From: Waterburya sp.
Lineage (GTDB): Bacteria > Cyanobacteriota > Cyanobacteriia > Cyanobacteriales > Xenococcaceae
DNA: 64,000 bases
Assembly: GCA_965217895.1 (NCBI GenBank)
Contig: CBDCJV010000002.1
Coordinates: 2,496,001 to 2,560,000, forward strand
Reading direction: 5' to 3'
The stretch's first letter is position 1; every line of letters begins with the position of its first letter. Positions 1-64,000 of the stretch are shown here, in pieces. The notes beneath the pieces were generated by a model. The model saw only the letters and a list, made by a program, of their open reading frames with translations. It was not told the DNA's origin and did no database searches. The translations under genes and the position numbers were made by a program.

Positions 1-725
1 AACGGTAGCTGATACTGTTGTGAATCTGGTACTGGTTCTTGCCCTATCCCTCCTGTACCGACTTGAAAGTTTTGATTAGAAATTGCATCAACCACATCGC
101 TTGAAGTTAATCCTCTAGCAGCCAATTTATCAGGATCGAGCCAAATTCGCATTGAATAGGTAGCCGAACCAACTAAGCGGAGACTTCCTACTCCTTCAAT
201 TCGCTTGAGTTCATTCCATAAATAGCGATCGGCGTAATTATAAAGAAATACGGGGTCATAATAATATTCCCCCGCTTCATTTTTTTCGGAGTACAAAGCA
301 TAAACCAGAGTAATACTGGGGGATTGTTTCTCAGTAGTTACTCCCGTAGAAGTTACGGTTTGCGGTAGGTTAGGCTGTGCCTGAGCAACTCGGTTTTGCA
401 CCAACACTTGAGAGATATTGGCATCTTTCATAATCGGAAAAGACACATTGATAGTTGCGTTACCGTTATTGTCGGTATTGGAGTCAATCCACTTTACGTC
501 CTCGGTACCGTTAATTTCTCGCTCCAATACGGTAGTTACATTATCTACGGTAGTTTTAGCATCCGCACCTACGTAGTTAGCACTTACCGTAATTTGCTTT
601 GGTGCAATCTGAGGGAGTTTATCTAAGGGCAATAATGCTAGACAAATAGCTCCCAATAGCACAATTACAATCGAACAAACGGTAGTTAATACAGGTCTTT
701 TAATAAATGGGGTTGAGATAGACAT
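1..725 (-). CDS. RND efflux permease (AcrB/HAE1 family), N-terminal part, runs off the window
   Basis: Manual translation from ATG at 725: MSISTPFIKRPVLTTVCSIVIVLLG...YSMRIWLDPDKLAARGLT, a typical AcrB-family N-terminus; directly downstream of a membrane fusion protein gene. Confidence 0.93.
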   Translation of the reverse strand, partial: MSISTPFIKRPVLTTVCSIVIVLLGAICLALLPLDKLPQIAPKQITVSANYVGADAKTTVDNVTTVLEREINGTEDVKWIDSNTDNNGNATINVSFPIMKDANISQVLVQNRVAQAQPNLPQTVTSTGVTTEKQSPSITLVYALYSEKNEAGEYYYDPVFLYNYADRYLWNELKRIEGVGSLRLVGSATYSMRIWLDPDKLAARGLTSSDVVDAISNQNFQVGTGGIGQEPVPDSQQYQLP

Positions 726-809
726 TTTTTAGAAGAAGATAGTATTTATGTATTAAATAGCGAGTTAGGAACAAGTGATTGTTTATTTGTTGTAACTTAC
801 CTACTTTGT

Positions 810-2297
810 CTACTGGTTTGCTTTTGTCCCCGCCTCAGAAACGGCTTGATTTTTATTTGCTTTATTTTGTTCGGCAGTCTGGATAGACGTGCCGTCTTTG
901 AGACTAAGAATATTAGAAACCGCAACCCTGTCTCCTGGTTTGAGACCAGAGACAACCTGATAACTTTGATTTTGGATACTGCCTAACTTAACTGGTTGCT
1001 GCTGGGCAATCAAAGATGTGCTTGAAGACTTGGTATTATTTTGAGACTTAGCATTATCTTTCGGTTGAGAATTGTCCTTTTTGGCTGAAGATTGAGGATT
1101 ATTTTTTGGTTGAGAATTATCCTTTTTGGCGACATAAACAAAATCTTGTCCTCCCAAGGTCGATATAGCGGTAGTGGGGATTAATACTCCTGGCTTTTTA
1201 TCCCAAATAACTTTAACTCGCACATATTGTCGATCTCTAAGACTTGCTTGATTGGTAAAAGTAACTTTAGTCAGTACAGATTGAGTGTTTTGTTGAACTA
1301 AGGGTGCAATATAGGTGATTTTTCCTTCGACTCCTGGGCTACCATCTTTGTTGATGGCTTGTACTAGTAGTCCTAGCTTGAGGCGATCGCGATATTCCAC
1401 GGGGATCTGAATATTGAGGTCGAATAATTTATTATTAGTGATGGTGGTCAACTCTTCTCCAGCACTAACATAATCACCAACTTTCGTAGTATCAAAACTA
1501 CCGACAACACCATCTATAGGTGCAGTTATCTGGTGATAAGCCAAATTTTGTTTTGTAGAGCCTAGTTGTGCTTCTGCCTGTTTGATAGCTGCCATTTGCC
1601 CATCCACATTGGCTCTAGCTTGATCTACCTGTTTTTCCGCTGCCCGCAGGGATTCGATTTTGGCATTAAGAGTTTCTTGCTGAGAATTACGTTGAGCAAT
1701 ACTAGTTTTAAGAGTACGATTTTGGTTGTCCAAATTCTGTTGGGGCAATGCACCGCCCTTGACTAGAGTTCTGGTTCGCTTAATATTAATTTTTGCTAGT
1801 TCTACTTGTGCCTGTGAGTCCTCAACATCAGATCTAGCAGCCTTTACGTCGGCAGCAGCAGCAGCGCGGTTAGCTTCGGCTGTACTCAATGCAGCTTGAG
1901 CTTGACCTAAGGAAGCTCTTTGAACATTAACGTTTTGAGCAGCTGCATTAACATTTTCCTGTTGTTGAGTTGGTTCAAGCTCAACAATAGGCTTCCCCAG
2001 ACTAACGGTATCGCCTTGGCGAGCATATATTTTTAGGATTCTGCCCTGGGTACGAGGTGCTAGACTAACGCGAGTTCTAGCCTCTAAAGAGCCAACATAT
2101 TGGCTACTATCAATTATGGTCGCTGATTTTATAGTTTTTAATTTAACGGCGATCGCTGGCGGTTTACTACTGGCTTGTTTTTTTTTGTCACCACCGCAGC
2201 CACCAAGACCAATTGATAGTAAAGTAACAGCTACAGCATAGCTAGCTGCACGTATTAAAGAAGCAGATATAAATTGAGGCTTTTTTAGACAAATCAT
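810..2297 (-). CDS. RND efflux periplasmic adaptor (membrane fusion protein), probable lipoprotein
   Basis: Signal peptide ending LGGCG, lipoyl half-motifs (GRILKIYARQGDTV; ITAPIDGVVG), long coiled coil, adjacent to RND permease. Confidence 0.92.
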   Translation of the reverse strand: MICLKKPQFISASLIRAASYAVAVTLLSIGLGGCGGDKKKQASSKPPAIAVKLKTIKSATIIDSSQYVGSLEARTRVSLAPRTQGRILKIYARQGDTVSLGKPIVELEPTQQQENVNAAAQNVNVQRASLGQAQAALSTAEANRAAAAADVKAARSDVEDSQAQVELAKINIKRTRTLVKGGALPQQNLDNQNRTLKTSIAQRNSQQETLNAKIESLRAAEKQVDQARANVDGQMAAIKQAEAQLGSTKQNLAYHQITAPIDGVVGSFDTTKVGDYVSAGEELTTITNNKLFDLNIQIPVEYRDRLKLGLLVQAINKDGSPGVEGKITYIAPLVQQNTQSVLTKVTFTNQASLRDRQYVRVKVIWDKKPGVLIPTTAISTLGGQDFVYVAKKDNSQPKNNPQSSAKKDNSQPKDNAKSQNNTKSSSTSLIAQQQPVKLGSIQNQSYQVVSGLKPGDRVAVSNILSLKDGTSIQTAEQNKANKNQAVSEAGTKANQ

Positions 2298-2554
2298 TTA
2301 TTTTAGTTATTAGTTCCGATTTAGCAGTGTCCGAACTAGAAATAGAATTAAAATCCAAATTTATGTTATGGTTATTAATCAAAATATAGGTTTTGATTAA
2401 TACTTTGCCTTGTATGGGATTGCCGGAGTTTCAGTTGAACATTTTGGTAGTGATTATGAGTATTTATCTTTAATTTTAGAAAGTAAAAAGAAGAGCTACT
2501 GTATCAACTATGGATTTGTCCGCAAGTAGCGATCGATGATTTCGCAACTCAGGA

Positions 2555-3112
2555 TCAAATTTGACAACTCATCAATCGTGCTAAAAAGTAATTAGTCATT
2601 TTAGATCCATAGGGAGAATTCCACCAAAGACCAGGAAGTCCTCCTTTTGCTGCATCCTGAGAATAGTTAAGATCGCTGCATTTAATCCAATTTCCATTTT
2701 CTCGCCATCCCAAGCGATCGCCCCACTTCTCTAATACTTGATTATTTTGTTCGATAGTAGTTTGCTCGCTACCGCCTGAGTCTTGATATATCTGTACCTG
2801 AACACTAAAACCAAAACGATTATCGCTGTAATTAAGCCATAAACGATCTATTACCTGTAATTCGCTACAGTCAATCTGTTTTATTTCATCAGGACGTAAA
2901 TTTTCTATTTCTGTTTGACCAGCAATTGCTAAAATTAGCTGCACTGTCTCTTTGTCTGCTTCTAACCATTTTCCTTCTTTTAAAAGATTTTGCAGAGTTT
3001 CGTAACGGTAGATATTGCTAACCCGCAGCAGTTTTTCTTCTAGACTATTTATTCTTTCCTTGAGTTGTTCGACTTCAGTATTTGAAGAAGATTGAGTATC
3101 TGTTTGGGACAT
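2555..3112 (-). CDS. GUN4-domain protein
   Basis: YETLQNLLKEGKWLEADKET, IDRLWLNYSDNRFGFSVQ and GDRLGWR are GUN4-domain motifs. Confidence 0.88.
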   Translation of the reverse strand: MSQTDTQSSSNTEVEQLKERINSLEEKLLRVSNIYRYETLQNLLKEGKWLEADKETVQLILAIAGQTEIENLRPDEIKQIDCSELQVIDRLWLNYSDNRFGFSVQVQIYQDSGGSEQTTIEQNNQVLEKWGDRLGWRENGNWIKCSDLNYSQDAAKGGLPGLWWNSPYGSKMTNYFLARLMSCQI

Positions 3113-3251
3113 AAAGAGAACCTAGCTGACCTAAATTTATCTTATCGAAATAATAGATAATAATCACGCTATCAAAACTAAATAGGGTTTGACTTCTCAA
3201 ATGTTGCCAAAAATCGTCTAATCTTGTCCTGAAATAAAAAAATAGTAATTT

Positions 3252-3279
3252 GTAAGGGCGATTCGCGAATCGCCCTTAC
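3252..3279. repeat. Perfect 28-bp REP-like palindrome GTAAGGGCGATTCGCGAATCGCCCTTAC
   Basis: Self-complementary by inspection; a related imperfect copy is at 38922-38949. Confidence 0.8.
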
Positions 3280-3294
3280 GAGATATCTGTAGTT

Positions 3295-3455
3295 AAGTAA
3301 CCTACGCCAACAGGATTTAGTCTGAAACGAAATTAAGATCGTCATGATTTCACTCAGCCTTAATTTTTTTTGGCGATCGCGACGGCATTTTACGCTTGAC
3401 ACCAATTGTCTGTGCCAAGCAGGTTCAAATTCGAGACAAAAATCATCCTACTCTT
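3295..3455 (-). pseudogene. IS982-family transposase N-terminal fragment
   Basis: Translation DDFCLEFEPAWHRQLVSSVKCRRDRQKKLRLSEIMTILISFQ resembles IS982 transposase N-termini (DDF...LSEIMTI); the rest is absent. Confidence 0.7.
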
Positions 3456-3687
3456 TTTCTTATTATTTGTTCTCCCTCCCAGAATTGGGGGGTTGGGGGG
3501 CGAAAATCAGTAAAAATTCAGCCTGAATAACTTTTCAGATATCCTCTAAAGGATTAGCTTCGCGTCCTTCCCATCTGATTGACTACTAACTACTAACTAC
3601 GAACTTTTTTATTTTGTCCAAAGTCCAAGCTATTTAAAAGCTTTTGTTAAATATGTAACAGGAAGAACAAAACCTCAAAGGTTATGA

Positions 3688-4995
3688 TTGCTTAATATCC
3701 GCCAGTATAGCTATTTAATGCCAAAACTAAGCAAATCCCTGAGGCAAGCCAAATTTAACGCTAATAAATTTGAACTAAGTAATGGATTAACTATCATCCA
3801 TCAGCATTTGCCTGCTACTCCTGTAGTCGTTGCAGATGTCTGGATAAAGGCAGGAGCGATCGCCGAGCCTGGAGAATGGTCGGGAATGGCACATTTTTTA
3901 GAACACATGATTTTTAAGGGTTCTCCCAACGTGATGGTGGGAGAATTTGACTCGTTGATTGAGAATACGGGAGGTGTAGCTAATGCAGCCACTAGCTATG
4001 ATTATGCTCATTTTTATTTGACCACCGCAGCACCACATCTAGAGCAGACCTTACCCTGTTTGGCGGACATTTTATTAAGGGCGACTATTGCTGAGGATGA
4101 ATTTATTCGGGAGCGAGAAGTAGTTTTAGAAGAGATATATTCTAGCAACGATAATCCCGATTTTGTTGGGTTTCAGGCTTTGTGTCAAAATATTTATCAG
4201 CATCATCCATACCGACGCTCAATTTTGGGAGACAAGGAACTATTGTTAAAACATACGCCTAATCAAATGCGGTGTTTTCATCACACCCATTACCAGCCAG
4301 AAAACATGAGCGTAGTGGTTGTGGGTGGTATTGAACAGGAAAAAGCCTTGACTTTGATCGAGCGAAATTTTAGCGACTTTAGCGTACGTTCAGAATGTCC
4401 GCCTACAGCGATCGCAGCAGAACCACCGACGTTGGATATTCGTCGCCAAGAATTGTATTTGCCCAGAATCGAACAGGCACGCTTATTGATGGCTTGGATT
4501 TGTCCTGGTGCAGAGTCTTTAGAAGAGGCGATCGCTTTGGATTTAATTGCTCTAATTTTTGCTGGAGGACGCAGTTCGGGTTTAGTTAGAGAACTAAGAG
4601 AAGAAAGACAGTTGGTGATGGATATTGACTGTAATCTGTCTTTGCAAAAAGACTCAAGTATGTTTTCAATTAGTGCTTGGTTGGCAGTAGAACACTTAGA
4701 GATGGTCGAAAACATTATCCGCGATCGCCTGCAAAAACTACATCACGAGCTTATCCCTACAGCAGAAATTAACCGCGCCAAACGGCAGTTAATCAATGAT
4801 TATATCTTTTCTAGTGAAACCCCTAGCCAGCTAGCTAGCATCTACGGATTCTATAATATTGTCGCTACAGCTTCTGATTCAGCACTATACCCCCAGATTA
4901 TCAATCAACAACAGCCAGAGCAGCTACGACAAATCCTGAGCCGATATTTATCTCCCGAACGCTATGCTGTGACGATCTTGAAGCCAATTGTTTAG
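3688..4995 (+). CDS. M16 family zinc peptidase (pitrilysin-like); true start may be ATG 3718
   Basis: GMAHFLEHMIFKGS inverted zinc motif HxxEH; NAATSYDY; EREVVLEEI. Confidence 0.93.
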   Translation: MLNIRQYSYLMPKLSKSLRQAKFNANKFELSNGLTIIHQHLPATPVVVADVWIKAGAIAEPGEWSGMAHFLEHMIFKGSPNVMVGEFDSLIENTGGVANAATSYDYAHFYLTTAAPHLEQTLPCLADILLRATIAEDEFIREREVVLEEIYSSNDNPDFVGFQALCQNIYQHHPYRRSILGDKELLLKHTPNQMRCFHHTHYQPENMSVVVVGGIEQEKALTLIERNFSDFSVRSECPPTAIAAEPPTLDIRRQELYLPRIEQARLLMAWICPGAESLEEAIALDLIALIFAGGRSSGLVRELREERQLVMDIDCNLSLQKDSSMFSISAWLAVEHLEMVENIIRDRLQKLHHELIPTAEINRAKRQLINDYIFSSETPSQLASIYGFYNIVATASDSALYPQIINQQQPEQLRQILSRYLSPERYAVTILKPIV

Positions 4996-5009
4996 TAATC
5001 AGTAACGTT

Positions 5010-6353
5010 CTAAATCGAACCTGGAGATGCACTCAAGCTTGGCAAAAAACTAACTATTGGCGGAAAAATAATAATAAGTGTCAAAACCAGAAGCTGCAAC
5101 AAAATAAAAGGAATTGCTCCGCGATAAATTTCTACGGTTTTAAGCTCTGGTGGTGCTACCCCTCTCAAATAAAACAAAGCAAAACCAAAGGGAGGAGTTA
5201 GAAAAGAAGTCTGCAAATTTGCCCCAATAATTACTCCATACCAAACCAGATCTAATCCTAGCTGTTGGGCAACGGGAGCAAATATGGGAATCACAATAAA
5301 GGCAATTTCAAAAAAGTCAATAAAGAAGCCCAGGAAAAAAATCACCAGCATATTAACCAGTAAAAAACCAAACGTTCCCCCAGGAATATTAATCAGGAGA
5401 TCTGCCATAAACCTATCTCCCCCTAAGCCACGAAATACTAAACTAAAGGCAGTTGAACCGAGCAGAATAAGCATTACCATAGTGGTAATTTTCATAGTTG
5501 CATCACAGACTTCTCTTAAGGCTGCCCAGTTTAACTGACGATTAATCGCCGCTAAAATTATTGCCCCCACTGAACCTAATGCACCAGCTTCCGTTGGGGT
5601 GGCGATACCTAAGAAAATACTGCCTAACACCACTAGAATTAGCAACAAAGGAGGAAACATTACCGTTACCACTCTGATCAAAAGTTCTCTACCCCCAATT
5701 CTGACGCTAGCGGGCAAAGCGGGTGCAACTTCAGGCTTAAGATAAGCAACAATTAAAACGTGCAGAGCAAATGCACCCGCCATCATTAATCCAGGAATTA
5801 ATGAACCAAGGAATAGATCGCCGACGGGAACACCCAACTGATCTCCTAAAACAACCAGCACTACACTAGGAGGAATAATTTGTCCGAGAGTACCAGAAGC
5901 CACAATTACTCCTGCTGCCAACTCTTTGCTGTAGCCATAGCGCAGCATAATTGGTAGAGATATTAAGCCCATCGCCACCACCGTAGCTGCCACAACTCCC
6001 GTAGAAGCTCCCAGTAATGCACCGACAATTACCACCGCCAAAGCCAAACCACCCCGCACTCTGCCGAAGAGAATGCCCATGGTTTCTAACAGCTTTTCGG
6101 CAATGCCTGTTTTTTCGAGCATCGAACCAAGAAAAATAAAGTAAGGAATAGCCAGAAGAGTATAATTAGCCATGATGCCAAAAATACGGCTAGGCATAGC
6201 GTTAAAGAAACTAAAGCTAAATTCTCCTACTGCTGTACCAATCAAGGCAAATAAAAGAGCCACTCCTCCCAAGGAAAATGCCACAGGAAAGCCGATGGAC
6301 AGTAAGATTAATGCTCCTGCAAACATTGTTATACTTAACCAGTCGTAATTCAT
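5010..6353 (-). CDS. TRAP transporter large permease (DctM)
   Basis: Highly hydrophobic; GTLGQIIPPS, GIATPTEAGA and SFLTPPFGFALFYL motifs. Confidence 0.93.
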   Translation of the reverse strand: MNYDWLSITMFAGALILLSIGFPVAFSLGGVALLFALIGTAVGEFSFSFFNAMPSRIFGIMANYTLLAIPYFIFLGSMLEKTGIAEKLLETMGILFGRVRGGLALAVVIVGALLGASTGVVAATVVAMGLISLPIMLRYGYSKELAAGVIVASGTLGQIIPPSVVLVVLGDQLGVPVGDLFLGSLIPGLMMAGAFALHVLIVAYLKPEVAPALPASVRIGGRELLIRVVTVMFPPLLLILVVLGSIFLGIATPTEAGALGSVGAIILAAINRQLNWAALREVCDATMKITTMVMLILLGSTAFSLVFRGLGGDRFMADLLINIPGGTFGFLLVNMLVIFFLGFFIDFFEIAFIVIPIFAPVAQQLGLDLVWYGVIIGANLQTSFLTPPFGFALFYLRGVAPPELKTVEIYRGAIPFILLQLLVLTLIIIFPPIVSFLPSLSASPGSI

Positions 6354-6892
6354 TGATTATCCTCCTGACTGGGATTGGTTTGTTGATAGATATTCCAGTT
6401 TTTTATCGCTTCGGAAATTCCTTGTAAGATTAATAAAATAAAAGCAATAATAATCGCTGATTTAATTGGATAACGGGGTAATCCGCCAGGATCGGGAGAC
6501 ATTTCGCCTATGCTCCAAGAACTGACCACTGTTCCCCAAGAATAATAAATTATTAAAAAACTGAAGGGAATTAGAAATAAAATATTACCCAAAAAGTTGG
6601 CAAGAGCCTGGCGACGGCGACTCCAGCCTTTATAAAAAATATCGACTCGCACGTGTTCATTATATTTGAGGGCATATGCAGCCCCTAACAGAAATACCAG
6701 ATCGAAAAGATACCACTGTATTTCAATTAGAGCATTAGAAGTAAGATTAATACCGATAATGCGTCCTATGTACCTACCAATAACGTTCCACGCGCCTACT
6801 GCAACCATTAGCAATACGAGCCAGTAGGTGATGCGTCCAATCCATTCATTAATTAGATCGATTACATCGGCTATTTGTAATAGCTTTCTCAA
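6350..6892 (-). CDS. TRAP transporter small permease (DctQ)
   Basis: 4 TM segments, HVRVDIFY motif, 4-nt overlap with dctM. Confidence 0.9.
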   Translation of the reverse strand: MRKLLQIADVIDLINEWIGRITYWLVLLMVAVGAWNVIGRYIGRIIGINLTSNALIEIQWYLFDLVFLLGAAYALKYNEHVRVDIFYKGWSRRRQALANFLGNILFLIPFSFLIIYYSWGTVVSSWSIGEMSPDPGGLPRYPIKSAIIIAFILLILQGISEAIKNWNIYQQTNPSQEDNQ

Positions 6893-7166
6893 ACTCTTTC
6901 CTCTACACAGTTTTTTGCTTAGTAGCTAATGCTAAGGGCTTTAGAGCATGAAGTCTAGATGTATTTGATTAATCGTTATGTTTCACCAACGTATTTTGCT
7001 TAACTGACCAATTAAAAACAGTTCTGGATAACCATGAATTAGCCAGACACAAAGATACAGAATAAGCTGAAATTCTGGTTGTTTCGTCAGTTGAAATAAC
7101 AATTCTTGGGTAAAATAATCCTCGAAATCGTCTTAACCTGAACCGATATTAAGCTGAAATATTTAC

Positions 7167-7468
7167 CAACTCCGAAGGAGTTGAAGTAGCAAGTAGAAGC
7201 CGCGTGGAGCGGCTCGCCTGCACAAAGTGCAGTCGGCGAACTCCAGTTCGCGCAGATAGCAATTAAGAAAAACTCCGAAGTTGGATATGCAGCCTCCTCA
7301 TTCATGAGGAAAAGGTGAAAAAATAATTCAATTCTTGAATACATGCGGGCAAGCCCTTTGTCTGACTTCAGGCAGAGGTTGAACTTGCAGACGCGCTTCG
7401 CGTCTGGCCGTTGCGGAGCAACGTCGGCAGCCTCCAGGCTGCGCTACTTGCTATCTGCTACTTGTGAA
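7167..7468. mobile_element. 302-bp non-autonomous palindrome-rich element inserted in the last codons of lysC
   Basis: Shares both termini (TTCACAAGTAGC... and ...AACTCC-NNN-GGAGTTG) with 51551-51800; removing it restores lysC ...GGEER-VNISA-stop (TAA at 7149-7151). Confidence 0.8.
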
Positions 7469-9262
7469 CCGTTCTTCTCCTCCTAAACCAAAAGCCTCGT
7501 GAACTGCATTTAAAGCTTTGATTCCTTCAGATTCGGCAATCACACAGCTAATTTTAATCTCAGAGGTAGTAATCATTTGAATATTGATTTTTTCATGAGC
7601 TAAAGCAGCAAAAAATTTAGCTGCTACCCCTGGATGCCCGATCATTCCTGCACCAACTACGCTTAATTTGGCGATCGCTGTATCCCCTGTAACGGTGCCA
7701 CAGCCAATTTGTTGATTTAGTTCGCTAATTAGCTTACAGGCTTGCTCTGCATCTGCTTGCTCGACGGTAAAAGCAATGTCGCGAGTCGGCACATCATTTA
7801 CAATATGACAACGCTGAGATTGAATAATAGCGTCAACGCTAATATTCTTTTTCGCCAGGAGGGAAAATATTTGCGCTGCCATCCCTGGAGTGTCTGGGAC
7901 GTGGCGGATGCCAATTTGAGCCTGTTTGGTGTCTAGAGCCACTCCCCTTACGGGGGGATGTTTTCCTGGATACTTATTAACAGCTATTTCTTTTTGAGAG
8001 CTTAGATCGATGTCAAAAGCCTGAGAAAGCAAGTGTAAAGCGCGATCGCATTCTGATTCATCAATGACGCAGCTAACTTTAACTTCAGAAGTGGAAATCA
8101 TCTGAATATTAATCTTGGCATCAGCTAGAGTCTTAAACATCTTCGCCGCAATACCAGGACGACCAATCATCCCCGCACCAGAAATAGCAACTTTAGCAAT
8201 TTTGCGGTCAACCATCACTTCCGCTTCTGTAGTGGCAGCGGGATGAGTACGCAAAGAAGGAGCGATCGCTTCTGCTACTGCTTCTGCCTGTTGCAGTACT
8301 CGATTAACGACGGTAAAGGCAATGTCGTTACTGTTCCCCTCATGAATTGACTGAATAATTAAATCTACGTCAATATTACGCTGGGATATTTCCCCAAACA
8401 GACTAGCTGCCACACCAGGAAAATCTGGTACTCTTAATAAGGCAATTTTTGCCTGATCTCGGTCTACTTCTACACCGTCAACCGCCTTGGCAATTTCCAT
8501 TCCCTGTAAAGAACGAGGTTGAGGTAAACGGGATACTACTTTTGTTCCAGGGCGATCGCTCCAGCTAGATAAAACTATTAGAGGCATTCCATAATTACGA
8601 GCAATTTCCACGGCGCGGGGATGTAATACTTTTGCTCCTAAACTAGCTAACTCTAACATCTCATCAGCAGTAATTTCTGACATCAGTTGTGCAGAGGGAA
8701 CAAGCCGAGGATCGGTAGTCAAAATTCCAGGTACGTCGGTATATATTTCGCAACGATCTGCTTTGAGTGAAGCTGCTAAAGCCACGGCTGAAGTATCTGA
8801 GCCACCTCTACCTAAAGTCGTAATTTCAAAATCTTTGATGCTGCTAACTCCCTGAAAACCCGCAACTACAACCACTTCTCCTTTATCAAGGTGTCTCTGT
8901 AGGCGATCTGTAGATACCTGCAAAATTCTGGCACGATTATGTTCAGCTTCGGTGACAATTCCTACCTGCGCTCCTGTCAAGGAAATAGCTGGCTGTCCCA
9001 ATTCCTGTAACGCCATACTCAAAAGAGCAATAGTAACCTGTTCTCCTGTAGATAAGAGCATATCCATTTCCCGACGGGAAGGATTATTTGATACACCCTT
9101 AGCAAGCTTGACCAAAGTATCTGTGGTTTTTCCCATCGCCGAAACCACAACTACTAAGCTGTTTCCTTGCTTTACGGTTTTTTGCACCCTATTGGCAACA
9201 GCTTGGATGCGCTCTATTGAACCAACAGATGTTCCGCCGTATTTCTGAACAACTAAAGCCAT
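7451..9262 (-). CDS. lysC: Aspartate kinase (cyanobacterial type with 4 ACT domains)
   Basis: [31 protein letters not shown], repeated ACT domains ([28 protein letters not shown]). Confidence 0.97.
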
Positions 9263-9384
9263 AATCTTTTCTTTCTATCCCACAGGAAGCATCGCTTATA
9301 TTATCAGTTATTTGTCATAAGTTACCATGTATTAATCAGAATTGGGTGTTTGAGCAATAGCGATCGCATCACCTAAAATCTACT

Positions 9385-9538
9385 TAACTGATGTTACGCA
9401 TTTATCGATCTGTGAAGACTGGGTAGTGGGGTAATTGGGGTAGTGGGGTGTTTGGGGTAGTTTGGCTTCACTATCTCCACCACTCCTCTATACTGCTTAC
9501 TCACTACTCCATGACTGCATGCTGCGTAACATCAGTTA
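9385..9538. mobile_element. MITE with perfect 16-bp terminal inverted repeats TAACTGATGTTACGCA / TGCGTAACATCAGTTA
   Basis: TIRs at 9385-9400 and 9523-9538, internal GGGGTAGT-type short repeats; related copy at 46383-46722. Confidence 0.8.
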
Positions 9539-10897
9539 CTTAACTTTAGTGGCTTTATTCGCGCCTCTTTCCAATTCACGCATCTTTTTACCACGCCAAA
9601 TAAGTCTGACTGGCGTACCCGTAAAGCCTAGCTGATCGCGAAATTGGCGATCGATATAACGACGATAGTTATCGTTAAAACGCTTAGGCTCGTTGACAAA
9701 TAGAGCAATTGTGGGCGGTTGTGCGCTTACCTGTGTGCCGTAATAGATTCTGCCCTGTTTTCCCTGACGAGTAGTTGGGGGCGAGTGCCAGCTAACGGCT
9801 TCTTCTAAGACTTCGTTAATTACAGAGGTGCTAACGCGACGACGATGTGCCTCGGCTGCCGTATCTACTAGATCGAGTATTTTATTGACTCGTTGACCAG
9901 TCATGGCACTAACAAAAATTGTTTGCGCCCACTCCATAAAGTAGAGACGAGCCATTATTTCTTTTTTATATTCGTTGATTGTGCCAGTGTCTTTTTCAAC
10001 CGCATCCCATTTATTGATGACTAAGATAACTGCTCTACCTTCATCAATAATGCGTCCTGCCAATTTGAGATCTTGTTCGGTAACGCCATCGAGAACATCA
10101 ATTACGAATAGCACCACATCTGAGCGACGAATAGCTTTAAAAGCACGGTTAATGCCAAAGAATTCTGCACCATAGTCAACGTTCTTTTTGCGTCTAATAC
10201 CTGCCGTATCAATCAAACGATAGGTTTGTTCTCCCCGTTGGACAATCATATCGATCGCATCACGAGTTGTGCCAGACACAGGACTAACAATCGAGCGTTG
10301 TTCTCCTGTTAAAGCATTTAGCAAACTTGATTTACCCACATTCGGGCGACCAATTATAGCTACTTTGATCTCGTTATCTTCTATTAATTCATCTGGTGGA
10401 GGTAAATGAGTCACCAGTTCATCTAATAATTCTCCTGTCCCGCTACCGTGTATGGCGGAGATGGCATAAGGTTCACCCAAGCCTAATTCCCAGAACTCGG
10501 CAGCTTGAGCCAAACCCTGCTCAACCGACTCACATTTATTAACCGCCAATAAAACGGGAACAGATTGACGACGTAACCATTCAGCAATTTCGCGATCGCC
10601 AGCCGTTAAGCCCAATTGACCATCGACGACAAAAATTGCAGCAGAAGCATCTACCAAGGCAGCCATAGCCTGCTGGCGAATCATGGGTAAAAATTCAGTA
10701 TCATCATCAAAGACAAGTCCGCCTGTATCGACAATTTGGAAGTCTCGGTCTAGCCAAAATGCGGGACGGTAAGTGCGATCGCGGGTGATGCCTGGTTCAT
10801 CATGAACGATCGCCTGTTGATCTCCAGCCAAACGATTAACGAAGGTAGATTTCCCAACGTTGGGTCTACCAATAACAGCTACAATAGGTAATTTCAT
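9536..10897 (-). CDS. der: Ribosome biogenesis GTPase Der (EngA)
   Basis: Two tandem G domains (GRPNVGKS twice, DTGG/DTAG, NKCE/NKWD) and a KH-like C-terminus. Confidence 0.98.
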
Positions 10898-11069
10898 ATT
10901 CTGTTGAGACGCTACACATTACGCCTGTAAATTTAATTGAGAATGAAGCGATTATTTTGCTTTTACACAAGTTAATACCAATTTAATCATAGTTCATTTA
11001 GGCTTTGGCCAAATGTGTAATTCTTAATAATGATTTTGTTAATTTACTTCCAAGTAAACAATGTATTTT

Positions 11070-11372
11070 TTATCTTAGAAACCCACCTTCACTAGCTATA
11101 GTTTGACCTGTAATCCATTTTGCATAATCACTGTGGAGAAATAGATCGCTTGGGGCGATCGCTTTTAAATTGTGTTTTTTGGCTAATTCTGTATAAAAGC
11201 TTGTTGAAGCGTCTGAATATTTCCTGTCAACATCATACTGAGAATTTCCGTGAGTCACAACGTTAGCACCCGCTTGTACGCATATTTTAGCGATCGCTGC
11301 ACCGATACCAGATGCTCTACTGACACCTGTTACGAGTATGTTTTGATTTTTTAAAGATAAACTATCCTCCAT
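11070..11372 (-). pseudogene. Internally deleted short-chain dehydrogenase/reductase
   Basis: SDR N-terminus (ILVTGVSRASGIGAAIA) joined directly to the SDR C-terminus (FLHSDYAKWITGQTIASEGG); the catalytic YxxxK region is missing. Confidence 0.8.
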
Positions 11373-11594
11373 GTTTTATTTCCTTAAGGTTAGTTAATTT
11401 ACTAGAGTATTTGACCTATCGCGATCGCATCTTGGAGATAATTAAGTTGGGCAGACAAGAAAAAACGATCCCGATTTAAAGTTACCTATAATCGGGTTTA
11501 ATTGTCTATATTTCTCATTTTCTGTCAATGCGTAAGTCCTATGGGTATACTGCAAGATGGTTATATAGATTGTTGAAAAAATACTGCACAACAG

Positions 11595-12869
11595 ATGAAC
11601 AGTGAAAGCTCTGATTCTACCCTCAATAATAATTTAGAAAAAATAACGGAACCAAAAAACTCTCAAACAGAAATAGATGAACAATCTTTATCTTTGGTAA
11701 CCCCAGAATCAGCAGAACCATCGGTAACGCCAAGACCTCAAATTCCCAAGAAAAACTATGGTCGCAAGATCAGCTTGTCCCAATCCCAGTTAATTGTCAT
11801 TGCTCTTTTGTTAATGGGATTGGGCTTGTGGTTTAGGCTTCCCTGGTTGGGTCTTACCAGTTCTATTGCTGCTTTATTGCTTTGTTTGGGGGTAGTTTTT
11901 AATTCTGTTAGGAGTTGGATCAAAAAGTTTTTAACAACCCAAGAGAGAAGAAGTATCTTAGCGTTTACTGGCTTTATACTGGCGATCGCAGGATTATGCA
12001 ATTATTTAGGTATTTATAGCAACATTGGCAGTTGGCTTACCCAGTTCAAATATGATGAATTTGGCTCTTGGGCAGAGTGGATCGGCGCGTTGGGGCAAAT
12101 TTTAATTGCTATGTTGGCGGTATATGTGGCTTGGGCGCAATATGTAATTTCTAAAGATCTAACTATTCAACAAAACCGTATTACTCAACAACAAACCATC
12201 GATACTTATTTTCAGGGAATTTCCGATCTAACTTTAAATGAAGAAGGTCTACTAGAAGATTGGCCTCAAGAAAGAGCGATCGCCGAAGGGAGAACTGCTT
12301 CGATCCTCTCCAGCATTGATGAAAATGGTAAGTCAAAAGTAATCCGTTTTTTGTCTCAATCACGCTTACTAACTCCTCTTCAAAGAGATAATCGTCTAGG
12401 TAGAGCGATCCTCGATGGTAGTGGAGGATATGCTGAAGATCGTCCCTATGGAACTAGAGTAGTTGACCTTGGTGTCATGTTAGCAGGAGCATATTTAGTG
12501 GAACAAGATTTGCGCTGGACAGATTTGAGTGATGCTAATATGGTTCGAGCCAATCTAAGTCATTGCGACTTGGTAAAAGCTAATCTTGCCCGTACAGTAT
12601 TATACGAGGCTAATCTAGCGGGAGCAGATCTAAAAGGTACTCGCCTATTTTATGGTCTAGTAGAAACTTCTACTCCTCGTAGTATTACCGCCCCGCCAGA
12701 CTATCAAACAGGCAAACATACGGGAGTTGTCGTCGAAAAAGCCAACCTTTCAGGAATCAAGCGACTGAGTGAAGAACAACGCTATTATTTGTGTGCTTGG
12801 TGTGGCGAAAAGTCAAGAGCTACTGTCCCAGGAGGTTGTGAAGGTATTCCTAATAAATTGGGTAGATAA
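11595..12869 (+). CDS. Membrane protein with C-terminal pentapeptide repeats
   Basis: N-terminal TM helices; A(D/N)L pentapeptide repeats (DLSDANMVRANLSHCDLVKANLART). Confidence 0.88.
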   Translation: MNSESSDSTLNNNLEKITEPKNSQTEIDEQSLSLVTPESAEPSVTPRPQIPKKNYGRKISLSQSQLIVIALLLMGLGLWFRLPWLGLTSSIAALLLCLGVVFNSVRSWIKKFLTTQERRSILAFTGFILAIAGLCNYLGIYSNIGSWLTQFKYDEFGSWAEWIGALGQILIAMLAVYVAWAQYVISKDLTIQQNRITQQQTIDTYFQGISDLTLNEEGLLEDWPQERAIAEGRTASILSSIDENGKSKVIRFLSQSRLLTPLQRDNRLGRAILDGSGGYAEDRPYGTRVVDLGVMLAGAYLVEQDLRWTDLSDANMVRANLSHCDLVKANLARTVLYEANLAGADLKGTRLFYGLVETSTPRSITAPPDYQTGKHTGVVVEKANLSGIKRLSEEQRYYLCAWCGEKSRATVPGGCEGIPNKLGR

Positions 12870-13156
12870 AAAAACTGTAGCTAGAGTAAATTTAAAACAA
12901 GCTAAACTTTTGTTATGGGTGCAGATAATAATAGCATCGAGCCTAGATATAGGATGACCATCATCTAAAGCGATCGCTCTAATCTTATCAGCTTCAATAT
13001 AAATAAAAGTAAGGTGGGTGAGAATATCATAAATTTCTGCCTGTAGAGTTAATAAAGCCTCACTCAAAGCTCTGGCGATGGCAATTGTTATGAGATTTAG
13101 CAAATATTAGCAGCCATTGCCAAAAAACATGATTAGGTTAAGGGGTAGAGGTAGTC

Positions 13157-14230
13157 CTAGGTTCTGAGAGGAAAGTCTGCAAAGATTTTATTCCAAGCAG
13201 CGTCGCATCCTTGCATCGCCGATGTTCTAGGAGCAAAGTAAGGAAAATATCCGTTAATTAAATATGGATTTTTCCACTGAGGCTCGGCAAACTTTTCTAA
13301 CTGAAGACATAGAATTTGGAAATTATGATTTTCATAATTATTGTGGAAAAGTTCACATAATTTAGAAACCATATTTTCAGTTAAATATTTTTGATCGGAA
13401 TCATTTTTCAAAATGAACAGAATTCTTCTTTCTGACTGCATCATTTGATTCCACTTTCCTATTAGATAGTTTATTTTATTGGTTTCGCTTTGAAATACTT
13501 TTTCAAAATCATAGGTTGACGAAAACTCTTGATTACCTTTTTGATCTATTTTTGAACTGAGTTGAGAATGAAAAGCAATTCCATACTTGTTATTGACAAC
13601 CATGCTTTTACAGTTAGGACGTGGAAAAATATATTTACGCTCAAATACATCTTTAAAATTATTATTAATAATTTTGAATGTAGTATTAAATTTTGAAGAA
13701 GTGAATCTAAAAAAACTACTTTCTTTATAGCCTATTCTCACAAATTGAATACCAGCTTCACAGTTGTCACCCAAAGAAACATAAGCATCAAAAGATTTTT
13801 CTTTTTCGGTATTTGTAAGCTGATTTAAACTAAACTTTTTGTGTAGAGCTTCAAATTCTTGATGTACTTTGGTCGATAAATTAGGATTGATTTCAAAAGC
13901 CTTTTGATAGGAAGCGATCGCACTATAAATTTTATTCTTTTTTTTTAATACTCTTGCCAGCTTGATATAGAAGGATGATTTTTTTGGTTTGATGCGAGTC
14001 AAACGCTGATAGTATTTGATAACTTGAGTCCATTTTTTTTGAGATTTATAGTACTCTGCTAATGCAATCAATGGTTCTACATAATCAGCCTTAATAGCGA
14101 TCGCTCTTTTATAGCTTTGAATAGATAATTCTAAATTGCCCTGTTGCTGTAATTTGACACCCTGTTCAAATTCAAGTTTAGCCTTTTGAGCAATTTGTAT
14201 GGGAGTGATTTCATCTAATAGCTTTGTCAT
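13157..14230 (-). CDS. TPR protein with C-terminal DUF1796-like (putative papain-like) domain
   Basis: N-terminal TPRs; YVSLGDNCE and YGIAFH motifs resemble DUF1796. Confidence 0.6.
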   Translation of the reverse strand: MTKLLDEITPIQIAQKAKLEFEQGVKLQQQGNLELSIQSYKRAIAIKADYVEPLIALAEYYKSQKKWTQVIKYYQRLTRIKPKKSSFYIKLARVLKKKNKIYSAIASYQKAFEINPNLSTKVHQEFEALHKKFSLNQLTNTEKEKSFDAYVSLGDNCEAGIQFVRIGYKESSFFRFTSSKFNTTFKIINNNFKDVFERKYIFPRPNCKSMVVNNKYGIAFHSQLSSKIDQKGNQEFSSTYDFEKVFQSETNKINYLIGKWNQMMQSERRILFILKNDSDQKYLTENMVSKLCELFHNNYENHNFQILCLQLEKFAEPQWKNPYLINGYFPYFAPRTSAMQGCDAAWNKIFADFPLRT

Positions 14231-14306
14231 TTTTTGCCAAATGTTTAATAGTTAGTAGTTTTTAAAAAGCATAAGTCTAGCTTATTTTCTTTATTTTAAA
14301 AAAGCT

Positions 14307-15362
14307 TTACAGGTTAGAATTCATCATTAGACTCTCTCTCGCTATCCTGATTTTTTTCTTCAATGAGACTTTATTAGGACGACCATGACCTTCTACGCCA
14401 TAATAGCTGTCAAAAACAGACTGATTCTCTTGACCTCTAGCAATAAACAATTTTTGATATAGCTGATAAAATTTGTAATTTCTTTGATATAAGGGATCGT
14501 TAACGTTAGCCAATAGATAAATGTTTGGGACATGATTGAGATTCTGCTTGAATCGATGTAGACACGAAACGCGATCGCCAAATTTCTTGACCAAGGTTTG
14601 ACGATTATCTGTTCCTAAGAGAACTTTCATAACCCTAGATAAATTGTGGGTGTAAATTTGAGTATTAACTGATAAAACCTGGACTTTACTATCAAAGTAA
14701 GTACTGCTTAATAAAGCTCCCATGCCACCAGCGGAAGAGCCAAACAAAAGGGTGTTTTCTAGCTTAATTTTTGCACTACTACAAATTGCTTCAATAATAT
14801 TGCTGATTAAGCTAACGAAATTGATACTTTGGGTACCTACATAGAAGCTGGATTTTAATCCTGGAATAAAATGACCAGGATCGCTAATACAAATTACAGA
14901 TTCTGGTTCTGTAAAGGCAGACATAATCCCCTCAAAAGCAATTTTCCCCTGAGATATGCCGTAGTCTTTTTGTTTTAATGAATTGCTGATAACCATTGCA
15001 CTTTGAAAATAAACGTTCAAATTACAAGGATTTTCTTTGATATAGCAAAAAAGATAGAAAAAGGGAATGCCCCTCATTGATTGTTCATGAGGAAAACTAA
15101 TTTTAAAAATAACAGGTTCACCTATAGGTAAGCTCGAACAATTAAAGACACCATCGTGCCAATTATTGAGCTTGATTTCTCTAAATAGACTTGGTATGTA
15201 ACCAAATACCTGGCGGTTTACTTTGCTTGAATTATGATTTAGGGAAGATGATAGAAATTGAGCTATTTCAGGGTAGGCTGATTTGCCTTGAAGAGTGTTA
15301 AGCTTTTCTAGCAAATATTGCTGTACATTATCTTGCTTGTTAAGGTTATTAATTAAGAGCAT
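14307..15362 (-). CDS. Hypothetical alpha/beta-hydrolase-fold protein
   Basis: LFGSSAGGMGAL nucleophile elbow (GxSxGG), ISDP motif, C-terminal GH. Confidence 0.6.
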   Translation of the reverse strand: MLLINNLNKQDNVQQYLLEKLNTLQGKSAYPEIAQFLSSSLNHNSSKVNRQVFGYIPSLFREIKLNNWHDGVFNCSSLPIGEPVIFKISFPHEQSMRGIPFFYLFCYIKENPCNLNVYFQSAMVISNSLKQKDYGISQGKIAFEGIMSAFTEPESVICISDPGHFIPGLKSSFYVGTQSINFVSLISNIIEAICSSAKIKLENTLLFGSSAGGMGALLSSTYFDSKVQVLSVNTQIYTHNLSRVMKVLLGTDNRQTLVKKFGDRVSCLHRFKQNLNHVPNIYLLANVNDPLYQRNYKFYQLYQKLFIARGQENQSVFDSYYGVEGHGRPNKVSLKKKIRIARESLMMNSNL

Positions 15363-15440
15363 AAATTATTCTAGCTAGGCTTTACTTAAAATAATAAAAC
15401 ATACAACTGTTGCCTATCAATAAAATGAGACTTAGACAAA

Positions 15441-16214
15441 TTAATTAAATTTCTTTAATAGATTATCTTTAAGTATATAATTAGCATTTTTTTTAATGTA
15501 ATCTATTTGTTGAGCGTTCAGACTGGTTGAAGAATTCAAAGAATAACCTTGTTTGCTGAGCCAATCTTTTTTCATCTCATCAAAATAAATTTTAATACTA
15601 GATTCAATCTCAACCTCAAGGAAATCTAAGATTCTATTTAAGTATTCCAAATCATAGCTAAAAAGCTTCTCATATTCGCATATAAACAAATTTGAATTTG
15701 GGTTTTGCTTTTGATACTTCCAGGTTTCAACTAAAGATTCATTCCAGTGATCTACTGCTTTTTTAAAATCAGCTTGTTCTGACCAAGTATCATTGGGATC
15801 GGCAGCTCTGGCATTGTAAGATTTAGCGATACTAGTAATATCTCTGACTATGAAAATCCATTTTACCTGAGTTAAATTTTGATTAATCCGATTGTAAAAA
15901 CGATAATAATGAGGATACTTGTCACCTAAGTACTTTACTTTAGATTGATATTTGTCTCTTAGTCGATTATAAAAATATTTCCACTGAATATTAGTTTGAT
16001 TGTTTTTTAAATCAAAGAAAAAATCTGATGTAAATGAATCTTGATTAATCCGATTTATGTTTTTTCTATTTGCATAATATTTATATCTTTCCATCCCGAT
16101 CGCAAATGAATGATGAGAATTTAGTAATTCTACTAAAGCAGTGGTGCCAGAACGAGGACAGCCACAAACAAACAGATAATTTTGATTCATCCTATTTTTT
16201 TCTTCAATAACCAT
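15441..16214 (-). CDS. Sulfotransferase family protein
   Basis: FVCGCPRSGTT 5'-PSB loop, GDKYP, IFIVRD...S 3'-PB motif, YEKL. Confidence 0.88.
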   Translation of the reverse strand: MVIEEKNRMNQNYLFVCGCPRSGTTALVELLNSHHSFAIGMERYKYYANRKNINRINQDSFTSDFFFDLKNNQTNIQWKYFYNRLRDKYQSKVKYLGDKYPHYYRFYNRINQNLTQVKWIFIVRDITSIAKSYNARAADPNDTWSEQADFKKAVDHWNESLVETWKYQKQNPNSNLFICEYEKLFSYDLEYLNRILDFLEVEIESSIKIYFDEMKKDWLSKQGYSLNSSTSLNAQQIDYIKKNANYILKDNLLKKFN

Positions 16215-16439
16215 AATATATTATGTATACGATAAAGGACTTTGCTATAGCTAATAGCTAACGGCTACAAGCTTTTGGATCAAAAAATTTGCAAATGACA
16301 TTATCTACATTTTTTTTCCTAAGTTTTGTACCATTGGAATTTCATCCCAATGGTACTGAGACAAAAATTCAGAACTCTCTAAAATAGTTTTAGCCAAGGC
16401 ATGACTTTGACAATTCCCAAATATTACTAAGTTTTTCAT

Positions 16440-17537
16440 TTATTTTTTATTTGACTCAAGATTTTGCAACATTTTTAAAGCATTTTCACAGGTTGGATCT
16501 ACTTTTAAACATTCTTGAAGATGATCTACAGAGCGAGTAAAATCTTGCTTAGCTTCGTAAATTTTGGCAAGCTTAAAATGGCTCGCGAGAAAAGAACTAT
16601 TGATTGCCAAAGATTTTAGTAATAACTTTTCTGCTTCTTCTGGTTGATTTTCGCTTAAAACTCTTCTGGCTCTATCAAATAGTACACCTTCTTCTTTAGT
16701 GTTAATTTCGCCATGATGATATAGAGGAACTAGATTTTTGTTTCTATATTCATTGATAATTTTGGTGGTATAATCGTATGTTATTTCAGCAGATAATGCA
16801 GCGGAGTCTTCTTCATGGTTAGAGATACAATCATGATCGAATGTATATCCAAACATACTATGAAAACTTTCAAATATTGTCGAACTAGTTTTTAGTTCAT
16901 TTTTTAAAAACCAAGCTTTATAATTATCAAAACTTTTACTTCTCTCGGTTCTTCTGAATTGTTTAGAAACCTTGATCTTGTTAGATATTTCGCGATTTAA
17001 AAAATCACTTAAGCTATCTAAATTGTTTTGAATAAAATCTTCGTATTTGAGTACCAAGAAATCTTGGGCGTAAGAGCTTTGATAAAAATCTTGAACGTTT
17101 TTTGACTGTTCTTCAACGGCTTTAATTAGAGAACCTCGACCACTAACATCGATATCGCTATAGCATTTATCAATATCGAATATTCCAACCGAATCAGGTT
17201 GTTCTACTTTTTTCTTGAGAAGATTTATATATGTTTGAGTATTGCGGTCATCAGAAAAACCGTCCCCATTATAAGGCATATATAATAAATAGCTGATAAT
17301 TCTATCTAAAGGATTTCTAACCAGCAGAATGCTTTTGTCAAATTTCTCAAAACAATCTCGATCTTTCTTCCAGCGATTAGCAAATATTGATTTAACAATT
17401 AAATTTTCGCGATTATAATCAACGGCACTTAACTGACTAGGTTCTAAAACCAATTCATAATTATCAAAAGCTTTATTAATTGAGTAGGCTAGTGCGGTTG
17501 TTCCGCTTTTTCCCAAGGAATAAATTAGGATTTTCAT
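16440..17537 (-). CDS. Sulfotransferase-like protein with C-terminal TPR (paralog A)
   Basis: LGKSGTT, LVRNPLDRIIS and LKYEDF motifs; TPRs at the C-terminus; paralog of 28578-29684. Confidence 0.78.
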   Translation of the reverse strand: MKILIYSLGKSGTTALAYSINKAFDNYELVLEPSQLSAVDYNRENLIVKSIFANRWKKDRDCFEKFDKSILLVRNPLDRIISYLLYMPYNGDGFSDDRNTQTYINLLKKKVEQPDSVGIFDIDKCYSDIDVSGRGSLIKAVEEQSKNVQDFYQSSYAQDFLVLKYEDFIQNNLDSLSDFLNREISNKIKVSKQFRRTERSKSFDNYKAWFLKNELKTSSTIFESFHSMFGYTFDHDCISNHEEDSAALSAEITYDYTTKIINEYRNKNLVPLYHHGEINTKEEGVLFDRARRVLSENQPEEAEKLLLKSLAINSSFLASHFKLAKIYEAKQDFTRSVDHLQECLKVDPTCENALKMLQNLESNKK

Positions 17538-17588
17538 AGTCGATTTCTTTGTATAGGATAGATGTTTGAACTCTGAGATGGCTTCTAT

Positions 17589-20500
17589 TTAATCGATCTG
17601 ATTCAAAGCCTGCTCAAAAATATTGACATAACAATCTGCGTAGTTAGACATTAAATATTGGCTAAATACAGTTTTCTTGGCTGTTTCTGCTAATAGCTGC
17701 AATTTATCTCGATTACCTATACATTTAGATATTGCCTGATGCCAAGATTCTGGAGTATTCTCACTAAGAATGCCATTTAGTCCATCTGTAACAACCTCTT
17801 TATAGGGAGTACAGTTGCTATAGATTGCAGATAAGCCGACGGCAGAATATTGGAGAAACTTTAGAGGACTTTTGTATTGGTTAAACTCATTGGCTACTAA
17901 AGGAGCGATCGCTAAATCACAGGACTCAGCAATTTGACGAAACCACGGTATAAACTGTTGATAGGACTCGTATCCTTTAGGTATAGAAAGACGAGTGTAC
18001 CAATCGGGAGCATTTTCGGCTACTTCAGATTCACCACCAACCATTAGCAGTCTGACATTATGGTTTTCTCTATATAGTCTTTCAAACACAGGCTCGATCA
18101 TTGCCAAGTCTTCTCCATGTGAAGAATTGCCCATATAAAGTATTTTGAAAGTTCCTTTAGCAATGTCTAGTAACTGTTGAGGCAATTGGCTGACTTCAAT
18201 CGGCTTAAGCCAAGCAGATTCAGCTATTACATTAGGGATAACTGTAACCTGAGTGTTAAACTGACGCATCTCTCTTGCTAAAGGCTCGGTACTAACAACC
18301 ACTTGGGTTGCTGCGGTGACTAAGGTTTTGATTGTGGGGGCAGTTCGAGCATATACCCCCTTACGATCCTTGTCTGGAGGAACATTTAAGAGGTTGTCAT
18401 CAATTTCATAAACTATGGGTAAATTACGCTCACGGCAAATATCAATCAAGGGCTGAACCTTATCGGGTTGAATAATGTTGCGCTGGATTAAGATTACATC
18501 AAGCTCAAATATCTGATGTACATCATTAATAAAGGCATCGATATCTAGGAATTGCGTGTCCAGGCGATCGCAGATTAGAGGATGCTGTAGCCATTCTAAG
18601 ACTCGAATATGAGCCGTAGGCGGTAGCTGGGAATTAACAAATACTCCTACCCTCAGATAATTTTTAGTCTGCTGCGGTAACTCGAAGGGGCGAGATTGGG
18701 CGATTACCTGTTGATAAAGCTGATGATATTGAGCCGCCATCGTCGCAATATTGTTTTGTCTGGCATAGGTTAACTGCCACTGATTGAGGTAAGACATTTT
18801 TTCGCTATAGCCCTCTGTATCATCAGCAATTACTAATAGCCTGTCATAAATTACCTGAGGATCGACCTCATCAATTAACCAGCCACAACCATGACGGGCA
18901 ATTCGTTCGCCGACAGCACCTTTATTAATTGCCACTACAGGAACACCACTTGCCCAAGACTCGGTTAGGGTATGACAATAAGTTTCTGGCCAAATTGAGA
19001 AAATACCTACACAGTGGGGTTTAATTTTCTGCATCCACCGATCAAAATCAGCACGGGTATAAGTGCCGTGAAGCTTACCTATCGGCTTAAGGAAGTGTCT
19101 GGTATTGCCAAGAAAATGAAATTCCAAACGATTATCTACGTCTAGCTTTTTGATGGCGACGATTAACTCTGCTCCTTTAGATGAGCTTATATTACCTGGA
19201 AAAAGAACCTTCAAGGGTTTATTCGGCTTCGGTGGACTAAAAACAATTGGCTTAGTTTGGAGATGGGGAAAGTCCCTACCGTGAGGAATAACTTTAAAAT
19301 TAGCCTGTTCTAGTTGAGGATAAATTTTAGTCATCATTTCTCTAGCCGAGGGCGCGGTAGTTACAAAAGCATCAATGTATTGAAACATCTTTGCCATATT
19401 ATGCTGCCAAGTCTTAATAAAATTATGCTTCAGGTTCACTAAGCGATATTCTGACCAAATCGGCGTAGGACAACGCCCATCGGTGGCTGTACACTCTCCA
19501 CCACAAAAGGTTAGATTTTCATCCAAGAGATTTACCGTAGGGCAAATAGTATAAAAATCATGGATAGACAGAATAGTAGGGATATCAAGCCTGCTGGTCA
19601 AACTCGCTAGAGAAATACTGTGCCAGGCTATATGACGAATATGTACCAGTTCAATTCCGTAGCGGATTAAAAGATCGCCAACGATGTTGTCGTATTCTTT
19701 AGAAGTATGGGCGGTAGGATTGATCGGCGAACTTAGCTTAATTTCTTCTAAGAGAAGATGCTCTTTTGGACGAGCATCGTAGAAGCTAATTTCTTTAGCG
19801 TTGCAAATCAATAACATTGGCTGATAGCGATCGCCCAAACCAGTCATCAAGTCCTGATTAGTCTGGGGTGTGCCGCCTGTTTTGGTTGAAATGACAAATA
19901 GTACACGGGGGCGGGGGTTTGGTAATTTAGGAGAGTTTTCTAGTAGTTTTCTAATTCGATAGCGCATCATGTCCATTTGCGGAGAATGGACAAAATGAGT
20001 TACCAGTGCTTTATATTCAGGGTAGCGTTTGTCCACTACTTCTCTACCTGGTTTGTAAAGAGCCGTTTTCTCTCCTTGAAAGCTAGCCGAACGCACATGA
20101 TAAACCAGGGTGCGGTCATCGACAATATGTCGCCATCCCGCCCGCAGCGATCGCATACAAAAGTCATTTTCTTCACCGTAGCCTCTGGGAAAAGCCTCTT
20201 CATCAAATAAGCCAATATCATCTAGCAATTGACGACGAATATAGATGCAGAAGCCACTACCTGTTGGAGTTTCGGGATAGATTTGAGGACTATGTTGATT
20301 AATCGTTCTCGCTATCTCGACTGGCTGTAACCAGACAGGAAAATCATTTGCCTGACCCATTGTCGGTACCGAAAAAGCACCAGAATTATCCGAGATTGCC
20401 GTTACCGTCCCAATATCCTGTTCACGATAAGCAGCAATTCTGATGTTCTGCAACCAACGAGGCCCGACTGAAGTATCGCTGTTGAGCAGGATAATATCAT

Positions 20501-22682
20501 CCCCTGAAGCAAGATTAATACCTTTATTGATGGTTTTTGTATAGCCTAAATTTTGCTCATTAGTAATTAGCTGCACGTTAGGTCGATTAGCTACCGCCTT
20601 CTCTAGCATTGGCCCAACGCGATCGTCAGGACTAGCATCATTGATGATAATCAGCTTTGCATCTCTAGAAGTTTGTTGAAACACTGAGCTTAAACATTGC
20701 TGTACCGCATCGTAAGCATTGTAAACAGGAATTAAGATCGTTACTTGCTGAACATTTGGCTGGGGTTGGCTATGGAGTTGAGAGAATTGACCAAACTGAC
20801 TAGATAGCTTATCTGAGTCATAGGTAATGGTGGCTGGGCTTCTTTTAAGGTTTTGCCTCGTGCCTTTGAAGAAAATTTCCACCTCATATTTTGTTTCTGT
20901 TCCAGGAGGAGTTGGCAAAGCAATTTCAAAGCCGTTTTCGCCCTTGGCACTAATGCGGTGCTTAATTAAATCTCGGCGTAAAATATTTGCTTTGACTTCT
21001 TTATAAAAGGTGCCGTCGATATGGACATCTAGCATGGCAGCTACATCAACATGATTATCGGGCAATACCCATCCTTGCAAACAATTGCCATTCCACTTAT
21101 CAATTACGCCAAAACCTCGGCGAGGGATGATCGTCGAAAAAGAAATTGGCGTCAGGTTTTCTTGAGTTTTGCTGATTGGAATTAAAGAAATAGAGTGTTC
21201 TTGGTCATCAAGCAAATCTATGGATAGCTGCACCTCAAACTTTCTGATAGTAATCGGCAGCAATCGATCGCTGCGATCGAGAAAAAATTGCGTAGTTTCG
21301 ACTACAGCAATCTGCTTCTGGTCAATAATTACCTTGAGGTTAACTGAGGGATCTACCTTGTTAGAAACAATCAACCACCCTTGCAGGATTCCTCCTAAGG
21401 CAACTTCGCAAGCTTGATGAGATAAGCTATTTAATTCGTCATAGCACTGTCTAAAAGCACTGTCTAATTCCAACGCCTGTAAATAAGCACTAGCTGCTTC
21501 TTCAATTCGATTGAGCTTAGATAATCTTCTTCCTCTTAAAAAATGACCTCTGGCGGAATTTAAATCATACTCTCTTTTCTCTTTTTTACTGTGGAGCAAA
21601 AAATGCCGAATAGCTTGATACTTATTACCTTTGTAGTTTTGGTTTACATCAGGATTTAGATATAGATAGTTTTCTGGTTTAAAATTTTGGGGTAAGTTCG
21701 CTATTTTGTCAGCAAATCTTTGATAAAAATCTGATTCGTTACAGCACAGACTTCTCTTTTGTTTATTTTCTTGCCAATGTTGATATGCTGCTTCAGGCTC
21801 AAGACTTCCAATTTCATTTTGGTAATATCCAGAGTAAAACTGCCAATTAAAATCTTTTTGCAGCAATAATTCTTTTAGCTTATTACGACACGGCTGTAGG
21901 GTACTATCTAGCTGTAATGCTCGGCAATAAGCAGCGATCGCCTCGTCTACCAGATTGAGCTTAACCAGCTTTTCCCCTCTTATAAAATGACCTTTAGCAG
22001 AATTTAAACCGTATTCTCTTTGTTCAGCTTGACCGTAAAGTAGAAAATGCCTAGTAGCACGATACTTGTTATTACTATATTTTTTAGCTAGGTTAGGATT
22101 TAAATATAAATAATTCTCTGGCTCAAAGTCTTGAGGTAAATCAGATAATTTATCTTCATATCTTTGATAAAAATCAGCTTCATTGCGACAAAAATCTTTA
22201 TGCTTACCCACTGTTAACCAGTGCTGAAAAGCACTTTCAGGGCTAAAATCTCCTATTTCGTCTTGATGATATTCACAGTAAAATTTCCAGTCTAATCCTT
22301 GCTGAGTTAAGATTTTTTCTAATTTACTTCTACACGGATCGAAAGTATTATCCAATTTTAATGCCTGGCAATAAGCATCAACTGCATCCTCTTTCTCTCC
22401 TAATTCTTCAGAAGCAAGTCCAAGATAGTAATACGCTTTTGCTACACCCGCTTCATAAGCAAGAGAACTTTGAAGATATTCCTTGGCTAATTGCCACTGA
22501 TCTTGTTCGAGTAAAGCGTTACCAAGCTTTAGATAAGTATCGGCAGATTCAGGAACTAATTCAATCGCCTGTAAATAGTATTCTACTGACTTGACCAAAT
22601 CACCTTGTTGATAAAAATTATCTCCTTCTTGAATACAGTTATGGAAGCGTAAATCAGAATCTGCAAACATTAATTTTGCCAT
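17589..22682 (-). CDS. Giant multidomain glycosyltransferase: TPR + repeats + GT2 + GT4-like domains (paralog A)
   Basis: ILIPVYNA, IINDASPD, LLNSDT and GYGEENDFC (GT2); SIWPETYCHTLTESWASGVPVV (GT4); C-terminal KSPLKFLQYS GT-B domain. Confidence 0.88.
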   Translation of the reverse strand: MAKLMFADSDLRFHNCIQEGDNFYQQGDLVKSVEYYLQAIELVPESADTYLKLGNALLEQDQWQLAKEYLQSSLAYEAGVAKAYYYLGLASEELGEKEDAVDAYCQALKLDNTFDPCRSKLEKILTQQGLDWKFYCEYHQDEIGDFSPESAFQHWLTVGKHKDFCRNEADFYQRYEDKLSDLPQDFEPENYLYLNPNLAKKYSNNKYRATRHFLLYGQAEQREYGLNSAKGHFIRGEKLVKLNLVDEAIAAYCRALQLDSTLQPCRNKLKELLLQKDFNWQFYSGYYQNEIGSLEPEAAYQHWQENKQKRSLCCNESDFYQRFADKIANLPQNFKPENYLYLNPDVNQNYKGNKYQAIRHFLLHSKKEKREYDLNSARGHFLRGRRLSKLNRIEEAASAYLQALELDSAFRQCYDELNSLSHQACEVALGGILQGWLIVSNKVDPSVNLKVIIDQKQIAVVETTQFFLDRSDRLLPITIRKFEVQLSIDLLDDQEHSISLIPISKTQENLTPISFSTIIPRRGFGVIDKWNGNCLQGWVLPDNHVDVAAMLDVHIDGTFYKEVKANILRRDLIKHRISAKGENGFEIALPTPPGTETKYEVEIFFKGTRQNLKRSPATITYDSDKLSSQFGQFSQLHSQPQPNVQQVTILIPVYNAYDAVQQCLSSVFQQTSRDAKLIIINDASPDDRVGPMLEKAVANRPNVQLITNEQNLGYTKTINKGINLASGDDIILLNSDTSVGPRWLQNIRIAAYREQDIGTVTAISDNSGAFSVPTMGQANDFPVWLQPVEIARTINQHSPQIYPETPTGSGFCIYIRRQLLDDIGLFDEEAFPRGYGEENDFCMRSLRAGWRHIVDDRTLVYHVRSASFQGEKTALYKPGREVVDKRYPEYKALVTHFVHSPQMDMMRYRIRKLLENSPKLPNPRPRVLFVISTKTGGTPQTNQDLMTGLGDRYQPMLLICNAKEISFYDARPKEHLLLEEIKLSSPINPTAHTSKEYDNIVGDLLIRYGIELVHIRHIAWHSISLASLTSRLDIPTILSIHDFYTICPTVNLLDENLTFCGGECTATDGRCPTPIWSEYRLVNLKHNFIKTWQHNMAKMFQYIDAFVTTAPSAREMMTKIYPQLEQANFKVIPHGRDFPHLQTKPIVFSPPKPNKPLKVLFPGNISSSKGAELIVAIKKLDVDNRLEFHFLGNTRHFLKPIGKLHGTYTRADFDRWMQKIKPHCVGIFSIWPETYCHTLTESWASGVPVVAINKGAVGERIARHGCGWLIDEVDPQVIYDRLLVIADDTEGYSEKMSYLNQWQLTYARQNNIATMAAQYHQLYQQVIAQSRPFELPQQTKNYLRVGVFVNSQLPPTAHIRVLEWLQHPLICDRLDTQFLDIDAFINDVHQIFELDVILIQRNIIQPDKVQPLIDICRERNLPIVYEIDDNLLNVPPDKDRKGVYARTAPTIKTLVTAATQVVVSTEPLAREMRQFNTQVTVIPNVIAESAWLKPIEVSQLPQQLLDIAKGTFKILYMGNSSHGEDLAMIEPVFERLYRENHNVRLLMVGGESEVAENAPDWYTRLSIPKGYESYQQFIPWFRQIAESCDLAIAPLVANEFNQYKSPLKFLQYSAVGLSAIYSNCTPYKEVVTDGLNGILSENTPESWHQAISKCIGNRDKLQLLAETAKKTVFSQYLMSNYADCYVNIFEQALNQID

Positions 22683-23291
22683 TTTAGATTTTTGAATTTT
22701 AAAGTTTTATCTTAATTACTTAGGCTTTGAATACAATCTTTAAACTCTCAGTAAAAATAACATGATATTTTTACAAATCGGTTCAGTAAAATTACTGAAG
22801 TTAATCTTTCTTTGGCAAATATTTACCAAAGCTTTTAAAGCTTAGTTGTCAAAGCAAAAAAAGCAGTTTGTTCATGGGTAACTCAGTAATTCTACTTAAG
22901 CTCTTTTGTTTAAAGACGATCTTTTTATCAATGTATTTACTCATATCAAAATGTTTTAAGCAATGCTATCTTGATTTGCAACTATGGTTTTTAAAAATAT
23001 GTGGTATTTTTGTAATTTTAACAGTTAAGAGATTCTTTAAAGAAGATTGATAAAATATCTAATTTTTAACTGTGGTCTTAAAGTATAGCTTTTAAAAACT
23101 TATCAAAGACGTATTTATTTAATTGCTTAAGCTAAAATAGACAGGCGATCGCCAGCCTGAATTGTTGATAACAACTATTTTATAGCTACGAAACTTTGGG
23201 TTTAGTCAAACAAAAGCCAAAGATGCTTTTACTAGTAAATAACTAACGTTTAAAATTGTCATCTAATTCTCTGTAATTACTACCAAAAGAT

Positions 23292-26200
23292 ATGAATAGC
23301 TCAACTGAAACTGAACCAAACCTATCGGAACAGATTGATTATTTACATACTCAAGCAGTAAAAAAACATAAGCAAGGTGAATTGGCTTCAGCAGTAGATT
23401 TCTATTTACAGTCTATCAAGGTAGATCAAAAGCAGCCACCATGGATTTATGGAAATGCAATTACTCTACTTAATCAGTTGGGAAAAGTAAATGAGGCATT
23501 AGAAGTTGGTAAAATAGCCTTAAAAGTTGATGCCAATAGTGACGAAATATTGCGTGCTTTAGGTAGCGTCTATAAAAGTAATGGAAACTCCCTTAATAGT
23601 ATAAGATTTTACCGACAGGCAATTGAAAAAAATCATAGCCAACCAATCTGGGTATATGAACATTTAATCGAGAGTTTGATTCAACAAAACGATTTGTCAC
23701 AAGCACTTGAATATGGAACGCTAGGTACTCAAATTAATCCTGAATCCTGTTGGTTAAAATATCATTTAGGAAATATTTTTTTCGAGCAAGAAAGATGGTC
23801 AAAAGCCTGTGAACTATATATCCAAATACTAGAAGTTGAGCCAGATTTTCTGAATGTAGCCGATAAACTAAATGAAGCTACAGGGTATCAGGCAAACAAA
23901 GTATTAAACCTAGATGCTCAAGTAGCAAACGCTACGGTAGAAAAAAAGCCTGAGTATAATTTAGAAGATTTAGAAAGCACTATTACTAACTCAGGCAGTA
24001 GCTTTGTAGCTGAAATTACTCAAGTAGGCTTAGGTGGATTTATTCAAGGTTGGGCAATAGATAACTATAATCCTGAAGCAGCTTTAGAAATCAAGCTGGT
24101 TGTGGATGGACAACCGATTGGCGTAGTCAAAGCCGAGCCAAAAATTGTGGTAACAACTAAGCAAGATCTTAGAGGAATACCCAGAGAATTTGAATTTTCT
24201 ATTCCTGCCACTTTATTAGACGATAGGAAACATCAATTTGAATTAATCTATCTTAGAGATAAGCAATCAACTACTGCTCATTTGACAGTTCCTCGCCGTG
24301 GTGTAGGGCGTATTACTGGGTGTCAAAATAACTGTATATCGGGATGGGCTTTAGCTGACGGTCACTTTGGTTCTTCAGCCAACCTAGATGTATATATTGA
24401 TAATATTTTTTATACAGAAATCCAGGCCAACAAATCTCAAGCGGACTTACTAAAATATGGTTTGGGTAATGGCAAGAATGGATTTGAAATTCTTTTGCCA
24501 TTTCTACCAGAAGCAAAACCTTATCAAATAGATGTATTTTTTCAAGGGACTAAAACCCATTTACAAAAAAGCCCCCTTTATCTAGAAAACAAAAACTCTA
24601 GCATTCCTACTCAAGCTCATTTTTTAGCAGGTATTGATCGTGTAAGTACAGGAGGAATACTAAACGCTTGGGCAATTGATAGCGTCAATCTTGATAGCCA
24701 ACTTAAAATTAAAATTTATGCTGATGGTAGTCCTATTGGTGTAGTTAAAACTACTCAAGACTATCCAGAGTCTATGTCTGTTCATGGACTTTGCCCCAAA
24801 ACACCTAAAAAACTGCAAATACAGCTACCATATACGTTACTAGACAATCGAGAACATCAGTTTGAATTATTTTTGCTAGACGAAAAGCACAATGAAACGC
24901 AGTCAATCAAATCAAGAATTGTAGTTCCTCGTCTTAGCACTGGTCGTATTGACAACTGGAGTGATAATTGCGTTACAGGTTGGGCAATACCAGAAGGACA
25001 CTTTGGTGCTGCTGCAATGTTAGATGTTTATATTGATGGAACTTTTTATCGAGAAATAAAGGCTAATACCCCTAGAAAAGATTTACTTAAATATAGCTTG
25101 GGCAATGGCAATAATGGATTTGAATTTGCTTTACCTTTGCCACCAGAAAACAAACAAGCCTATAAAATAGATATATTTTTCCAGGGAACGTCACAAAAGC
25201 TGCAAAAAAGCCCAATAAATATTAGCTTTGCCCCTGATGTCACTTTAGATAAGCAGCAAAAAGGTCAATTTTCTCTTCTTTATCGAGGTAAAAATCTTCT
25301 GCATCGTCATTTAACAATTGTCATTCCCGTATTTAATGCCTATGAAGAACTGTGTTTATGCCTCAAGTCGGTATTTAAATACACTTCTATTAAAGTCAAG
25401 CTGGTAATTATAAATGACTGTAGTACAGATCGAAGAATCCCTGAACTTTTAGTTTGGGCAGGTAGCCATCCTCATGTTACCGTCATGTCTAACGAAGAAA
25501 ACATTGGCTACACCAGAACTATTAATCGGGGCATAAACTTTGCCGAAGATGACGATATTGTTTTGCTAAATAGTGATACGGTGGTTGGTCCGCACTGGCT
25601 ACAAAATTTAAGTTCGGCGGTTTATCATCAACCAGATATTGCCACTGCAACCGCTATTTCTGATAACTCTGGAGCATTTTCTGTACCTGATGTGGGACGC
25701 GCCAACGACTTTCCCCTCTGGTTAACTAAAGAAGAAATGGTTCGCGCTATTAGCCAAAACAGTAAGATAATTTATCCTGAAACACCGACTGGAAGCGGAT
25801 TTTGTATTTATATTCGACGGGAGGTCTTTCAAGAAATTGGTATTTTTGATGAAATTAATTTTCCTAGAGGCTATGGGGAAGAAAATGATTTCTGTATGCG
25901 TGCAGTGCGTGCTGGCTGGAGAAACATAGTTGACGATCGCACCTTAGTATATCATGTGCGCTCGGCAAGCTTTCGTGATGAAAAAACTAATCTATACGAT
26001 ACGGGTCGCGGTGTAGTGGACGAACGTTATCCTGACTATCGAGGAAGAGTTAGCGTATTTGTTCATTCCCCTCAGATGAACGTCATGCGTTATGGAGTGA
26101 GGAAGCTAATTGAGGGAAAATGGTCAACTCCCGTCTATCAGCCTCGTCAAAGAGTTCTCTATGTTATTTCAACGCAGACTGGAGGCACACCTCAAACTAA

Positions 26201-28517
26201 TCAGGACTTGATGAACGGCTTGAGCGATCGCTATCATCCTTTGGTTTTGCGCTGTAGTGCTACAGAAATCTTTCTTTACGATACTAGGAATGAAGCAGAA
26301 GTTGCCCGTGAAACTGCCCAACTGCGATCGCCTATAACCTTAACGGCGCACCAATCTAGCGAATACGAGGACATCGTTGGTGATTGGTTAATTAAGTACA
26401 GTATCGAGATTCTGCACGTGCGTCATATAGCTTGGCATAGTCTTTCTTTGTGTCGTGTAGCTAAACGGCTAGGAATTACGGTAATCTTTTCTTTTCATGA
26501 TTTTTATGCTGTGTGTCCCACAGTTAACCTGCTGGATGAGAACCAGGTTTTTTGTGGTGGTAACTGCACAAATACCGCAGCCGACTGTGAAGTATCGTTA
26601 TGGAAAAAGCACAATCACGTACCTAAGTTAAAACACTCATTTATCAAAGCCTGGCGAGAAATGATTGCGGATATGCTGCCCTATGTAGATGCCTTTGTTA
26701 CCACTTCAGCTTCTACCAAAAAATTACTTGAGGATATTTATCCAGAATTAAAGCAGCGAGATTTTGCAGTTATTCCCCACGGTCGAGACTTTCACCAACT
26801 AACAACTAAAGGCAATACCTTTTCGGTTAGTTATCCTCTAGACAGTGAACCTCTACGTATTCTCTTTCCAGGTAATATTCAGTCTGCCAAAGGAGCAGAT
26901 TTAATCGCCCAAATCAAAAGCTTGGATCTTGAAAACAGGTTAGAGCTTCATTTTTTAGGAACTAAAGCTGATGTTTTAGATGCTCAGGTTGGTACTTATC
27001 ACGGTCGCTATCAGCGAGAAAATTTTAGCCAATTAGTTGGTCAAATTAAGCCTCATTATATTGGCATCTTTTCTATCTGGCCTGAAACCTATTGCCACAC
27101 CTTGACCGAATCTTGGGCGAGTGGCATACCCACAATTGCGATCGCCCTGGGGGCAGTTGAAGAACGAATTAAACAACATGGCGGTGGCTGGCTAATTGAA
27201 CCTAGTTTAAAAGCTGAATTAATCTATGCCAAACTGCTGGAGATAGCTGCTGATAGCGAAGCATATATGAGAAAAGTAGAAGAAGTCAATCGCTGGCAGC
27301 TAGCCTATGGACGACAAAACAGCATTGCCACCATGGCACAAAAATATCACCATCTTTATCAGCGCGTTTTGCAATCATCTCTACCATTTGTCGATCGCTC
27401 AGCAACTAAGTCGCAGTACCTGAGAGTCGGGGTTTTTGTTTATCGCAATGCCAACCAGGAATCAAATCCCTCTACTCATGTTCGAGTTTTAGAGTGGTTA
27501 AAATGTCATGCCGTAGCTCAAAAAATACACTTTCAGTTGATTGAGATTGATTCTTTTTTGTATGACAGCTTAAACACCTTAGAAATAGATCTGGTATTGG
27601 TACAGCGCAACATAATTAAGTCTTACCTTGCAGAGAGATTTATTCAGCAATGTCGAGAGCGCAACTTACCTATTATCTTAGAAATTGATGATGATCTAAT
27701 CAATGTCCCCGTAACAAAAGATCCTCTAGGGGTTTATGCTCAAACTGCGGTGGGCATCAAAGCGATCGCGATCGCAGCAACTACTGTAATAGTTAGTACC
27801 CCACCTTTAAAGGCAAAAATAAGCCAATACAATAGCAACATTGTAGTAATTCCTAACGTTATCCCTGAATACACTTGGTTCAAACCCGTAGAAGCAAAAG
27901 CTCTAAATCAGGCTGAAGGTGAAGAAGATGTTTCTCAAGAAATCAAAATTCTTTATATGGGTAATCCAACTCATGGAGAAGATTTGGCTTTGGTCAAACC
28001 AGTATTTGAACAGTTAGCAAAAGAAGGGTATCCTCTGAGGCTATACGTCATCGGTGGTGAAACCCCAGCCCCAAACAATGAATCAAGCTGGTATAAGCGA
28101 ATCGATATTCCTCCCCAGTGTCGTCACTATCCTCAGTTTGTAGACTGGTTTCGCAGTATTGCTAATAACTTTTGTTTGGCGATCGCACCTTTGGTAGAAA
28201 CAGAATTTAATCAGTGCAAAAGCCCGCTTAAGTTCCTTCAGTATGCTGCTATTGATTTACCGAGTATTTCTAGCAACTGTACCCCTTACAAAGAGGTAGT
28301 TGAATCTGGTGTTAATGGTATTTTAGTTGACAATGACGAAGACGCATGGCGTAATGCAATTATTCAATCTATCGACAATCTGGAAAAATTAAATAAAATT
28401 GCAGTCAATGCCAAAAAGTTAATTTTGGACAAATACTTAATGTCCCACTACGCTGAGTCTTATATCAACATTTTTCAAACTGCATTTAATCTAGCTTCAA
28501 CAAGTAAGTTAAAGTAA
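23292..28517 (+). CDS. Giant multidomain glycosyltransferase: TPR + tandem beta-rich repeats + GT2 + GT4-like domains (paralog B)
   Basis: Same GT2/GT4 motifs as 17589-22682; duplicated GWA...LDVYIDG...NGF beta-rich module. Confidence 0.88.
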   Translation: MNSSTETEPNLSEQIDYLHTQAVKKHKQGELASAVDFYLQSIKVDQKQPPWIYGNAITLLNQLGKVNEALEVGKIALKVDANSDEILRALGSVYKSNGNSLNSIRFYRQAIEKNHSQPIWVYEHLIESLIQQNDLSQALEYGTLGTQINPESCWLKYHLGNIFFEQERWSKACELYIQILEVEPDFLNVADKLNEATGYQANKVLNLDAQVANATVEKKPEYNLEDLESTITNSGSSFVAEITQVGLGGFIQGWAIDNYNPEAALEIKLVVDGQPIGVVKAEPKIVVTTKQDLRGIPREFEFSIPATLLDDRKHQFELIYLRDKQSTTAHLTVPRRGVGRITGCQNNCISGWALADGHFGSSANLDVYIDNIFYTEIQANKSQADLLKYGLGNGKNGFEILLPFLPEAKPYQIDVFFQGTKTHLQKSPLYLENKNSSIPTQAHFLAGIDRVSTGGILNAWAIDSVNLDSQLKIKIYADGSPIGVVKTTQDYPESMSVHGLCPKTPKKLQIQLPYTLLDNREHQFELFLLDEKHNETQSIKSRIVVPRLSTGRIDNWSDNCVTGWAIPEGHFGAAAMLDVYIDGTFYREIKANTPRKDLLKYSLGNGNNGFEFALPLPPENKQAYKIDIFFQGTSQKLQKSPINISFAPDVTLDKQQKGQFSLLYRGKNLLHRHLTIVIPVFNAYEELCLCLKSVFKYTSIKVKLVIINDCSTDRRIPELLVWAGSHPHVTVMSNEENIGYTRTINRGINFAEDDDIVLLNSDTVVGPHWLQNLSSAVYHQPDIATATAISDNSGAFSVPDVGRANDFPLWLTKEEMVRAISQNSKIIYPETPTGSGFCIYIRREVFQEIGIFDEINFPRGYGEENDFCMRAVRAGWRNIVDDRTLVYHVRSASFRDEKTNLYDTGRGVVDERYPDYRGRVSVFVHSPQMNVMRYGVRKLIEGKWSTPVYQPRQRVLYVISTQTGGTPQTNQDLMNGLSDRYHPLVLRCSATEIFLYDTRNEAEVARETAQLRSPITLTAHQSSEYEDIVGDWLIKYSIEILHVRHIAWHSLSLCRVAKRLGITVIFSFHDFYAVCPTVNLLDENQVFCGGNCTNTAADCEVSLWKKHNHVPKLKHSFIKAWREMIADMLPYVDAFVTTSASTKKLLEDIYPELKQRDFAVIPHGRDFHQLTTKGNTFSVSYPLDSEPLRILFPGNIQSAKGADLIAQIKSLDLENRLELHFLGTKADVLDAQVGTYHGRYQRENFSQLVGQIKPHYIGIFSIWPETYCHTLTESWASGIPTIAIALGAVEERIKQHGGGWLIEPSLKAELIYAKLLEIAADSEAYMRKVEEVNRWQLAYGRQNSIATMAQKYHHLYQRVLQSSLPFVDRSATKSQYLRVGVFVYRNANQESNPSTHVRVLEWLKCHAVAQKIHFQLIEIDSFLYDSLNTLEIDLVLVQRNIIKSYLAERFIQQCRERNLPIILEIDDDLINVPVTKDPLGVYAQTAVGIKAIAIAATTVIVSTPPLKAKISQYNSNIVVIPNVIPEYTWFKPVEAKALNQAEGEEDVSQEIKILYMGNPTHGEDLALVKPVFEQLAKEGYPLRLYVIGGETPAPNNESSWYKRIDIPPQCRHYPQFVDWFRSIANNFCLAIAPLVETEFNQCKSPLKFLQYAAIDLPSISSNCTPYKEVVESGVNGILVDNDEDAWRNAIIQSIDNLEKLNKIAVNAKKLILDKYLMSHYAESYINIFQTAFNLASTSKLK

Positions 28518-28577
28518 ATATGGCTCAATTAAATCCCTTAAATTACTAAAACTACACCCTAGCAATATCATCACTAT

Positions 28578-29684
28578 ATGAGAATTTTAATCTATTCTTT
28601 GGGCAAAAGCGGTACAACTGCTCTGGCTTACGCAATTAATAATGCTTTCGCTCATTATTCCCTGATTTTAGAGCCTGAACAGTTAAATAACGTCGATTAC
28701 AGTGATGATAATTTAATTGTCAAATCTATTTATGGCGATCGCTGGAAAAAAGACGTAGATTATTTTACAAAATTTGACAAAAAAATTCTTCTGCTCAGAA
28801 ACCCTTTAGATAGAATTATTAGCTATCTACTGTATATGCCCTACAATGGAGACGGTTTTTCTGATGATCGTAATGCTTATAAATATATCGATCTTTTAAT
28901 GAAAAAAGCTAACGCTCCTGAATTAGTTGGTGTTAATGATATCGACCGTTGTTTTAAAAATGTAACGGAGCGAAGTTCTTTAATTAGAGCAGTTGCCAAA
29001 CAATCAAATAGTATTTATGACTTAGCTCAAAATACTCAAGAATTTTTTCTGCTAAAATATGAAGATTTTATTCAGAACAACCTGCAAGGATTAAGTGGTT
29101 ACTTGGGCAGAGAAATATTTAACCAGGTTAAAGTTTCTAAGCAATTTGCCAGAACAGAACGAAGTAAAAGTTTTGATAACTATAAATATTTTTTTTTAAA
29201 TCAGGAAATTCACTCTATTTTAGAGCCGCTTAAGAGCTTTAATAATATGTTTGAATATGCCTTCGATCTCGATCATTTAAATTCATCTGTTGGCGAAAAA
29301 CCATCGGCTCTATCGGCGGAGTTAACTTATAATTATACAATAAAAGTAATTAACGAATATAGAAGTAGACATTTAATTCCCTTGTACAATCATGGACAAA
29401 TTCAGGTAAAAGAAGAAGGAGTTTTGTTTGACAAAGCAAAAAGGTTTTTGGCGAATGAAAAGCTAGATGAAGCGGAAAAGTTGTTTTTAGAATCTGTCAG
29501 TTTAAATAATTCTTTTTTAGCCAGCTATTTTAAGCTTGCCAAAATTCACGAAGCCAGAGAAAACTTCGATCTATCTAGTCATTATCTTCATGAATGCCTG
29601 AGAATAGATCCTCAATGCAAAGCTGCTTTACAAATGCTACAGCATCTTGAGCGTGTAAAGTTAGTCAATCGAGTTTCCCATTAA
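28578..29684 (+). CDS. Sulfotransferase-like protein with C-terminal TPR (paralog B)
   Basis: ILIYSLGKSGTTALAY and RNPLDRIISYLLYMPYNGDGFSDDRN are identical to paralog A. Confidence 0.78.
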   Translation: MRILIYSLGKSGTTALAYAINNAFAHYSLILEPEQLNNVDYSDDNLIVKSIYGDRWKKDVDYFTKFDKKILLLRNPLDRIISYLLYMPYNGDGFSDDRNAYKYIDLLMKKANAPELVGVNDIDRCFKNVTERSSLIRAVAKQSNSIYDLAQNTQEFFLLKYEDFIQNNLQGLSGYLGREIFNQVKVSKQFARTERSKSFDNYKYFFLNQEIHSILEPLKSFNNMFEYAFDLDHLNSSVGEKPSALSAELTYNYTIKVINEYRSRHLIPLYNHGQIQVKEEGVLFDKAKRFLANEKLDEAEKLFLESVSLNNSFLASYFKLAKIHEARENFDLSSHYLHECLRIDPQCKAALQMLQHLERVKLVNRVSH

Positions 29685-29839
29685 ATTAAAACAGTTATTA
29701 CAAACAAGAAAAAAAATAAAATTATCGGCGTTGCTGAATCGAGGTGTGATTACGTAAAAATTTATTTCCTGATTAATATTTGAAAAGCTTAAAGTTTAGA
29801 GTCCTTAGTTATTTGAAAATACTATATTTACGCCCACGT

Positions 29840-31183
29840 CTACTGATGTATTTTAATTTCTAGCTGATCTTGTATTTTAGAAGGTTCATAGACAGGCGCG
29901 ATCGCACTTTTTTCAGGAGTTATGTCCCAGTCATAGTGACGCAGCAGCAAAGACATAAATATTTTCATTTCCATCTGGGCGAACTGATAACCCAGACAGA
30001 CATGAGAACCGCCACCAAAACCAACTAGGGAAAAAGGATGCTGTTTGTCTTCTTCGCGGGGAGGGGCAAAACGATCTGGATCGAAAGAATCTGGGTTAGC
30101 ATATATTTCTGGTAGGCGGTGAGTCAGCATGGGGGATACATCCACCATCCAGCCAGCAGGAATACGATAGCCGTTGTATTCGATATCTTTGACTACACCG
30201 CGAGATATATTTTGCACTGGAGGATAAAGTCTTTCTACTTCTTTGAGAGCGTAGCCCAGGTAAGTAAACTGTTTTAAATGAGATAGATGCAAAGGCTCAT
30301 CGCCGACAACCTCTTTTTGTTCGTTAAGCAAACGTTCTTTCCATTCAGGATTTGCATTTAGTTCCAACAGTAACCAAGAAATTAAGACGGCGGGGTTTTC
30401 GTGTCCTGCAAACAAAACCATTAACAATTGGTCGATAATTTCCGTATCGCTTAACGGATCGCCGTCTTCGGTAACGGAAGCCAAAAATAAGCCTAAAAAG
30501 TCTTGAGACTCTTTGAGATCGCCATTTCGGCGACGAGTAGCTATTTTTTGCTGCAAAAATGTTTTCAGTTTACGACGGGCTGACTGAGAACGTCCATACA
30601 GGGTAAAAGGCAAGTCTAGATTTAATTTTGCTCTACGCCCAACCAACATAGTTAGAAAATATTGAAGAGATTCTGCAAACTCGGCTTTTGTTTCTGTACC
30701 CAAAATTAGCTGAAGTGCTACGGTTAGGGAAAATTCTGTAAAAGCGTCGATCGCGGGTAAAATTCCTTCAGTGGCTTTTTCTGCCAGAAAATTCTCGGCA
30801 AGCAGATGGATGGTAGCAAAATAATTATTAAGTGCCTGTCCGTGCATTGCAGGATGGATCAGGCGACGAATGGCTTTATGTCTTTTGCCATCTTGAAGCA
30901 GTACCCCGCTTCCAAAAATTGGTTTAAGAAATATCCAACCTTGTTCTGCCGACAGATGATCTGCTTTATCCATCAACACTAGCTTGTTGGCTTCGGTGCC
31001 GATCAAAAAAGCAAACTTTTTACCAAATATGCGCGATTTGAAAACTGAACCATGACGCTCAAAACGCTGGCGATAAAACATTTCCTCTCCAGCAAAGAGT
31101 TCTTTAGTCTCACCTTTAGAACTACCAAAACTTCCTGGCATTTCTTCGGCGGATTTTAGCTTCGATCTTTGTTGTAATACCAT
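29840..31183 (-). CDS. Cytochrome P450 (CYP120-like)
   Basis: FAGHEN I-helix, EVERLYPP (ExxR), FDPDRF, FGGGSHVCLG heme-binding Cys. Confidence 0.95.
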   Translation of the reverse strand: MVLQQRSKLKSAEEMPGSFGSSKGETKELFAGEEMFYRQRFERHGSVFKSRIFGKKFAFLIGTEANKLVLMDKADHLSAEQGWIFLKPIFGSGVLLQDGKRHKAIRRLIHPAMHGQALNNYFATIHLLAENFLAEKATEGILPAIDAFTEFSLTVALQLILGTETKAEFAESLQYFLTMLVGRRAKLNLDLPFTLYGRSQSARRKLKTFLQQKIATRRRNGDLKESQDFLGLFLASVTEDGDPLSDTEIIDQLLMVLFAGHENPAVLISWLLLELNANPEWKERLLNEQKEVVGDEPLHLSHLKQFTYLGYALKEVERLYPPVQNISRGVVKDIEYNGYRIPAGWMVDVSPMLTHRLPEIYANPDSFDPDRFAPPREEDKQHPFSLVGFGGGSHVCLGYQFAQMEMKIFMSLLLRHYDWDITPEKSAIAPVYEPSKIQDQLEIKIHQ

Positions 31184-31315
31184 TTATAGTTATATTTATT
31201 AGTTTTTACACGCGGGGTAATAGAAGTTACCTTCATTCTTGGTTAAAAGCTAAAAGCTAAAAGCTAATAGCTAATAGCTTTATCAATACCGATCAATGTA
31301 AATCGAAGTAATTTA

Positions 31316-32377
31316 TCAAACAGGTACAGCTTCAATAATGCTGTTTGCCGTTTGGGTGGGAATGATTCGGGCAATTTTAAAACCTGCTTTGATTAACAAA
31401 TCTCGATATTCATCTTCTTTGCGTTCGCGTCCCCCAGGAGTAGTCAGGAGAGATTCTAGATCGATTAATTTACCGACAAAAGGTTCATTGCCTTCAGGCA
31501 TAATCATTTCTACTAGTAAAAGCTTGCCTGTGTCTGTAATTGCCTCGCGACAGTTTTGCAGGATTTTGATTGCTTGTTTGTCGTCCCAGTTATGAATAAC
31601 GAACATCAAAATATAGGTATCTCCACCCCTAGGAACTGTCTCGACACAGTTACCTGAAACTAGCTGACAGCGTTCTGTTAGCCCAGCTTGCGCGATCGCG
31701 GGTTGAGCCACAGCGATCGCACTTTCAAAGTCTAATAAAATTCCCTTCATTTCTGGATAAGCTTTGAGCAAGGGAATAATCGTACTTCCCGCCCCAGCAA
31801 AGATTCCTAGTTCCACTAATGTAGATGTGCTAGAAAAATCGTAGTTAGCCATTAAAGAATTAGAGGCGCGACTAGAAATACTAACTTTAGAATTGCTGGC
31901 AGTTTTGGCTGCTTCAGGATCTAAATAATATTCAAACAAGCCCTGTCCAAAAAGGCGATCAAATGCTGGCTTTCCAGTCTTAATACTGTAGGGAAGTTCT
32001 CCCCATACCTGCCAGTGCCAGTCTTGTCCGAGGAATTTAATCGCATCGCGGAGTGAACCTGGGGTATCACCTGCTAAATATTCAGCAGGAGGAGTTAGTT
32101 TAAACTTACCGTCATCGTCTTGGGCAAATATGCCGACGCTTGCTAGCGATCGCAATACTCGATAAAGAGATGATTCGTGGGTTTGGGTAGCTTGTGCTAA
32201 TTCTGCGCTGGTTTTTGCCCCATCGACCAATAAATCGGCAATGCCTAACTCGGCTACGACATAAATGATTCTGGCAATACGAAACCCGCCCAAAAAGCGC
32301 AACATAGCGATCGCAGGTGGTACATTGGGCAATGCGCTAGGCTGTCTTGCTTTGGGAGTACTAGTTGTAGTCGTCAT
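31316..32377 (-). CDS. SAM-dependent O-methyltransferase (Methyltransf_2 with dimerisation domain)
   Basis: ELGIADLL...LYRVLRSLAS dimerisation domain; IHNWDD; GGRER. Confidence 0.9.
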   Translation of the reverse strand: MTTTTSTPKARQPSALPNVPPAIAMLRFLGGFRIARIIYVVAELGIADLLVDGAKTSAELAQATQTHESSLYRVLRSLASVGIFAQDDDGKFKLTPPAEYLAGDTPGSLRDAIKFLGQDWHWQVWGELPYSIKTGKPAFDRLFGQGLFEYYLDPEAAKTASNSKVSISSRASNSLMANYDFSSTSTLVELGIFAGAGSTIIPLLKAYPEMKGILLDFESAIAVAQPAIAQAGLTERCQLVSGNCVETVPRGGDTYILMFVIHNWDDKQAIKILQNCREAITDTGKLLLVEMIMPEGNEPFVGKLIDLESLLTTPGGRERKEDEYRDLLIKAGFKIARIIPTQTANSIIEAVPV

Positions 32378-32445
32378 GTTTTGCTCTAATAAGGTTGATT
32401 TAAAGAATTAAATGAGTAGAACTGACTTATGCAGCAATGTTAATT

Positions 32446-32520
32446 TCGCCCCCCCTAGCCTCCCAACTTTTTGGGAAAAAAGAGTTAAAAGTCCCCCAGA
32501 ATTGGGGGATTTAGGGGGCA
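32446..32520. repeat. Cyanobacterial CCCCCAGAATTGGGGG-type dispersed repeat
   Basis: CCCCCAGAATTGGGGGATTTAGGGGGC; related pieces near 3477-3502 and 50604-50620. Confidence 0.65.
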
Positions 32521-32531
32521 AATACTTAAGT

Positions 32532-33617
32532 CTAAACTGGTACGGCTTCGATAATGCTCATTGGCGATTTGGTGGGAATAATTCGCTTAACTTCAAAACC
32601 AGATTGGGCAAATAATTTCTCGTATTCTTCGCCAGTGCGTTCGATCGCGCCTGGAGTCATGATCATTGCTTCCACGTCCAAAATTTTGGCTAAAGATGGT
32701 TCATTGCCTGGAGGAACGATCATTTCGACGACTAAAAGCTTACCGTCACAGGCAATCGCCTGATGTATGTTGCTCAAAATCTGACCAGCTTTGGCATCGT
32801 CATAATCGTGAATCAAATTTTTGACTAGATAGGCATCTGCTTGGGTAGGGACAGACTGCCAAAAGTCACCAGCTATTAGTTCGCAGCGATCGCCTAAAGA
32901 CTTGTCTTCAGCTACCGCCTCGGCTTTAGATATACGGGCTGAAGTATCAAAATGAATCCCCTTTAAGTCCTGATTTTGGCGCAGGATAGAAGCAATTAGT
33001 TCACCATCTCCTTGACCACCCGTGGCAATATCCACCACCTGCTTAAAGTTAGAAAAGTCATAGCCTCCCAAGATAGCGCGATCGCTGAGGGTTAAAGCTC
33101 CTTTCATGGCTGCATCAAAGTCTTGGGCTACATCAGGATTTCGTTGATAATATTCTTCAAAATCCATGCCGTGTATCTCTTCAAATGCCGAGTTGCCAGT
33201 TTTGACGCTGTGCAAAACATCTTGCCACATCCGCCAATGCCAGGGAGTCCCCATGACGCTTGCATAGCCCTGTAATGAACCAGAAACATCAGACTGTAGT
33301 AAAGCTGCTCTAGGGGTCAAGTCAAAAGTGCGATCGTCTAATTCTTGAAAAATATCAAAGCTAGCTAAGGTTCTTAATAGCCTATATAAAGATTGAGGAT
33401 GGGTTGAAGTTTCTTTTGCCAGTTCAAAGATACTTTTTGGCTTATCTTTTAATAAATTGGCAATACCAAGCTGCGCTGCTACTGAAATGCTTTGGGAAAG
33501 ACGGTAAGCATTCATCATTTGCAGAATCATAATCTGCGGTGGCATTCCCCGCTCCTTTTTTTCAGGCGTTGCTGATGCTGGTTTATTCGGTTTGGCAATA
33601 GTCATTTCATTTATCAT
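32532..33617 (-). CDS. SAM-dependent O-methyltransferase
   Basis: VVDIATGGQGDG, GDFW, KNLIHDYDD, GAIERT. Confidence 0.9.
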   Translation of the reverse strand: MINEMTIAKPNKPASATPEKKERGMPPQIMILQMMNAYRLSQSISVAAQLGIANLLKDKPKSIFELAKETSTHPQSLYRLLRTLASFDIFQELDDRTFDLTPRAALLQSDVSGSLQGYASVMGTPWHWRMWQDVLHSVKTGNSAFEEIHGMDFEEYYQRNPDVAQDFDAAMKGALTLSDRAILGGYDFSNFKQVVDIATGGQGDGELIASILRQNQDLKGIHFDTSARISKAEAVAEDKSLGDRCELIAGDFWQSVPTQADAYLVKNLIHDYDDAKAGQILSNIHQAIACDGKLLVVEMIVPPGNEPSLAKILDVEAMIMTPGAIERTGEEYEKLFAQSGFEVKRIIPTKSPMSIIEAVPV

Positions 33618-33655
33618 TTATCATTCGGCTGTTCAGTGCTTCAATGCTCAATGCT

Positions 33656-34060
33656 CTAAGCGTGTCTGGTATAGCAAACTTCGTAGAGTACGGGAGAAGA
33701 TTCAGCGATCGCACCTATCTTGGGCATATGTTCGCGAGCTTCGGGATTCTGGAAAATGCCACGAAAATCTTCAACGCTTCTCCATTGGGCATAGTTAGTT
33801 ACCCATTCCCCATCTAAGCTTTTATGAATGTTGGCACTAATAAACCCTGGTAGTTTCCCCATAGTTTCTTCAGTGGCATCAATTAGCATATCTACTAACT
33901 GCTGCTGATTCTCTGGCTTAACTTTGAAAACGTTAACTAAAGTAACTAAGTCTGCGTCTAGAGAAATTGTAGCTTTTGATTCTGATGAAATTACACTCAT
34001 TGGATTTTTTCGGATAACTAATAGATTAAATCGTGGGACATTTTTTTGGCTCATAATCAT
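33656..34060 (-). CDS. Antibiotic biosynthesis monooxygenase (ABM) family protein
   Basis: TLVNVFKVKPENQQQLV...PGFISANIHKSLDG...NYAQWRS. Confidence 0.88.
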   Translation of the reverse strand: MIMSQKNVPRFNLLVIRKNPMSVISSESKATISLDADLVTLVNVFKVKPENQQQLVDMLIDATEETMGKLPGFISANIHKSLDGEWVTNYAQWRSVEDFRGIFQNPEAREHMPKIGAIAESSPVLYEVCYTRHA

Positions 34061-34762
34061 TAGTCAATGATTTACCAAGAAAATATCCAAAAGTTATTTA
34101 AATGTTATTGACTTGAGTTTGACATACAACAACTTTTCTTATGTATAAATAATCTAGTCTTTATGTTCAAAATCTGTTTAAGTTTTGTTCAAAGACATAA
34201 ATACAATTTTTAAACCTGATATTTTATTGTTTACAAGTTAGCAGCTACTTGAAATACTTTTGTAGCTTTAGAAGGTTTCAAAAGCGATCCTGATTTAAAA
34301 TGATTTGACAGCCTGCAAAGCCTGCAAACTGAACAGTATAACGGTTGTAAAAAAATATTAGATAATAGTTAGATCGCTAAATTTTGTTACTAGCTTGTGA
34401 GAGTTAAATATGATAATCTTAATTTAAGCCGTTTATAGGTATAATTTAATGGCAAAAATTTGTTTATGTACGTAATAGGACATAATCTATATATAAAATG
34501 GAACATAGCTCCTTTTTGCAATAATTACTGTGTTTAAACAGACTATAAAAATAATTATCCTTAAGGCAATAGCTAATAAAAACCCGTGGAGAAAAAAATA
34601 ACCATTTTTGGTAAAGTACGTAACTTTTTAACATATAAGTTTGTTAGTAATAGAGCATATTACTTGCGCTATTTTGTTGAATTTTAAACTGTAATAGTGT
34701 AATTATTAATGTAGATTGATTGTCAAGCAATTAAATATAAATAGCTAACTAAAGCAAGAAAG

Positions 34763-37294
34763 ATGGTACACATTTCCAAAAGATCATTAAAGGCTTCAAA
34801 AGAGGGCATTCAGTTAGCTAGTCGGGCAATACTTAGATTTCCTACAAAAATAGATTTTGCAGCAGAACTAGAAATTTCCCGTTCTACCGTCCAGAACTTT
34901 TTTGCAGGTAAACCTGTAGGTAGAGAAAATTTTCATAAAATTTGTCAAGAGCTAGATCTGCTTTGGCAAGAAGTGGCGGAACTCCCCCCAGAAGTAGCAA
35001 AATTACCGAAACCAACTGCAATAAATAATGAAGTAACTGAAAATAACAAGATCGCCGTTAATATTGGTCAACAGGACAGTGGCTTTAGTCCCATCTGTCC
35101 ACCATTCATACGTGCAGACTCTTTAAATGATAAAGACAAAACAGTCTCTGACTCTGTAGTCGAGCAATTTCGGAATTTGGCTAGAGGTAGAATTTGGTCA
35201 ATGTGCGGGACGATGCGAGTATTAGATATGTCTTGTCCTAAACTTACTGAGGATATATATGTTGACACTAAAGTCTACTTAAAAATAAAAGGTAGGCGAA
35301 GGCTGAAAGTTGGCGATCTGCATTCATTTCAGGTTGTTAGTAATCATAAATCTTGTGATTTGCAGTTCAACGACGAGCAACCAAAACAGATAGAAATACC
35401 TGGTAACAAAGCAGCAATGTGCTATTCCAAGTTAGTTGTTTTGGGAAAGCCTGGTTCTGGGAAAACCATGTTTTTGAAACATTTGACTTTACAATGTCTA
35501 AAAGGTAAGTTTCAAAGCGATCGCATTCCTATATTTGTTCCCTTAAGAGATTTTGTAGCTTACACATCATCTTTAAATTTAGTTGACTATATATCCAATC
35601 AGTTAGCTGAAGATTATCAAATAGAAATTAATTTGGTCAGACACTTATTGAATCGAGGCAGATTTTTAATCGTTCTCGATGGACTAGATGAAGTCCAACT
35701 TTCAAGTCGTAGTGTTGTTTGTCAGCATTTACGCAGATTTACAAAATGGTTTCCCCATAATTATTACATCATTAGCTGTCGTCACGGCGTACAGTGCTGC
35801 AATTTTGAACAGTTCACCGAAGTAGAAATTGCTGATTTTCAACCCAGACAGATTGAAGATTTTGCCGTTAAATGGTTCGATCCTGAAGATACTCAACTAA
35901 GCTACAACTTTCTAGCCAAAGTGGTCAAGAATAATTCAATTCAGGAGTTTGCGACTAACCCACTATTATTGGTTCTGTTATGTATTGTGTTTGAAGAATC
36001 AGCCAATTTTCCCGTTAGCCGTGCTGAAATATATGAGGAAGGTTTGGATATCATGCTCAGACAGTGGGATGCAGAGCGGGCGATAGAAAGAGAGCAAGGG
36101 GCAGGTTTGACTCTAGAACAGGAAAAAGAATTACTTTGTAGAGTTGCTCGCAAAACCTTTGAACGTAAAGAATATTTCTTTAAAGAAACAGAGCTAAAAT
36201 TTTATATTGCCGACTATGCAATTAACCTGAGCCAAACAGACACATTCCCAATTGATGCTCAGAAAGTTCTCAAATCGATTGAAGCCAAACATGGTTTGTT
36301 AGTAGAACAAGCCAAAAAGGTTTATTCATTTTCTCATTTAGCATTTCAAGAATATTTAACAGCTAAAGAATTTGTTTCTCCCTGCGATCTAGCTGTATCT
36401 ATAGCGATGTTAAATCATTTAGTCAGCCACCTAACAGAAGAAAGATGGCATGAAATTTTTTTACTAGTAGCAGAAATGTCACCTCAAGGGGATCGGTTAT
36501 TTACCCTAATGAGTAGACAAATCGATGACATTGGCGATCGCTCTGCCCAGATTACAGCGTTTTTAGAATGGGTAAACTGTAAAGCTGAGTCAATAATTAG
36601 CCCTAGGTTAGAGCATTTTCAAGAGAAAGTAGATCTAGCTGAAACTTCTGGCGGTTTAAGAGTAACTGAGTGCCAAAAAGAAGTAATTCGGGCATTTTAT
36701 TTTAGTTTAGGATTAGGTCAGATTTTAGGTTGTATTGGCACTAACTTTTCTTTAATGTTAAAGCTCGACCCCCACTTTGGTGAGGGGATCGCTGTCAATG
36801 CAGACTTAGCGTTAGATTTGAGCTTATTTAATCTTTTGAACTTGATGCCCTTTCTAGAATCAATACATAATCCTGCACTAACTTTGCAACGTTCGCTCAA
36901 GCGAGTAATTAGCCATGGGATAAAAATTGAACCAGAATTAACTAAAGAATTACAAAGAATGAAACAAAGAATTCCTACTTCCCAAGAAAATGAAACTCAG
37001 TTTTGGCTGTGGTGGCATCAAGAAGGAAAAGCTTGGTTTAGCGATCTCAACTCCATGGCAATGAAGTATCGTAATATAGCTCATCAATGGAATTTTAACG
37101 CTCAGCAGCAAGAAGTTCTCCAACAATATTTTCAGGCTAATCTATTATTATTAGATTGTCTCGATCGCAGTAGCTATGTAAGTTCTGAAGTTAGAGACAG
37201 TATTAGGCGTCAATTATTAAAGCCGACTAAAAGCAAAACAAATCACCTGCAAGACACCGAAGTGTTGCAATCAAATATATCTTATATAACCTAG
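34763..37294 (+). CDS. NACHT NTPase with N-terminal HTH-like domain
   Basis: Walker A GKPGSGKT, Walker B LDGLDEV, NPLLL, FSHLAFQEYLTA; N-terminal AAELEISRSTVQNFFAGKPV HTH-like segment. Confidence 0.9.
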   Translation: MVHISKRSLKASKEGIQLASRAILRFPTKIDFAAELEISRSTVQNFFAGKPVGRENFHKICQELDLLWQEVAELPPEVAKLPKPTAINNEVTENNKIAVNIGQQDSGFSPICPPFIRADSLNDKDKTVSDSVVEQFRNLARGRIWSMCGTMRVLDMSCPKLTEDIYVDTKVYLKIKGRRRLKVGDLHSFQVVSNHKSCDLQFNDEQPKQIEIPGNKAAMCYSKLVVLGKPGSGKTMFLKHLTLQCLKGKFQSDRIPIFVPLRDFVAYTSSLNLVDYISNQLAEDYQIEINLVRHLLNRGRFLIVLDGLDEVQLSSRSVVCQHLRRFTKWFPHNYYIISCRHGVQCCNFEQFTEVEIADFQPRQIEDFAVKWFDPEDTQLSYNFLAKVVKNNSIQEFATNPLLLVLLCIVFEESANFPVSRAEIYEEGLDIMLRQWDAERAIEREQGAGLTLEQEKELLCRVARKTFERKEYFFKETELKFYIADYAINLSQTDTFPIDAQKVLKSIEAKHGLLVEQAKKVYSFSHLAFQEYLTAKEFVSPCDLAVSIAMLNHLVSHLTEERWHEIFLLVAEMSPQGDRLFTLMSRQIDDIGDRSAQITAFLEWVNCKAESIISPRLEHFQEKVDLAETSGGLRVTECQKEVIRAFYFSLGLGQILGCIGTNFSLMLKLDPHFGEGIAVNADLALDLSLFNLLNLMPFLESIHNPALTLQRSLKRVISHGIKIEPELTKELQRMKQRIPTSQENETQFWLWWHQEGKAWFSDLNSMAMKYRNIAHQWNFNAQQQEVLQQYFQANLLLLDCLDRSSYVSSEVRDSIRRQLLKPTKSKTNHLQDTEVLQSNISYIT

Positions 37295-37316
37295 AAATTT
37301 TATAAATTAAATATAG

Positions 37317-37703
37317 ATGCAGTTGGGCAAATTCTCACAATTAATTATTATTGAGCAGGAAATATATTTTATCGAAGAAATGCAGTTGCGATCGCTCCAA
37401 AATCGAACTGATATATTTTCTCCTTATGAACAAAATTATTGCCTCAACAAGCCAACTCCCTTACTATCTGTTGCTGGTTTATGGTGCGCCAAACAAGCCT
37501 TCATCAAAGCTACCAATAGATTAAACTTTCCTAATTTCAACTACCTGGACTTAGAAGTTAGACATCGTGATAGTGGTCAACCCAAAATACTGCTTCAGGA
37601 TAATTTAAGACAGCAGTTGGGAGAAAATATTAAGCTAGAACTAGCGATCGCCCACGAGAAAACCTTAGCTGTAGCCAGCGTGCTTTTTTGGAGCGAGGTT
37701 TAA
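37317..37703 (+). CDS. AcpS-like 4'-phosphopantetheinyl transferase (divergent)
   Basis: IFSPYEQNYC, AGLWCAKQAFIKA (cf. R-F/W-AAKEA), SGQPKI, IAHEK; lacks the canonical N-terminal GxD. Confidence 0.72.
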   Translation: MQLGKFSQLIIIEQEIYFIEEMQLRSLQNRTDIFSPYEQNYCLNKPTPLLSVAGLWCAKQAFIKATNRLNFPNFNYLDLEVRHRDSGQPKILLQDNLRQQLGENIKLELAIAHEKTLAVASVLFWSEV

Positions 37704-37721
37704 TAGTATTCCTTACTTCTT

Positions 37722-37860
37722 ACTTTTTACTGTCTTGGTGCGCGTTCCCTTGCGCCTAACGGCGACGCGGTGAAGCAGTTGCGGTGGACGGGTTCCCCGG
37801 CATAAGCAAACTGCTGAACCCTTTAGGGGGTCGCACCGCTTTTTACTTCCTACTTATTAC
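37722..37860. repeat. Small dispersed repeat with a nested ~58-bp insert
   Basis: Near-identical to 46584-46664 except for an extra segment at about 37768-37825. Confidence 0.8.
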
Positions 37861-38864
37861 ATTACCTTTTCTCTATTTACTTGAGCAAAGGTTGTACCAG
37901 AAGATCGAGCCGCAAATTCTCTTTCCAGGCGATCGTACCACTGACGATAGCGTAGAGAAAGTAAATCTGCCTTAACCGTACATTTCCAGTCTCCGTAACC
38001 TTTTTCGTGCCATTCCTGCTGCATCATCAGCATGGGAAAATCTTCTTCCAATATTTTGCTAGCTTTCTTTTTCAGTCCAAAGGTAACTAACGGATTCCAA
38101 ACTAGCCAGTCGCGACACTCGAAGACAAATATTCTAGTTTTGTTTTCTGTCAGTGGAACAAAGTAATCATTAGCAATTAGTTTCCAGCCTGGTTTGGGTT
38201 CAATCAAGACTTTAACTAAACAAGGTGGCTCAAAAAAGTAGACGAAATCATTATATTCCCCGTCAGGATTTTTCACCTTCATATTCATGCCGTGTTCGTA
38301 TTTCTCTAAGCTAACGTCCAACGGGCGTAAATAATTTCGTTGCTCTTTCTTAGCAATGGTTTGGGTATGCAGGAAGGGAAAATGAGCAAAATCCAATGCC
38401 CCAGCAATCATAATTTTGTGGGAGGCATCTAATTCTTTGACAATTACTTCGTGTCTCCAACCCTCTTCAGTTGTACCTTCTGGCAAGCGTAAAGGTGTCA
38501 TTGCCGTGCGATCGCCAGCAAATACCCATACTACCCCTAATTTTTCTTCTGTAGGGTAGGCAAAGTTACACTTAGCACCTTTGGGAATAGGAGCATCTTC
38601 TGCCATTGAGGGAATTTTTTTGCAGTCTCCACCTTCGCCGAACTGCCAGCCGTGATAGGGACATTCTACGTTGCCATTTTTAACTTGACCGCGAGATAGA
38701 GGAACACCTTGATGAGGGCAAGAGTCGTAAAGACAAATAACCTGATTATCTTCGTCTCGAAACAGCACCAATGGTTCATTTAATAGTGAAGTACTATAAG
38801 GCTTGTCGGCTGGTACTTCGGACGATAAAGCTAGAGGATACCAATAGTTTTTGAGAAATTCCAT
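37857..38864 (-). CDS. Rieske non-heme iron oxygenase (VanA/PaO-like)
   Basis: CPHQG...CPYHGW Rieske motif; DFAHFPFLH iron ligands; EED near the C-terminus. Confidence 0.92.
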   Translation of the reverse strand: MEFLKNYWYPLALSSEVPADKPYSTSLLNEPLVLFRDEDNQVICLYDSCPHQGVPLSRGQVKNGNVECPYHGWQFGEGGDCKKIPSMAEDAPIPKGAKCNFAYPTEEKLGVVWVFAGDRTAMTPLRLPEGTTEEGWRHEVIVKELDASHKIMIAGALDFAHFPFLHTQTIAKKEQRNYLRPLDVSLEKYEHGMNMKVKNPDGEYNDFVYFFEPPCLVKVLIEPKPGWKLIANDYFVPLTENKTRIFVFECRDWLVWNPLVTFGLKKKASKILEEDFPMLMMQQEWHEKGYGDWKCTVKADLLSLRYRQWYDRLEREFAARSSGTTFAQVNREKVM

Positions 38865-38945
38865 AATTTAAGTTTCAATATATTTGGGGATTTGGAGACT
38901 CGTTGTTCACTTCCTACTTCTGTACGGGCGAACGACCGTTCGCCC

Positions 38946-39980
38946 CTACTTAATTCCTTCAATAATGCTGACGTTAGAGCGAGTAGGAATAATTTTATTT
39001 AAGCTAAAGCCAGATGCTTCTAGAAGCGATTCATATTCGGCTGCGGTACGTTCGCGACCGCCTAACGTTACCAACATATGTAAATCGATTAATTTGCCTG
39101 AAAATGGCTCATTACCTGGAGGAATAATCTGTTCGACTATCAGCAGCTTGCCGTTGGCTGACATTGCTTGATGACAGTTCCGTAAAATAGCGATCGCCTG
39201 GTCGTCATCCCAGTTGTGCAGTATATACTTTAAGAAGTAAGCATCAGCATCGCTAGGCACAGACTCAAAAAAATCTCCCGCTAGCATTTCACAGCGATCG
39301 CTTACTTCGGCTTGGTTCAAGATTGGCTCAGATGCAGCCACCACAATGTCTTGGTCGAATAAAATGCCCTGAAGATGGGGATTAGCTTTAAGGATTGCTG
39401 CAATTAGACTACCATTGCCACCACCAACATCGACTAAAGTAGTAATTTCTGAAAAGTCATAGCCGTTAACAATCGCTGGTTCAAGCGCACGAGAAATATT
39501 TTTCATAGCGCGATCAAATATTTCACCCGATTCTACATTTTGACTGTAGTAATCAAAAACAGGCATTCCATACTCTTGCTCAAACCCGTTTTCGCCAGTT
39601 TTCAGGCTATGGAGTAAGTTACCCCAGGCATGATAGTATTCTTCGCCTCCTAATAAAATAGAGTCCCGCATCGAGCCTGGAAGATCGCTACGAAGTCCTT
39701 GGGCGATGGGAGTTAAGACAAAGTAACCAGGTTCTTGTTCGGCAAAAACCTCTACACTTGCTAGGGCGCGCAGCAATCGATATAGAGATCGGGCATCGGT
39801 ATTTGTAATACTGGCTAGGCGATCGCAACTTTGGGCATCGTCTTTTAGCAAATCGGCAATCCCCAACTTAGCAACAGCATAGAGTGACTGCGTAATCCAG
39901 TATCCGCTAGACATTTGAAGCAACGTCATTCTTGATTTGATGTCTACAGTAGGCTGTCCATTCTTTTGCTGTAATTGCAT
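38946..39980 (-). CDS. SAM-dependent O-methyltransferase
   Basis: LVDVGGGNG, GDFF, KYILHNWDD, GGRERT. Confidence 0.93.
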   Translation of the reverse strand: MQLQQKNGQPTVDIKSRMTLLQMSSGYWITQSLYAVAKLGIADLLKDDAQSCDRLASITNTDARSLYRLLRALASVEVFAEQEPGYFVLTPIAQGLRSDLPGSMRDSILLGGEEYYHAWGNLLHSLKTGENGFEQEYGMPVFDYYSQNVESGEIFDRAMKNISRALEPAIVNGYDFSEITTLVDVGGGNGSLIAAILKANPHLQGILFDQDIVVAASEPILNQAEVSDRCEMLAGDFFESVPSDADAYFLKYILHNWDDDQAIAILRNCHQAMSANGKLLIVEQIIPPGNEPFSGKLIDLHMLVTLGGRERTAAEYESLLEASGFSLNKIIPTRSNVSIIEGIK

Positions 39981-40705
39981 TTAGAGAACCACTTGATAGT
40001 TGTTTATAATCGCTTTCCCCATATTTAGCATTTGTGAATCGAAGTATGGGTATAACAAAAGCAGAAGATATCAACAACTTTTGTTTTGCTTATGTTGAAA
40101 ACGAATTATTTTTAGGTATTGAGTTATACCAAAACTATTAATAAATTATTTGTTATAAATCCGATTTGATTTGTTGATTAATAGTATTTAAAACTGTTAT
40201 TTTAGATATTTATAGTAGTTTTATAAATCTAGAATTGCCAAAAGAATTATAAATTTTAAATATAGTTCAACGAGAATTAAGCTTTTCAATATAAATTTTG
40301 CGTAAACTAACTCAAAAACACACAAAAACCCCTGTTTATAAAAAGATAAATATACTATGCTCTGGTGTAAGGTTTATAAGTCAAATAGCTTAAATAAACA
40401 GCTTAAATTACTTCTAAATAGATTAGAGTTACAAAATTCTATCTAAAAGTGATATTAACCAGTAAAACTTTATTTATAGCTACTAACTGAATTCATCATT
40501 TTGACTATATTTGGCTTCGATTTTTGATATTTTTGGCGCAAGTTGAGCCAATCTAAATAGTACGTCTACTTTAAGATTGTGAAAATCAATTATTTATTTG
40601 CCAAAGTTTATCAAGATTTAGATCGGCTAAACCGTCTCAAAATTGAATTGTAATGATGCCAAAAAATAGCATCGAATAATTGTCATATCTCTATTTCTAT
40701 CAACT

Positions 40706-42292
40706 ATGAATAGCTTAAACTTTGTACGACTATCCGATACTATTGCACCGACCTATACTTCTTTTGCTAATCCTGCAATTAACGCAAAAGGTGATATAGC
40801 TTTTGAAGGTTTTATCAGTCCAGATTTACCTCCAACTGGTATCTTCTATGCTAATAATTTTCAAGACAATTTTGAAAGTAGAACGGTTGTAGACAATAGC
40901 GAAATATTCCTAACTACGGGAGCTTTTCAGCCTGTTTTTGACCCATCAATTAATGACTGGGGGCAAGTTGCTTTTATTGAGAATGAAACCAGTATTTTGA
41001 CTGATGAAAATGGCGCACCGATTTTTGATGAGAGTGGCGCACCAATTATCCAGTTGGATAAAGCTTCGATTAAGGTTGGCAACGGCGAACAAGAACCATC
41101 TACCTTAATTGAAAGTACTGAACCATTTAATTCTTTTGCTGGTGCTAATTTAAACAATCGCGGTACGGTTGTCTACGTTGCAGGAAACCTATTAGATGTA
41201 CCAGTGGATTTTCCAGTCACAAGCACAATCTCTACCATAAGCAATGGACAGACCACAGAAATTGCTTCGACTGACGGTATTTTTAGTAGCTTTGATGTAA
41301 GTTTAGATACGATTGGTGGTGATGGACCGATAACAGCTTTAGACATCTCCCCCTCGATTAATGAAAGCGATCTTGTGGCATTCAACGCGGGTTTAGATGC
41401 AGGAGGACAAGGTATTTTTATCGGTGATGGTGAAACAATTACTGAAGTTGCCAATAGCGATGGAGAATTCGATCTATTTAGTAACCCAGATCTTAACGAC
41501 GAAGGTACAACCGCCTTTTTGGCACAAAAAGACGATGGCAGTCGCGGTATTTATCTCAATGGTTATGGGGAAACTAAACTACTGGCAGACGACAGCGATA
41601 TTTTTAGCTTTTTCAATTCCGAACCAGCCCTCAATAACAATGGAGAAGTGGCATTTTATGCTGAACTAGATGACGGTAGCGCAGGTATTTATGTTGCCTC
41701 GGAGTTGGGAAGCAGTCTTGTTGCTTCTGTAGGAGATGAAATTGCTGGAGTCAAAATCGAAGGATTAGTAATTGTCCAAGATGGACTCAACGATTCAGGT
41801 CAGATTGCTTTTCAAGCCAAACTTGAAGATGGTACTTTCGCTATTTTCCGCGCCGATCCTGTTTCACAACCCAGCCATGATAACGATAGACTCTATGGTG
41901 ATATTGGCAACAACTATATTGATGGTTGTGCAGGAAACGATCTAATTGTAGGCGATCTAGGAAACGACACCCTATTAGGTGGAGAAGGAAATGATATTCT
42001 GCGAGGCGATGAGGGGTATGATATCCTTACAGGCGGAGCAGGTAACGATACCTTAGTAGGTGGAGATAATGCTGATATATTCGAGCTTACGTCGGCTAAT
42101 TGTACGGATCAAATTCTTGACTACACTGATGGAGAAGATAAATTTTCTTTAGATAGTCATTTACAATTCGACCAGTTAGTAGTGTCGCAGCAGGATAGCA
42201 ATACCGAAATTAGTTTGTCTTCTACAGGAGAAGTGCTGGCTTCTTTATACGAAGTAAATGCCCAGGCGATCGACATATTAGATTTTGTCTAG
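40706..42292 (+). CDS. Secreted protein with NxxGxxAF tandem repeats and C-terminal RTX Ca-binding repeats
   Basis: Repeats INAKGDIAF, INDWGQVAF, LNNNGEVAF, LNDSGQIAF; GGxGxD nonapeptides. Confidence 0.82.
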   Translation: MNSLNFVRLSDTIAPTYTSFANPAINAKGDIAFEGFISPDLPPTGIFYANNFQDNFESRTVVDNSEIFLTTGAFQPVFDPSINDWGQVAFIENETSILTDENGAPIFDESGAPIIQLDKASIKVGNGEQEPSTLIESTEPFNSFAGANLNNRGTVVYVAGNLLDVPVDFPVTSTISTISNGQTTEIASTDGIFSSFDVSLDTIGGDGPITALDISPSINESDLVAFNAGLDAGGQGIFIGDGETITEVANSDGEFDLFSNPDLNDEGTTAFLAQKDDGSRGIYLNGYGETKLLADDSDIFSFFNSEPALNNNGEVAFYAELDDGSAGIYVASELGSSLVASVGDEIAGVKIEGLVIVQDGLNDSGQIAFQAKLEDGTFAIFRADPVSQPSHDNDRLYGDIGNNYIDGCAGNDLIVGDLGNDTLLGGEGNDILRGDEGYDILTGGAGNDTLVGGDNADIFELTSANCTDQILDYTDGEDKFSLDSHLQFDQLVVSQQDSNTEISLSSTGEVLASLYEVNAQAIDILDFV

Positions 42293-42300
42293 TTTTATTG

Positions 42301-42631
42301 TTGACAAACTGCTTGGCGTTGCCGCCTTTCTAGTTGCAAAGACCGCTTCTTGATGCAGTCGCTCTAACAGAGGCTTTAGCCGTATGTAGGACTTTCACCG
42401 CGAAAGTGATTCGGGCGTAATTCTGAGGGCGAGATTCGGCAATGCGGGCGGTCAACAATGTGAGGTTTCCTCACATTTACGCCCTTAGAATTTAGTTCGC
42501 CTTGAATAATCTCCCTCACGGGATTTCCCCAGAATATACGCCGTAAAACGACGCATTTCCTTGCAGCAAAGACCGCGTTGACCATACCGACTAAAGCCTT
42601 TGGAACTTTTGACTTGTGAACGCTTGACAAA
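42301..42631. repeat. GC-rich, nested-hairpin intergenic element flanked by TTGACAAA direct repeats
   Basis: TTGACAAA at 42301-42308 and 42624-42631; several internal inverted repeats; ends in CTTGTGAA like the 7167-7468 family. Confidence 0.6.
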
Positions 42632-42667
42632 GTAGTCTATGGTTATTTGTGCAAGAATAATCTATAA

Positions 42668-44158
42668 CTATGCTGCTACCTTTTCGTGCTTAAGCTCTTT
42701 AAATTTACCCAAAAGACGATCTGCCCAATATTTTACGTCGTAGGTGGTTACGGTTTCGTACATCTTAGTCATTTGCTTTTTCTGTTCTTCTGGTGTCATA
42801 CTTAAAGCCTTTTCGATCGCTCGATCCATGCCGTCGAGTGAATAAGGATTAGTTAAAATGGCTTCAGGCAATTCTACTGCTGCACCGACAAATTCAGAGA
42901 GAACTAAAACACCATCTTCGCCACCATGAGCGACAATATATTCTTTAGCCACTAAATTCAGACCATCTCGCAAAGGAGTTGTCCAACAAATATCGGCAGC
43001 CTTATAGTAGGCAATCAAATGAGGTATGGGTATAGGCTGAGTAAACAAGCGAATCGGCATCCAGTCGAGTGTACCGTAGCGACCGTTAATTTGACCTGCT
43101 AGCTGCTCAATTGTGCTTTGAGCCGTTTTATAAACGCGCATTCCTGGGGCAGATTCAACACAGGTCATCACGAAGCTTATTTGTTTGTGTAAATCGGGAC
43201 GACGCTCTAATAAACGACCATACGCTGCTAATTTTTCTTCATTTCCTTTGACATAATCAACCCGCCCAGCAGCAATAATTAGTTTCTTACCTCCTAGTTC
43301 TTCTTTAATTTGGTAGAGTCTATTTTTGGTTTCTGTCTTCTCTAAAACTGTTTGAATATGTTTAGGATCTGTCCCCACAGGGAAAGCATCAATATTAACG
43401 ATTTGTCCTTTGTAGCTCAATTGCGTAGTCATTTCAGGTTCAGCCAAAGCCACACCTACAGGAGTCATATGCCCACTTACGGCTTCTTGTTTGAGGATCT
43501 TAACAGGCTTAAGACTACGAACTACGTTGACAAAGTTTTCAGAATAACGAGGAACATGAAAACCAACAATATCACAGCAAAGTAGACTTTCGGCGATCGC
43601 ATCACGCCACGGTAAAATATTAAAGACATCTACTGAAGGGAAAGGGGTATGGTGGAAAAAAGCAATCCGAGCATCAGGCTTTAATTCGCGAATATATTGC
43701 GGTACCATCCAGAGATTGTAGTCATGAATCCAGATCAAGGCATCGTCGGTAGCTTCTTCGCAAGCAGCTTCAGCAAAAAGGCGATTAATATGTTTGAAGT
43801 TTTCCCACTCGGCTGTTTCAGAAGTGAAATGATAGGGAAAAGAATGCAGAATAGGCCAAAAAGCCTCTTTAGAGGTGATGTGATAAAACTGTTTAACCTG
43901 CTCTTCGTCTAAAGGGATGCGTCGCACATTATAATTAGCTTCTCCTTCAATATTGACTCGCTCTTCAAAGCTATCTTTTTGCTCTTCGTTTATTTCTTTC
44001 CAAGCAATCCATGTTCCTTGGTTGACATCAGCAAAGAAACTTTTGAGGGTGGGAACAATGCCGTTGGGGCTTTTCTTGGGGACATAATGAATTTTGCCAT
44101 CTTCTATTACTTCGTCATGAGGTTCGCGATGATAGAGAATAACTAAAGATGATTTCAT
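42668..44158 (-). CDS. ggpS: Glucosylglycerol-phosphate synthase (GT20)
   Basis: MKSSLVILYHREP, KSPNGIVPTLKSFF, WIHDYNL, FFHHTPFP, PLRDGLNLVAKEY. Confidence 0.93.
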   Translation of the reverse strand: MKSSLVILYHREPHDEVIEDGKIHYVPKKSPNGIVPTLKSFFADVNQGTWIAWKEINEEQKDSFEERVNIEGEANYNVRRIPLDEEQVKQFYHITSKEAFWPILHSFPYHFTSETAEWENFKHINRLFAEAACEEATDDALIWIHDYNLWMVPQYIRELKPDARIAFFHHTPFPSVDVFNILPWRDAIAESLLCCDIVGFHVPRYSENFVNVVRSLKPVKILKQEAVSGHMTPVGVALAEPEMTTQLSYKGQIVNIDAFPVGTDPKHIQTVLEKTETKNRLYQIKEELGGKKLIIAAGRVDYVKGNEEKLAAYGRLLERRPDLHKQISFVMTCVESAPGMRVYKTAQSTIEQLAGQINGRYGTLDWMPIRLFTQPIPIPHLIAYYKAADICWTTPLRDGLNLVAKEYIVAHGGEDGVLVLSEFVGAAVELPEAILTNPYSLDGMDRAIEKALSMTPEEQKKQMTKMYETVTTYDVKYWADRLLGKFKELKHEKVAA

Positions 44159-44548
44159 AATTTTGGTGGTTAATTTACGGTGTAAAAGGACAATGACTTA
44201 AGAAGATAAAATGAAAGCCAAATTATCTATGCTATTTGATTTTCAACTCCTGACAACTTTTCTATTTGAAATAGTTTTTAGATTTAATACCTAAAAAATA
44301 GCTGTTTTTTCTTTAGCCAGTTAAATCTTGTGGTCGTTCTATTTACCCGATAAATCAAGTTTCTCCTAACTAATAAAAATGAGACTTATACAATTAAATC
44401 CTACACTAATTTCTGTCTTCAGCTCAAATCTAATAATATACAGCAAATTTTAATAAATAATTACTCACTGAAAATAATATTTAGAGACGCGATCGCCTGG
44501 CTTATCCAGATTTATTTGACATTCAAGGCGATCGCTACTTTACTAGAG

Positions 44549-46276
44549 TTAGACCTCGCGATCAAAGCCAAACTTATCGCGAATTTGAGAATTAAAGTAT
44601 TGACCGACAGAGCTAGTTTCTTTTAGTTCTTTATAAATTGACTCAGGAACATCAGAATACTTATAAACGCTTCCGTTACCAAAGCTAATGCGGAGAGTTT
44701 GCTTATCAGTATCATAATCAAAGTCTTTAACCGCCGTACTTTGATTTTTCAGCAGCGGAAAGGCAATCACGTCGCGGATGCTGGGAGAGTCGGTAAGCAG
44801 CATTACTAAGCGATCTATACCAATGCCTAAACCAGCAGTAGGAGGCATTCCATATTCTAATGCCGCTAAAAAGTCCTCATCAATATCATTTGCTTCCAAA
44901 TCCCCTGCTGCTTTCTTGGCTGCTTGAGCTTCTAGCCTCGCTCTTTGATCCAAAGGATCGGTTAACTCCGAAAAGCTATTAGCGGTTTCTCTGCCCACCA
45001 TAAATAGCTCAAACCTTTCTACCAGCCCAGGCTTATCGCGGTGAGGTTTGGCTAGAGGAGATATTTCCAGAGGATAATCGATGACAAAAGTAGGCTGAAT
45101 TAAAGTGGTTTCTACTCTTTGTTCAAAGGCTTCGTTGAGCAACTTGCCGATAGTTTGACAGTCTGCGGGTACTTCAATTCCTGCATCTTTGGCTGCGGTT
45201 TTAGCTGAGTCAAAGTCTTTAAACTGAGCAAAATCTACTCCAGTAGCATCTTGTACAATCTCGTGCATAGTTACTCTACGCCAAGGAGGAGTTAAGTCTA
45301 TATCTTGACCTTGATAGGTAACTTTAGTTGTGCCGAGAACTTCTTGCGCTACATCACTAATCATGCTTTCGGTCAACGCCATCATGTCATAATAGTCAGC
45401 GTAGGCCTGATAGACTTCAATAGAAGTAAATTCAGGATTATGACGGGTAGACACACCCTCATTACGGAAGATTCTGCCCATTTCAAACACGCGCTCAAAT
45501 CCACCTACAATTAGCCTTTTGAGGTGCAATTCTGTAGCGATGCGGAGATATAAGTCCATCTCCAAAGTATTGTGATAGGTGATAAAAGGACGCGCTTCTG
45601 CACCACCTGCTTCGCTTTGTAAAACTGGGGTTTCAATTTCTAAAAAGTCTTTAGTTTCTAGGTAACGACGAATTGCAGCCGTGATTTTTGCCCGAATGCG
45701 GAAAGTTTGTCTTACCTGGGGGTTAACAATCAGATCTACATAACGCTGACGATAACGCTTCTCTGTATCCGTTAAGCCATGCCATTTATCGGGAAGGGGT
45801 AACAAAGATTTAGTCAGAATTTGAAACTCGCTGACATATACAGAAAGTTCGCCTTTTTCTGTTCTTTTGATAGTGCCTTTTACCCCTAAAATATCCCCCG
45901 TATCAGACAGTTTTTTTAGATGATTAAATGCCCCTACCAAGTCTTCTGACATGGTGCTGTTGATTCTTTTCTTGTCAAGATAAAGCTGAATTTTGCCTGT
46001 TTCGTCTTGCAGTTCAAAAAATGCTAGCTTACCAAAGACACGACGAGCCATAATTCTACCAGCGATCGCAACTCGATCTTCTACTTCTTCTCCACTGGCA
46101 AGATCCACGTACTTTGACTGTAACTGGGCAGCATGATGAGTTGATTCCCATTTATAAGCATAGGGATTTAGTCCTAACTCCTTGATCTGCTCTACCTTCT
46201 CAATTCTGGTAGCACGAATTTCTTCTAAGTTAGAGGCACTTTGAGGCTTATTGCGGGAATTGTCTTCACTATTCAT
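44549..46276 (-). CDS. lysS: Lysine--tRNA ligase (class II) with C-terminal KTSC domain
   Basis: [43 protein letters not shown]; tail [24 protein letters not shown]...[11 protein letters not shown] is KTSC-like. Confidence 0.97.
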
Positions 46277-46382
46277 CTTTTAACACACTGCTTTTTTGAT
46301 AATCGGTATAGCTATCTAGCTGTATACCCTGTTGTCTTGCCAATAATTAACTTACCAAACTTTCGCTTTACCTGATGCTTAT

Positions 46383-46722
46383 TAAGTGACGTTACGCATT
46401 TAATCTGACTGCTGTGACGGGGTGACGGGGAGCGTATTCACAAGTAGCAAGTAACAGATGCGTTTCGCCTCTCGACTTTCCTTCGCAAAGGCGGCGAACG
46501 ACCGTTCGCGCAAGTAACAAGTAAAGATATGCAGCTAGTTAAACTGTCTGAATAGCTAGTTAATTTTGCCTCTACTTCCGAAAACTTTTTACTGTCTTGG
46601 TGCGCGTTCCCTTGCGCCTGACGGCGACGAGGGGTCGCACCGCTTTTTACTTTTTACTTGTTACTTCTCCAAGTCCCCAAGTCCCCAAGTCTTACAGATC
46701 GATGAGTGCGCAACATCAGTTA
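46383..46722. mobile_element. Second MITE copy (family of 9385-9538) carrying nested small repeats
   Basis: Termini TAAGTGACGTTACGCA and TGCGCAACATCAGTTA; contains TTCACAAGTAGC at 46437 and the 46584-46664 repeat. Confidence 0.72.
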
Positions 46723-46747
46723 TTGAGTGAGCCGACACTAACATTAT

Positions 46748-48673
46748 TTATACTGCTCTTTCGGCTAATTCCAGCCAACGTTCAGTATTAGTATCAATCT
46801 CTTTGTTTAAGGTTGCCAATTTTTCTGATAGTTCTTGCACCAAATTAAAGTCACTACAGTTAAGAGCTAGATCTTTTTCTAGTTTTTCCTTGTCTGTCTC
46901 CATCTGAGCAATTGTAGCCTCTAATTTCTCATATTCTCGTCTTTCATAATTAGACAGAGATTTAGTTTTTTTATCGCTGGATGTCTTGCTGCTGGTATTT
47001 TGTGTTTTATTTACCTGGGGTTTTTCCTGATTTTTTGCCTGTTTAGCTTGTTTTTCTGCTTTCTTTTTATGCTCTAAATAGACAGAATAATTACCAGGAT
47101 AGTTACGTACTTCTCCCCCAGCCTCGATCGCAAATATAAATTCGACGGTGCGATCTAAAAAGTAGCGATCGTGAGAAACTATAATTACACAGCCATTGAA
47201 GTTTTCTAAATAGTCTTCTAAGATAGCTAAAGTCTGCACGTCTAGGTCGTTAGTTGGTTCATCCAGAATCAAGACGTTGGGAGCTTCCATTAATACCTGT
47301 AGCAAAAACAGACGACGCTTTTCGCCTCCAGAAAGTTTGTGTATGGGCGCATACTGTTGGTCAGGAGGAAAGAGAAACTTCTCTAGCATCATCGACGCAC
47401 TGATTTGATCGCCGTTAGCGGTAGTAACAATTTCAGCTACATCTTTAATATATTCAATTACTCTTTGTTCTTGGTTAAGGGCATCTAAGATATTGTCTGA
47501 ATGCTGATCGAAATAGCCGATGTGAATCGTTTTACCAATCTCTACTTTTCCCCGATCTGGCTCAATACGTCCTGTAATAATGTTTACTAGGGTTGTTTTC
47601 CCTGTACCATTCCCGCCAATAATGCCAATGCGATCGCGCGGGGTAAATTCGTAGCTAAAATCTTTAATCAGGGTGCGCCCATCGTAACCTTTGCTAATAT
47701 TTTCTAGCTCAATTACCTTCTTACCAATACGCCTACCTGGAGTATCGATATCTACTTTACCTTGAGCTTGTTTAAACTCCTTATCCTGCATATCGCCAAT
47801 GCGATCGATGCGAGCTTTTTGCTTAGTGCTGCGAGCTTTAGGGCCTTTTTTTAGCCATTCCAATTCCCGCCTTAATACCCCTTGATGTTTGCGCTCGCTG
47901 CTGGCAGCAGAATCTTCCTGTAAAGCTTTCTTTTCTAGGTAATAAGAATAATTCCCTGCGTAGGTAAACAAATCAGCACGGTCGATTTCTATGATACGAG
48001 TAGTAACATTATCCAAGAAATAGCGATCGTGAGTAATCAATAGAATAGCGCCACCAAAACGACTCAAATATTCTTGCAACCACTCTACCGACTCTGCATC
48101 AAGATGGTTTGTCGGCTCATCCATCATCAGTAGATCTGGTTCATTGAGTAAAGCTGTAGCTAAGGCAATGCGCTTACGATATCCTCCAGAAAGATCTCCT
48201 ACCCTGGCATCAAAATCTTCGATGCCTAATTTGCTGAGAATAATTTTGGCTTTGGTTTCTAGCTCCCAAGCTCCAAGAGACTCCATTTTCTCGTTGACCG
48301 TAGCCAAACGAGCCATCAACGCATCTAAGTCATTTCCCTTTGCATGAGCTATTTTATGGGACAAATCTTCGTACTCTCGTACCAAACTCATTTGCTCGTT
48401 ACTATCAGCAAAGATTTGATCGATCACGCTCAGGTTTTCGTTTACTTCTGGCTGTTGGGGTAAGTAAATAATTCTGACACCACTTTTTACCAAACGTTGA
48501 CCACCATCAGTTGGCTCAAGTCCTGCAATCATTTTTAGTAGAGTAGACTTACCAGAGCCATTGACCCCAATTAACCCTACTTTGTCATTTGGTTCAATGC
48601 TAAAGCTAGCATCCCGCAGTATTTCTTTAATACCAAAATCTTTTTTGATGTTCTGTAGAGTTAAAATGCTCAT
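46748..48673 (-). CDS. ABC-F family ATPase (Uup-like)
   Basis: Two ABC domains (GVNGSGKST, LSGG, DEPTN; GGNGTGKTT, LSGGEKRR, DEPTND), no TM segments, C-terminal coiled coil. Confidence 0.94.
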   Translation of the reverse strand: MSILTLQNIKKDFGIKEILRDASFSIEPNDKVGLIGVNGSGKSTLLKMIAGLEPTDGGQRLVKSGVRIIYLPQQPEVNENLSVIDQIFADSNEQMSLVREYEDLSHKIAHAKGNDLDALMARLATVNEKMESLGAWELETKAKIILSKLGIEDFDARVGDLSGGYRKRIALATALLNEPDLLMMDEPTNHLDAESVEWLQEYLSRFGGAILLITHDRYFLDNVTTRIIEIDRADLFTYAGNYSYYLEKKALQEDSAASSERKHQGVLRRELEWLKKGPKARSTKQKARIDRIGDMQDKEFKQAQGKVDIDTPGRRIGKKVIELENISKGYDGRTLIKDFSYEFTPRDRIGIIGGNGTGKTTLVNIITGRIEPDRGKVEIGKTIHIGYFDQHSDNILDALNQEQRVIEYIKDVAEIVTTANGDQISASMMLEKFLFPPDQQYAPIHKLSGGEKRRLFLLQVLMEAPNVLILDEPTNDLDVQTLAILEDYLENFNGCVIIVSHDRYFLDRTVEFIFAIEAGGEVRNYPGNYSVYLEHKKKAEKQAKQAKNQEKPQVNKTQNTSSKTSSDKKTKSLSNYERREYEKLEATIAQMETDKEKLEKDLALNCSDFNLVQELSEKLATLNKEIDTNTERWLELAERAV

Positions 48674-48861
48674 TTATGATGTTTTTTATGAATTAGCGAC
48701 TTTCAAATTTACTGATTTTTAGCTTTTAGCTTCACGATGCGAAGCATCGAAGCCCTAAGAGTGCGGACTGCGCGAACGCGCTGAGCTTTTAGCTTTAGGT
48801 TAGACATCGTGTAGCTAATTTTTGAAGTAGATGCTAATTGTTAATTATCTATTATTTATGA

Positions 48862-49542
48862 TTGATTATGTTGTGTATTGGACACCGAGGAGCAATGGGA
48901 CATGAGCCAGAAAATACTTTACTCTCGATTAAAAAGGCATTGGCATTAAAAGTTGATGCTGTAGAAATTGATGTTTATAATGTCGAGGATAATTTAATTG
49001 TAATTCACGATCGCACTTTATCACGAACAACCAACGGCACTGGTTACATAGAAGAATATAGTTTTGAACAATTGCGATCGCTCGATGCTGGCAAAAGGGA
49101 AAAAATTCCTACCCTACAAGAAGTTTTTGACACCGTAGATCGACAAGCTATTATTAATATTGAATTAAAAGGAAGTAATACCGCCAGGCTGGTTAGCAAC
49201 TTAATTAGAAAATACATTAACCAGGGATGGACTGAAGCAGATTTTGTAGTTTCCTCTTTTGATCATTATGAATTAATGAGAGCAAAAACGCTTTATCCTG
49301 CCCTGAAAATTGGGATGTTAATTTATGGTTTGCCTTGGGAATATCTAAAAATTGCTCAAAAGCTACAGGCTGATATAGTTATTGCTGGTTTAGATTTTGT
49401 GACCCCAGACCTAATAAACTCTATACATCAGCAAAACTTGTTGGCTTGGGTTTACACCGTTAATGAGCCTGCTGATATTAGTCGTATGCAGGAATTAAAA
49501 GTAGATGGCATATTTACCAATTATCCTGAACGAGTTGTTTAA
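48862..49542 (+). CDS. Glycerophosphodiester phosphodiesterase
   Basis: IGHRGA, PENT, EIDV, VIHD, NIELK, YTVN, DGIFTNYP. Confidence 0.93.
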   Translation: MIMLCIGHRGAMGHEPENTLLSIKKALALKVDAVEIDVYNVEDNLIVIHDRTLSRTTNGTGYIEEYSFEQLRSLDAGKREKIPTLQEVFDTVDRQAIINIELKGSNTARLVSNLIRKYINQGWTEADFVVSSFDHYELMRAKTLYPALKIGMLIYGLPWEYLKIAQKLQADIVIAGLDFVTPDLINSIHQQNLLAWVYTVNEPADISRMQELKVDGIFTNYPERVV

Positions 49543-49567
49543 AAGTTTCTAGTTAAATACTCTTGGT

Positions 49568-50233
49568 TTGCTAACTATTACCACTAATTATATGCCGACT
49601 ATGAAAGCAAAACGATTGAGATTTGGCAGCGTGGTAGCATTATGGGCATATTTAGCTCTAACAATAGGTTTAATTGGGTGCAATCATAAGGCGACTAGCG
49701 ATCGAGGAATTGCCATCTCCACACATACAGTAAGTCAAGCACCACAAGCAAAAAATCCTCCTTCTCAAGAGCAACAGATAGCACAAAACAATCAGCAACC
49801 ATATCTCGACGATCGCAGTACTCCAATACAGGTTCTTAAGTCTTATTACAACGCGATTAACCGCCAAGAATACGTGCGTGCTTATTCTTATTGGGGACAG
49901 AAAGGTACTGGTGCTAAATCCCAACCGCCTGCATATCCACAGTTTGCAGCAGGCTATAGTAATACGGCTAAAGTAAAGCTGACCACAGGCAAAGCCAGAG
50001 GCGAAGGTGCAGCAGGTTCGGTGTATACGACTGTACCAGTTACGCTGGCGGTAACCAACACCAACGGTTCAAAAAATACTTTTGTTGGCTGTTATACTCT
50101 TCGACAAGTGAACCCTAAAATGTTCGCAGAGCCACCCTTTACTCCTATACATATCGAGTCAGCAAAAATCCAAAAAGTAGCCGAGAATGAAAATGCAGCT
50201 TTATTGATGGAGCAAAGCTGTACGTCAAAATAG
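49568..50233 (+). CDS. Hypothetical lipoprotein (start probably ATG near 49591-49600)
   Basis: Lipobox LIGC; SYYNAINRQEYVRAYSYW. Confidence 0.7.
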   Translation: MLTITTNYMPTMKAKRLRFGSVVALWAYLALTIGLIGCNHKATSDRGIAISTHTVSQAPQAKNPPSQEQQIAQNNQQPYLDDRSTPIQVLKSYYNAINRQEYVRAYSYWGQKGTGAKSQPPAYPQFAAGYSNTAKVKLTTGKARGEGAAGSVYTTVPVTLAVTNTNGSKNTFVGCYTLRQVNPKMFAEPPFTPIHIESAKIQKVAENENAALLMEQSCTSK

Positions 50234-50239
50234 GGTTAC

Positions 50240-50356
50240 CATCGCTCTGGGTTTAAAGCCTTGCCCTTTTAGGGCGACTTGCTAGTAGTATTTAATATTT
50301 AGTCTGTGCTATTAATAACCAGAATCCTTGTTCGTGATAGACGAGGAGGATGTCAA
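50240..50356 (+). mobile_element. 117-bp IS200/IS605-derived miniature element (ends only)
   Basis: Preceded by TTAC (50236-50239), left hairpin GCCCTTTTAGGGC, right end AGAATCC...GGATGTCAA ending in TCAA. Confidence 0.65.
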
Positions 50357-50813
50357 TTTGAGCGAGCCTTCGCTGAATAATTTAAAAAGGTGGAAAGCTT
50401 ATTCATTGTTGCTCGACCAATATTAAGTCCAAATTGCGATTGCCTTAAATTATACTTAAAAGAAGCATTAGAACTAAAGCTAGTACCTATAAAAACACCA
50501 AACGAAAGTTGCCGCTACAGCAATAATAGTTAGCAACTAGGAATAATTAATTTGATAATTGACAAAATTCTGGCATTTATAATCTATAGGACTTACGCAC
50601 TCGCCCCCTAAATCCCCCAAGGCGAGCGACCCCCGCGCATGGTTCAACAGTTTGACGGGCGGTATAAACGTCGCAGCAAAGCTACGACGACACGCCCTTC
50701 TCAACGGGTAGGGCTGTTTCATTCTCTAAAAAAGAAATGCGATCGCGGTTGCGGAGCAAGTCCGAAGGACTCAGCTAGCCGAAGGCATCACCAGCGAGAA
50801 AAAATTATTGCTT

Positions 50814-50915
50814 ATGAAACCAGTGACTTTAAAAAGTAGACAGAACAAACCCAAAGTCAAACCTGCAAAAGCAAAAGCTTCAAATTGGGATAAATTTGTG
50901 AACCATAATCATTAA
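50814..50915 (+). pseudogene. Possible C-terminal scrap of a Tn7-like TnsB/TnsAB transposase
   Basis: MKPVTLKSRQNKPKVKPAKAKASNWDKFVNHNH-stop: Lys/Pro-rich tail with terminal WxxF, 10 nt before a tnsC-like start. Confidence 0.4.
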
Positions 50916-50925
50916 GTAGATAAAA

Positions 50926-51144
50926 ATGGCTAAATCAACTCAACAATCAATTGAAACACAACCGCTTGTAAAAAATAAGGACGAAGTAATTCAAGAAGAG
51001 ATAAATAGTATCTTAAGAAAAAATCCTTATCTAAAAACCGATCAAGATGAAGATCTTCATGGATGGCTTGATAAGCAGAGAAAACTAAAGCTATGTGGTT
51101 TAGTAGTGGAAGATAAGGGGTCTAACTTATTGCGATCTCATTGA
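50926..51144 (+). pseudogene. N-terminal fragment of a TnsC/TniB-like AAA+ ATPase
   Basis: YLKTDQDEDLHGWLDKQRKLKLCGLVV resembles the segment before Walker A in cyanobacterial Tn7-like TnsC proteins; truncated there. Confidence 0.55.
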
Positions 51145-51189
51145 CTCCCTGTGTGAATTGTTGCTACAGGCTAAAGGTAATTCTTATAT

Positions 51190-52342
51190 AGAAGCCATTT
51201 GGGATCTTGGTAAAAGAGGTATAATCAGGTCAAAATGCCTTATTCAAGCAGTTTGACCGATAAAGAGGGGGAAATTGTTGAACCCCTATTGCCTAAGAAG
51301 AAAAGAACCAAGCCTCCAACATGGAGCAAAAGAGAAATCTTGGATGGGGTTTTGTATCAACTCAAGAACGGCTGTAACTGGTGTGATTTACCGAAAGATT
51401 TACCACCTTACTCAACAGTATTTTGGCATTACAAACAGTGGCGAGGACAAGGAGTAATCGAAGATATCAGGGATGTATTACATGGTCAAGTCCGTCAACA
51501 AATAAAAAAAAACCAAATGGACAACCTTAATCATAATCGATTCACAAGCGTTCACAAGTAGCAAGTAGCAAGTAGCAAGTAGCAATTTTACCTCTCGTTA
51601 AAACAAGAGGATTGAAACAAAGAAATGTGTTTTATTTTTTTTCGTCTTTAAAGAGCGCAACGCGCAAGCGTTGCCAGTCGTCTTCAACGACGATCTGAGC
51701 CTTTCAGGCTCTGCGCTTTAGACCAACTTCGGAGTTACTTAATTGCTATCTGTTATCTGCGCGAACTCCACGCGGCTGCTACTTAACTCCGAAGGAGTTG
51801 GTAAAAAATACTTGTAACGCCAGTGTAGAGTCTAAGGGGTTTTGTTTTTACAAATCTACGAACGGAATTAAGAGGCATTTAGCGGTAGATACTTGGGGTT
51901 TTCCTTTCTTGACTCACTGCACCAAAGCTTCAGTGTCAGATGATCTGGGTTTAATTGAAATGTTGTCAGATAACATTGATTACTTCAAATCGAAGCCTGT
52001 CAACATTCCTAGGATAACCATTCTACTTGACAATGGATACCACCCAGAAAAATTAATCCAGGAGTTGACCAAAATTTAGCCTCAGATCATGACCAAGAGC
52101 AAATTTTTGCTCTCGCCCAAACCGTCGAAAGCACAAAAGAAAAAGGAAGGAAAAACAGGATTTGTACCAGTTAAAGCTAGGTGGGTTATAGAAAGAACCA
52201 ATTCCTGGATGCAAAGGTGCAAAAGTTTAGTCAAGAATTTTGAAAGAACTCTTGAGAATGCCACCACCGAGATTAACCTTTGTTTTGTCAGACTGATGCT
52301 CAAAAGATTAGCTGCTGGTTAGATAGATCCCAAATAGGTTCT
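51190..52342 (+). mobile_element. IS5-family insertion sequence, inactivated
   Basis: TIRs TAGAAGCCATTTGGGATCT / AGATCCCAAATAGGTTCTA (17/19); transposase pieces MPYSSSLTD...WCDLPKDLPPYSTV, IIDSQA|VKNT, RWVIERTNSW; 250-bp insertion and premature TAG at 52077-52079. Confidence 0.92.
51551..51800. mobile_element. 250-bp non-autonomous element inserted into the IS5 transposase
   Basis: Lies exactly between codons GCG (Ala of DSQA) and GTA (Val of VKNT); same termini as 7167-7468. Confidence 0.85.
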
Positions 52343-52387
52343 ATAATAAATTGATAATTATTGCTTCCCGTGTTGGTAGACAATACT

Positions 52388-52609
52388 CCAGCTGGATGCA
52401 AGAAGGCTCAGAAGCGATATGCCAAGGAGTATCGCAAAAATGTCAACCGTTGGAGTTACGCTCGTTTGTGTGATGCAATTAAATCAAAAGCTGCTCAGAA
52501 AAATCTTGCTATAGAATGCGATCTCCAAATTTCTAATGGAACACCAGAAATACAAGCCAGAGATTTAGCTTTAACTGCTTACAACAATCGTCACAAAGCA
52601 ACAGGCTAG
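52388..52609 (+). pseudogene. cas12k: Cas12k (type V-K effector) C-terminal remnant
   Basis: GCKKAQKRYAKEYRKNVNRWSYARLCDAIKSKAAQKNLAIE...GTPEIQARDLALTAYNNR matches the Cas12k C-terminal pattern (QKxYAKxYRxxxHxWSYxRL...A..AY.SR); followed by tracrRNA and repeats. Confidence 0.88.
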
Positions 52610-52667
52610 AGCAAAGCTTTTAAACATTTATTATAGTTTTTTTGTACCTAGACAATTTATTATTAAA

Positions 52668-52766
52668 GTAATGTGCGCCGTATATTCCAATCTGGAATTA
52701 CGATAAGTGTGGGGTTGTTTGGCTGTTTAGAAAACAGTCTTACTTTCTGACCTCTGTAGCTACTAG
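52668..52766 (+). ncRNA. Type V-K tracrRNA, 5' portion (3' part apparently deleted)
   Basis: GCGCCG...GGGTTGTTTGGCTGT...ACAGTCTTACTTTCTGACCTCTGTAGCT parallels the ShCAST tracrRNA (GCGCCG...GGGTTAGTTTGACTGT...ACAGTCTTGCTTTCTGACCCTGGTAGCT, recalled from memory). Confidence 0.8.
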
Positions 52767-52852
52767 CTCACAGTGCTTGACTCAGTTAAGCAAAGCATTT
52801 CATTCTTGATGAATAAATTTGTGGAGAATAGATAAAGGTTTATATGGGCGGT

Positions 52853-52960
52853 GTTGCTTCGACTCTGCCGATGTAGAAGATGTTAAAAGTCAATGACAAT
52901 AAACATTCTTAACAACTAAACTGGTTGCTACGACTCTCCCAATGTGGGAGATGTTGAGAT
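52853..52960 (+). CRISPR. Degenerate V-K CRISPR mini-array: two 37-nt repeats and one 34-nt spacer
   Basis: R1 52853-52889 GTTGCTTCGACTCTGCCGATGTAGAAGATGTTAAAAG; R2 52924-52960 GTTGCTACGACTCTCCCAATGTGGGAGATGTTGAGAT (29/37 identical; R2 keeps a TCTCCCA/TGGGAGA stem); spacer 52890-52923. Confidence 0.82.
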
Positions 52961-52970
52961 TATTGGAAAA

Positions 52971-52995
52971 GTTGAAAGGAGCAAAGGACTGAAAA
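52971..52995 (+). CRISPR. Delocalized homing crRNA unit: truncated repeat GTTGAAAG plus 17-nt spacer against tRNA-Phe
   Basis: Spacer GAGCAAAGGACTGAAAA; AGGACTGAAAA(T) matches the tRNA-Phe fragment at 53276-53265 on the minus strand. Confidence 0.85.
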
Positions 52996-53014
52996 TTTAT
53001 AAACGCAGTCCTAT

Positions 53015-53182
53015 TTTTTGACATTAATATTAATTCTTTAAATCTGATTTTTTTAGCAAAAATATTTGCAATCTAATTATAGGAAAACACATTCATAGGC
53101 TCAAACATTTATAAAATCGTTCAAGCCATGCAGTTTTTTGACATTAATTATTTAAAACTGACAAATAATTCTTTAATGTACA
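53015..53182 (-). mobile_element. CAST transposon end (tRNA-proximal) with TnsB-binding repeats
   Basis: Terminal TGTACA at 53177-53182; TGACA(T/A)(T/A)AAT-type repeats starting at 53019, 53139 and 53159. Confidence 0.8.
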
Positions 53183-53230
53183 GGCACTTACAACCTTTGG
53201 AGGAAGCTAGATTCGCTTATATTCTTTAAG

Positions 53231-53277
53231 TGCCGGGAGGCAGACTTGAACTGCCGACACGAGGATTTTCAGTCCTC
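53231..53277 (-). tRNA. 3' 47 nt of tRNA-Phe(GAA): partial gene, probable att core of an integrated island
   Basis: Minus strand GAGGA-CTGAAAA-TCCTC anticodon arm, GGCAG-TTCAAGT-CTGCC T arm, TCCCGGCA acceptor strand; the D arm and 5' acceptor strand are absent. Confidence 0.9.
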
Positions 53278-53322
53278 AAACAAATCTCTTAGTATCAATA
53301 GTTCTAGAGTTTGTAAAATATA

Positions 53323-53344
53323 TTTACACCCAATTTACACCCAA
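53323..53344. repeat. Tandem TTTACACCCAA x2, candidate integrase arm-type sites
   Basis: Direct 11-bp repeat about 45 bp inside the tRNA att core. Confidence 0.55.
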
Positions 53345-53415
53345 AATTCATATTAAAATTAAAGAACTGTCTTATATTATGAATCCCTGACAATAGCTTC
53401 ATTCTTTAATTATTT

Positions 53416-54521
53416 GGGAGCATCCCATTTTGGCAAATAGACTAAGCAGCAATTTGTCCATTAAGATAAGCACAGCGTAATCGCAGCATTGAACTAACTG
53501 AATCTGGATTCCATTGTGAGCCTGAAATTTTTAGACGGCGATCGAGTTGCTTTATAGCTGATTCAACTGCTCGCCTCACCAATTGAAATATGATACTCAG
53601 TTTGTAGCAACTCGTAATTAACTAAACGATGACGGTGTTTTTCGATATAAGCTAAAAACTTTCGCGCCCGTCTAGGACATTCTTGCTCGAATAAAGCGAT
53701 CGCTTGCTCTACTTTTCCTGACCACAAAAATGTTTCTACTTGTCTCAGGCGTTTTAATGAACCACCAACTTTAAACAAATTTTCTTTCAGATGAAACCAA
53801 TCTAAAATTTCATATCGTTGTTGTGTCGTAGCAATTCGACTGAAAAGATTCCACACTCCTGAATGACCATCCCCCAAACAGATTAGAGGATTAGTTAATA
53901 CTTGAGAATCGATCCATGCAGTTAACTCTTCTTTTCCTCGGAATGTTGCCCCATAGTAGACTCCCGATAAACGTGCTGCTTGATAATCTCGCCATTCACA
54001 TTTTTCTCCTAGGGTTGGAGTTCTTAAGCTCACTTTGCCTCCATCATTGCACACCTCATTGATCGCTATTGGACTAGCGGGAAAATCTAAATGCTCTTTT
54101 TCTGTTTCTGTATAGACTTGTCTTTGTAATGTGCTATGCCCTACTTTCATTCCTGTCAGTAAAAACAAGTCTTGTTCTGCTTGAGAAAATGATTCATTGG
54201 CACTCAGACACAAGCAGCATTTTTGAAGCAAAGGACTAATACGGGTCCTTGCTTGTACACCTAGTTTTTCTAATTGTCGGTGACGTAGACGTAGTTTTCC
54301 TACGGAGCTTTTGATTATTCGCTCTTTCCCGATGTTTGTTTTGGTCTTTTGTTCGATAAAAAAAATGCCATCTCAGGTCCTACTGATTCCAAAAGATGTT
54401 CTCTAACTGCTTTTTCTATGTGCTCCAGGGTTTGACATTTATCTGGTGCAGTATTGCGATACAAAATTTTTGATAGTTCTTGGACACATTCTTGTACACG
54501 AGCTTTATCTGATGGGGTCAT
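53416..54521 (-). mobile_element. ISKra4-family element with split, frameshifted transposase
   Basis: ORFs 54315-54521 (ends at the AFFLS T-run) and 53563-54231 (DGGKV, LGDGHSGVW, EILDWFHLKENL); C-terminus ESAIKQLDRRLKISGSQW...RCAYLNG out of frame, stop at 53442; GGGAGCATCCC end at 53416. Confidence 0.82.
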
Positions 54522-54715
54522 TAGCTTTCTTCATCACTCAAGTCTTCTTTTAGTTTGCTCCCCATCCCTCCTATTTCTCTACTTCTTCTGTTTTTCTTCC
54601 AAATTGAGTTTTGTTTGTTGCCTACATTTTTGTCTACCAATTTTCTAGCACTTTTAGTCTTATCAAACGGAAAATTTCTCAATATTTAAATATATTAATC
54701 TGAAATTTATTTAAC

Positions 54716-57673
54716 TTAACCTTCTGCAAAATCCTGGGACTCAAACTTGAGTGTGTGACAATTTTCCCTAATTGTCCGAATTACATTTTCTGGAATGCCA
54801 CTTTCTACTTCAGCTTCAATTTCTAAAGTGACTTTAACTTTCGCCCCAACTAAACTAATTAGATGCTGCAAAATTTCATCAGCTATTTGCGAAGCATCTC
54901 TATTGATTCGTTCCGAATCCAATTCTACAGAGCCATAGAATCGCTTTTTGGGTTGTTGAGGTTCAATTATAGTAACTATAGAGGAATTAGCTGTCATCTC
55001 TGTAGAATTGATAGATAGAGAAACGGAATCTGTTATGTAACTACTAGTGGTAGTTTTAACTGTTTTTTCGTTCTTATTGTTGCCCGAAGATGTATATTCT
55101 AATTTTTGTTTTTCTTCTTTTTCTATTTTAAATTGAGCTGACGCTACTTCTGGTTTAACTAAAAAATCAGAACTGCTGAAATTGGGAACAATTGGCTGAC
55201 CTGCTGTCAACCTTAAATATCTTCCTGTGGCTTCATCAAAACCACTGGCATAAGCAAAATTTTCTTGCCAAGAACATAAATCTTTTCCCACTCCATTTGC
55301 GATCGCATCTAATAAAACCTGTTCGTTTTTGAGTCGTGTAGGAAAATTAGTAAATTTTTACAATAACGGGGTGCAGAACTTTTGCTATCTAATATTTGTT
55401 TGGCTTGCGTTAACGCATTACTACTATCAGCTTTGCTACTGTGGTTCAGGTTTGGATGAAGTAGCACCAATCTTACTCCCATTGTTAATTCATCAGGCAC
55501 ATCAGAAGAGGAACTGGGTGCAATATGAACTCCCGCAAAATCGCCCTTTTCTTTGTCTTGCTTGAGTCTTCTAATAATTTCATCCCAGGTTCGATCTTCT
55601 CTAATTTGGGTAGCGCGGTCAACAGCAGTACGGGTAACGTTTGGCTGAGTATCAATCCAATAGCGATCGCTAGAATCGACATAAAGATAAGTCGCTTGGT
55701 TAGTCAGTCGGCGCAGGGCATCGCCAAAGGTTGCTACATTTTCTCCTGGTTGGGTACAGCCTAATTTGATTCGGCGAATGTCTAAGCCTTTGTTAGCAGC
55801 TTTTTGTAGTGGTGCTGAACCCATATAGATAGTTCGTGTTACCCGACGACAAGCAGAATAACGTCCTAAATTAGAATGTTGACGGTCGAGATCGACGGGA
55901 AGAGAGTTTGTGCCATCTACATCTTTATCGATAATCGGTCGCCATTGATCGTCTAGATAACGAGTCAATTCTGACTGTACCTGAGAATCAGCCATTGGTA
56001 TATTGGCAGGAAGAATCATCAGATTTTTATCGTTCTCTTGCCAGAGATAACTAATGACCTTTGCCATCAAGCGCAATACTCCACGAGTGCGTTGGAATTT
56101 GTCTAAACTAGACCAATCTTCGTATAAACGTTCAAACAGTTCGGGATGAATCGGATAAGCATCTGTAATTCTTCTTTCGTAATCTTTTTCACGACATTCT
56201 GCGGGGAATTCTGTCTTTTGAGCGCGATACATCTGACTAAATGCTCGAATTACAGTATCACGGGCAGTAAATAAACTAGGATCGATAATATCTTTAAACA
56301 GACGACGACGGACAATATGAAAGCTTTCTTCGGCAGAGGCAGGCTGCCAAGGAGATTCTACCCGACCAATAGCATTTTTGAGACGATTCAAAGCCTCAAA
56401 ACCTTTTTCACCACCAATCTCAATATCTGAAGCAGGAATACTAACTACCAGTAATGTATTATCAGCATTTTTAGCTGATTCACTTAGGGTTTGAGCAAAG
56501 GTAAAGTGGGTATCAAAATCTCCAGCGGGAAGATCTTTCTTATAATGCAGTTGACGAGCATAGGCTACCCATTCATCAATGAGGATTAGACAAGGTGAAT
56601 ATCGGTTGAATAGGTCTTTAAGCTTATCACCAGGATTGGTAGAGTTTTCATCTGCTTCTCGTAGCATTTCATAGCCTTCTTTGCCCCCAAGTTGCCAAGC
56701 AATTTCTCCCCAAAGAGTTTTAACTACTGTGCCATCTTTTTTGCGATCGGGAGTTCCAGGATCGATTTTATTTCCTACCAGAACAGCAGTATTAACGTTT
56801 TTAGGTGGATTATCAATTCCAGTTTGGGTAAAAATAGCTTCACATCCGGGTAAATCTTTAGCAGAAACACCAAAGCACAGATGGTACAGAGCTAACATAG
56901 CATGGGTTTTACCACCACCAAAGTTAGTTTGTAGTTCAATTACGGGGTCGCCCCCTTTGCCACTGAGACGAATTAAAGCGTTAGCGAGTAAATCTTTAAG
57001 TCCTTCAGTAAGATAGGTGCGGTGAAAGAACTCTGTAGGGTCGCGATATTCATCGGCGCAGTTTTTATCATCTAGGTACACTTGCCATAAATCGGCTGCG
57101 AATTCGGCTTGTTGAAAACGTCCAGAAGCTACATCGTCGTGAGGGGTTACTATTTCTCGCCAGGGTTTTAAAACCACCTTGAGGATCGCTTTCAATTGCC
57201 ACATTGGTTGCTTTGCGTTTTTCATGGCGGGCTTGTTCTTCAAAGCGCAGACGTAATAGTTCTTGTTTTTGTTTTTCTACTGTATCTGCTTGGGGTGCGG
57301 AGATGGAAGAGAGTAGTCTGGCTGTACTGTCTAAAGCACGGTAGGCATCATCTGTAGTGAAGTTATTGCCGTGCGCCCAATCATTGCGAACTGTTTTTAG
57401 TTCCCCCACCAGATTGCGTTCGGCGTTTCCCAGAGTTTTTTTGAAGACATTGTGCCATTCACCGAAAATAACGTTTATTAGATCGGTTACATCCTGTTGT
57501 AATCTTTCGGCGGTAGTTCGCTTGAGGTTACGGTCTTCATATAAATGGCTCAGGGCATGATTTTCCCAATGTTCGTTATAGGCAGAACGCATTTCTCTTT
57601 CTACGAAGGGATACAAGCCTTCTTTGAGGATATCTAATGCTCTGCCTACTCTTTCTTTGTTGGTAATAGCCAT
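54716..57673 (-). pseudogene. DUF499 AAA+ ATPase with N-terminal Swt1-like HEPN domain, in three pieces
   Basis: RNDWAH HEPN motif; PWREIVTPH, EFAADL, QTNFGGGKTH, LILIDEW, YPIHPEL, FQRTRGVLRLMA; frameshift near 57170 and out-of-frame junction near 55340. Confidence 0.87.
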
Positions 57674-57970
57674 GTGGGAACTCTGCTCGTGAAACGACCT
57701 CGCCTTATGCGAGATCGCAATAACCTTAGAGTTCCCGAATATTAAGCAAAAGTTAAACTACTAGGGGTAATTCTGTATTTTTGCTGATTATTCGCGCTTA
57801 AGCGTTGTCAATGTTAACTCTTACTTCAGCGATAGCCTTATCACTTTCCCAGGGACTTTTGCTCTTGAATAGTTTTATTAGTTTAGGATCGGGTTCAAAG
57901 TCTTCAATAGCAAAATATTGAAGATCGGTTTTTTTAAGAAGGAATATTTATCGCTCGCGATAATTACTAT

Positions 57971-58393
57971 TCATAATTGACTTGGGTTAGGATTCCAAAA
58001 TTCTATGTTTTTGAAAATACTAAAGTCTCTATAGTTAAGAGTCCAAATCGGACAACGGTAACGTAAAGCAGTAATTGCTACAGTTGCATCCTCTAAGCTA
58101 CCGCGCCACTGAGGTAAAGAAAAAACTAGAGCCTGTACTTCAAGATGCATAGAGTCATCCATGCTAATAAAATGCAAGCTTTCTTTCATAGTTTTGAGGG
58201 TATTTTGAGCGACTTGGGGAGTAGTTCTTTGTAATAGCCACTTGTATACTTCAAACACTATAGGTAATGGAGTCAATAGTATAGTTCTCGATTGACTTAA
58301 TTCAGTGAACCCCGAAACACACAAACTATGATGTGTGTCTTTAGCGTAAAATAGAGCAATTAGAGGGGCTGCATCGATAACGATTTGTTTCAA
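57971..58393 (-). CDS. PIN-domain (VapC-like) toxin
   Basis: IVIDAAPLIAL, FEV, SLEDA and WTLNYRDF PIN acidic motifs. Confidence 0.85.
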   Translation of the reverse strand: MKQIVIDAAPLIALFYAKDTHHSLCVSGFTELSQSRTILLTPLPIVFEVYKWLLQRTTPQVAQNTLKTMKESLHFISMDDSMHLEVQALVFSLPQWRGSLEDATVAITALRYRCPIWTLNYRDFSIFKNIEFWNPNPSQL

Positions 58394-58602
58394 ATTTCAC
58401 GATCCTCTGGGTGTTCGTCGGCGTTATAAGGAGCTTCGGTAACAATTCCTGCTAGGGTTAATAGTTTAGAAGTATCTCTAAAAATTAATTTAGTTTCTAA
58501 AGCTTCTTTTACGAGACTAAAAAAAGTTTCCTCTGGATGTTCTTGTAAATAAGTATCTAGGCTTTGAGCTAATTCTTCTGGTAAATCGATAACGCGCTTC
58601 AT
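58390..58602 (-). CDS. Putative antitoxin (ribbon-helix-helix-like)
   Basis: 70 aa, MKRVIDLPEELAQSLDTY; 4-nt overlap with the PIN gene. Confidence 0.7.
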   Translation of the reverse strand: MKRVIDLPEELAQSLDTYLQEHPEETFFSLVKEALETKLIFRDTSKLLTLAGIVTEAPYNADEHPEDREI

Positions 58603-58615
58603 GATTTGATTTTTT

Positions 58616-58744
58616 TTAGATTTCTAATTCTCCTTGTACCATTTTTTCTGACTGTTGTTCCATTGCAGCTAAACGAGATATTTCTGACCAGGAAGTAACC
58701 AGACTATTATAAGAAATTGCCTCCTGTGTCCAGCCCTGGCGATC
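58616..58744 (-). repeat. 129-bp diverged duplicate of the DUF1156 gene 3' end (59691-59819)
   Basis: Encodes DRQGWTQEAISYNSLVTSWSEISRLAAMEQQSEKMVQGELEI-stop versus DRQGWTQDAISYNSLVTSWSEISRLAAMEQQLETFVQVELEV-stop. Confidence 0.92.
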
Positions 58745-58814
58745 AATTTTCTCAAAGTGTCCAAAAGGATTAGCTTCGCGTCCGATCGCACTATCTTCAA
58801 ATTTTGCAGATTAA

Positions 58815-59348
58815 TCAACAAACTAAAGCACGAGCTTTTTCTTTCAAATTGTGATCGTAGTTTAGATTCTGATTTTGCTTTTCTAAATTAAACTGCATCG
58901 CAAATTCTGCTACTTCTAGTAAGGCGGTATCTATGTTTTTCCCTCTTTTTTGATACCATTTGAGTACTTCTGCTAAGTGCCAATTTAATGATTTACCATC
59001 GCTATTAATCGGAAATGGAAAAGTGTCTATGTGACTATTTTTTAGCTTGAGGATGTTCTGTCTACGACAGTTCATAATAGTTGCGATCTCTGGAATACCT
59101 ACAACGTCTGGAGAGATGTAGTAAAGTTCGGAATCAGGTACAACACTTTTTACATTTTCAATTGCACTATAAATAGCCTCAATCGCACTATCAGAGCTAC
59201 GAATAAAATCTAATCCTATATATCCTCTCTGACCTATACCCAGTAAAGCATCATCGCATCCTGCTTCAAACAATCTATCTTCGTAGATGCTTGGATCTGC
59301 TTTGTGGTCGGCTAATTTAAAATGCAATGCAAAATCATATTCGTTCAT
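58815..59348 (-). CDS. Putative antitoxin / DNA-binding protein (HicB-like N-terminus plus AlpA-like HTH)
   Basis: LFEAGCDDALLG...LDFIR...AIYSAI then DVVGIPEIATIMNCRRQNI...FPFP...WHLAEVLKW. Confidence 0.65.
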   Translation of the reverse strand: MNEYDFALHFKLADHKADPSIYEDRLFEAGCDDALLGIGQRGYIGLDFIRSSDSAIEAIYSAIENVKSVVPDSELYYISPDVVGIPEIATIMNCRRQNILKLKNSHIDTFPFPINSDGKSLNWHLAEVLKWYQKRGKNIDTALLEVAEFAMQFNLEKQNQNLNYDHNLKEKARALVC

Positions 59349-59360
59349 AGTATTAAAATT

Positions 59361-59621
59361 CTATCGCTCAGTATCTTTATTTATGCAGCGGTCTACAACA
59401 CGCCGTATTGCTCTGGCATGATTCTGGGGTTTTCTCGGCGTAGACCAAACACTTTCAAGACAAAATTTTCCACATCTACACTCAGGATCGTTATAAGGAC
59501 ATTTCAGCCTAGCCCAAGCGTGTGAACTCGAACCAGCTTCTACAACTTCCCATCCATTTTCGACGGCGTATTTTACAGCATCATTAATATCTTTATTAGG
59601 ATGTTTTTTCACGTTATACAA
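59361..59621 (-). CDS. Small Cys-rich HicA-like putative toxin
   Basis: HPNKDINDAVKYAVENGW...SHAW...CP...CRC...C..SVWSTP; basic, immediately upstream of the HTH gene. Confidence 0.55.
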   Translation of the reverse strand: MYNVKKHPNKDINDAVKYAVENGWEVVEAGSSSHAWARLKCPYNDPECRCGKFCLESVWSTPRKPQNHARAIRRVVDRCINKDTER

Positions 59622-59640
59622 TTCAAATTATAATTTAAAA

Positions 59641-59656
59641 GTTGTCCAATGACAAC
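59641..59656. promoter_or_regulatory. Palindromic operator candidate GTTGTC-CAAT-GACAAC
   Basis: Perfect 6-bp inverted repeat about 20 bp upstream of the two-gene cassette. Confidence 0.5.
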
Positions 59657-59690
59657 CATAACAAAAAATACGCTGCATGATTTTAGCCTG

Positions 59691-62611
59691 TTAAACTTCT
59701 AATTCCACCTGTACGAATGTTTCAAGCTGTTGTTCCATTGCAGCTAGACGAGATATTTCTGACCAGGAGGTAACTAAACTATTATAAGAAATTGCATCTT
59801 GTGTCCAGCCCTGGCGATCGCAAATTATGTACAAGCGATAAGCCAAATCTCGGCATATTTCCCCTTTATCTCCCAGTTGAGCCAGGAGTTTAGCTGCGCC
59901 AGTTTCCCCTTGTTTATCAAGGGTTTGAATTAGATGTTGGGTTGCTTCCCAGTCGGGAGTGCGGTTATCTTTGGCTGGATTCCAAGTTTCGGGTAGTTCT
60001 TCTCGTTTGAGCAGTCTGACTTTACCGTTTTTAGCTAGCAAAATCCCTGCTTCTTCTAAACCTTTGATGCTGGTGTTTTTAGCTTTAGAAAGAGTTTCCG
60101 CATCACCATATTGTCCCGCTTCAAATTGATATTGTTCAAACCAAGTCAAAGCCCAACGGGTATCAGGGTCAAATTCTCCTTCCTGTTCGTTGAGGAATTC
60201 ATCGATATAGGAGTTAATTATCTGTAAGGCGGTACGGACGCGCATGGGATTACCATCAGCTTCTAATACCTTGCTGTAGCGGGAGAATATAGACATTCCC
60301 AAACCGATACTGGCTTGAGCTAAATCTACAGGGGCGATATTTCCTTGTTGTAGGGTTGCTAAGTCAACGGGAAATTCTTTTTGTAATTGTTTGAGAAATT
60401 GGCGACGGGTAGCAGAGGGAGCATCGTCTGGGCGAGGACGACAGACAAGGGCAATAGAGGAAGCGAGTGCATTTGCACCACTGCCAACCATACGATTGCT
60501 TAATTCTGTTCGCATTGGTAGTGTACCAGTAATAGAAAAACCAGCTTTCATCAATCCTTCGAGCATAGTTTCCCAACCAGTTGAAGCAGTGGTTGAATCT
60601 CCGTTTTTGCCATTGGTTTCTGTTTCTGTTTGTTTGAAAGCGTAATAGATCGTTAGAGGATACTTGTTACTTGCCATCTTACGCATTCTTTGGAAAGCTT
60701 TGTTTAATCCCGACTCAAAAAATTCTTTGGCTTTTTTCTTACTTCCTCCGAAACGATATGGAGTAGCTACTAACTCTGGCTCTTTAGGTAAAAGAAGAGT
60801 GCTAAAAAGCTCGGGATAAATTGAAATTAGGGAACGACGCAGCCAAACATAAAAAAAATCAGATAAATCGGCATAGCCAATGTTATCGTAATAGGGTGGG
60901 TCTGTTGAGACAACGATTGATTCTTGATAAATTTCGGAAGTAGTTGCATCAATCTGTTTAACGATTCCATTAGTATTACAAGTAGCTTGTTCAACTACCT
61001 TTACTACCCAATCTAAAGCACCAAAAAATTTCCTGTAGAGTCGCTTAGTGGATTTGCTTCGACGTAATCCCAAGTCATAGGAATAGCTTGACGAGCGAAA
61101 GTGTTACGGGTGCTGTCTCTACTAACATCCCATGAACAAATAGTAGAATTTCTGTCTGATAGTCTATCCATAGCAAACGCCAAGTAAGTTGCTATGGCAT
61201 CAGCATAAGCTTTTATTCCAGCTTCGTCTTCATTTAAAGATAGATTATCAATTTTAATTCCGATGCCAATAGCATTTTTTAAAATAATTTCTCTGATTTC
61301 ACCTACCAAATCACAAAAAGTATTTAAAGCAACAAGCTGACGATGAGTAAAAAGTTTATCAAACGTATTAATTCCATAAATAGGCGTATTAAAGTTACGT
61401 GGATTACTTGGTAATTCTGCTTCTGGTTTCCATTCTGGTTTTGCAGATACAGCAATCTTTTCGTGTTTATTGTTGGGAGATAAATAAATTCTTCTTCTAT
61501 CTCCTTCACCTACAATTGCCATCAATTGAGCATCCATCCGTCCTGCTGTTCCTTCACTGCGTATATAGTTGAGATTTGAAGGGGTAGCACAAGCGAGACA
61601 AATAGCACCCTTGCGACTCACTGTTCCCTCTAACGGTTTACCTTCACCATTTCTTACTTCAAACTTAATTAATGGAGGACTTTGACTGTTATCAATCATT
61701 GGCTCTACCCAAGCCTCTTTACCTTTTTTAGCCGATAGCTGAAATGACTTAACCAATGGCGTTTGACAACCACAAGCAGGATTGGGACATTTAACCGTTC
61801 GCGCCCACAATCAAGCAATTACAGTTGCTTCACCACCACCATGTTTCTCGGGTAACTCAACCTTGGGATAAAGATGACCGATACGTTTTTGAGCTTTATC
61901 TCGCATCCACTTACCGTAGTAGCGCACATCTTCCGCTAGTCCCTGCGCTCCTCGCCATTGGTTAATGTCTTTGGTTTTTCTTGCTTCTGGATTGATTGGA
62001 GGTTTATCTTTAAATTTAGGCGGAATTTCTATCAAAGCCTTGGTAATCAATACCGCAACAGGGTTTAGATCGCTGCCATGAGCTTCAATACCTAGTCTTT
62101 GAGCTTCCAAAGGGATCGAACCCCCACCACAGAAAGGATCGTAAACTGGTGGAGCATATTCTTGAAGATATTTTCTGACTGCTTCTGGTTCGGTAGGTGG
62201 TTCGTGGTTATTTTCCCAAGCTAAACAACGAGCAATCTCTTTTTGTGCTGCTTCAATGATGGGCGAGATGCCCCTTTCATCGGTTTTAATATCGTCCCAG
62301 GAAACCAAACCTCTTACTACTTGCTTGGACTTTCCCCGTTTTTCTTCTATCTCAATTTTGCCGATCAAATCATGTAATCGCTGCCTTTCTACTTGTTGTT
62401 CCTCTTCGGTGGGGAATTTATCTGGATGTGCGGAAGGATCGTCTACTAATGAAGCAAATAATACCGCCCGACAAGCTGCTAGAGGTCGTCTTGCCCACCA
62501 CAAATGTAGCGTAGAAGGATGCCCGTGCCTAATCGATTTTTCCCTAGCTGACTCTTGGTTTATTGCCTCAAGAGGCATGGAAACTTCGATTAGCTTTTTG
62601 CGGTAAGACAT
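59691..62611 (-). pseudogene. DUF1156 adenine-specific DNA methyltransferase, disrupted
   Basis: MSYRKKLIEV, LHLWWARRPLAACRA, DPFCGGGSIPLEA, TDPPYYDNI; in-frame TGA at 61811-61813 (ATVIA*LWART) and frameshift in the A6 run at 61023-61028. Confidence 0.9.
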
Positions 62612-62870
62612 AAAGTTGGCAGATAGAACAACCAACTATTATTGCTGCTGGGTTGAGCTATTCGCTTCAGTAATTCTCAAGACAATTATGGCTCTCGGTA
62701 AATATTGTTAAATAAATTTAGCTACTACGTTTATAAAACTTCTCTATCAAATCTTTATAGTTATTAAGTATAACTTAGGTATAAAATAAATATAAATTCG
62801 CCGATTCACCCCAAGGCTGAATAAGCAGTTTATAATGCGGAAGACTCTTCTGCATCTTGGAAGGTAAACG

Positions 62871-63170
62871 GTGAGGTTTGAATTTAAGAAAAACAAAATA
62901 AAACTACTTTATACAGAGGAAAAAAATGCTCACAAATATCCTGGGGTTGTAGATGACTTTTTTGAAGTCATGGCAATTATTGCAGCAGCCGAAAGCGAAC
63001 AAGATTTATACGCTAATAAAGGTCTGAGATTTGAAAAACTCTCAGGTAAACGAGGCAAAAAGAATCAAAGGTCGTTACGCCTAAATAAGCAATGGCGTTT
63101 AATTGTGGTACTCGAAAAAGATGAATCAGGCAAATATATCCTAATCGTCGATATTGAGGACTATCACTAA
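62871..63170 (+). CDS. higB: HigB-like (RelE superfamily) toxin
   Basis: LRFEKLSG...SLRLNKQWRLI...IVDIEDYH signature. Confidence 0.85.
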   Translation: MRFEFKKNKIKLLYTEEKNAHKYPGVVDDFFEVMAIIAAAESEQDLYANKGLRFEKLSGKRGKKNQRSLRLNKQWRLIVVLEKDESGKYILIVDIEDYH

Positions 63171-63192
63171 ATAAAGAGAGAGGAAGGCAAGG

Positions 63193-64000
63193 ATGAGCAA
63201 CACTTTAACACCAGCAAGAGCAGTATCACCAGGGCGTATCTTACAAAGAGAACTAGATGCGCGGGGCTGGACTCAAAAAGATTTAGCTGAAATTACCAAA
63301 CGTCCACCACAAACAATCAACGAAATTATTAAAGGAACAAAACAAATTACTCCTGAGACAGCTAGAGAATTATCGTGCGCGTTGGGAACTACTGCGGAAT
63401 TTTGGATTAATTTAGAAACTAATTATCGTTTAAATCTGGCAAAAAAAAAGCAGAAAGAGTCGGAAATTGAGCGTCGGAGTCGTTTGTATACTCTTGCGCC
63501 AATTCTTGAATTGAGCAAACGCGGATGGATTAAATCTACAGAATCTTTAGATGAATTAGAGCAATCTGTCTGTGAATTTTTAGGTATTAACTCACCTCAA
63601 GAAACTCCTCAATTCTCCGTTAATTTCCGTCACAGTCCAATTTTTGAACCAGAACATAGTGCCAAAATTGCCTGGTGTAAAAGAGTCGAACAAGTAGTCA
63701 GCAAGCAAACTTTGGGAGAATTTCAGCTAGACAGGCTAAAGGTAGCAATTCCCGATCTTCTTCGCTATACAAAAAAAGAAGAGGATGTAGCTCATGTTCC
63801 TCAAATGTTAATCGATTTGGGTGTTCATTTTGCGCTCGTTCCCCATCTGAATAAAACATATTTAGATGGTGCTGCTTTTTATTTGGGAAACCACCCAGTA
63901 ATCGCTCTTACCCTAAGACACAATAGAATCGATTGCTTTTGGTTTAGTCTAATGCACGAACTCGGTCATATAGTTGCTGGACATCAAGGAGTCTACTTAG
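63193..64000 (+). CDS. higA: HigA-like HTH antitoxin fused to an ImmA/IrrE-type metallopeptidase domain; runs off the window
   Basis: Manual translation: SPGRILQRELDARGWTQKDLA...INEIIKGTKQITPETA...FWINLE, later DGAAF...RIDCFWFSLMHELGH (HExxH). Confidence 0.85.
   Translation, partial: MSNTLTPARAVSPGRILQRELDARGWTQKDLAEITKRPPQTINEIIKGTKQITPETARELSCALGTTAEFWINLETNYRLNLAKKKQKESEIERRSRLYTLAPILELSKRGWIKSTESLDELEQSVCEFLGINSPQETPQFSVNFRHSPIFEPEHSAKIAWCKRVEQVVSKQTLGEFQLDRLKVAIPDLLRYTKKEEDVAHVPQMLIDLGVHFALVPHLNKTYLDGAAFYLGNHPVIALTLRHNRIDCFWFSLMHELGHIVAGHQGVYL

Follow-up and report, generated by a model that had tools for sequence, protein, structure and literature searches.

How did the aspartate kinase gene lysC come to end inside a repeat, and by what means does that repeat move? 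In the window (the whole stretch of 64,000 nucleotides analysed here) the last codons of lysC lie within a 302-bp element, and a second copy, 250 bp long and followed by GTAA at 51801-51804, sits in the transposase gene of an IS5-family element; the boundaries of both had been drawn correctly from the letters alone (Table 1). The element is a gene-less repeat lying 3' of TTAC, with hairpin ends of IS605 type and no target duplication, and one copy of it has replaced the tail of lysC. At a probability that we put at roughly 85%, it is a PATE (palindrome-associated transposable element), a non-autonomous IS200/IS605 derivative whose single-stranded form would be mobilised by a TnpA of that group acting in trans. 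This reading rests on a constant target in the flanking DNA, exact empty sites, covarying hairpins, left-end homology to tnpA/tnpB elements, as well as covariation between guide and target. It is unusual in its lengthened heptamer linkers, its nested hairpin modules, its TGAA end and the decayed guide of the lysC copy.

The lysC insertion can be read against its empty site. The enzyme, which matches 3L76 over residues 1-599 (E 4e-261), now ends in EERFTSSR*, with the five final codons and the stop inside the element, and the corresponding locus of a sister genome (G017, locus L023), the one relative in the genus with the exact empty site, is uninterrupted and ends in EERVNISA*. Contigs of runs X4 and X9 likewise pass through the site without the element, and the swap of VNISA for FTSSR that had been deduced from excision of the repeat is thus confirmed, with the length of the protein unchanged. 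We found lysC in 17 of the 18 relatives searched within the genus, and among the 28 of 30 loci listed, all 17 carry a five-residue tail of the pattern [VI]-x-[VIL], of which FTSSR has lost the second hydrophobic residue, and two more distant relatives (L049 and L050) have a LysC with no tail, suggesting that the tail is dispensable. The change is probably tolerated, and its effect on the enzyme is probably small. The case illustrates how a scarless insertion can recode the tail of a housekeeping enzyme while preserving its length. Two further insertions, at C2:4636344 (-) and C2:724221 (+), also hit long open frames within one or two codons of the end; as the target contains TAA, gene ends may be favoured points of insertion.

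A tabulation of flanks across the 5.29-Mb cyanobacterial genome (G000; 11,760 matches to the HIP1 octamer on both strands), which the sequence-only reading had proposed, returned 28 copies of 167-362 bp with 17 distinct flank pairs, every copy directly 3' of TTAC and with TGAA as its right end. When the genome was searched with the terminal hairpin and no condition on the flank, (N)GGTAA came next in 20/20 loci, which, given a background frequency of GTAA of 0.005 per position, is not chance; a covariance model of the core, including neither end, recovered all 28 of these copies, plus a single additional match of low score. The target had earlier been given as TTTAC, of which TTAC is conserved but the preceding base is not (T at position -5 in 14/28), and the base after the cut is unbiased, with C at 7/28 sites. 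The absence of a target duplication, noted earlier, is borne out by exact empty sites and by the junctions: of 28 distinct sites, 17 from G000 and 11 from three sister genomes, 27 overlap by at most 2 nt, the single 7-nt overlap falling within a heptamer run. Furthermore, an empty paralogue of another site (C2:169468) places the cut directly 3' of TTAC, again with no duplication, and assigns the variable base near the hairpin to the element. Empty sites and flank tables together locate the fixed tetranucleotide in host DNA, outside an element that has neither a protein gene nor terminal inverted repeats, its termini being dissimilar and its inverted arrays subterminal.

These junctions bear on an alternative in which the family is a conventional MITE, moved by a DDE transposase that would use the inverted heptamer arrays as its terminal repeats. 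Close to the two ends the arrays do make up an inverted repeat of 11-15 bp, and 14 of the 28 copies lie in DDE elements, but empty sites free of duplication, a one-sided fixed target and a fixed orientation, as well as repeats that are subterminal and vary between lineages while the ends stay constant, render it barely credible. Group I and II introns, IS110/IS1111, IS607 and IS91 were considered and rejected from the sequence, since the 5' flank has no constant base, a common crossover core is missing and the cut motifs at the ends are dissimilar.

The 14 copies in DDE elements are divided among three host types, IS5 (three copies) and two that we take from their motifs to be ISAs1-like (eight) and IS4/IS701-like (three), with one position per type, from which it is probable that they multiplied together with their hosts. 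In all three types (e.g. window 51187-52345) every near-complete host copy bears the element at that one position, no empty full-length copy of any of them was found in G000, and in the eight-copy host the module content of the inserted element varies from copy to copy. Restoration of the IS5 reading frame upon excision, as claimed earlier, fits the sequence, but no empty full-length IS5 copy in G000 corroborates it and the transposase bears an additional stop codon at 52077-52079. Elements of the IS200/IS605 group are biased towards the lagging-strand template; the GC skew of G000 is flat, too flat to place an origin for a test of replication-strand bias.

Table 1. Features of the two window copies of the putative PATE and of their host loci (window coordinates)
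Feature	Position	Strand	Remarks
Putative PATE, copy 1	7167-7468	+	302 bp, IS608 orientation; left end 7167, right TGAA 7465-7468
Terminal hairpin (6 bp) in left linker	7168-7182	+	Loop inverted relative to other copies
Left heptamer array, AAGTAGC type	7183-7270	+	Nested hairpin modules form block 7198-7251; array starts with NAAG (+17 to +20), possible replacement guide
Inverted near-copy of left terminus	7271-7284	+	Remainder of ancestral left linker
Ancestral left guide position and left subterminal hairpin	7289-7310	+	AAAG decayed to GCAG
GAAT guide and subterminal hairpin of the right end	7337-7378	+	Split by 20-nt insert (7341-7360) in the subfamily of the lysC copy
Right heptamer array	7379-7468	+	Three nested hairpin modules; ends in TGAA
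New lysC end, FTSSR*	7451-7468	-	Supplied by the right array
lysC, aspartate kinase, 603 aa	7451-9262	-	Pfam AA_kinase and ACT; last five residues from the element
Original final five lysC codons and stop (VNISA*), now cut off	7149-7166	-	Includes the target; flank translation, G017/L023
Target TTAC, host DNA	7163-7166	+	Present in empty site; 17/17 sites of the genome
Putative PATE, copy 2	51551-51800	-	250 bp, left end 51800; within IS5 transposase gene
Host IS5-family element, DUF4096 and DDE_Tnp_1	51187-52345	+	Three near-identical copies, all with the putative PATE

Read from the TTAC, the element comprises in turn the terminal hairpin, a heptamer array, an inverted near-copy of the terminus, the AAAG guide with a hairpin, an AT-rich spacer, a GAAT or CAAT guide with a second hairpin, the inverted heptamer array and TGAA. 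The core from hairpin to hairpin is near-constant at about 97-98 nt and is common to both window copies, whose interiors, described earlier as different, are homologous and carry distinct inserted modules on a shared skeleton. The AACTCC/GGAGTT hairpin singled out in that description is present, but as a lineage-specific addition to the left linker that is absent from G149, G122, G514, G491 and the short forms, and the subterminal hairpins homologous to those of IS605 lie about 70-130 nt inside. In the core hairpins 93.8% of cells are paired and both sides have changed in 39 cells; slid controls reached at most 57%, and none of 500 shuffles scored as high, a control that overstates the covariation as the sequences are related. 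For a whole copy, folding predicts a single long stem in which the two arrays pair (z of -4.8 for RNA and -5.6 for DNA), a stem missing from the centroid structure of the shortest copy.

Copies vary in size through short palindromic modules chained within arrays and hairpins, and of the 16 module motifs, seven are present elsewhere in G000 as well. The heptamer is the same at left and right within a lineage and differs across lineages (five unit types; 9/9 of 14 examples), and 26 of the 73 clusters of the heptamer dimer in G000 lie in the element. Hairpin loops are frequently inverted from copy to copy, as would be expected from template switching in single-stranded hairpins; for the terminal hairpin, three loop types account for 22, 5 and 1 of the 28 copies, the lysC copy being the single one. 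From guide to cut the distance is 33-130 nt at the left and 27-90 nt at the right, far beyond the linkers of IS608, which speaks against a simple IS608-like arrangement, and there are also short-linker forms with 16 nt, one of which (L182) may be the ancestral form or, equally, a deletion between short direct repeats. Two other features of the window deserve mention: a third element (46437-46650, +) shares the TTCAC start, the heptamer array and the modules, yet its core differs and GTAA is missing at its end, and a small cluster of hairpin modules at 50739-50800 adjoins a HIP1 octamer, resembling the SDR-in-HIP1 pattern as far as it is set out in the available text of PMC4390886.

To which transposases the ends belong can be asked of the guide and target sequences, which change together. 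Among loci found with the core model, and thus unselected for their flanks, AAAG accompanies TTAC in G482 (12/12) and G036 (2/2), and AAAA accompanies TTAT in G149 (12/13) and in G122 (8/9 script-parsed of 14 loci; 11/14 by eye), where an empty host repeat confirms the cut for the TTAT type. G491, G137 and G108 are noisier, with guides and targets mixed, several single loci were unparsed, and the guide change in G149, G122 and G514 may reflect common descent from one event. The pair that changes joins the fourth guide base to the last target base, as predicted by the guide and target sequences of IS608 in the available text of PMC5934647; the first two guide/target pairs are given in that of PMC3201880. 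At the right end, CAAT/TGAA in G149, G122 and G514 (13, 9 and 7 parsed copies) would, set against the GAAT/TCAA of the parents (20 loci parsed), represent a double change that preserves pairing, and GAAT with TGAA, one mismatch, is found in 12/12 copies of G482 and in many other copies of the family. In G000 the lysC copy and five other sites (6/17) have no AAAG at the ancestral guide position and are still 3' of TTAC.

Parental elements carry the same left end. A left-end pattern search of the host's cyanobacterial family found seven tnpB-only elements among 30 loci, and one locus (L419), with a tnpA remnant beside the same left end, pointed to elements with tnpA and a divergent tnpB; three parent TnpA proteins pass NF033573. 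The IS608 pairing rule is obeyed by 24 of 26 left ends of tnpA and/or tnpB elements (29 loci given) that were parsed by a script allowing only four guides and four targets. In the two exceptions the pair of the first guide base alone is broken, and the same pair is loose in G514 (3/9 copies, by eye) and at the right end of the G482 copies. A profile of the left end matched 13 of 25 tnpA/tnpB loci at E<=0.01 (best shuffled match E 1.3), a match that is not independent since the parent loci had been found by the left-end pattern, and the right-end profile matched the parents weakly (best E 0.18). The earlier proposal of a non-autonomous element mobilised by an IS608-like HUH enzyme is supported by the empty sites, by the left end that it has in common with autonomous IS605 elements and by guide/target covariation.

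The same comparison of ends speaks to a derivation of the family, or of its right half, from ISC (IscB/IsrB) elements, which would make it the remnant of an omegaRNA locus still moved by a Y1 enzyme. This origin is improbable: although IsrB loci begin with TTCAA(C/T)AA, a hairpin and ATTG, i.e. the end and guide of the wider family, and one IscB locus (L105) has GTAA next, the left end matches tnpB/tnpA elements, and when 124 loci of TnpA and IscB/IsrB were scanned with end profiles, no terminus of an IscB/IsrB element emerged. Rfam, HEARO included, gave no match at the gathering score in the window and, on five loci, none at E<=10 beyond chance hits, and there is no RRXRR match in G000. At L105 (G076), an AAGG-type guide stands 3' of IscB at a putative boundary where GTAA follows rather than the usual ATGA, and upstream of IsrB at L111, L120, L122 and L214 the omegaRNA region is interrupted by a sequence resembling a group II intron at its 3' end.

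Of 151 genomes from the order, 26 have matches to the core model, and these represent at least 12 families. Copies number at least 12 in each of G149, G122, G514, G482, G491 and G108, and G149 harbours at least 27 near-identical ones. The left end occurs in named records that include Waterburya, Pleurocapsa and Calothrix. Searched across all species genomes, the exact terminal-hairpin pattern returned 15 loci, six of them cyanobacterial element ends and none of the 15 with a transposase gene; a looser pattern applied to a draw of 401 genomes of the phylum gave 15 loci outside G000, none an element end. A BLAST search of plasmids with two family members as queries gave no useful match, and the empty site of one G149 copy was not found in five related genomes.

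What, then, could supply the transposase? No IS200-type TnpA scored over the cut-off in the complete genome G000, nor in G149 despite its many copies; G019, of the same genus, and G482 have one each, and G122 a divergent one alone. G000 does contain one intact and two broken RAYT-like genes (RAYT, REP-associated tyrosine transposase), which come with other repeats, and a lone tnpB. The intact RAYT-like gene (C2:3520726-3521277, -) includes a REP in its open frame, and at a distance of 2 kb lies a paralogue that is broken, the pair of genes between the two paralogues being presumably toxin-antitoxin-like; its motifs are those of subclass 2.4 as described in the available text of PMC6006769. As the sole intact HUH gene found, it invites the view that the element, behaving like a REPIN, is at present mobilised by a resident RAYT through the GTAG of the heptamer arrays, in line with copy expansion in genomes with no IS200 TnpA over the cut-off (G000, G149) and with the similarity of one module to the core of this gene's REP. 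However, the repeats flanking the two RAYT-like loci are of other kinds and not, as the sequence-only reading had suggested looking for, the hairpins of the element, lineages with GTAG-less arrays behave alike, and target choice tracks the IS605 guide; on such comparisons a RAYT appears unlikely as the mover, and we regard this reading with strong doubt.

Six other gene-less elements with canonical IS605 ends are present in G000 (C2:1420365, 1451181, 1493121, 1779108, 2848129 and 4908075), with TTAC or TTAT targets and, in five, a parsed TCAA right end; in the two whose full sequence was examined, the heptamer arrays stand between the hairpins, not outside them. Such elements point to a TnpA that was once active in this genome and has since been lost. 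With the TnpA apparently lost from G000, its copies are probably dormant, or mobile solely inside host IS elements.

In a model built by analogy with IS608, TnpA would bind the two inner hairpins and guide pairing would direct cuts after TTAC and after TGAA, the excised strand being circularised and then inserted after another TTAC. Both linkers would have gained heptamer arrays and palindromic modules, and pairing of the two arrays could extrude the extra DNA as a loop while preserving the likeness of one array to the other. Certain subfamilies within the genus, among them that of the lysC copy, have a decayed ancestral left guide, and an NAAG at the foot of the long stem may serve instead. 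This NAAG, at about +16 to +20 and hence at IS608 spacing, is present in the copies with a decayed guide; as it is also the mere start of the heptamer, a replacement guide is put forward tentatively. Some flexibility in spacing is tolerated by another IS605 TnpA, according to the available text of bioRxiv 10.1101/2023.03.14.532601. A bolder extension, possible but doubtful, is that the element zips itself up: the mirror-image arrays would pair the ends of the strand, stay identical through copying from arm to arm, and have given rise to the new guide at the foot of the stem. If so, the family would be a HUH-driven vehicle for two kinds of cyanobacterial repeat with an unexplained means of dispersal, the STRR heptamers and hairpin modules of SDR type.

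Several consequences follow for PATE-type transposition in general. Retargeting of the IS608 type would occur naturally, one guide base and one target base changing together in genomes; peel-and-paste ends could tolerate, or fold away, linkers several-fold longer than the textbook length; and part of the clutter of heptamers and small palindromes in cyanobacterial genomes would have a testable route of origin.

By the tests run, the element is not IS608 itself, not ISC and not a REPIN, and the literature searched, in which writings on cyanobacterial mini-elements were covered in part, holds no description of the family. Some members may already be in print as unclassified MITEs: the 'type II MITEs' of Anabaena sp. 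90, which have three sets of inverted repeats (available text of PMC3542288), could belong here, and two family motifs are absent from the part of that paper's supplement covered.

Like IS608 of Helicobacter pylori, as described in the available text of PMC5934647 and PMC3201880, the element uses TTAC, has AAAG and GAAT at the 5' feet of its hairpins and follows the same pairing rule. Unlike IS608, in which the linkers are given there as 19 and 10 nt and C follows the cut in about 70% of cases (PMC5934647), it ends in TGAA rather than TCAA, has much longer linkers, shows no preference for C after the cut and lacks tnpA and tnpB. The cyanobacterial IS605 (tnpA and tnpB) and IS1341-type (tnpB only) elements, such as L449, L467, L085, L429 and L439, share its left end and its guide/target variants, and in L429 and L439 the right hairpin is similar as well, whereas their left linkers of 14-16 nt and TCAA ends set them apart. 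ISC elements too are mobilised by Y1 enzymes with no duplication (available text of PMC4810608), and some cyanobacterial IsrB loci have the same TGAA/CAAT right end, but the element has no IscB or IsrB gene and no HEARO match. The closest parallel is with the PATEs of Haloquadratum walsbyi (PMC3119063), inserts of about 110 bp, and of Geobacillus (bioRxiv 10.1101/2023.03.14.532601), which in the available text of both papers are likewise gene-less, have no terminal inverted repeats, make no duplication, share subterminal palindromes with IS605, keep the target motif outside and are often invaded by smaller repeats. Relative to these PATEs, both linkers are here extended by mirror-image heptamer arrays and by hairpin modules of 15-25 nt. 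For these additions the likeness lies within cyanobacteria themselves, where Elhai et al. in 2008 reportedly described STRR heptamers and the SDR repeats, SDR1-8 being dispersed palindromes of 21-27 nt. Compared by description, they share with the element the habit of nesting short palindromic modules in heptamer runs and in one another.
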